A stretch of 32,606 bases of DNA from Promethearchaeota archaeon (GCA_048941285.1 JBHLNS010000032.1:1-32606); one strand, 5' to 3'. Counted from the stretch's first letter, positions 1-32,606 are shown. Notes: a model not told the origin generated them from the letters alone. Program-made: numbers and translations.

Positions 1-226
1 CATAAGTGAATTTTTTTAATTCCTTGTAAAAATAAGTCAGAAAATTCAATATGACTTTTTAAATGTATTTTATTTAACAATTTTAAAATCTTTTTGTCTT
101 CTTTATTTATATTTGTAGAATAAATTAATTAATCTCATAAATCTTATAATTATCTTATGATTAAATTAAAAATGTAGATTCTAAAATATCAATATCAAAT
201 ATTTGATTTAAACGAGTTATGATAAA

Positions 227-1582
227 ATGAGTATATATGCGGATGATGTCGTTAACTTTACATCTGTATTGAAAATTGCTTACAATTTCTTAACTGGTAG
301 AGATTATTTACAAAAAAAAAAATCTAAAGAAAAAAAGACTCTAGTTTCAGTAGCATCCGGATTTCCTGATTTAGTTTTTGCTGCTGATTCGATTCCTGTT
401 TTTCCAATTCGTATGGAAAAATTTAAGCTCAATATATATTTACTTGCACTAAATTCAGCAACTAGTTTATTCGGTTGGAATCTTACCACCAAATTATTAG
501 GAATAGCAAGACAAGTAGATTTTTTAAAAATAGTTGATAATGTATTAAATGATGTAATAAACTCAATTAATTCAAAATATAATTTATTATATGATCAGGC
601 AATAAAGAAGAATGTATCGCCAGATTTCTGCTTTGGGATTAAATCTATTTATGGAATGCATGTTTCAGAAGCAAATCAATGTGATTGTACATTAAATTTC
701 ACTTTAAGATGCAATAAATATAATCAATATCTAAAATCTTTAAGAGCAATAATTCCAAATCAAATTTGGGTAGAAATTCCCCCAATTGATAAAGAAAATA
801 AGCAAAATAGCTTAGAGATTATGGTTAATAATCTTCATAAAGCTATTTCTGAAATTGAAAAAATTACGGGAAATATTGTCACAGATAATAGCTTGAATAA
901 ACAATTTAGGATAGGGAATCAAATAAAAAGATACTACAAATCAATTATTTATGATATTAGCACTTCAGATTTCTATCCTTGTAATCCGGCTACCTTTGCA
1001 GAGATTTTGGCTTTATTAACCATTTCTTTCCAAGATTATAATTCCAATGCTCAAAGATATTTAGAAAATATAAGTCAATTAGTAAAAGAAATGAGAGACC
1101 GTATAGAAAGGGGTATAGGGATGGAAGTTTCTAATATGCCAAGAATACTTTTAACCCCAATATTCAATGGTTGGGAACCAGAAAGCCAAGAAATTATATA
1201 TAACCTGGGAGGAAGAGTACTATATTCAGATTGGGATATATTAGGTCTATTAGAAGAAATTCCAGTCTCAAAAGATTCAAATCCAGTTGAAGAGTATGCC
1301 CGATTCCTCCTAAATGCCTCAAATATGGGTCTATTATGTTTGAATAATTGTGAGATGTTAATTAATTCTTACCAAAAATATATTAAAAGAACAAAAATCG
1401 ATGGTGTTATTATTAATGAACTTGTGAATTGTCATCTAAACTCAAATTGTTATGCTTTATTGAAAAATAATTTTAGAACTAATCTTAGAATACCATCAAT
1501 TAGTATTAAATTTAAGAAGATTGGTGAGGATCTAGATTTGATTAAAGCTAAATTAGCGTCTTTTATGGGCTTGTTTGGCTAG
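227..1582 (+). CDS. 2-hydroxyacyl-CoA dehydratase family (HgdA/HgdB/FldB-like) Fe-S protein, divergent
   Basis: 451-aa ORF with family-like segments: PDLVFAADSIPVFP, DFCFGIKSIYG, 'ISEIEKITGNIVTDNSL', 'PRILLT...GGRVL' and C-terminal 'IDGVIINELVNCH...IPSISI...KLASF'. No activator gene in the window. Confidence 0.7.
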   Translation: MSIYADDVVNFTSVLKIAYNFLTGRDYLQKKKSKEKKTLVSVASGFPDLVFAADSIPVFPIRMEKFKLNIYLLALNSATSLFGWNLTTKLLGIARQVDFLKIVDNVLNDVINSINSKYNLLYDQAIKKNVSPDFCFGIKSIYGMHVSEANQCDCTLNFTLRCNKYNQYLKSLRAIIPNQIWVEIPPIDKENKQNSLEIMVNNLHKAISEIEKITGNIVTDNSLNKQFRIGNQIKRYYKSIIYDISTSDFYPCNPATFAEILALLTISFQDYNSNAQRYLENISQLVKEMRDRIERGIGMEVSNMPRILLTPIFNGWEPESQEIIYNLGGRVLYSDWDILGLLEEIPVSKDSNPVEEYARFLLNASNMGLLCLNNCEMLINSYQKYIKRTKIDGVIINELVNCHLNSNCYALLKNNFRTNLRIPSISIKFKKIGEDLDLIKAKLASFMGLFG

Positions 1583-1586
1583 AGAT

Positions 1587-2156
1587 TTAAGTACCAAAAA
1601 AGTCGGATGGTTTCAATAAATGTTGATCCTCTTTTTCCTTTTTCGCTTTTTCATGTGGATCTACCCATTCAGCTTCACCTTGAGAAGCTTGTGCACTGGT
1701 TCCTACTGGAACTTTTAATCCTTGCGGCTTTAAACTAATATCGGCGGATATAGGTTCTGGGTGATGCCCTACGGCAACCTGCGTGGAGGGTACATAAGTG
1801 ATTCCTCCCGCTTTCAAGACTTTTAACTCACTTAATACCTTTTCAAGATTCATTGATTGAACACTTTTATTCATAGTGTCCATAATTTCCTTTAAGGATT
1901 TTGATGTTTCTCTTAAACCTTTTGGATTTATTCCTGTAAGTAATGAATCTAAATTAGCACTTATATTATCATTTAATTCCTTTAACGATTCTAAAACGGT
2001 ATTCCAGTGCTTATTCATCTGAGATTCAATAGCGCTTATCATTTTGATTGTTTCATTCATGAAATTGACGTGAGCTTCATATCTTTCCTCATCTTTAGCA
2101 CGTAAGTCAGATATAAGCATTATTAACTTCCGTAATGCTTCTTTCTCTTCACTCAT
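1587..2156 (-). CDS. Hypothetical coiled-coil protein with disordered tail
   Basis: 189-aa ORF. The first ~115 aa are heptad-like helical, followed by a Pro/Gly/Ser-rich linker and a C-terminal LKPSDFFGT. TATA-like element upstream (~2211-2221). Confidence 0.75.
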   Translation of the reverse strand: MSEEKEALRKLIMLISDLRAKDEERYEAHVNFMNETIKMISAIESQMNKHWNTVLESLKELNDNISANLDSLLTGINPKGLRETSKSLKEIMDTMNKSVQSMNLEKVLSELKVLKAGGITYVPSTQVAVGHHPEPISADISLKPQGLKVPVGTSAQASQGEAEWVDPHEKAKKEKEDQHLLKPSDFFGT

Positions 2157-2287
2157 TTTTTACCAAAATATATATTATTTTTTCTAATTATTATTATGAT
2201 TATAAAGAAATTTATATATATTCCTTTCTAAAACAAAGCAATCCATTATCATTAATTTAATCTAACATTTTTAAGGTAGATGCTAAA

Positions 2288-3775
2288 ATGCCCATAATAA
2301 AATCTAAATGGATAAATAATCCAAAAATTCTTGAAATTAATACATTCCCATGGCTTTTTTCATTATCTGAAATTTTTAATACACAAATAAATTTGAAGAA
2401 CATTCCCGAACAAATTTTTAATAAAGAGATTAAATTATTTGATGCCGTTTGGTTGATGGGAGTTTGGGAAAGAAGTCCAGCAAGTAAAAAAATAGCCCTT
2501 GAACTTCCTGATCTATTAGAAGAATACCATAAGATTTTACATGATTTTAGGGATGAAGATGTAATAGGTTCACCTTATTCTATATATTATTATCATGTAG
2601 ACAAAAATATCGGAGGAATAGATGGTTTAAAGAAATTCAGGGAGAACTTAGCAGAAAAAAATATTAAGCTAATTTTAGATTATGTCCCTAATCATGTTTC
2701 TATTGATTCTTTGTGGACATTTGAGCCTAATCTTTTTATTAGAGGTTCTTTAGAAGATCTTATGGTAAAACCATATGAATATTTTTCAATAGGTCGACAG
2801 GTTTTTGCTTATGGTCGTGATCCTAACTTTGATCCTTGGACTGATGTAATTCAGATCAATGCTTTTTCATCTGAAGCTCGAAATAAGGCTATTGAAACTT
2901 TACTGAATATAGCCGAACTTTGCGATGGAGTTCGATGTGATATGGCTATGCTAATGACAAATAGAGTTTTTAGTCAAACTTGGGGTGAAAAAGCCGGGGT
3001 TATTCCTGATAAAGATTTTTGGGAAGAAATCATTCCTGCTATTAAAAAGAAATATCCAGATTTTATTTTCATAGCAGAAGTATATTGGGGGATGGAATGG
3101 GAACTTCAACAACAAGGTTTTGATTTTTGTTATGATAAACGATTATATGAGAGATTAATCTTTGAAAATATTAATGCTATAAAAGATCACCTAAAAGCAG
3201 AATGGGTTTTCCAAAGTAAACTTCTTAGGTTTATTGAAAATCATGATGAATCAAGAGCTATTGAGAAATTCGGAGAAGAAAAATCATTAGCCGCAGGATT
3301 AATCGCATTAACTTTGCCAGGAGCAAGATTAATACATGAAGGTCAACTTTATGGTTATAAAATAAAATTACCTGTCCAATTAAGAAGGCAACCTATTGAA
3401 GAGATAAATATTCAAGTGTTAAAATTTTATCAAAATTTATTAACTGCAATACCAAGTCAAGAATTTAAGAATCCTAACTGGTCACTTTGTGAAGTGATAC
3501 CAATTGTTGACGAGGATGATTCCTCTTTAAATATAATCTCTTATTTATGGTGGATAGGTAGTAGTTATCGCCTCATAGTTGTTAATTTTAGTCCAAATTA
3601 TACAAAAGCTCATGTAAAAATACGCCCGTTCCATTTTGACACATTTAAGTGGAGATTTACAGATTTACTTGATAATCGAGTGTATACTTATAATGGAGAA
3701 GATATATATAAATATGGTTTATATATTGAATTGGATGCATGGAAAGGCCATATTTTTAAAATTTCAAAGGACTGA
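2288..3775 (+). CDS. GH13 alpha-amylase family glycosyl hydrolase
   Basis: Conserved GH13 regions LDYVPNH, DGVRCDMA (nucleophile Asp), FIAEVYW (acid/base Glu), FIENHDE; GSPY motif; C-terminal beta domain; no signal peptide. Confidence 0.92.
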   Translation: MPIIKSKWINNPKILEINTFPWLFSLSEIFNTQINLKNIPEQIFNKEIKLFDAVWLMGVWERSPASKKIALELPDLLEEYHKILHDFRDEDVIGSPYSIYYYHVDKNIGGIDGLKKFRENLAEKNIKLILDYVPNHVSIDSLWTFEPNLFIRGSLEDLMVKPYEYFSIGRQVFAYGRDPNFDPWTDVIQINAFSSEARNKAIETLLNIAELCDGVRCDMAMLMTNRVFSQTWGEKAGVIPDKDFWEEIIPAIKKKYPDFIFIAEVYWGMEWELQQQGFDFCYDKRLYERLIFENINAIKDHLKAEWVFQSKLLRFIENHDESRAIEKFGEEKSLAAGLIALTLPGARLIHEGQLYGYKIKLPVQLRRQPIEEINIQVLKFYQNLLTAIPSQEFKNPNWSLCEVIPIVDEDDSSLNIISYLWWIGSSYRLIVVNFSPNYTKAHVKIRPFHFDTFKWRFTDLLDNRVYTYNGEDIYKYGLYIELDAWKGHIFKISKD

Positions 3776-3806
3776 TAAAGACTAAATCTAAAGGGAAAAA
3801 GTGAAA

Positions 3807-5663
3807 TTAGTGAACAGTAACTGTTTTTGCCAAATTTAATGGTTTATCAGGATCCAGATTATGTTCAAGGGCAGCATAATAGGCCAATAACTGTAGGGCG
3901 GGAATAAAAGTTATTGAACTAAAAATTGTATGATACTTATCCTTAGGTTGAGGTATTCGAATTGTCATATCACTCAAAGTAGTAATTTTTACATCATTTT
4001 CTACAACTAATGAAATTATTTTACCGCCTCTTGCTTTAAATTCCATGACATTCCCAATTAACCTTTCATAAGTCTCATCTGGAGGTCCTATAAAAATAAT
4101 TGGATATCCTTTCCTTACTAAAGAAATTGGCCCATGTTTTGCATGTGCTGCTGAATAGCCTTCAATAAAACGGCAAGCAACCTCTTTTAATTTTAACCCT
4201 CCTTCTTTAGCAGTTGCTATTGAAGCACCACGAGCTAGAAAGAAAAAGTTATGAGTTTTTTCTAAACTTTTTACGATTTTTTTAATTTGATCAACACTTT
4301 TTTCTAGAAATTCCTCAATAATATTAGGAACGGAGTATAATGCTTCATAATATTTTTGAATTTCTTCATTTGATAACTTTTTTTTTTGCCTAGCAATCTC
4401 TAAACCAACTAATGCAAGTGTTAGAACTTGGGTAACATATGTTTTAGTTGCTGCAACTCCAATTTCAGGACCTGCTTGAGTAATTATAACCTCATCTGAA
4501 TGTCTTGTAAGTGTTGATCCAACAACATTAGTGATAGATAATATTTTTACATTTGAATTATATTCTTTTACCCATCTAATAGGTTCAATAAGATCAATAG
4601 TTTCTCCTGATTGTGACATTGCTATTACTACAGAATTAGCTTCAAGAGAATTGGCTAGTTGAGTCTTAAATTCAGAACATTCTATAGCTTCAATATATTT
4701 TCCAAGAAATTTTGTTACTATAAATTTCCCAGCCAATGAAGCATAGAAAGATGTGCCTGCTGCGGTGATATATATATGTTCTGCTCCAATCAATGATTCA
4801 GCAAACTCTTTTAAAGCTTCTTTGGGGATCTTCATAGTCCTTCTTAGGGCTAATGGTTCTTCATAAATTTCTTTTAACATGAAATGTTGGTAACCCTTCT
4901 TTTCTGCTGCATCTAAATTCCAATTGATAAATTGAACTTCTTTTTGTATAGGCTCGTTAGAATTGGTAAGATGAAAAAATTCAGCTGTTCCTGCTTTTAG
5001 TATTGCTAATTCATCATCATCTAAAATATAACAATGTCTTGTGTAAGGAAGAAATGCTGGTATATCCGAAGCGCAATAAGTTGTTTTACCTTTTTCTATC
5101 CCTATTATCAATGGTGATTCTCTTCGAACAGCAAATATAGTATCGGGATAATCGGCATGACAAATAGCTAACCCAAACGCACCTTCACATTTGTTGAGTG
5201 CAGAAACAATAGCATCTTTTAAGTTTCCAGAACTATTCAAATTTTCTTCAATTAGATGAGGAATGATTTCTGTGTCGGTTTCAGATTTAAAAACATGTCC
5301 TTTTGATATCAATTCTTCTTTTAATTCAAAAAAATTTTCAAGAATTCCGTTATGTACTACAGCAATTTTATTATTACAATCTACTTGAGGATGACTATTT
5401 ATTTTTGTAGGTGGTCCATGAGTTGCCCACCTAGTATGTGCTAAAGCAAGTTTAGAACCATATGGAAACTCATTTAATTTCAACTTTTTATGGATTTCAT
5501 CTATTTTTCCAGAATCTTTTTTAACAAATAACTTTTTATTCGATATATATACAATTCCACATGAATCATATCCACGATATTCTAGGCGTTTTATTCCCTC
5601 AAACACATTATTACCTATATTTAAATTTTCTTGATTAGTAACAATTCCAAAAATGCCACACAT
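3807..5663 (-). CDS. glmS: Glutamine--fructose-6-phosphate transaminase (isomerizing)
   Basis: N-terminal MCGI, LEYRGYDS, HTRWATHG, HNG, SETDTE, SQSGET, GPEIGVAATK, LKLKE, KHGP and PLNLAKTVTV motifs. Confidence 0.97.
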   Translation of the reverse strand: MCGIFGIVTNQENLNIGNNVFEGIKRLEYRGYDSCGIVYISNKKLFVKKDSGKIDEIHKKLKLNEFPYGSKLALAHTRWATHGPPTKINSHPQVDCNNKIAVVHNGILENFFELKEELISKGHVFKSETDTEIIPHLIEENLNSSGNLKDAIVSALNKCEGAFGLAICHADYPDTIFAVRRESPLIIGIEKGKTTYCASDIPAFLPYTRHCYILDDDELAILKAGTAEFFHLTNSNEPIQKEVQFINWNLDAAEKKGYQHFMLKEIYEEPLALRRTMKIPKEALKEFAESLIGAEHIYITAAGTSFYASLAGKFIVTKFLGKYIEAIECSEFKTQLANSLEANSVVIAMSQSGETIDLIEPIRWVKEYNSNVKILSITNVVGSTLTRHSDEVIITQAGPEIGVAATKTYVTQVLTLALVGLEIARQKKKLSNEEIQKYYEALYSVPNIIEEFLEKSVDQIKKIVKSLEKTHNFFFLARGASIATAKEGGLKLKEVACRFIEGYSAAHAKHGPISLVRKGYPIIFIGPPDETYERLIGNVMEFKARGGKIISLVVENDVKITTLSDMTIRIPQPKDKYHTIFSSITFIPALQLLAYYAALEHNLDPDKPLNLAKTVTVH

Positions 5664-5793
5664 TTTACCTATTCAAATTGAGTATTATCATATTAAAGTT
5701 ATTTTGAAAAATATTTTAAGATTATTGAATTTTGGAGAATTTATTATTAATTTGAACGATAATTTCATTACAGTAAATAGAAAATTGAAAATT

Positions 5794-7230
5794 TCATATA
5801 AGATTTAATTTCTGCATATTTATCATTGCGAGATTATTCAATTCTATTGAATGGTTTATATCTATGGTAGATTCACCTGAAATTCTTAAATATGGACTTG
5901 TTCCAGACCTTCTTATCAAAAGCCAGCCATCTTCAAAATCGAATCTACATCCATCCATTCGATTTATATTTATCTTATCCTTTCCTTGATTTTTAAGTGA
6001 ATCCATCATTTCATTTACAATCATCTGATGGATTTCTTCTGTAAAAGGGATATCTTGTTTTAATTTAAATTTCTCTGCGTAATATGGGTATTCAGGAATA
6101 ATTTTTAATGATTCTTTTAAACTTCTTCCTGTCTTCACTATCATCTGCAGTACTGTAGCTATAGTAACTATTGAATCTGGACCATAATGATAATAAGGCC
6201 AAATATATGTACCAGAAGTTTCCCCTCCTAAAAAACCACCATATTTTTGTAATGCTAGAGATACTTTAATATCTCCAACTTCTGTTCGAATAACTTCACA
6301 TCCAAGAGGATTTAAGACATCTTCAATTAAGCTTGATGAATTAATTGGAGTAGCAATCTTCATTTGATCGTTCGTTACTAATTTTTCTTCAATAAAATGC
6401 TTAGCCAATAATGCTAATAATCTAATAGGATCTACTATTTCACCGGATTCATCTAAAAAGATAACTCTATCAGCATCTCCATCAAGAGCGATTCCGATAT
6501 CTCTTTTTTGGGAAATTTTTAAAAATTTAGATATTTGGATTAAATTCTCTTTACTTGGTTCTGAATGACGTCCAGGGAATCTCCCATCCATTTGACTATT
6601 AATAGTCATAATATTTATATGATAAGTAGAAAGTAGTTTTGGGACTATATCGCATCCAGAACCATTCCCCGGATCTACTATTACATTTAATTTACTCCCT
6701 TCAAATTTGATACGATTGTTTATATCTGATATGTGAAGATCATTTATATCATTAATTTCAGTTACTTTTCCTATCTGGTCATATTCAATTTTAAGAAAAT
6801 CTTTTTCATCATAAATTCTCGAAATTTCAATTTCTTGTTCGGAAGAATATCCAACCCCTGAAGTGTTCCATAATTTTAATCCTATATATTCAGGAGTATT
6901 ATGAGAAGCAGTTATCATAACCCCTGCATCAGCCTCTAAATATCGTAATGATGCTGCTAAAGTAGGAGTAGTAACAATTCCTAACGTTTTTACACTGCAT
7001 CCAGAGCTAATTAACCCAGAAATTAGTGCATATTCTATTGGTAAGGCTGAAGTCCGAATATCTTTACCTATTACAACTGTGCCCCCATTTAAATAAGTTC
7101 CTAATGCTAATCCCACTTCAAGACTCATTATTGGAGTGAACATTAGATCTGATTCAGAATAGTTTAAGAACACACGACGGATACCCGAGGTACCAAAAAT
7201 CGAGTCTGTCATTTTGTTTTTCTTAGGCAA
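5794..7230 (-). CDS. glmM: Phosphoglucosamine mutase / alpha-D-phosphohexomutase
   Basis: FGTSGIR, ITASHN (phospho-Ser), DGDADR metal loop, GGETSG sugar loop, IRRSGTSP. Adjacent to glmS. The ORF track starts at TTG; ATG at 7212 is a plausible alternative start. The family is certain, GlmM versus PMM/PGM specificity less so. Confidence 0.82.
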   Translation of the reverse strand: MPKKNKMTDSIFGTSGIRRVFLNYSESDLMFTPIMSLEVGLALGTYLNGGTVVIGKDIRTSALPIEYALISGLISSGCSVKTLGIVTTPTLAASLRYLEADAGVMITASHNTPEYIGLKLWNTSGVGYSSEQEIEISRIYDEKDFLKIEYDQIGKVTEINDINDLHISDINNRIKFEGSKLNVIVDPGNGSGCDIVPKLLSTYHINIMTINSQMDGRFPGRHSEPSKENLIQISKFLKISQKRDIGIALDGDADRVIFLDESGEIVDPIRLLALLAKHFIEEKLVTNDQMKIATPINSSSLIEDVLNPLGCEVIRTEVGDIKVSLALQKYGGFLGGETSGTYIWPYYHYGPDSIVTIATVLQMIVKTGRSLKESLKIIPEYPYYAEKFKLKQDIPFTEEIHQMIVNEMMDSLKNQGKDKININRMDGCRFDFEDGWLLIRRSGTSPYLRISGESTIDINHSIELNNLAMINMQKLNLI

Positions 7231-7672
7231 TATTAAATATTTTTAACGATTACAACTGTATCTTAATATAAGATTAAGAAGGATTTCTACTTTTTATAGT
7301 TAATTTATGTATTTTTTGATAAAGCTATAGAGAAATTAATGTAAGAATATGTGATAATCTTGCCTTAGCTTTTGTTTTTATCACTTGATTTATCTTGAAA
7401 AATTTATTATATTGGACTTAGACTTCAAAGAAATTGATATTTATTATAATAATATTGAAAGATAGCTCCTAAAGGATATGAAATCTTTTTAGGTACTATT
7501 GGTCATTATCTTGTTGATATAGAAATTAAGTCCATTAATTTTAAAATTGAAAGTTAATATAAGTTCAATTTTAATAGTAAAATAAGTTAATATTTAGACT
7601 TAATAGAACTAAAAATTATTAATTAATCCTATTCATTTTACAAAGATAATATAAAAAACTGTTGATGTTTAT

Positions 7673-9151
7673 ATGGAACTAAAAGATTTTGACTTAATTT
7701 ATAAAGATAATCGACATAAAATTAAAGATAAACAGAAGATTATAGAACAACTTGAAGAAATTGTTGGTAAAAACAATATTTCTACAAGAAATATAGATAT
7801 TTTAGCCTATAGTAAAGACACGTCTCTTATAGCACTTAATTGGGCACTTGAAGGAAAAATAGCCGGTTTACCTGATATTGTAATATGGCCAGAAACTGTG
7901 GAGCATATATGTGAAGTTTTAAAATTTGCTAATAAAGAAAATATTCCTGTTATACCTTATGGAGAAGGATCTGGTGTAGTTGGGGGTGCGATACCGGTTA
8001 TGGGTGGTATTATTATTGATATGAAGAAGTTTAATAAAATCATTGAGATTAATGATAAGAATTTGACCGTAACTGCTCAATCTGGTATAAATGGAATGAA
8101 TTTAGAGCGTTATCTAAATATAAAAGGATATACCACAGGTCATATACCTCAATCTCTTTATATTTCCTCTTTAGGTGGATGGATTGCACATCGTGCAGCT
8201 GGGCAATTTAGTACTAAATATGGTAAGATTGAAGATATTTTATTAGGTATGGAGGTTGTTTTACCTCAAGGAGAAATTCTAAAATTTAAAACAATTCCAA
8301 GAGCATCTACAGGACCTCAACTTGAGAAACTATTTATAGGTGGAGAAGGAACACTGGGAATAGTCATTAAAGCTACTTTAAAGATTTGGCCTTATCCTGC
8401 AAAAAGATCTTTAATATCTTATGCTTTTCCATTAATTGAAGATTCTTTTAATGCTGTCAGAGAAATCTTGAGAGAGCATATATTTCCTGCGGTAATTAGA
8501 ATATATGACCAATTTGAAACTTCAAGGCATTTTCCAGATATTAAAAGCGCCAAAGATAAAGTTATGGTTATATTTGTATGTGAAGGAAATGAAAAACTTG
8601 TGGATTTAGAAGAATTAATAACCAGAGAAAAATCAGAAAATAATTCAGGAATAAACTGTGGAGAAGAACCTGTGAAACATTGGTTCGAGACAAGATTCAG
8701 AGTAACTGAAACATCAGCAATGCCTCCATTCAAGATAGTATTTGATACTATTGAAGTTGCTTCCCTATGGGAAAATGCATCAGAGATCTATCATACTGTT
8801 TTAGAATCAATGAATAATTTACAAGGAGTTATAATGATTACTGCTCACGTTTCACATTTCTATCCAGGTGGAGTTGGGATTTATTTCAGTTTTGGTGGTG
8901 TCCCCGCAAAAGAACAAACAGACTTGGAATATTATCAAAAATGCTGGAATACAATAATAAAAGCGGTTTTAGATGCTGGTGGTTCAATAGCTCATCATCA
9001 TGGAATAGGGATAAATAGATCTCATTGGATGGAAAGTGAATGGGGTGAGGCTATGAATACGTTAAAGAATATTAAAAAAATGCTTGACCCAAAAAATATA
9101 TTAAATCCAGGAAAAATTTATGAGAACACCTGGAAAGGAGGTGTCGAATAA
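7673..9151 (+). CDS. FAD-binding oxidoreductase (VAO/FAD_binding_4), alkyl-dihydroxyacetonephosphate synthase-like subfamily
   Basis: PDIVIWPE, VIPYGEGSGVVGG, GHIPQS, SLGGWIAHRAAGQFSTKYGKIED, PRASTGP, GGEGTLG, HVSHFYPGGVGIYF, HHHGIG and LDPKNILNPGK motifs. Confidence 0.88.
   Translation: MELKDFDLIYKDNRHKIKDKQKIIEQLEEIVGKNNISTRNIDILAYSKDTSLIALNWALEGKIAGLPDIVIWPETVEHICEVLKFANKENIPVIPYGEGSGVVGGAIPVMGGIIIDMKKFNKIIEINDKNLTVTAQSGINGMNLERYLNIKGYTTGHIPQSLYISSLGGWIAHRAAGQFSTKYGKIEDILLGMEVVLPQGEILKFKTIPRASTGPQLEKLFIGGEGTLGIVIKATLKIWPYPAKRSLISYAFPLIEDSFNAVREILREHIFPAVIRIYDQFETSRHFPDIKSAKDKVMVIFVCEGNEKLVDLEELITREKSENNSGINCGEEPVKHWFETRFRVTETSAMPPFKIVFDTIEVASLWENASEIYHTVLESMNNLQGVIMITAHVSHFYPGGVGIYFSFGGVPAKEQTDLEYYQKCWNTIIKAVLDAGGSIAHHHGIGINRSHWMESEWGEAMNTLKNIKKMLDPKNILNPGKIYENTWKGGVE
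9136..9143 (+). promoter_or_regulatory. Shine-Dalgarno site (AGGAGGTG) for the Fe-S gene, inside the 3' end of the flavoprotein gene
   Basis: AGGAGGTG lies 8 nt upstream of ATG 9152, and TAA 9149-9151 directly abuts that ATG, consistent with translational coupling. Confidence 0.8.
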
Positions 9152-10426
9152 ATGGGTGTAGAAGAAACTTTAAAAAAATATAGTTGGATTTTGCCACTTA
9201 TTCAAAAAACAGATAGAGTAACTAGATCCATAATTATGAAAAACTTTCGTCAAAAGCGAGTGAATTTTTTTCCAGAAGGAGATGTTAAAGCTGATGTAGA
9301 TAATCTTATCAAATGCATGCTATGTCCTAATATGTGCAGGTTTGATTGCGGAACTCTACAAGCATCTTTTACTGAAACGATGAGTCCTGCATATAAAGCT
9401 AGAATTGGATACTATTTAACAATTGGAAAAATAGATCCGATGGAAAAAGAAAATAAGGCTTTCATTGATTTAATGTACAAATGTACTAATGAAGAAAATT
9501 GCAAAGTTTGGTGCCCTTTTGAATTTTCTGTTGTATCTCTCTTAGAATCAGTAAGAGATGACTTAAATGATAAGGGCTTAATGCCAGATTATTGCAAAAC
9601 GCAAATAGACAAGTTAAAGAAAACAAATACTATAGAAGATCATAACATATACGAAACTTATAAAGTTAAAGGTATTGAAAATATTGAAACAGAAGGTAAT
9701 GATGATGTTTTTTATTATATTGGATGTGAATCAATGAAATTTCCTAAACTTGTAAATGCAAATATTCAAATTTTAGAAAAAGCAGGAATTAAATTTTCAA
9801 CTAATCTTAGTAAAAAAGTTTGTTGTGGAGGCCCAGCATTCAATATTAGAGATTTAGAAACTGCCAAGGAGCTCGCTAATAAAAATAAAGAACTTATTGA
9901 ATCTACCGGTGCTGATATTATTATATCAGACTGCCCTGGCTGTGTTCTAACTTTAACAAATAGATATGGAAAAGTAGGAAATAAAATTGAAAAAAAAATA
10001 TTGCATACATCTCAATATTTTAAGAAATTAATAGATGATGGAAAGTTAAAATTTAATAATAAAATTTCAGATGAGTATAAAAAGATAACCATTCATGATC
10101 CTTGTTTAATTGCGAGAAATTTAAATGATACAGAATCTATCAGAGACATTCTTAAAAGAGTTTCAGGGTTAGAAGTAATTGAGCCTATTTATAATAAAGA
10201 ATATGTTCATTGTTGTGGTTGGAGTGGTACTGCTCATTGGGCAGATAAAGAGTTAGCTATTAAAGAAGCACGAAATAGAATTAATGAACTAAAGGAAACT
10301 GGAGTTTATACTTTTATTTCTGCTTGCCCCCTGTGTGAATTAGGTTTGGCTTATGGGATCGAAGAATCTGAAAAAGCAAAATATAAAATACTAGATATAT
10401 CTGAATTATTATTAAAAATTCTTTAA
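9152..10426 (+). CDS. (Fe-S)-binding protein, GlpC/GlcF/HdrD-like, with two CCG domains
   Basis: Ferredoxin-like motifs CMLCPNMCRFDC and CTNEENCKVWCP; CCG domain 1 YIGC...CCGG...DCPGC; CCG domain 2 HDPC...CCGW...ACPLC. Confidence 0.9.
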   Translation: MGVEETLKKYSWILPLIQKTDRVTRSIIMKNFRQKRVNFFPEGDVKADVDNLIKCMLCPNMCRFDCGTLQASFTETMSPAYKARIGYYLTIGKIDPMEKENKAFIDLMYKCTNEENCKVWCPFEFSVVSLLESVRDDLNDKGLMPDYCKTQIDKLKKTNTIEDHNIYETYKVKGIENIETEGNDDVFYYIGCESMKFPKLVNANIQILEKAGIKFSTNLSKKVCCGGPAFNIRDLETAKELANKNKELIESTGADIIISDCPGCVLTLTNRYGKVGNKIEKKILHTSQYFKKLIDDGKLKFNNKISDEYKKITIHDPCLIARNLNDTESIRDILKRVSGLEVIEPIYNKEYVHCCGWSGTAHWADKELAIKEARNRINELKETGVYTFISACPLCELGLAYGIEESEKAKYKILDISELLLKIL

Positions 10427-10454
10427 TATTTAAATTAATAATTTGAGTGGTTTT

Positions 10455-11915
10455 ATGAGTGATTTGATTTGTGTATTTGATGTTGGGACAACTGGAGCAA
10501 GAACTATTGTATTTGATATTAACGGTAAAGAAATTGCTAAAGCTTATGAGGAATACCCTGTTGTAAAACAGCCAATAGGAATTTCTGAGCAAAATCCACT
10601 AATTTGGTGGAATGCTATTAGAAATACATGTAATAAGGTTGCGAAAAAAATTAATTCTGAAGATATCATTGGAATATCAGCAACATTTCTTCGCGGTACA
10701 GTAACAATAATTGATAAGAAAAGTGAAGTTCTTCATCCCGCTTTAACTTGGATGGACGAAAGAGAAGAGCATACAGCATTAGAATGGAAAAAGGAAGTCG
10801 ATCTCAGAAGGTCGATTCCTAAAATACTCTGGATTAAGAATAACAAACCAGATTTATTCAGCAAATGTGATAAAATTATTCACACTGATTCCTATATTTA
10901 TATGAAATTATGCGAAGAATGTGTAACAGACCCATCAATTAGTATTTGGGGAATATTAAATAATAATTCACTTAAATGGGATGAGGAATTGGCAGAACGA
11001 TTTGATTTACCAATAGATTTATGGCCAGAATTACATCCACCGGGGGAAATTATTGGTGAATTATCCAGTAGTGCTGCAGATGTTTTAGGTTTAAAGAAAA
11101 ACATTCCAATTATAGTAGGTGGTGGCGATCAACAATGTTCAGCATTAGGATTAGGGGTTATTAACGTAGGTCAAGTTAAAGTTACTACTGGGACGGGAAC
11201 ATTTTTAGATTATGTTGTAGATCATCCAATTGAACCCGCAGGAGATTTTCCTATTTTTTCATTACCTTCTGTTATAAAGGGTAAATGGAATATTGAAGGT
11301 GTTTATCCCGGAACAGGAACAGCATTAAAATGGTTTGCAGATAATTTCTCACAATTACAAATTAAACATAGTTTAGAACAGGGTAAAAATGTGTATGATA
11401 TGTTAGCTTCAGAAGCGGCACCAATACCCCCTGGCAGTGGAGGGTTACTATTTTTAACAGGATTATCTATCTTTCGAAAAGGAACGATTCATGGATTAGA
11501 TTGGAATCATACTAGAGCACATATTATACGATCGATAATGGAGTCTGCTGCACTGGGTACTAGATATTACCTCCAAACAACAGAAGCAATGGGGGGTGAA
11601 AAAACGTCTGAATTAAGAGTTGACGGTGGAGGAATGAATAGCGATTTATGGGCTCAAATTTTTGCAGATATTATAGAGAAAAAAATATTAATTTCAGAGA
11701 ATAAAGATGGTGCGGCAATGGGTGCAGCAATTTTAGGATTTTTTGGATGTAAAAGATATGATAAGTTTGAAACAGCTATTGAAAATATGGTTAGATTTCC
11801 TAAATTTAAACTTCCAAATAAAGAAAATTCAAAAATATATAAAAAATTATATAGAATTTTTCTACCAACCCTTTTAGAAGTTTATTCTAAGAAGCGAGTC
11901 ACTAAAGATTTATAA
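10455..11915 (+). CDS. FGGY-family carbohydrate kinase (xylulokinase/glycerol kinase-like), substrate unknown
   Basis: DVGTTGAR, EQNP..WW, WMDER, GGGDQQ, TTGTG, VDGGG...W.QI.AD, AAMGAAILG. ATG 10455, with GAGTGG upstream, is preferred to TTG 10443. Confidence 0.9.
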   Translation: MSDLICVFDVGTTGARTIVFDINGKEIAKAYEEYPVVKQPIGISEQNPLIWWNAIRNTCNKVAKKINSEDIIGISATFLRGTVTIIDKKSEVLHPALTWMDEREEHTALEWKKEVDLRRSIPKILWIKNNKPDLFSKCDKIIHTDSYIYMKLCEECVTDPSISIWGILNNNSLKWDEELAERFDLPIDLWPELHPPGEIIGELSSSAADVLGLKKNIPIIVGGGDQQCSALGLGVINVGQVKVTTGTGTFLDYVVDHPIEPAGDFPIFSLPSVIKGKWNIEGVYPGTGTALKWFADNFSQLQIKHSLEQGKNVYDMLASEAAPIPPGSGGLLFLTGLSIFRKGTIHGLDWNHTRAHIIRSIMESAALGTRYYLQTTEAMGGEKTSELRVDGGGMNSDLWAQIFADIIEKKILISENKDGAAMGAAILGFFGCKRYDKFETAIENMVRFPKFKLPNKENSKIYKKLYRIFLPTLLEVYSKKRVTKDL

Positions 11916-12043
11916 TTTTTTTTATATTTTATTACCTTTTTTAGATGATTAAGAGCGAATATTTGTAATTTTATAAATTTAGTAAAGTATTTTTGGAATA
12001 TTTTATTTCAAAAATTATAGAATATTATAAGATATCAACTCGC

Positions 12044-12871
12044 ATGCCTTATTTTAAGAACCAAGAGGGTTATAATCTATATTATGAAAATATTAATCCA
12101 GATTCAAAAGCGTGTACCATTATTTTACTTCATGGGTTCGCTTCCTCTGCTTCTTTTTTCAAGGCACAAATAAATATTTTAAAGAAGAATTATAGAATTA
12201 TTGCTTTTGATGCATTAGGGCATGGGAGGAGTGATCATCCTAAAGAAATTAATCTCTCGAAAAATCTTAGATATGATATCATTAGAGATTTAGAAGATCT
12301 TCTCAAATACTTAGAAGTTAATGAAAAGTACGGTATAATAGGGCATTCCCTTGTTGGTGGGATGATTGGCCAGTTATTTGCTATAAAACATCCTGACAAT
12401 ATCAAATTTCTTATCTTATTAAATTCTGGGTATATTATGATTGATAATGTTATAAGAAATATTTTTTATAACTTACTCCCGTATTTTATTCGAATGAATT
12501 TTTTAGAGGTTTTAGCAAACTCTGTTGAAAAAATACTAGATAAAACGATACCTTACATAATTACTGCTTTATCTGATTCCTTAGCAGGATTAAATTTAAC
12601 TAAAGACCAATTATATATGAAAATTGAAGATCAAATTTTTCGGATGATTCATGAAATAAAAGAATATGACCCATCAGGTATTAGCTGCCCTACGTTAATA
12701 ATTGGCGGGAGACTTGACAATTTTGCTCCAGAACAGATGTCAGAAGAACTCCATAAGAAAATACCTCAAAGTGAGCTAGAGATCATTGATATGGCCGGTC
12801 ATTTTATGCCGAATCAGCGATCTGAAGTAATTAATGATTTAATTTGTAATTTTATTAATAAACTTAAGTAA
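12044..12871 (+). CDS. Alpha/beta-fold hydrolase (esterase/lipase-like)
   Basis: LLHGF oxyanion motif, DALGHGRS, GHSLVGG nucleophile region, PTLIIGGRLD (Asp), AGHF (His). ATG 12044 is preferred to TTG 11993. Confidence 0.88.
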   Translation: MPYFKNQEGYNLYYENINPDSKACTIILLHGFASSASFFKAQINILKKNYRIIAFDALGHGRSDHPKEINLSKNLRYDIIRDLEDLLKYLEVNEKYGIIGHSLVGGMIGQLFAIKHPDNIKFLILLNSGYIMIDNVIRNIFYNLLPYFIRMNFLEVLANSVEKILDKTIPYIITALSDSLAGLNLTKDQLYMKIEDQIFRMIHEIKEYDPSGISCPTLIIGGRLDNFAPEQMSEELHKKIPQSELEIIDMAGHFMPNQRSEVINDLICNFINKLK

Positions 12872-12911
12872 TTTTTACTAAATCAATTTAAATCCTTCCT
12901 CTTGATGTAAT

Positions 12912-13307
12912 ATGAATGAAAATTTAAAAAATAATGATCAAAATACAGCAGTTTCATTTTTTCGAAAAGAAGTAAACAAGTTTGTAGAAGAACGAAATTG
13001 GAGTAAATACCATACACCCAAAGATTTAGTTCAAGCTATAAATTGTGAAGCGGGGGAATTATCCCAGTTATTACTGTTTAAAGATTATACAAAAGGTGAA
13101 ATCTGGAAAAATAAGACACTTCTTAGACATATTTCTGAAGAAATTGCTGATGTATTTATTTACTTGATAAGTCTAATTAATGCATTGGATTTAGATTTAA
13201 GCCAAATTTTTATAGATAAAATGGAAAAAAATAAAATAAAATATTCAAGTAAAGAATTTAATAATGGAATTTATTATAAAAAATCAAATCAAGAGAATAA
13301 AAAATGA
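12912..13307 (+). CDS. MazG-like nucleotide pyrophosphohydrolase (DCTPP1-like)
   Basis: FVEERNWSKYHTPKDL, EAGEL, EEIADVFIYL and KMEKNKIKY motifs. Confidence 0.9.
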   Translation: MNENLKNNDQNTAVSFFRKEVNKFVEERNWSKYHTPKDLVQAINCEAGELSQLLLFKDYTKGEIWKNKTLLRHISEEIADVFIYLISLINALDLDLSQIFIDKMEKNKIKYSSKEFNNGIYYKKSNQENKK

Positions 13308-13774
13308 ATGAGATAAATAAAAATTTATTAGCGCCATGTGGGTTATACTGTGGTGTGTGTGCTATACATATCGCTGATAAAGAAAATAATTTAAAGTTTA
13401 AAGAAAAACTAGTAGACGTTTACAAACCATTTAGTAAAACTGTTGCTGATATTAAATGTGATGGTTGTCTCTCAGTAAACCAAGAGGCTATCTTTGGATA
13501 TTGTCAAACATGTCCAATCAGAGATTGTGTTAAAACTAAAGGAATTAATGGCTGTTATCAATGTAATGGCTTTCCATGTAAATTTATTGACCGCTTCCCC
13601 GTACCTGTTGGTAAAAAAGTTATTCTAAGAGCAATACCTCGATGGAAAGAAATAGGAACTGAAAAATGGGTTGAGGAAGAAGAAAGAAGATACCATTGCC
13701 CGGAATGTAATAATTCCTTATTCCGAGGAGCAAAAAGATGTAATAAATGTGGAATATCTGTAGATGTAGACTGA
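13304..13774 (+). CDS. DUF3795-like Cys-rich metal-binding protein with C-terminal zinc ribbon
   Basis: APCGLYCGVC, CDGC, CPIRDC, CYQCNGFPC, then CPEC...CNKC. ATGA overlap with the upstream gene. Confidence 0.85.
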   Translation: MNEINKNLLAPCGLYCGVCAIHIADKENNLKFKEKLVDVYKPFSKTVADIKCDGCLSVNQEAIFGYCQTCPIRDCVKTKGINGCYQCNGFPCKFIDRFPVPVGKKVILRAIPRWKEIGTEKWVEEEERRYHCPECNNSLFRGAKRCNKCGISVDVD

Positions 13775-13792
13775 ATTTAAGCTATTCAAATC

Positions 13793-13808
13793 AAGAAATA
13801 TTTATATA
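13793..13808 (+). promoter_or_regulatory. Putative archaeal promoter (purine-rich BRE plus TTTATATA box)
   Basis: AAGAAATA followed by TTTATATA (13801-13808), 53 nt upstream of ATG 13862. Confidence 0.5.
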
Positions 13809-13861
13809 ATTCTTATGAAGATTAGAAAATACTAATTATCTAAAATTTTAGTTGAATTATA

Positions 13862-14734
13862 ATGCGAATTTCAGAGTATTTAAAACCTGTCTTATTATTC
13901 AGTATTTATATTTTATTATTTGGATTTTTAGCTGGTTTTTACAACTATCTTGCTACACCAAGTTTAACTCCACTACTTCCAGATATAAATAAAGGTAGAC
14001 AGATAGGAATAATGTTTTTTATTGTTTATCCATTAGCTTCTATATTAGGAGCTTTACTAGGTGGTTACGTTTTATCGCCTTTATATCTTATTGTACATAA
14101 AATAGTAATTGGTAGGAAAATGATTTATGGCCTACAAGAGAAGCCTTCCAGTATAAAATTTCATAAAACATTCCAAGGCTTCTTTCCAACATTAATAGCA
14201 TTGAATTTTGCCCTAATGCTTGCTCCTCTTCCTCTTGTGTATCAGGCTATCATAAATCCAATATATTGGGACGCTCCAGGTGAAAACACTTTTGCTGCCC
14301 TACTTACTTTATTAATGTTTTTCCTTGGAATATCAGCATTTATATTTTCTCCTATATGGTTTCTATTAGATGGAGGAATAATCTATACAAACAAAGAAAA
14401 AGTCAAAAATAAAGATAACCCAGTTGAAGTAAAATCTGTAGGCGGGTGGTATCTGTTTATTATGAAAGGTTACGCCGGAATAAGCCTAATTATTGAATAT
14501 AGCATATTTTTTGGGATCTTCCTACAGCAAATGTTTACTTTGGCTTTTCATGATGTTGTAATTGCTTTAATAGTTCTAATTCCTTTCCCAATAACTCTAA
14601 CATTTATATTTATTCCTACAATAATTATTTTGGATCTTTTTAAAGGAAATAGAAAAAAGTATATAAGAAAATGTGCAAAAAAGTTGGGGATTACTGACAT
14701 TTTAGAGGTAAAAATAGAAAAAATTAGTCAATAA
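13862..14734 (+). CDS. Hypothetical polytopic membrane protein (about 6 TM)
   Basis: 290 aa with several hydrophobic segments and motifs WFLLDGGIIY and VKSVGGWY...KGYAGIS. Confidence 0.8.
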   Translation: MRISEYLKPVLLFSIYILLFGFLAGFYNYLATPSLTPLLPDINKGRQIGIMFFIVYPLASILGALLGGYVLSPLYLIVHKIVIGRKMIYGLQEKPSSIKFHKTFQGFFPTLIALNFALMLAPLPLVYQAIINPIYWDAPGENTFAALLTLLMFFLGISAFIFSPIWFLLDGGIIYTNKEKVKNKDNPVEVKSVGGWYLFIMKGYAGISLIIEYSIFFGIFLQQMFTLAFHDVVIALIVLIPFPITLTFIFIPTIIILDLFKGNRKKYIRKCAKKLGITDILEVKIEKISQ

Positions 14735-14796
14735 TTTTTTCTTTATTTTTTTATTAATAATAAGAATTTTTATGGTTTTTCAACTATCTTAAAATC

Positions 14797-15774
14797 ATGG
14801 TAACCAATGATATTGATAAAATTCTCAAAAAACAATTAAATTACACATTAAAAGACACGAATTTTTCAACTTTAGGAAAATTGTATCGAGGAAAAGTCAG
14901 AGATAATTATATACAAAAAGATAAAAGGATTATCATTGCAACAGACCGTCTCAGTGCTTTCGATAGAGTAATAACTACTATTCCGTTTAAAGGTCAGATG
15001 TTAAACCAAGTTTCATCCTTCTGGTTTGAGAAAACGAAAAATATTGTTAAAAATCATATTATAGATGTACCAGATCCGAATGTATCTGTCGTTCATCAAT
15101 GCGATACAGTTCCAGTAGAAGTGATTATAAGGGGCTACGTGACAGGAAGTATGTGGCGAGATTATAATAAAGGAATCCCTACATCAGGTATAATGCCTCC
15201 AAAGGGAATGAGAAAAAATCAGAAGTTCGAAGAGATAATAGTTACTCCTTCAACAAAAGCAGAATCAGGGCATGACATTTACTTATCAAAAGAAGCGATA
15301 ATAAAACAAGGATTGGTCGATAAAGAAATCTATGAAGAAATGGAAGAAGCTGCGCTTAAATTGTTCAAATTCGGACAAATGTTTTGTGAAAAAAATGGTC
15401 TTATCTTAGTCGATACCAAATATGAATTTGGATTAAAAAAAGGAGAGTTAATGGTTATTGACGAGATTCATACACAAGATTCATCTCGCTTTTGGATCCT
15501 CGATACTTATAACGAAAAATTTGAAAAAGGAGTTGATCCCGACATTTTAGATAAAGAAATTTTTCGAGGATGGCTCATGGAAACTTACCCTGACATATTT
15601 CCAGATATTAAACCAGAGGAAGAAATTCCTCCAATTTCAGAAGATATTAAAATTGAATTAGCGAAAAGATACATGCATAGTTATAGTAAGATAACTGGTA
15701 TAGAATTTAAAGCCGAGATTTCTGATGTGAAAAAAAGAATTTATGAAAATTTAAAGGAAGCTAATTATTTATAA
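14797..15774 (+). CDS. purC: Phosphoribosylaminoimidazolesuccinocarboxamide (SAICAR) synthase, long form
   Basis: YRGKVRD, ATDRLSAFD, IPFKG, PVEVIIRGYVTGS, TPSTKA, LVDTKYEFG, DEIHTQDSSRFW and LDKE motifs. Confidence 0.96.
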   Translation: MVTNDIDKILKKQLNYTLKDTNFSTLGKLYRGKVRDNYIQKDKRIIIATDRLSAFDRVITTIPFKGQMLNQVSSFWFEKTKNIVKNHIIDVPDPNVSVVHQCDTVPVEVIIRGYVTGSMWRDYNKGIPTSGIMPPKGMRKNQKFEEIIVTPSTKAESGHDIYLSKEAIIKQGLVDKEIYEEMEEAALKLFKFGQMFCEKNGLILVDTKYEFGLKKGELMVIDEIHTQDSSRFWILDTYNEKFEKGVDPDILDKEIFRGWLMETYPDIFPDIKPEEEIPPISEDIKIELAKRYMHSYSKITGIEFKAEISDVKKRIYENLKEANYL

Positions 15775-15820
15775 CAGTTAAGAAAAATTTAAATAATAAT
15801 ACATTGTATTTTATTGCATT

Positions 15821-16024
15821 ATGTTGAATATAATTCTTTTATTTTTAATTATAATATTGTTTCTCTTCAGTTTCGTATTTCTAATCTTAGATCTTGGAAG
15901 TTATCAAAAGGAAAAAAATGAAGATTCAAAGAGAACTTTTATTCCCAAAAGAAGTCGATATTCGTTATTATTTGGCCTACTTGCTTTAGTTGTGTCTGTA
16001 ATTATTAGTATCGCTTATGTTTGA
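15821..16024 (+). CDS. Small hypothetical membrane protein (2 TM)
   Basis: 67 aa, two hydrophobic segments around a charged loop, ATG start, same strand as its neighbours. Confidence 0.6.
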   Translation: MLNIILLFLIIILFLFSFVFLILDLGSYQKEKNEDSKRTFIPKRSRYSLLFGLLALVVSVIISIAYV

Positions 16025-16033
16025 TTTATAATT

Positions 16034-16075
16034 AATAGCTATTTAGTCTATTTTCAATGATAAATAGTTATTTTT
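16034..16075 (+). terminator. Possible terminator: hairpin followed by T tract
   Basis: AATAGCTATTTA (16034-16045) pairs with TAAATAGTTATT (16061-16072), with one G-U, and runs into TTTTT just after the small ORF stop. Confidence 0.35.
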
Positions 16076-16251
16076 AATATAATGATTTTCTTTTCAACCG
16101 TAAGTTCTTCACTTCGAAATTTTGGTTTTAACTTGATTTAATTGCTTAAATTAAGTTGAGGATTATTTAACTCTTGTCGTTTTTGTCGATGAACATTATT
16201 TTTAAGTTAATAAGAATTAATAAAAATATATACAACTTCTTTTTTCGTAAA

Positions 16252-16524
16252 ATGACGCTTCAAGAATTCATTGTAGAAGTTATAATTACTAATAAAGAAA
16301 AAGCTCGTGATCCTGTAGGTGAAACAATAAGGCGTGATCTTTTAGCAAAAAAAGGTTATGATATGGTTTCAACCGTTCGGAGTGGACAATATTTAAGATT
16401 TAACCTCAACAGTGAAAGTAAGGAACGAGCAAAGGATATTATTGAAGAATTATTAAATAAATTGAGAATTTATAACCCGGTAACTCAAAATTTCAGGATT
16501 TTAAAACTAAATAAAGAGTCTTAA
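16252..16524 (+). CDS. purS: Phosphoribosylformylglycinamidine synthase subunit PurS
   Basis: RDPVGETI...G...VRSG...NPV pattern, 90 aa from ATG 16252, directly upstream of purQ. The ORF track's TTG 16174 start is probably too long. Confidence 0.9.
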   Translation: MTLQEFIVEVIITNKEKARDPVGETIRRDLLAKKGYDMVSTVRSGQYLRFNLNSESKERAKDIIEELLNKLRIYNPVTQNFRILKLNKES

Positions 16525-16530
16525 GAAATT

Positions 16531-17241
16531 ATGAGTGTTAAAATAGCTGTTATACAATTTCCGGGTGCTAATTGTGATTTAGATACGATCCATGTATTAA
16601 AGAATATTATTCAGGTTGATGTGGATCTAGTCTGGCATAACTATTTCAAGGAATCCAAATACGATGGAGTTATCTTACCCGGAGGTTTTTCATTCGGTGA
16701 TTATTTAAGAGGTGGAATTATTGCTGCTCATAGCCCTGCAATTGATGAGGCAAAAATAATGCTTAAAGATGGCAGACCTGTAATAGGTATTTGCAATGGA
16801 TGTCAAATCTTAGCTGAAGCTCAATTCATCCCGGGAGCATTTTTACGAAATGATTCTCTTAAATTCATATGTAAATGGGTAAATCTTAAGGTTGAAAATA
16901 ACAGCACGGCCTTTTCAAATGAAATGAATTTAGAAGATGTGCTTGCTTTACCTATAGCACATGCGGAAGGTCGTTATTTCACTGATAACTTGAAAGAATT
17001 AGAAGAAAATGACCAAATTGTCTTTAGATATTCTACTGAAGATGGCGAACTTACAAAAGAAGCAAATCCTAATGGTTCATTAGATAATATTGCTGGAGTC
17101 TGTAATTTAGAACAAAATTGCATTGGTTTAATGCCACACCCAGAACGAGCCTCCGAAAAAATTTTAAGCCCAAAAGGTACTGAGCATGGTAGATTATTTT
17201 TTAATTCAATGATTGAATTTATTAAGCAGAGGATATCTTAA
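16531..17241 (+). CDS. purQ: Phosphoribosylformylglycinamidine synthase subunit PurQ
   Basis: FPGANCD, LPGGFSFGDYLR, GICNGCQIL (catalytic Cys), AHAEGRY, NPNGS and MPHPER motifs. Confidence 0.97.
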   Translation: MSVKIAVIQFPGANCDLDTIHVLKNIIQVDVDLVWHNYFKESKYDGVILPGGFSFGDYLRGGIIAAHSPAIDEAKIMLKDGRPVIGICNGCQILAEAQFIPGAFLRNDSLKFICKWVNLKVENNSTAFSNEMNLEDVLALPIAHAEGRYFTDNLKELEENDQIVFRYSTEDGELTKEANPNGSLDNIAGVCNLEQNCIGLMPHPERASEKILSPKGTEHGRLFFNSMIEFIKQRIS

Positions 17242-19487
17242 TGACGAAAGTTAATGTTAATGGTAAAGAAGCAGAAGTGGAGATGACTAGTGAAGAATAT
17301 GGGAAAGTTCAAGAATTATTAGAGAGAGAACCGAATATCACTGAATTAGGCATGTTTGATGTTATGTGGAGTGAACATTGCTCATATAAATCTTCTCGCC
17401 CAAAATTACGAATATTTGAAGATGCTGAGAAAAATTTTGATTATGTGTTAGCTGGTCCAGGTCAAGATGCAGGAGTTATTGATATTGGAGATGGTTATGC
17501 GTTAGCATTTCGTATAGAGTCTCATAATCATCCTTCTGCCATTGAACCATATCATGGAGCAGCTACGGGAATTGGAGGTATAATAAGAGACATATTATGT
17601 ATGGGAGTTCGGCCAATCGCTTTGCTAGACCCTTTAAGATTCGGACATTTAAAAGATAATCCTCATTCTCAATGGTTATTCAAATATGTTGTAAAAGGTA
17701 TTGCTGATTATGGTAATTGCACTGGAATTCCCACAATCGGTGGTGAGGTTGAATTTGATGATAGTTTTGAAAGTAATTGTTTAGTTAATGTAGCATGTAT
17801 AGGTTTGGGGACAATAGAAGACTTTAAACATGCTCCTAGTAGAGCATATAACCCTGGAGACTATGTAGTTTTAATGGGAGGTTCTACAGGTAGAGATGGA
17901 ATCCATGGAGTAACGTTTGCATCTCGTACTTTAACAGAGATGTCGGAAGCTGATAGACCAGCAGTTCAAATTGGTGATCCCTTCACTAAAAAGTTGATCA
18001 TTGAAGCTACGTTAGAAGCTGTGAAAACAGGATATGTAAGAGGATTAAAGGATCTTGGGGGAGGAGGATTAACTTGTGCAACAAGTGAATTAACCGGTGA
18101 TGGAAACACTGGAGCAAATGTAGATTTAAGAAAAGTATTCACAAGAGAACCAGGAATGAGTTCTTATGAAATAATGCTTTCAGAATCACAAGAACGGATG
18201 GCTTTCATAGTAAAACCCGAGGGATTAGAGATTGTTCTTGATGTATTTAGAAAATACGAAATGAGTTATGCCGTGATAGGTAGAACAGATGACTCAAAAG
18301 TTCTTAAAGTAGTTGATGGGGATAATATTGTTGTAAATATACCTTCAAAAGCTCTTTCTGAATCACCAATATTCAAACGGCAAGAAAAACGACCATCTTA
18401 TTTAAATGAATTGTTAACCCAAAAAACACCATTGCCAACATTAGGGTTAGATGAAATCATCTATAAATTGATAGCATCTGAAAATATTTGCAGCAAAGAA
18501 TGGGTTTATCGGCAATATGATCATGAAGTTGGTGTCAGATCAGTTGTAAAATGTGGTGAAGGAGATTCAGGTGTTCTAAGAATAATTGGTACAAATAAGT
18601 TCATAGCTTCCAGTGTTGGTGTAAATTCTAAACATTGTTTTTTAGATCCTTATGAGGGTGCTAAAGCAGGATTGGTCGAGGAGTGTTCAAATGTAATAGC
18701 GAATGGTGCAAAACCATTAGCAATGGTAAACTGCTGTAACTTTGGAAATCCAGAAATTCCTGAATCATTTTGGTATTTTTCTAAAGCTGTTGATGGTATG
18801 AATGACTTTTGCAGAAATTTAAGAATCCCAATAGTAGGAGGAAATGTTTCTTTCTATAATGAAGATGAGGTTAAGAAAGTTGCTATTAAAGCAACACCTA
18901 TAATAATGATTGTAGGGCTTATCGAAGGTGAGGAAAATATTGTTACATTACCTTTTAAGAACGCGGGAGATGAAATTTTACTTATTGGAGAGACGAAAGC
19001 TGAATTAGGTGGTTCAGAATATAATTCAGTTATTTATAATCTTGAAGGGGGTACGCCTCCTAAGGTTGATGAATCAAAAGTTAAAGCTAGTTGGGATTTA
19101 CTTTCTGAATTATATAAAAGAAATCTTGTAAAAGCGAATCATGACATTAGTAAGGGGGGAATCATTATTAGTCTCGCTGAGATGTGTTTTAAAAACAAGT
19201 TAGGGGCAGATATTGACTTTTCTAATAGTTATAATAAAGATCTAAGAGATGATGAATTTTTATTTAGCGAATCAGTTGGGAGATTCATTATAGAAAGTGA
19301 TCCAAAAGACTATAATACAATTTTGGAAATTTCAAAACAGTTTAATGTTGTAATTAAAAGAATTGGTATTATAAATTCTAATCCAGAAATTAATATCAAA
19401 GGATTAAAATCAGAGAAATTAAAATTGAATACAGAGAAAATGAAATATTTTTTCGACTCAACTATTCCAAACTTGATGGAAATTTAG
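17241..19487 (+). CDS. purL: Phosphoribosylformylglycinamidine synthase subunit PurL
   Basis: MWSEHCSYKSS, ESHNHPS, GAATGIGGIIRD, TGRDGIHG, SESQERM, QYDHEV, GGNVSFYN and HDISKGG motifs. TAATG overlap with purQ. Confidence 0.98.
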   Translation: MTKVNVNGKEAEVEMTSEEYGKVQELLEREPNITELGMFDVMWSEHCSYKSSRPKLRIFEDAEKNFDYVLAGPGQDAGVIDIGDGYALAFRIESHNHPSAIEPYHGAATGIGGIIRDILCMGVRPIALLDPLRFGHLKDNPHSQWLFKYVVKGIADYGNCTGIPTIGGEVEFDDSFESNCLVNVACIGLGTIEDFKHAPSRAYNPGDYVVLMGGSTGRDGIHGVTFASRTLTEMSEADRPAVQIGDPFTKKLIIEATLEAVKTGYVRGLKDLGGGGLTCATSELTGDGNTGANVDLRKVFTREPGMSSYEIMLSESQERMAFIVKPEGLEIVLDVFRKYEMSYAVIGRTDDSKVLKVVDGDNIVVNIPSKALSESPIFKRQEKRPSYLNELLTQKTPLPTLGLDEIIYKLIASENICSKEWVYRQYDHEVGVRSVVKCGEGDSGVLRIIGTNKFIASSVGVNSKHCFLDPYEGAKAGLVEECSNVIANGAKPLAMVNCCNFGNPEIPESFWYFSKAVDGMNDFCRNLRIPIVGGNVSFYNEDEVKKVAIKATPIIMIVGLIEGEENIVTLPFKNAGDEILLIGETKAELGGSEYNSVIYNLEGGTPPKVDESKVKASWDLLSELYKRNLVKANHDISKGGIIISLAEMCFKNKLGADIDFSNSYNKDLRDDEFLFSESVGRFIIESDPKDYNTILEISKQFNVVIKRIGIINSNPEINIKGLKSEKLKLNTEKMKYFFDSTIPNLMEI

Positions 19488-19674
19488 TAAAATTAAACAG
19501 ATATGTATATCTTTTGATTGAAATTAATAAATGTTTGAGTGGAATTTTCTGTTCGTTTTGATACAACATTTTTAATTTAAAACCATAAATTTGAAATATT
19601 TTAGTAATTTTTTAATAAATGGACTATTAAGTATGGAATAATTTAATATCGAAATTAAGCTTAGGATTAAAATC

Positions 19675-19878
19675 ATGAGTGTTCGATGTCGTGCTTGTAT
19701 AAAATGCAGAACATATGTTGTTATTCATCCAAGTAATCCTATTAACCAAGTGGAAATCAAGACTTTTGAAAAAAATCATTTAGGTCATACCGTAGTGACG
19801 GTAGATATAAATGAGGTAAAAGGTAATTATAGTTCTGTCAAAAATCATGAAAGTCAAGCAACTCAGGAAATAGAATAG
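19675..19878 (+). CDS. Small putative zinc-binding protein
   Basis: 67 aa with CRACIKC and FEKNHLGH; AGGA upstream of the ATG. Confidence 0.7.
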   Translation: MSVRCRACIKCRTYVVIHPSNPINQVEIKTFEKNHLGHTVVTVDINEVKGNYSSVKNHESQATQEIE

Positions 19879-19900
19879 TTTATTGCTTATTCTTAAGTTT

Positions 19901-19913
19901 AAAAAAAAAAAAA
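19901..19913 (-). terminator. Oligo-T terminator for the CBS/RGG operon
   Basis: A13 on the + strand (T13 on the - strand), 12 nt after the stop at 19926. Confidence 0.6.
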
Positions 19914-19925
19914 TTAATTAATTAA

Positions 19926-21428
19926 TTATTGTTCTACCTGCGTTCCGCACCATTTACAGAATTTTTCTGTCCCTGTAAGTTTGCTTCCACATAAAGAACA
20001 TGTTTTTGCTGTAGCGGGAGTAGTTACTGAAGGAACACCTACTTGTCTTCCTTCTATTTTTCCTCCACATTTAGGACAAAATTTTGAATCAGGTTTTATT
20101 GATGCATCACAACGAGGGCATTTCATTTCCATTTCTACAGTTTCAGAAGGTGTTGTTTTATATGGTGATACTTTTTGTTGTTCTGGTGAAGTTGGTGCTT
20201 TAAGTTTTAATTTTTTCTGACCTCTTCTTGCCACAATAGCTGCTATTAATATGATGACAACCACAACAAGTACTATAATTAAAATCCACTGAACATCTAG
20301 CCATCTCTCTTGGTAGGTAACTCCAGTTTCATAAGTTACATCAAAGGTAATAGTAGTTGATTCATCAAGAGAATTCATTGGATCAAAATAGATAAAGAAG
20401 TACCAATTACCAGATGTTGGAACATTAAATGTATCTGTTGAGACCGTTGTAACATCTTCATTTGTTTCATAGGTAGGACTAAAATCTGGTACATTTACAG
20501 CAGTGTAATTTATAGTATAATCAACATCAATTGTAGAAACTCCATCGTTATACCATACAACATAATAATCTTGAGTAGTGGGGGTAATATAGAATCCAGT
20601 AGCTTGATCGGTATTTATTTCACTCACCGGAAATATTGGAGAACCTCCATAGTACCAATTATAGAAATCATATGCATCTGCTATAAAGAAATCGAGGTTT
20701 GCACTTGAATTAAAAGTATATACTATTGAAGAACCAGCTCTTAGAAATAACCACTCAGCCCAATAATCGCTTGAACCCGGGTCAATAGATATTGAATTCA
20801 CAATATCAATATATTCGGTTGTTGTTGGAAGATTTTCAAAAGGTTGATTCCAGATAGCAAATGTAATAGTACTAGGTGTAGATTGAACTGAGAACGTGAT
20901 ATCTTGATTTTGTTCTATGTATTCATATTCATACCAAAATTCATTAAAATATAAAGTCTCCGTAGATCGATAATTAACTGTACCAGTTTGATCCGCGCTA
21001 GTAAATGGAAACCAGAAGGCTACACCTGCAACTGGCAGAATTATCAATGCTAGAATTATGAAAAATGTTATTCCTCCGCCAACATAAACCGGACTATAAT
21101 ACCAAGGTCGGTACCAATGTCCTGCCCACCAAGGCGAATACCACCATCTCCAATACCAGGGTCGATGATACCACCAATATGGTCTATAATACATGCGATG
21201 GGGGCGGTAATATCTATGCGTATAGGGGCCTCTTGGCGATCTTGATACTATTCTATTGGCTCCAGTTCTACCAAAGGGTGTTCCACTTCCACGATATGGA
21301 GCTCTAAATGAACCAGGACCACCTCGAAAACCGCCACCTCTAAATCCACCACCAAAGCCCCCGCCACCAAAACCACCGCCTCGAAAACCACCGCCACCGC
21401 CACCTCTAGATCCGCCACCACGCGGCAT
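19926..21428 (-). CDS. Membrane protein: RGG/Gly-rich and aromatic-repeat N-terminus, 2 TM helices flanking a beta-rich ectodomain, C-terminal double zinc ribbon
   Basis: 5 RGG motifs; repeats YYRP/YHRP/WYSP/WYRP/YYSP; TM1 ITFFIILALIILPVAGVAFWF; acidic Thr/Tyr-rich domain; TM2 WILIIVLVVVVIILIAAIVA followed by RRGQKK; CPRC...CPKC and CSLC...CKWC. GAGGTG ribosome-binding site at 21441-21446. Confidence 0.9.
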   Translation of the reverse strand: MPRGGGSRGGGGGGFRGGGFGGGGFGGGFRGGGFRGGPGSFRAPYRGSGTPFGRTGANRIVSRSPRGPYTHRYYRPHRMYYRPYWWYHRPWYWRWWYSPWWAGHWYRPWYYSPVYVGGGITFFIILALIILPVAGVAFWFPFTSADQTGTVNYRSTETLYFNEFWYEYEYIEQNQDITFSVQSTPSTITFAIWNQPFENLPTTTEYIDIVNSISIDPGSSDYWAEWLFLRAGSSIVYTFNSSANLDFFIADAYDFYNWYYGGSPIFPVSEINTDQATGFYITPTTQDYYVVWYNDGVSTIDVDYTINYTAVNVPDFSPTYETNEDVTTVSTDTFNVPTSGNWYFFIYFDPMNSLDESTTITFDVTYETGVTYQERWLDVQWILIIVLVVVVIILIAAIVARRGQKKLKLKAPTSPEQQKVSPYKTTPSETVEMEMKCPRCDASIKPDSKFCPKCGGKIEGRQVGVPSVTTPATAKTCSLCGSKLTGTEKFCKWCGTQVEQ

Positions 21429-21431
21429 TTT

Positions 21432-22436
21432 CTATGCTGACACCTCACTATTTAAAATACTTGGTTCTTCTACTCCCCGGAAAATATAGTCTCGATTGAT
21501 TGCTAATAGTATTAATATCATCGATATAATAGATAATGTTAATCCTATTGGATCCATAGAAATAATGGGTGTTGGAGTCTCAAGTGCAAATGCTATTCCA
21601 AATAATACCCATTCAAAAGCCATAAAAAAAACAGCTAAACCTGGCACAATAGTTCTTAGAATCCAACTTGTCTGTAAATTTCTTGTATCAGAAAATCCTA
21701 CATATACAATAGAAAACAGAGAAATTATTCCAGATATTAAAAGGAAAATACTAAAAATACCAATCACTAGCCAAATAGGACCATTGTTAACGAATAAATC
21801 AAGAAAAGGTACCATGATCCCTAATCCTCTTGCTTCGAATAATGTAAAGGTTACTTTACCTCCAACTGGACCAAGTCCAAGTAAACTCATTAAATCTAAT
21901 TGATTTCCTGTATAAAAGCCAATTACTCCCGCAAGAGGTAAGATAATACCCAGAGTAAATGCTAAAATTGCGCAAGCACTAGCAAACCAGAATTCTGCAA
22001 TTCTGGTATTTTTTACAGGAATAAGTCCAATTTTATCTACATTTTGATCAGGGATAAAACTCCAACAGTCATGTATAGTACATACTCCAACAAGTTTATC
22101 GTTTTCAACCACAGGTACTATATTCACATTTAAATTACGCATTCTTGTAAATGCCTCAGTTACGGGGGTATCTAAATTCACTGGATTTATTTTATACATC
22201 GTATTTATTACTTTTTCAGTTTTAACATCTTTTCCTTCTGCTACCGTATTTTGTACTATATCAAAATCAGCAATAACACCAATAACTTTTTGGTCAGTGC
22301 CTTCAACTACGACTAAATCTGGAACTCCTAATTCTTTCATCTTTTTGGCTGCATCTTGAACTGTCGCATCTGAACTGATTATTCCATATTCATCATCAAT
22401 GATTAGATCTCTAACAAAATATTCTTTTAAAGCCAT
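21432..22436 (-). CDS. CBS-pair (Bateman) domain fused to a four-helix membrane domain
   Basis: CBS repeats (DATVQDAAKKM...LVVV...IGVIADFDI; DTPVTEAF..M...VPVVENDKLVGVCTIHD), then 4 hydrophobic segments. Only a 3-nt gap to the downstream gene. Confidence 0.88.
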   Translation of the reverse strand: MALKEYFVRDLIIDDEYGIISSDATVQDAAKKMKELGVPDLVVVEGTDQKVIGVIADFDIVQNTVAEGKDVKTEKVINTMYKINPVNLDTPVTEAFTRMRNLNVNIVPVVENDKLVGVCTIHDCWSFIPDQNVDKIGLIPVKNTRIAEFWFASACAILAFTLGIILPLAGVIGFYTGNQLDLMSLLGLGPVGGKVTFTLFEARGLGIMVPFLDLFVNNGPIWLVIGIFSIFLLISGIISLFSIVYVGFSDTRNLQTSWILRTIVPGLAVFFMAFEWVLFGIAFALETPTPIISMDPIGLTLSIISMILILLAINRDYIFRGVEEPSILNSEVSA

Positions 22437-22494
22437 AGATTAAACATCCCATTTATTTTTTGATAAATTTTTATGAAGTATACGCGAAATACAA

Positions 22495-22508
22495 TATATA
22501 AATCTTTC
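22495..22508 (-). promoter_or_regulatory. Putative archaeal promoter (BRE GAAAGA plus TATA TTTATATA) of the CBS/RGG operon
   Basis: The - strand reads CAGAAAGATTTATATA, about 58 nt upstream of ATG 22436. Confidence 0.6.
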
Positions 22509-22692
22509 TGTTAAAAGTAACTACTCAATTAAGAAATAGAAAAATAAAAATCGGACTCTTTATCTTTCTTATAATATAGTTAGAAATTGTATATGTTAGT
22601 TCAACTAATTTTATTTGAACTAAAAGATGATTTAGAGCATTTTTAATTCTTAAATAACTTTATTTCGAGACATTTTGGTGGATTTACCTTAA

Positions 22693-23484
22693 TTAAATTA
22701 ACTCTTTTAATAAGCTGAGGTTATCAATAATAAAATCCGGTTTAACCTTCATTTTCGTAGAATCATAGAATTGTCCTTTTCCAGTTTTAACCAAAATTCC
22801 CTTAATTCCCGCGTTAATAGCTCCTTGAATATCAGACTCAATATCATCACCAATAACTATAACTTCATGAGGTTTAAGGTTTATTTTTTCTAATGCTTGT
22901 AGGAAATATTCTTTTGAAGGTTTTCCAAATATTTTGGGGGTTACATTAGCAGCTTTGGCGATTAAAGATACAAATGAGCCGGTATCTATAACAGGTTCGC
23001 CGTTGTGGTCGAGGTAATATATATTACCTTGAGTCCCAAGAAGTTTCGCTCCTTTTAAGACATATTGAAATGCTAAATTTAAACGATTAACGTCCCAATT
23101 ATCGTGAAAATCGCCTATAATTACAAAATCGGGGATTTCAGATTCTTTTACAGAGGGAAATTCTCGAAATTCTTCAACAACTTCTTTTGTAGTAACAAAA
23201 TAAGATTTTTTATTTGGATATTTTGATAAAAATTCTTTCAAGGCTATAATTGGGGTAAATATTTCATTCTTATTTACGGGAAATCCATATTCTCGTAAGG
23301 TTTTTAGAACTCTGTTTGGTGTTTTACTATCTGTATTTGTAAGAAAGAGAATTTTTAAGCCTGTTTCTCGAAATTTAGTTATGGTTTCAATGGAATTAGG
23401 GATTACATTTCCTTTAAAATAAAGAGTCCCATCAATATCAGTTAAAATCCCTTTTATAAACTTTAATTTTCCTTTTTTCAGCAT
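22693..23484 (-). CDS. HAD-superfamily subfamily IIA hydrolase (HDHD2/LHPP-like)
   Basis: DIDGTLY motif I, LTNT motif II, GKPS motif III, GDDIESDIQGA motif IV, and VKTGK. Confidence 0.92.
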   Translation of the reverse strand: MLKKGKLKFIKGILTDIDGTLYFKGNVIPNSIETITKFRETGLKILFLTNTDSKTPNRVLKTLREYGFPVNKNEIFTPIIALKEFLSKYPNKKSYFVTTKEVVEEFREFPSVKESEIPDFVIIGDFHDNWDVNRLNLAFQYVLKGAKLLGTQGNIYYLDHNGEPVIDTGSFVSLIAKAANVTPKIFGKPSKEYFLQALEKINLKPHEVIVIGDDIESDIQGAINAGIKGILVKTGKGQFYDSTKMKVKPDFIIDNLSLLKELI

Positions 23485-23885
23485 TATTAATATAAAACAT
23501 GATGGTGTTTTAAAGAATTATTAGAATTATTATAAATAACTGCATTTTATTATTTTTGAATTTTTCGCTCTTTTTAGTCTATAGATTTTTTTTTTTCTCT
23601 TTAATTGCTTTTCTAATATATGTTTTTTATGCGTATTTTGGGGAAGTTTAAATTATAAAAATAAAACTTCGTGAAAGCTTCATTTCATGTATTTTCATAT
23701 ATACACTAATATTGCCCTCATATTATCAAGATATTATGGGTAAAAAGCTTCAGTGAGATGAAATAAAATCATTGCATTTTTTTCATTTTGACAATTCTTA
23801 ATATTGCTTACTATCATTGTTTTTTAAGCAAATTTTTTTAAACAATATTAGAATCTACTTCATAATTATTCTACAGAGGCTTGAT

Positions 23886-25136
23886 ATGAATTATAATAAA
23901 AAATTAATATATGGATTCCTTATATCTGTGATTGTAGCCTCTCTGGGGATATTATCTGCCTTTTTTATTATCTCTAATAAATCACCAATAAATAAAGATC
24001 CTTTAGATTCAGAAATTGAAGATCTCATGGAAGACTATGATATCCCCTCATTAACTGCTGGAATTGTTATAAATAACAGTCTTGTTTGGGTTAATGGTTT
24101 TGGTGATCAACCTAATTTAGATACGGTATATATGATTGGTTCAATAACCAAGACATTTACAGCAGCGTCAATTCTTCAACTTAACGAAAGTAATCTGCTA
24201 AATTTAGATGATGATATCAATTATTATCTACCTTTTAGTGTAAGAAATCCTTATTATCCCGATATTAGTATTACTCCAAGAATGCTTTTATCACATACAG
24301 CAGGTTTACAAACAAACCTCTACTGGTCACTAGAATATTATTTTAATAATCAAACAATTGATTGGATAAATCAGAATTTGGGATATGAGATTATCGCATT
24401 CTCAGATCGCCCAACATTAGAGGATTTCCTAAATGGTAGTTTAAATCCTGCAGGTGATTTTTATAATGCTTACAATTGGTACAATAAACCAGGTAGGGAG
24501 TTTCATTATTCTAATGCTGGTTATCAATTATTAAGTTTTTTGATTGAAGTAATTACAAATCAAACTTTAGAGCAATTTATTTATGAAAACATTTTTGTAC
24601 CTTTAAATATGACCAATACAGGATTCTTCTATACCGACTTTATTGATAATCATGCAATCCCTTATGAATGGAAAGATAATTCAAATTTTGAATTTCCTCT
24701 TTATAATATTAATGTATCAGGAGCAGGATCTATAAGAAGTACTATTTTGGATATGGCTAAATATATGATCTGTTTTATGAATTTAGGTTTTTACAATGGA
24801 ATTCAATTAATAAGCCCTGAAAGCGTAGCACTAATGCATAGTAAAGAAATAGAATTTAGTGGAACCTCAGCAGAAGGTTTTGCGTATAGGGGTTATGGAT
24901 TAGGATGGTTTATATATGAATTTGGAGCTAGAGGCCATGGTGGAGCTACCCCCGGTTTTAGTTCTAATATGGTTTTTAGGAAAACAAATGAAGGATCTTA
25001 TGGTTACATTTTAATGTTTAATCGTGGTAGTGCCCTCATTTATGATGAGAAATTAATTACTCAGTTTATCCCTCTTATTAATGTCATACTATTCGACCAA
25101 GCAGAAGATATGTTTCAAAATACTCTAAGCGCTTAG
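23886..25136 (+). CDS. Membrane-anchored serine hydrolase, beta-lactamase class C / PBP-like family
   Basis: SITK (SxxK), LLSHTAGL, YSN, PLNMTNT, YGLGW and GHGG motifs; N-terminal TM anchor. ATG 23886 is preferred to TTG 23817. Confidence 0.92.
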   Translation: MNYNKKLIYGFLISVIVASLGILSAFFIISNKSPINKDPLDSEIEDLMEDYDIPSLTAGIVINNSLVWVNGFGDQPNLDTVYMIGSITKTFTAASILQLNESNLLNLDDDINYYLPFSVRNPYYPDISITPRMLLSHTAGLQTNLYWSLEYYFNNQTIDWINQNLGYEIIAFSDRPTLEDFLNGSLNPAGDFYNAYNWYNKPGREFHYSNAGYQLLSFLIEVITNQTLEQFIYENIFVPLNMTNTGFFYTDFIDNHAIPYEWKDNSNFEFPLYNINVSGAGSIRSTILDMAKYMICFMNLGFYNGIQLISPESVALMHSKEIEFSGTSAEGFAYRGYGLGWFIYEFGARGHGGATPGFSSNMVFRKTNEGSYGYILMFNRGSALIYDEKLITQFIPLINVILFDQAEDMFQNTLSA

Positions 25137-25172
25137 GAAAATTAATATAAAAAAATAAAAATTAATATTTCT

Positions 25173-25403
25173 CTATTTTTTAAATAAATTCCTAATGAAT
25201 TTAGGTAGTATAAATCCAAGGTAAAAGCAAACGCTACTGATGATAACAAATGTTCTGGTTAAAAATATTATTATTTCCGTTAAGTTCTTAGCTCCAAATA
25301 TGTCTATTATTGCTGCAATTATAAACGTTAAAAAAGCAAATATTAATAATTTGCCTTTTAATTTAGTCTCAGAATCGTTTCTGCATAATTTTATGTAATG
25401 TGT
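25173..25403 (-). pseudogene. Start-less C-terminal remnant of a membrane protein
   Basis: Hand translation of a stop-to-stop frame with no ATG: ...CRNDSETKLKGKLLIFAFLTFIIAAIIDIFGAKNLTEIIIFLTRTFVIISSVCFYLGFILPKFIRNLFKK*. Two TM helices and a basic tail. Confidence 0.6.
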
Positions 25404-25422
25404 TTACAGTTTAAAATGATAT

Positions 25423-26205
25423 TTAAGAAATGTATTTTGTTTTTATAGGGGAGCGTGGTGGTACACGATAGTATTTCACAGCTGGATAACCTAAAATCAT
25501 AATACCGAAAATAGTATCATTGATACCCAGTATTTTTTCTTTTATTTTTTTATTTTCATTAAGAAATATCTGGACACCTCCGATCCAACAAGAACCTAGT
25601 CCTAATGATTCAGCATATAGCATAGCATATGTTATTGCGATAGTTGCATTTGTACTGTCCCAATGATTATCCGAATGGAGAATTATTATGTGAGGGGCGT
25701 TATAAAAAAAAGGATCTATTCCATTTTCCCTCTTTTTTTTATAAATGTTTCGTTCTTCTACCTCTTCTATTGTATCGATAATTGAATCTATTAATTCATT
25801 AATCTTATCTTCATCTGAAATTATTAAACATTTTAAGGAACGCTTATTCATAGCTGAAGGAGCATATCTCATAATATTAATAACTTTTTCAATTAAATCT
25901 TTAGCAATTTTCTTCTTCTTATATTGTCTAATTGACCTCTTTGAAAGTATCAATTTATTCAATACATTATTTGATATAGAAACTTTTGATTCTTCAAACT
26001 CAAATAACTTACCATTCATATCTCTATATTTTATGGCATGTTCTGGACAAATTGCTATACAATGACCACACAAAATACAGCCTTGAGAGATATTGAATAA
26101 TATACGCTTTTCTTCATTATGCATACTAAAGTTTCCTAATGGACATTCTTTAATACAACTTTTGCAAAGATTACACTGTTTGATATCAATTCCTATGATT
26201 GGCAT
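25423..26205 (-). CDS. Nitroreductase family protein with N-terminal 2x[4Fe-4S] ferredoxin domain
   Basis: CNLCKSCIKECP and CILCGHCIAICP; KRSIRQY, APSAMN, NAPHII and AESLGLGSCWIG. Confidence 0.93.
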   Translation of the reverse strand: MPIIGIDIKQCNLCKSCIKECPLGNFSMHNEEKRILFNISQGCILCGHCIAICPEHAIKYRDMNGKLFEFEESKVSISNNVLNKLILSKRSIRQYKKKKIAKDLIEKVINIMRYAPSAMNKRSLKCLIISDEDKINELIDSIIDTIEEVEERNIYKKKRENGIDPFFYNAPHIIILHSDNHWDSTNATIAITYAMLYAESLGLGSCWIGGVQIFLNENKKIKEKILGINDTIFGIMILGYPAVKYYRVPPRSPIKTKYIS

Positions 26206-26225
26206 TATAATAATAAAAATTGAAG

Positions 26226-26255
26226 AAAATGATATTAAAATTTTGATATCATTTT
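26226..26255. promoter_or_regulatory. 30-bp near-perfect palindrome (candidate operator) in the nitroreductase/PadR divergent region
   Basis: AAAATGATATTAAAA|TTTTGATATCATTTT, 14 of 15 positions symmetric, 21-50 nt upstream of the nitroreductase ATG. Confidence 0.5.
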
Positions 26256-26429
26256 AAGTTAAAGAGAAAAATTATGAGAAATGGATTTTTCACCCAAAAC
26301 ATTTAAATAACTGTTTTTATTTATTTTATTTAATGTTCGATTTGCGATATATTGTAAATTATTATTAGAGCATCTTTTCTTATAATCAATTTCTGATATA
26401 TCATAAATAGAATATAGGTGAAATTAAAA

Positions 26430-27080
26430 ATGTTCTTTGGTAAACGATTTAGTGGTCATCATGGTGGACCATTTTCAGGGTTAGATATTCTCGTACTTTC
26501 AATAATTAGAAATAGAGAAGGCATTTCTGGGTATGAAATAAGTCAAGAAATCAATAAGAAATTTAAACCAATGTGGAGGGCTTCTCCCGGAACAATATAC
26601 CCGTTATTAAATAGATTAGATGAGAGAGGATTTGTAGAAACAGAAGAAATTGTTGATGAAAATAACCGTCAGAAAAAAATTTACAGAATAACAAGCCAAG
26701 GTGTTGAGAGATTAAAAGAAGTATTAAAGGATAATTTTGAAACAAGTATGAATACGCTTGGAGATTATATACGTACAGTTGTAAATGCGTGGTTACCTCA
26801 TGAAAAAGGTATAAGGGGTGCAATGTCCTGTTTCCCATATCATTGCGGACCTATTCATAGGGAGATAGATCAAGAAGATTTTTCTTTAGAAAATATCAAT
26901 AGAATTGAGAGAATCCTAAAAGATTTAAGATTCAGTAAAGAAAGAATCGTAACTCGGTTAGAAAATATCGAAGTAGAGATTAATAAGTATGAAAATCTTT
27001 TGAAAAGTTTAAAGACAAAAAGAGAAGTAAATACAAAAACCATACCAATAGTGGATGATGACGAGTATGAACGTTTTTAG
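26430..27080 (+). CDS. PadR-family winged-helix transcriptional regulator with C-terminal coiled coil
   Basis: ILVLSII...GYEISQEI...WRASPGTIYPLLNRL...G.V...KKIYRIT..G pattern. ATG 26430 preferred, because the GTG at 26418 lies inside an AGGTGA Shine-Dalgarno site (26416-26421). Confidence 0.92.
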   Translation: MFFGKRFSGHHGGPFSGLDILVLSIIRNREGISGYEISQEINKKFKPMWRASPGTIYPLLNRLDERGFVETEEIVDENNRQKKIYRITSQGVERLKEVLKDNFETSMNTLGDYIRTVVNAWLPHEKGIRGAMSCFPYHCGPIHREIDQEDFSLENINRIERILKDLRFSKERIVTRLENIEVEINKYENLLKSLKTKREVNTKTIPIVDDDEYERF

Positions 27081-27121
27081 ATTTTACCAATATAATTTAA
27101 AATATTGAGGAGGAACCAAAA

Positions 27122-27601
27122 ATGTGTGATGAAAAATATCATGGACAAAAAGGATTTGCTGGTTGTTTTAACTTTAGCCCTCATGATATAGCAAAAATGA
27201 GAAGAATGGCTAAGCATTTTATGCATGGTTTTATGGGAAGTCATATTCCGTTCAATGTTGAAGATTTAGGTGATTTTTATTTGATTACAGTGCCTTTAGC
27301 TGGTCGAGTAAAAGATGATGTTAAAGTTTCATTAATCAATAAGCATCTTAATATAAAAGCTGATAAACCTAAGATTCCTGAAAGAGAAAACTTAAAGGAA
27401 AAGCCAGAAGAGGAAAATTCTGCCCAAGACTGGTGTATGCCTTTTTTTAGGAGAGGCTTTACATTTGTAGAAGTTAATATGGACATTCCATTGCCTGTTG
27501 ATGCAAATACAGAAACTCTTATCTCGAAAATGGCTAATGGACTCTTAAAAATAACTATGAGTAAAAAGCCAGCGAAAAAAATTGATATTAGTGAAAATTA
27601 A
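27122..27601 (+). CDS. Small heat-shock protein (Hsp20/alpha-crystallin family)
   Basis: VEDLGDFYLITVPLAG..KDDVKVSL...LNIKA, IPLP.D......SKMANGLLKITM.K, C-terminal IDI motif; GAGGAGG ribosome-binding site at 27107-27113. Confidence 0.88.
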   Translation: MCDEKYHGQKGFAGCFNFSPHDIAKMRRMAKHFMHGFMGSHIPFNVEDLGDFYLITVPLAGRVKDDVKVSLINKHLNIKADKPKIPERENLKEKPEEENSAQDWCMPFFRRGFTFVEVNMDIPLPVDANTETLISKMANGLLKITMSKKPAKKIDISEN

Positions 27602-27759
27602 TAAGATCAGCCTAAAGTAAAAGCGGAGCGCTTTAGAATTAAGAATTAAAACATCACAGGTACTATTTTAGGATAATCTAACTCTAAAGCACCCCATATA
27701 ATAATATTTTTTTTTCTTATTTAAATTCTTTATAAAGATATTCTTTATTGTAATAATAA

Positions 27760-28097
27760 ATTATTAAGGGTATTGCAGGCCTTTCTGCTTTAATTATATT
27801 TGCTGCATTTCTGGGTGATGTTTTGGAGAAGGATCGGATTTTGTTGGTCTTTTGTTTGGATTTCTTGTGACAGTGGTTATGTTTTTCGGTATTCCAATTT
27901 TAACAGCTTTTTCCTAAATTCTTCTTTCTGGAGAGATCATGGAATTAAGTGTTGAAGAAAATACTAAAAAACTATATTCTATCATAGAAAGAAATGATTA
28001 CGATATAGAACCTCAAAACATTACAAATATTTATCCCTCTGGCTATAATGAATCAAAAAGAGAGATTGCAGATAAAATTGATGAAGATAATAATTAA
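27760..28097 (+). pseudogene. Decayed 3' fragment of a membrane-protein gene (frameshift plus premature stop)
   Basis: IIKGIAGLSALIIFAAFLGDV, a 1-nt shift in the T run at 27821-27824, FGEGSDFVGLLFGFLVTVVMFFGIPILTAFS, TAA at 27915-27917, then ILLSGEIMELSVEENTKKLY...DEDNN* ending at 28097. Confidence 0.65.
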
Positions 28098-28149
28098 TTG
28101 AATAAAATTTTAATACAATTTTTTTATTTATCTTACCTTATAGACTCTT

Positions 28150-28605
28150 TTAATGGTTTGATTCACGGTCTTTAATAAATTTCTTAACGGGTCTAAAAAT
28201 TAAATAATGCCCTTGCTGATATGTTTTATAGCCATGAATGACTTTTCCAAGTTTTGAACCAGAATAATACCAAAATAAATACGAGATAAGTATAAAGATT
28301 GCGATTATTTCCATTCCCATTTGATGAATGATTTCTAGATCTATCCCAAATACTAAGAATGAGTTCCATAAGAAATATTTTCCTGAATTTGTGAATGGAA
28401 TGTTTACCCAAGGTAGGAAATTTAACCAAGTCATATCAATTATATTAAAATAAATTAAAATGTCAATTAACCATAATAATGATAGAAAAATTATTGCCAA
28501 AAAAACAATCCAATCTTTATTTCTTTTACGTAAATATTTCCGATATATATAAGAATTAATCCAACCACCTAAGAAACATAGAATCAATCCTTCAACAAAT
28601 CCCAT
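28150..28605 (-). CDS. Hypothetical membrane protein (3-4 TM)
   Basis: 151 aa, hydrophobic and Trp/Tyr-rich, 3 nt downstream of the SDR gene. Confidence 0.8.
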   Translation of the reverse strand: MGFVEGLILCFLGGWINSYIYRKYLRKRNKDWIVFLAIIFLSLLWLIDILIYFNIIDMTWLNFLPWVNIPFTNSGKYFLWNSFLVFGIDLEIIHQMGMEIIAIFILISYLFWYYSGSKLGKVIHGYKTYQQGHYLIFRPVKKFIKDRESNH

Positions 28606-28608
28606 TTA

Positions 28609-29736
28609 TTATTCACTCTCCAACCATTTATTTTTTAGATACCACTCAATAGTATTTTCCGTGGCACTTTTATAATCTTGAAATTTAAACTTAAATCCTA
28701 AATTCTTAATTTTTTGGTTTGAAAAAAGATATTGATGAGTAGTATAACCTGCCATTGATAAATCGATTGGTGGTCTTGAACCTAACTTTCTGGTTTTTTT
28801 ATCTTTCCTGTTACTAAGCCAAAAAAGAAACTTTGCAAAAAGCTTATAAAAGGGCCACCATACGGGAAAATTAAAATAAGCTACATTCAACAAATCAGCA
28901 AGAGACTCCAAAAAATCTTCTTGAAAGCAAGCATCAATGATGAGGTTATATGCTTCACCAATTGATTTATCATTTTCTGCTAAAAAGATAGCTGATTTAA
29001 CCAAATCTTCTACATGAATTAAAGGCATTGATAAACGCTTTTTCTTTGGATAAATATGAATACCAGGACCAAATCCAGACTTATTAATTATCTGAATTAA
29101 ATGAAAAACACCATAGATCTGATACGGACCCATAATTGGCGCCGGTCGAATAATGGTAGCTTTTAGTTGGTGTTGATCAGTATATTCTTGTAAGATCATT
29201 TCTTGTTCCATTTTACTTATACTATAATTATTAGGAGGATCATAAGGGGTTGTTTCTTCAGCAGGAATTGGATATCCATGACCATCTTTCCTATATTTAG
29301 GTTCCCCGTAAACTCCACATGTACTCCAATGAATAAATCTTAAATTTTCCAGATCTTGGGTTTTACAAATAACTTCAAGTAGATTTTTTATACCTTCTAC
29401 ATTAATTTTTCTTAGAAGTTCTAACGGAGCAAAATAATCATATAAACTGGCAGTATGAAAAATTATATTAAATTTCCTTCCTTTCAATAATTCTTTGAGG
29501 GTTTCCACGTTTGTTAGATCAGCAGGAATGAAATTAACTCTTTTATTATCAAAGATATCACTCATATATTTAAATTTCTCACTAAATATCGTTTCTTTTG
29601 TCATTAATTCATTTCGCTTTTCCGTATCTAAATCTGTAGCTATTATCTTCCAATTCGGTTTTGTGTCTAAGATTTCTTTTACGAGAAATGTACCAGTATG
29701 ACCTTTAGCTCCATCGACCAATACTAATTTAGTCAT
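28609..29736 (-). CDS. Extended SDR, NAD-dependent epimerase/dehydratase (3-beta-HSD-like)
   Basis: LVDGAKGHTG Rossmann motif, ADLT, FHTAS, NVEG, STCGVYG, YSISK (YxxxK), IIRPAPIMGP and IHVEDL. Confidence 0.9.
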   Translation of the reverse strand: MTKLVLVDGAKGHTGTFLVKEILDTKPNWKIIATDLDTEKRNELMTKETIFSEKFKYMSDIFDNKRVNFIPADLTNVETLKELLKGRKFNIIFHTASLYDYFAPLELLRKINVEGIKNLLEVICKTQDLENLRFIHWSTCGVYGEPKYRKDGHGYPIPAEETTPYDPPNNYSISKMEQEMILQEYTDQHQLKATIIRPAPIMGPYQIYGVFHLIQIINKSGFGPGIHIYPKKKRLSMPLIHVEDLVKSAIFLAENDKSIGEAYNLIIDACFQEDFLESLADLLNVAYFNFPVWWPFYKLFAKFLFWLSNRKDKKTRKLGSRPPIDLSMAGYTTHQYLFSNQKIKNLGFKFKFQDYKSATENTIEWYLKNKWLESE

Positions 29737-29778
29737 TTTGATTACTTTAAAGAATCAGTTTTAATTTTTTTATTTTAT

Positions 29779-30240
29779 TTAAATATATACAATAAATTCG
29801 CAAATAGTATCACCTGCGCCTATAGACTTTAATATTTCAACGTGAATGGGTTTTTTAAGCAAGATTTGAAAAATTGTTTTTACCCAACCTAAAGAGCAAT
29901 AACAAAATATACTATTTAGGTTTACAATTTTATTTCTAACTAGAGGACATCCACATTCACTGCATATTGATCTAATGAAATTGTTTTTTAATTTCCATTT
30001 GCCACACCACGGAATTTGATTATTGATTTTCTCAATAATCTCTTCAATAGATGTCGTTTCTTCAGAAATTTTTTTCGCAATTTCAAAACTTCCTGCTTTC
30101 GCACACGCTTCTCCGCTTTTTTCCATTATTTTTTTTCTTTTTACTATACTTATTTCTTCCATACCATTAATAATAGAATTTATAACTCTACTAGATCTTT
30201 CTAATAATGATTTCTTGCTATCATATTTGTTTGACATCAT
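29779..30240 (-). CDS. Cys-rich hypothetical protein (DUF6144 / V4R-like metal-binding fold)
   Basis: IMEKSGEACA, CGCPLV, FCYCSLGW and VEILKSIGAGDTICEF pattern. Confidence 0.7.
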   Translation of the reverse strand: MMSNKYDSKKSLLERSSRVINSIINGMEEISIVKRKKIMEKSGEACAKAGSFEIAKKISEETTSIEEIIEKINNQIPWCGKWKLKNNFIRSICSECGCPLVRNKIVNLNSIFCYCSLGWVKTIFQILLKKPIHVEILKSIGAGDTICEFIVYI

Positions 30241-30487
30241 TTATTCAGCCTTTTTCAACTTATTATTAGATTTATGCGATTTTTAGAGAAGAGTCTATTC
30301 TTTTAAGGTTAAAAAATATTAAAATTTTCTTTTATACGATCTTTAGTTTCACGTAGATTTGATTATTCATGGATGAAATTAGTGTTATATTATCGTAGTA
30401 TTATACTCATATATTTACTTTTCAAAGTTTGTAATTTATAACAAAAAACGATAAGTATAGAATATTAAAAGGGGTTTTATAAAAAAA

Positions 30488-30649
30488 ATGAAGCTAATAA
30501 CCTGTCACATTCCAGAAGCTTATCTTACTGGTATAGAGGAATTAGTTAATATGAACCTGTATCCAAATCGGTCAGAAGTAATTCGTGTAGCAATACGAGA
30601 TTTACTTAAGACAGAACTTTCTTCAATTTTGAGGAAAGTTAAAGAATAA
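30488..30649 (+). CDS. Ribbon-helix-helix (CopG/Arc/MetJ) transcription factor, CdrS-like; absent from the ORF track
   Basis: Hand translation: MKLITCHIPEAYLTGIEELVNMNLYPNRSEVIRVAIRDLLKTELSSILRKVKE* (53 aa). YPNRSE.IR.AIRDLL is a typical archaeal RHH signature. T-rich tract follows. Confidence 0.92.
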   Translation: MKLITCHIPEAYLTGIEELVNMNLYPNRSEVIRVAIRDLLKTELSSILRKVKE

Positions 30650-30835
30650 TAATTATTTTATCTTTTTCCTTATTTTTCTTTTTCAGGTTCTAGTGTAAGA
30701 ATTTCATGAAATAAAATAGTCTAATTTCAAGCTGCAATTGATTTATAAATATTAAAGATCAGCTATAATAGACACACTACAATTCAATTACTATTGATTC
30801 GAAATTTTATAAATTTATATAAATTTCTCATATTG

Positions 30836-31696
30836 ATGACTTTTAACCATAATGATTTTTTTTATATTGATTCTCATTGTCATTTTTTTCCTCTTCAGAT
30901 ATTTAAAGCGATTTGGAAATATTTTGAGATTCCAGATGAGCAAGGTAATATTCAAGGCTGGCCGATTAATTATAAGCTTCCTATTGAAAATTTAATTGAA
31001 ATTTTAAAAAAACAGAATGTTATTGCTTTTACTACATACAATTATGCTCATAAAAAAGGAGTAGCTGATTATATAAATGAATGGGTGCATAATTTTTGTC
31101 AAAAATATCGAAATGCAATTCCTTTTGGTTGTATTTGGCCTGAAGATAAAGATCATGATGAATACATAAGAAAAATTCTAGACGATTATAATTTTTATGG
31201 AATAAAAATTCAACCCCTTGTTCAGAAATTTTATTTAGATGATGAGAGAATGTACAAAACTTATGATTTGCTTGTAGACAGAGGAAAATGGTTATGTGTA
31301 CATATTGGGACTGCCCCATATAGAAATGAATATGTTGGGTACCGGAATTTTATAAGATTTATCGAAAAATATCCCAACATGAATATTATTGTGCCTCATA
31401 TGGGTGCTTTTGAGTATGATAAATTTATAAAATTAATAGATAAGTATGAGAATCTATATTTAGACACTACAATGATTTTTATTCCAGATAATATATTTCC
31501 CGAAAGACCTACGAAAAGACCCAAGCAAGATATTTTATTATCTTACCAAGATCGTATATTATTTGGTAGTGATTTTCCCAATATTCCTTATAATTATGAG
31601 TGTTCCACAAAAGGGTTATTGGAATTAAATTTACCAAGAATATTTTACGAAAAAGTCTTTTTTACAAATGCAAAAAAGCTATTTAATATTTCATAA
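30836..31696 (+). CDS. Amidohydrolase family protein (Amidohydro_2, TIM-barrel metal-dependent hydrolase)
   Basis: IDSHCH, GIKIQP, VHIGT, PHMG, LYLDT and ILFGSDFP motifs. ATG 30836 preferred; TTTATATA lies just upstream. Confidence 0.9.
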   Translation: MTFNHNDFFYIDSHCHFFPLQIFKAIWKYFEIPDEQGNIQGWPINYKLPIENLIEILKKQNVIAFTTYNYAHKKGVADYINEWVHNFCQKYRNAIPFGCIWPEDKDHDEYIRKILDDYNFYGIKIQPLVQKFYLDDERMYKTYDLLVDRGKWLCVHIGTAPYRNEYVGYRNFIRFIEKYPNMNIIVPHMGAFEYDKFIKLIDKYENLYLDTTMIFIPDNIFPERPTKRPKQDILLSYQDRILFGSDFPNIPYNYECSTKGLLELNLPRIFYEKVFFTNAKKLFNIS

Positions 31697-32518
31697 CAAG
31701 ATTATGCTTATTGCCATAATAAACATTCCAGTAATAATTCCTATTATGGAATAGTGTTCTTTGGCTAGTGATCGAGACATCGGTAGGAGCTCATCTAACG
31801 ATATATATACCATAATTCCACCAACTGCTCCTAACATAGCATTTAAAATAAAATCGTTAATAAAAGGAAAAAGAATTAACCAGGTTATTATAGCTCCCAA
31901 GGGTTCACTCATTCCAGATATAAATGACCATTTGAACGCTTTTTTCTTATCTAAAGTGTATGCATATATTGGAACAGCTACCGCTATTCCTTCTGGTATA
32001 TTATGTAAAGCGATAGCAATTGTTAATAATATTCCAAGATCAACCTCAGTTAAGGTTCCAATAAAAGTTGCCATTCCTTCAGGGAAATTATGAATAAATA
32101 CTCCAAAGATTATAAAAATTGAAGTTTTAGCTAAATTATTAGTTCTTTTCTCACCACGAAGCCGTTGCCTATGTCTATGCCCATAATGGAGATGAGGTTT
32201 ACGTTGGCCATTGCTATTAATCAATATTTCAATAGAATCCTCAAATTCATATTCATGAGAAACGAAAATATCAATTAAAAACATTATTATCATTCCAAGG
32301 AAGAAAAAGACTAAGCCCATCAGAGGACCTATTTCAATCATACTTTGTTGAAGTAATTCTATAAAAGAAATCAAAATCATAACGCCCGCTGAAAAACCCA
32401 TGATAAAAGAGATAAATTTGGGACTAGGTTTTTTCATAAAAAAAGCAAAAAAACTCCCAATAGAGGTTGATAACCCAGCAATTAAACTTAATATTAATCC
32501 TAGTAATAATCTTTCCAT
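31691..32518 (-). CDS. zupT: ZIP-family zinc/divalent metal transporter (ZupT/GufA)
   Basis: GFSAGVMI..SF.EL, His-rich loop, HNFPEG, HNIPEG.AVAVP, SGMSEPLGA, GGIMVYISLDELLP. 6-nt convergent overlap with the amidohydrolase gene. Confidence 0.93.
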   Translation of the reverse strand: MERLLLGLILSLIAGLSTSIGSFFAFFMKKPSPKFISFIMGFSAGVMILISFIELLQQSMIEIGPLMGLVFFFLGMIIMFLIDIFVSHEYEFEDSIEILINSNGQRKPHLHYGHRHRQRLRGEKRTNNLAKTSIFIIFGVFIHNFPEGMATFIGTLTEVDLGILLTIAIALHNIPEGIAVAVPIYAYTLDKKKAFKWSFISGMSEPLGAIITWLILFPFINDFILNAMLGAVGGIMVYISLDELLPMSRSLAKEHYSIIGIITGMFIMAISIILL

Positions 32519-32606
32519 TTTTAGGTCTGCTTTTAATCTAAATGCCCAAATTGTAGAATATAATTATTTAAGTATATTTATTTTTAACATTATTTGTTTT
32601 TTTAAT

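What the first reader, a model, noticed from the sequence alone, without database searches (positions are those of the whole stretch)
19926..22436. Undescribed two-gene membrane system: CBS-tetraspan protein + RGG/ectodomain/zinc-ribbon protein
Seen: two genes with a shared BRE/TATA promoter, a 3-nt gap with an internal SD, and a T13 terminator, forming a self-contained operon. Gene 1 has a CBS pair and four TM helices. Gene 2 has a basic RGG/aromatic low-complexity arm, a TM, an acidic ectodomain, a second TM and two zinc ribbons; the charge pattern puts both termini inside the cell. Neither has a recognisable catalytic motif. Known: CBS pairs bind adenosyl ligands, RGG boxes bind RNA and drive condensates in eukaryotes, and zinc ribbons mediate protein or nucleic-acid contacts. 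Inference: a transmembrane signalling or scaffold complex linking an external cue and energy charge to RNA or protein recruitment at the membrane. I know of no described prokaryotic system with this architecture.
Basis: partly seen in the sequence, partly recalled or inferred. Interest (0 to 1): 0.82.

Follow-up and report, generated by a model that had tools for sequence, protein, structure and literature searches.

The report
Asgard CBS plus APD-like membrane pair
Two tightly coupled genes of an Asgard archaeon encode a nucleotide-sensor membrane protein and a receptor-shaped membrane protein related to a eukaryotic (plant APD) membrane-protein family; they are inherited as one unit across several Asgard lineages, but what they do is still untested.

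Summary
Two minus-strand genes (21432-22436 and 19926-21428) form a compact unit: a conserved TATA element, a 3-nt gap, a conserved internal Shine-Dalgarno site and a T13 tract. Gene 1 is a CBS pair fused to a family-specific 4-helix membrane module. Gene 2 has an RGG plus Trp/Tyr/Arg/Pro arm, a TM helix, a nested double beta-sandwich ectodomain, a second TM helix and a double zinc ribbon.

The pair is adjacent wherever it can be tested: 30 of 31 genomes among relatives and 70 of 73 in a phylum draw. All exceptions lie at contig ends. Flanking genes are not conserved beyond each genus.

New here:
- The ectodomain belongs to the eukaryotic APD1-4 family. Orthologues and paralogues pass Pfam's cut-off, profile-profile E is 2e-25, and plant APD clusters are the nearest non-self structural neighbours.
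- One clade adds a RING-like finger.
- Other Asgard families pair a CBS-only protein with a shorter APD-like protein, so the CBS/APD-like coupling is the conserved core.

The window's copy has no RING. I read it as a CBS-tuned receptor or scaffold; the mechanism is inferred, not shown. Five earlier notes of this scan, on other genomes, reached the same reading.

The parts
22495..22512 (-). BRE-like purine run (AACAGAAAG) plus TATA box (ATTTATATA), about 60 nt upstream of the gene 1 ATG
   Evidence: Sequence. ATTTATATA is invariant in 13 of 13 genus upstream regions.
21432..22436 (-). Gene 1: CBS pair plus 4-TM module, 334 aa (stop codon included)
22041..22436 (-). CBS (Bateman) pair, residues 1-132, cytoplasmic
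   Evidence: Pfam CBS 53.8 bits. VIA Z 16.0 to 1xkf and 15.4 to 2rif. PDB phmmer best E 4.9e-11 to 2ef7.
21477..22007 (-). Family-specific membrane module, residues 144-320: four helices and a small outward beta sheet
   Evidence: Model. Only 31 representatives at E<=0.001 among 1.84 billion proteins. No Pfam or PDB sequence match.
21441..21446 (-). Internal Shine-Dalgarno site (GAGGTG) for gene 2, inside the last codons of gene 1
   Evidence: An SD-like 5-mer is present in 25 of 28 loci.
19926..21428 (-). Gene 2: APD-like two-pass membrane protein, 500 aa (stop codon included)
21075..21428 (-). Cytoplasmic N-arm, residues 1-118: RGG/FGG repeats, an invariant PFGRTG..R motif, then a Trp/Tyr/Arg/Pro block (76-118)
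   Evidence: Invariant residues. dN/dS 0.125, and 0.094 for residues 76-118. Compositionally unique in the genome.
21003..21074 (-). TM helix 1 of gene 2 (residues about 119-142)
   Evidence: Model helix 113-139.
20319..20996 (-). Ectodomain, residues 145-370: an outer beta sandwich (150-195 plus 320-367) with a GOLD-like sandwich nested in it
   Evidence: Model. Atlas structure rows 2-3 are plant APD clusters. hhalign to APD1-4_N-positive paralogues gives E 2.3e-25.
20487..20825 (-). Nested GOLD-like domain, residues 202-314
   Evidence: VIA Z 13.3 (rmsd 1.3 A, 87 residues) to the p24beta1 GOLD domain 5azw; 13.0 to 5gu5; 12.5 to 7rrm.
20229..20303 (-). TM helix 2 of gene 2 (residues about 376-400), followed by a basic stop-transfer stretch
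   Evidence: Model helix 372-408. Sequence.
19935..20126 (-). Double zinc ribbon, residues 435-498: two C-x2-C-x10-C-x2-C units, all eight Cys invariant
   Evidence: Pfam DZR 46.9 bits. Invariant Cys at 437/440/451/454/477/480/491/494.
19901..19913 (-). T13 tract 12 nt after the gene 2 stop codon; likely archaeal oligo-T terminator
   Evidence: Sequence. The terminator role is inferred from established knowledge of archaeal termination.

Best explanation
This is a conserved Asgard two-protein membrane module.

Gene 1 places a cytoplasmic CBS (Bateman) pair on a family-specific 4-helix membrane module. Gene 2 is a two-pass membrane protein of the APD-like family. Its nested double beta-sandwich (GOLD-like) domain faces outward. 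Two parts face the cytoplasm: a strongly conserved RGG plus Trp/Tyr/Arg/Pro arm that abuts the membrane, and a double zinc ribbon.

The genes are transcribed from one promoter and are translationally coupled.

I propose they act as one receptor or scaffold:
- the outer domain binds an external or surface ligand;
- the arm and zinc ribbons hold or release a cytoplasmic partner (protein or nucleic acid);
- the CBS protein tunes this according to a small adenosine-type ligand.

Shown: anatomy, operon structure, linkage, family relations, and selection on the arm. Inferred: physical contact between the two proteins, the ligand, the partner and the direction of signalling. The window's copy has no RING finger, so I do not call it a ubiquitin ligase.
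For: Linkage.
- Gene 2 lies directly downstream of gene 1 on the same strand in 30 of 31 relatives that hold a gene 1 orthologue. The one exception is at a contig end.
- The same holds in 70 of 73 genomes of a 301-genome phylum draw. The other 3 have gene 1 at a contig end.
- All 32 loci examined by blastp show both genes side by side.
- Both genes are missing together in several near-complete genomes of the same family.
- Flanking genes are conserved only within a genus.

Coupling.
- The gap is 3 nt, or an overlap in other loci. The internal SD is present in 25 of 28 loci, and the TATA element is conserved.

The CBS/APD-like core is older than the fused form.
- Two further families outside the window's class hold the pairing. 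In f18 (2 loci) and f29 (1 locus) a CBS-only protein abuts a 371-389 aa protein with arm, TM, APD-like ectodomain, TM and a single zinc ribbon. hhalign to the gene 2 profile gives E 6.9e-15 and 1.1e-11.
- One locus pairs the CBS protein with an arm-TM-zinc-ribbon protein that has no ectodomain.
- The CBS-only protein's best match in the window's genome is gene 1 (E 6.8e-17; next best 3.1e-6).

APD relation.
- Pfam APD1-4_N is above its cut-off in a paralogue (32.3 bits, positions 6-71 of 71) and in gene 2 orthologues of a sister genus (28.4 and 28.1 bits).
- hhalign of the gene 2 profile against the paralogues gives 99.7% probability, E 2.3e-25.
- The nearest non-self structural neighbours in the ESM Atlas are plant APD clusters (TM 0.55 and 0.58 over 170 and 181 residues).

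The arm.
- dN/dS is 0.125, against 0.27 for the ectodomain.
- It is one of only 2 G/R-rich windows among 3891 ORFs, and its Trp+Tyr density (21 of 40) far exceeds the next ORF (12 of 40).

CBS.
- CBS motif 2 reads G-V-C-T-I-H-D, with G117 and D123 invariant. This fits the ribose-binding motif G-h-h-T/S-x-x-D/N, which I recall from the CBS literature.

Expression.
- Contigs from RNA libraries of 2 studies cover parts of both genes at 95-100% identity. This is a weak hint of transcription only.
Against: - No experiment or reliable prediction shows that the two proteins touch.
- No ligand, partner or phenotype is known.
- The window's own ectodomain does not reach any Pfam family, even at E<=10, so its APD membership is transitive.
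- APD proteins themselves have no known substrate or luminal ligand (PMC13210498, passages read), so the homology transfers little function.
- The membrane module of gene 1 could not be compared with known folds on its own, because the CBS pair filled both hit lists.
- In one locus (f20) the nearest CBS-only relative sits next to an unrelated 459-aa protein.
- Some near-complete genomes of the same genus and family lack the pair, so it is not essential.
Confidence: 0.45

Rival explanations
1. Membrane-anchored ubiquitin-type ligase or ligase adaptor. Like plant APD proteins, gene 2 brings the Asgard ubiquitin-like conjugation machinery to membrane substrates, with the CBS protein as a regulator.
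For: - APD homology.
- In the f26 clade, gene 2 carries a C-terminal finger with eight invariant ligands, C-x6-H-x8-C-x2-C-x4-C-x2-C-x11-C-x2-C.
- That finger gives sub-threshold RING hits: zf-RING_4 at 18-20 bits in 4 of 6 proteins scanned and zf-UDP in 1.
- A profile of it finds mostly RING fingers in the PDB, weakly (31 hits, E 0.0025 to 8).
- E2 (UQ_con) genes above the cut-off occur in the window's genome and in 4 of 4 other genomes tested.
Against: - The window's copy ends after the double zinc ribbon. RING models score 11 bits or less.
- No zinc ribbon of this type is known to me to bind an E2.
- All RING-type hits in the f26 clade are below Pfam's cut-offs, and the top PDB hit is a ribosomal zinc protein.
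- E2 genes are general to these genomes and are not linked to this locus.
Confidence: 0.15
2. RNA tether or condensate seed at the membrane. The RGG/aromatic arm and the zinc ribbons bind RNA and concentrate it under the membrane.
For: - The RGG/FGG repeats and the aromatic/Arg block are the most constrained part of the protein and are unique in the genome.
- Each zinc ribbon has C-x2-C-x10-C-x2-C spacing. I recall the same spacing in RanBP2-type fingers, which sit between RGG boxes in FUS/EWS/TAF15.
Against: - No RNA-binding domain is detected.
- The Trp/Tyr/Arg/Pro block directly abuts TM helix 1. That suits a membrane-interface segment as well as an RNA binder.
- The arm varies greatly in the shorter relatives: Ser/Arg/Tyr-rich with few RGG repeats.
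- Nothing here was tested on RNA.
Confidence: 0.15
3. CBS-gated channel or transporter of a new family (gene 1), with gene 2 as an accessory or regulatory subunit.
For: - CBS pairs fused to membrane domains are typical of MgtE, CNNM/CorC and ClC transporters (established knowledge). MgtE and CorC CBS domains appear among the structural matches.
- Gene 1's membrane module is well modelled, with pLDDT 85-96.
Against: - There is no Pfam or PDB sequence match of the membrane module to any transporter.
- No charged residue inside the helices is invariant. The best candidate, E275, is replaced by Q, L or I in several orthologues.
- In three other loci the same CBS subfamily is paired with the APD-like protein but has no membrane module at all.
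Confidence: 0.12
4. Cell-surface structural or adhesion protein. The outer beta-sandwich domain anchors or contacts envelope components or partner cells, and the cytoplasmic parts link it to the cell interior.
For: - The nested jelly-roll/GOLD-like ectodomain also resembles pilus, capsid and carbohydrate- or collagen-binding modules at Z 8-11.
- It is the fastest-evolving folded part, with dN/dS 0.27.
Against: - One conserved variant lacks the ectodomain but keeps the CBS partner.
- The strongest constraint lies on the cytoplasmic parts.
- Tight coupling to a CBS sensor is not explained by this reading.
Confidence: 0.08

Closest known systems
Eukaryotic APD1-4 family (Pfam APD1-4_N PF16040 and APD1-4_M PF16041): Arabidopsis transmembrane RING E3 ligases needed for pollen mitosis II
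   Same: - Homologous outer/luminal beta-sandwich domain. Orthologues and paralogues are above the Pfam cut-off. The profile-profile link has E 2.3e-25. Plant APD clusters are the nearest non-self structural neighbours.
- A zinc-binding module follows the domain at the C-terminus. In the Atlas APD cluster the order is N, M, then RING.
[quoted passage not shown] 2012 seen only as a citation).
   Different: - The window's copy has a double zinc ribbon and no RING.
- It carries an RGG/aromatic arm and is coupled to a CBS protein. My searches found no paper linking APD proteins to archaea or to a CBS partner.
- The window's own sequence does not itself reach PF16040.
- How widely APD occurs among eukaryotes outside plants could not be checked here.
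p24/TMED cargo receptors and other GOLD-domain proteins
   Same: The nested domain (residues 202-314) superposes on p24beta1, p24gamma2, TMED1, SPF and p24delta1 GOLD domains at Z 13.3-11.5, with rmsd 1.3-2.8 A. It is also an outward or lumen-facing domain of a membrane protein.
   Different: - There is no sequence match to EMP24_GP25L.
- p24 proteins are single-pass with a coiled coil and a short tail (established knowledge). Here the domain is nested in a second sandwich between two TM helices.
- GOLD-type domains are already known in archaea (PMC10936438, passage read; Atlas clusters), so the fold alone is not new.
CBS-regulated membrane proteins (MgtE, CNNM/CorC, ClC, CBS-bearing site-2 proteases)
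   Same: A cytoplasmic CBS pair is joined to a membrane domain. CBS structures from these families are among the matches.
   Different: The membrane module matches none of them by sequence. Its relatives number only 31 representatives in 1.84 billion proteins. Relatives of the CBS part exist as soluble proteins paired with the same partner family.
Eukaryotic RGG/GAR regions (fibrillarin, nucleolin, FUS/EWS/TAF15); comparison recalled, not tested
   Same: Runs of RGG/FGG, with Tyr-rich sequence nearby.
   Different: The arm is membrane-tethered, carries an invariant PFGRTG motif and a Trp-rich Pro/Arg block, and has no RRM or other RNA-binding domain.

Membership tests
APD1-4 family (PF16040/PF16041) | The protein's own sequence scores above Pfam's gathering cut-off for APD1-4_N | tested here: not met
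   The window's ectodomain gives 0 families at E<=10. The whole protein gives no APD hit at E<=1. In the genome search, the window's genome gives only noise hits elsewhere.
APD1-4 family (PF16040/PF16041) | Demonstrable homologues score above the cut-off (transitive membership) | tested here: met
   - Gene 2 orthologues in a sister genus score 28.4 and 28.1 bits against a cut-off of 27. Two more pass when neighbouring stretches are counted.
- A paralogue scores 32.3 bits over positions 6-71 of 71.
- hhalign of the gene 2 profile against the paralogues gives 99.7%, E 2.3e-25.
- 15 of 28 orthologue ectodomains hit PF16040 at E<=10, best 4.5e-5.
- 0 of 14 control genomes are over the cut-off.
APD1-4 family (PF16040/PF16041) | Fold of the luminal/outer domain | tested here: met
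   Atlas structure search: after the protein's own cluster, the next two rows are plant APD clusters, with TM 0.55 (170 aligned) and 0.58 (181 aligned, residues 156-362). In the second, the aligned part is named APD1-4_M.
APD1-4 family as RING E3 ligases | C-terminal C3HC4 RING finger | tested here: not met
   The window's copy has zf-C3HC4_3 at E 0.4 (11 bits), and DZR at 46.9 bits instead. Only the f26 clade has an extra RING-like finger, and its hits are all below the cut-offs.
CBS (Bateman) pair, PF00571 | Two CBS motifs forming the Bateman fold | tested here: met
   Pfam gives 53.8 bits with 2 stretches. VIA gives Z 16.0 to 1xkf over residues 6-129. phmmer against the PDB gives E 4.9e-11.
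CBS (Bateman) pair, PF00571 | Binding of an adenosine-type ligand | not testable with these tools
   Only the motif G-V-C-T-I-H-D (G117 and D123 invariant) fits the recalled ribose-binding consensus.
GOLD / p24 (PF01105) | GOLD beta-sandwich fold | tested here: met
   VIA Z 13.3 (rmsd 1.3 A, 87 of 93 residues) to 5azw. Five of the six best rows are GOLD domains.
GOLD / p24 (PF01105) | Sequence membership and the p24 architecture (single TM, coiled coil, short tail) | tested here: not met
   There is no PF01105 hit. The domain lies between two TM helices and is nested in a second sandwich.
Double zinc ribbon (DZR, PF12773) | Two C-x2-C ... C-x2-C ribbons above the cut-off | tested here: met
   46.9 bits against a cut-off of 27.3. 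All eight Cys are invariant in 28 sequences.
CBS-regulated transporters (MgtE, CNNM/CorC, ClC) | Membrane domain homologous to the transporter domain | tested here: inconclusive
   No sequence match in Pfam or NCBIfam covers the membrane part, and the PDB profile search finds nothing. The fold of the membrane part could not be searched on its own, because CBS filled both lists.
Known anti-phage defence systems (PADLOC) | Match to any PADLOC model | tested here: not met
   0 families for either protein at E<=0.01.

The most novel reading that the evidence does not exclude
The pair is the archaeal forerunner of the eukaryotic APD-type endomembrane zinc-finger proteins, and so a previously unlisted eukaryotic signature protein.

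In the ancestral state it was a CBS-regulated, RGG-armed membrane receptor. The RING-like finger seen in one Asgard clade marks the step toward a membrane ubiquitin ligase. If so, Asgard archaea already coupled a GOLD-like outward domain to cytoplasmic zinc-finger signalling under metabolic control. The orphan plant APD ligases would then gain a tractable prokaryotic model.
Probability: 0.3. Interest if true: 0.82.

Novelty: new variant of a known kind. Interest (0 to 1): 0.7.

Why it matters
- It adds a candidate to the short list of eukaryote-type membrane proteins that predate eukaryotes. The domain family was otherwise known from plant endomembrane RING ligases of unknown substrate.
- It shows that family in a form that can be studied as a two-gene unit with a built-in small-molecule sensor.
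- It defines a new membrane module (31 representatives in 1.84 billion proteins).
- It defines a membrane-tethered RGG plus Trp/Tyr/Arg arm that is the best-conserved part of its protein and has no parallel in its genome.
- Public gene calls often cut this arm off and give the protein misleading names (see Noticed in passing), so the family is easy to overlook.

Tried and rejected
- Complex prediction of gene 1 (1-334) with gene 2 (100-500), both given as alignments, returned no verdict (ipSAE 0.01 and 0.00 against a mark of 0.32). It is evidence neither for nor against binding.
- Fold searches with the whole gene 1 model (Foldseek pdb; VIA wide) returned only CBS matches.
- The Atlas feature search with the membrane module gave scores of 0.82-0.84 to unnamed clusters, within the range that shuffled sequences reach.
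- PDB sequence searches with profiles of the membrane module and the ectodomain found nothing below E 0.16 and 0.99.
- The third homologue search, with the ectodomain profile at E<=10, found 110 proteins and none carried a eukaryotic label. All but one of the labels named an Asgard lineage or a metagenome; the exception was a 180-aa partial labelled Thermodesulfobacteriota. The word index may simply not reach eukaryotes, so I could not obtain APD sequences for a direct profile-profile test or a tree.
- Defence system: no PADLOC hit. NCBIfam's CBS anti-phage model scores only E 0.021.
- A conserved third gene: none. Flanks are conserved only within genera. The gene next to gene 2 in the f26 clade is convergent, and I recognised it as a 2-hydroxyacid dehydrogenase by eye only.
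- Linkage of the solitary APD-like paralogues to an Arf-like GTPase: adjacent in only 2 of 4 genomes, so I do not treat it as an operon.
- The sigma-70 promoter and hairpin-terminator scan gave counts no higher than shuffles and does not apply to archaea.
- RNA evidence: only short contigs from RNA libraries, with no strand, no ends and no silent-stretch control. Parts without cover mean nothing.
Full report
**1. What is there**

On the minus strand, gene 1 (21432..22436, 334 aa) is followed after 3 nt by gene 2 (19926..21428, 500 aa).

About 60 nt upstream of gene 1 lies AACAGAAAG-ATTTATATA. In an alignment of 13 upstream regions from the same genus, ATTTATATA is invariant, while the alignment as a whole has 74% mean column identity. 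In this AT-rich DNA the match alone would mean little. The conservation is what supports a BRE/TATA promoter.

GAGGTG sits in the last codons of gene 1. An SD-like 5-mer starts 10-18 nt before the gene 2 start in 25 of 28 orthologous loci, and in several loci the two genes overlap. A T13 run follows the gene 2 stop codon by 12 nt.

**2. Gene 1**

Pfam finds only the CBS pair (53.8 bits, two stretches). The AlphaFold model (31-sequence alignment, pLDDT 83) gives:
- a CBS pair at residues 1-132;
- four helices at 144-169, 221-251, 258-285 and 296-313;
- a small beta sheet at 175-210 between helices 1 and 2.

Structural searches return only CBS proteins (Z 16.0 to 1xkf), so the fold of the membrane part remains untested.

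A profile of the membrane part, scored against 1.84 billion representative proteins, finds only 31 at E<=0.001. Most are orthologues or fragments. Two distant ones carry the module without a CBS pair. A PDB profile search finds nothing.

No charged residue within the helices is invariant. E275 is replaced by Q, L or I in several orthologues.

**3. Gene 2**

The model (28 sequences) shows:
- a disordered arm (1-113);
- helices at 113-139 and 372-408;
- a confidently modelled all-beta ectodomain at 150-367;
- two zinc ribbons (Pfam DZR 46.9 bits) whose eight Cys are invariant.

The arm is not mere low complexity. MPRGG, PFGRTG..R and a series of P/W/R/G/Y positions before the first helix are invariant in 28 sequences.

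Among 10 sequences of the genus (45 pairs, Nei-Gojobori counts), dN/dS values are:

| Region | dN/dS |
|---|---|
| Arm (2-118) | 0.125 |
| Trp/Tyr/Arg block (76-118) | 0.094 |
| Ectodomain | 0.27 |
| Linker | 0.36 |
| Zinc ribbons | 0.175 |

In the window's genome only 2 of 3891 ORFs of 80 aa or more hold a 50-residue window with at least 20 Gly and 5 Arg, and gene 2 is one of them. Its 21 Trp+Tyr in 40 residues compare with 12 in the next ORF.

Basic residues flank both helices on the arm and ribbon sides, and the middle domain is acidic. Both termini are therefore read as cytoplasmic. This is an inference from the positive-inside rule.

**4. Linkage**

- Among 41 relatives, 31 hold a gene 1 orthologue. 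In 30 of these, gene 2 lies directly downstream on the same strand. In the remaining one, gene 1 touches a contig end.
- In a draw of 301 genomes of the phylum, 73 (besides the window's) hold a gene 1 match of at least 250 residues. In 70, the gene 2 ectodomain lies directly downstream. In the other 3, gene 1 lies at a contig end; one of these was checked by fetching the contig.
- By family, gene 1 matches occur in f1 (50 of 68), f2 (7 of 7) and f26 (19 of 21). The f1 count includes at least one short fragment. f26 is related to the window's genome only at phylum level.
- A 71%-identity copy in one f9 genome, and a second copy in one f26 genome, look like mis-binned contigs of the window's genus.
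- Several near-complete genomes of family f1 lack both genes.
- Flanking genes are shared only within a genus.
- Each gene is single-copy in the window's genome.

**5. Family of gene 2**

Against solved structures, residues 202-314 match GOLD domains best:
- p24beta1: Z 13.3, rmsd 1.3 A over 87 residues;
- p24gamma2: Z 13.0;
- TMED1: Z 12.5;
- SPF: Z 11.8;
- p24delta1: Z 11.5.

Generic jelly rolls follow at Z 8-11. The remaining strands (150-195 and 320-367) form a second sandwich in which the first is nested.

Sequence and structure then tie the ectodomain to the APD family:
- Pfam scans of the 28 ectodomains give APD1-4_N in 15, best E 4.5e-5, all below the cut-off. The window's own copy gives none.
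- The ESM Atlas structure search gives, after the protein's own cluster, two plant APD clusters: TM 0.55 over 170 residues and TM 0.58 over 181 residues. The second has 258 members, with APD1-4_M in 99%, a C3HC4 RING in 99% and APD1-4_N in 96%.
- Searching the Pfam model over genomes finds above-cut-off matches in solitary paralogues (35.7 and 28.1 bits). One scores 32.3 bits over positions 6-71 of 71 by hmmscan.
- It also finds above-cut-off matches in gene 2 orthologues of a sister genus (28.4 and 28.1 bits). Of 17 places at E<=0.001 in 301 genomes, 13 lie inside gene 2 orthologues.
- No control genome passes the cut-off.
- hhalign links the gene 2 profile to the paralogues at 99.7% probability, E 2.3e-25, over 148 columns.

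Membership in the APD domain family is thus established transitively, not by the window's own score.

According to a 2026 review (PMC13210498, passages read), APD1-4 are transmembrane RING E3 ligases needed for pollen mitosis II. [quoted passage not shown] The primary paper (Luo et al. 2012) I saw only as a citation.

**6. Variants that inform the mechanism**

(a) In the f26 clade, gene 2 is about 65 residues longer. The extension has invariant ligands C-x6-H-x8-C-x2-C-x4-C-x2-C-x11-C-x2-C. It gives sub-threshold RING hits in 5 of 6 proteins scanned. A PDB profile search gives weak matches that are mostly RING fingers.

(b) In families f18 and f29, a CBS-only protein of 135-174 aa abuts or overlaps a 371-389 aa protein. 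That protein has an Arg/Gly/Ser/Tyr-rich arm, a TM helix, an APD-like ectodomain, a second TM helix and one zinc ribbon. hhalign to the gene 2 profile gives E 6.9e-15 and 1.1e-11. The CBS-only protein's best match in the window's genome is gene 1 (E 6.8e-17, against 3.1e-6 for the next).

(c) One f18 locus pairs the CBS protein with a 175-aa arm-TM-zinc-ribbon protein that has no ectodomain.

(d) One f20 locus pairs the CBS protein with an unrelated protein, and one locus ends at a contig edge.

So 4 of 5 testable loci outside the long form keep the pairing of this CBS subfamily with an arm-TM-zinc-ribbon protein. The conserved core is therefore the CBS pair plus the cytoplasmic and membrane chassis of gene 2. 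It is not the 4-helix module, nor even the ectodomain.

**7. How it most likely works**

These facts favour a regulatory pair over a transporter:
- The CBS subfamily keeps its partner with or without a membrane module of its own.
- The strongest constraint on the partner lies on its cytoplasmic arm and ribbons.
- The outward domain is a binding-type fold.

I therefore read it as a receptor or scaffold whose cytoplasmic output is tuned by a CBS-bound metabolite (confidence 0.45).

The ligase reading applies at best to the f26 form. E2 genes are present in the window's genome, but they are not linked to this locus. The RNA-tether and transporter readings remain open. See the rival explanations.

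**8. Expression**

Contigs from three metatranscriptome libraries of two studies cover parts of both genes at 95-100% identity. Contigs show neither strand nor ends, and DNA carry-over was not controlled. This is only a weak hint.

**9. Novelty**

I found no paper for any of these searches:
- APD family accessions;
- APD names together with archaea (all relevant hits are plant papers);
- GOLD domain plus Asgard, beyond a note on methanogen GOLD-adaptin proteins;
- Asgard plus RING ligase plus transmembrane;
- Asgard plus RGG;
- Asgard plus CBS domain plus zinc ribbon.

Supplements were closed, and subscription journals are not covered.

After I had reached my reading, a look-up of this scan's notes showed five earlier findings on other genomes with the same conclusions: a CBS plus APD-like pair, no RING, and the arm real and best conserved. 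They agree with what I tested here and did not change it.

**10. Verdict**

The feature is real, strongly conserved and almost certainly one functional unit. Its family relation to eukaryotic APD proteins is well supported. Its function is inferred only.

Noticed in passing
L033:2219-3370, L034:1904-3145, L035:1573-3162, L036:2125-3972: Solitary APD-like paralogues in four genomes of family f2, with no CBS neighbour. Each has an Arg/Gly/Ser-rich arm, a TM helix and an APD1-4_N ectodomain (one above the Pfam cut-off); three of the four end in a single C-terminal zinc ribbon, while L036 lacks it and continues into a longer C-terminal region. In two of the four, an Arf-like small GTPase gene (Pfam Arf, sub-threshold) lies directly downstream. 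In the other two the GTPase orthologue is on another contig.
   Followed up: partly
L052:3596-4123 and 3174-3587: A minimal variant of the pair: a 175-aa protein with an RG/Tyr-rich arm, a TM segment and one zinc ribbon but no ectodomain, followed by a CBS-only protein.
   Followed up: partly
L051:2198-4022: In one f20 genome the related CBS-only protein overlaps a 459-aa protein of different build. That protein has long helical regions and a Trp/Arg-rich hydrophobic stretch.
   Followed up: no
P0267, P0270: Two distant database proteins (380 and 469 aa) carry the gene 1 membrane module without a CBS pair. It is preceded by another multi-helix hydrophobic region, possibly a duplication.
   Followed up: no
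Database hits: Many public gene calls for gene 2 orthologues are 365-400 aa long, so they start after the RGG/aromatic arm. Some carry names such as FliL, RPABC4/Spt4, or ribosomal protein L37E or L40E. The arm is conserved and under selection, so these starts and names look wrong.
   Followed up: partly
window 19675-19878 (+): A 67-aa Cys-rich ORF (CxxCxxC near the N-terminus) runs convergent to the operon's end. tblastn finds it in 2 of the other 39 loci held at that point (L002-L040), both from the same genus (55-63 residues, 65-67% identity).
   Followed up: partly
G310:C264 and G244:C11: Two genomes assigned to other families hold copies of the pair at about 71% identity to the window's. 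That is the level seen within the window's genus, so the contigs are probably mis-binned.
   Followed up: no
The nested GOLD-like domain alone matches many 190-470 aa ORFs in another large Asgard family (f11, 45 of 76 genomes, E 1e-6 to 1e-11). Some hold two tandem copies. The Atlas lists archaeal EMP24/GOLD clusters, so GOLD-type domains are widespread in archaea.
   Followed up: no
G151:C19:18442-18540: A 694-aa ORF in an f16 genome gives a sub-threshold APD1-4_N match (21.1 bits). I did not examine it.
   Followed up: no
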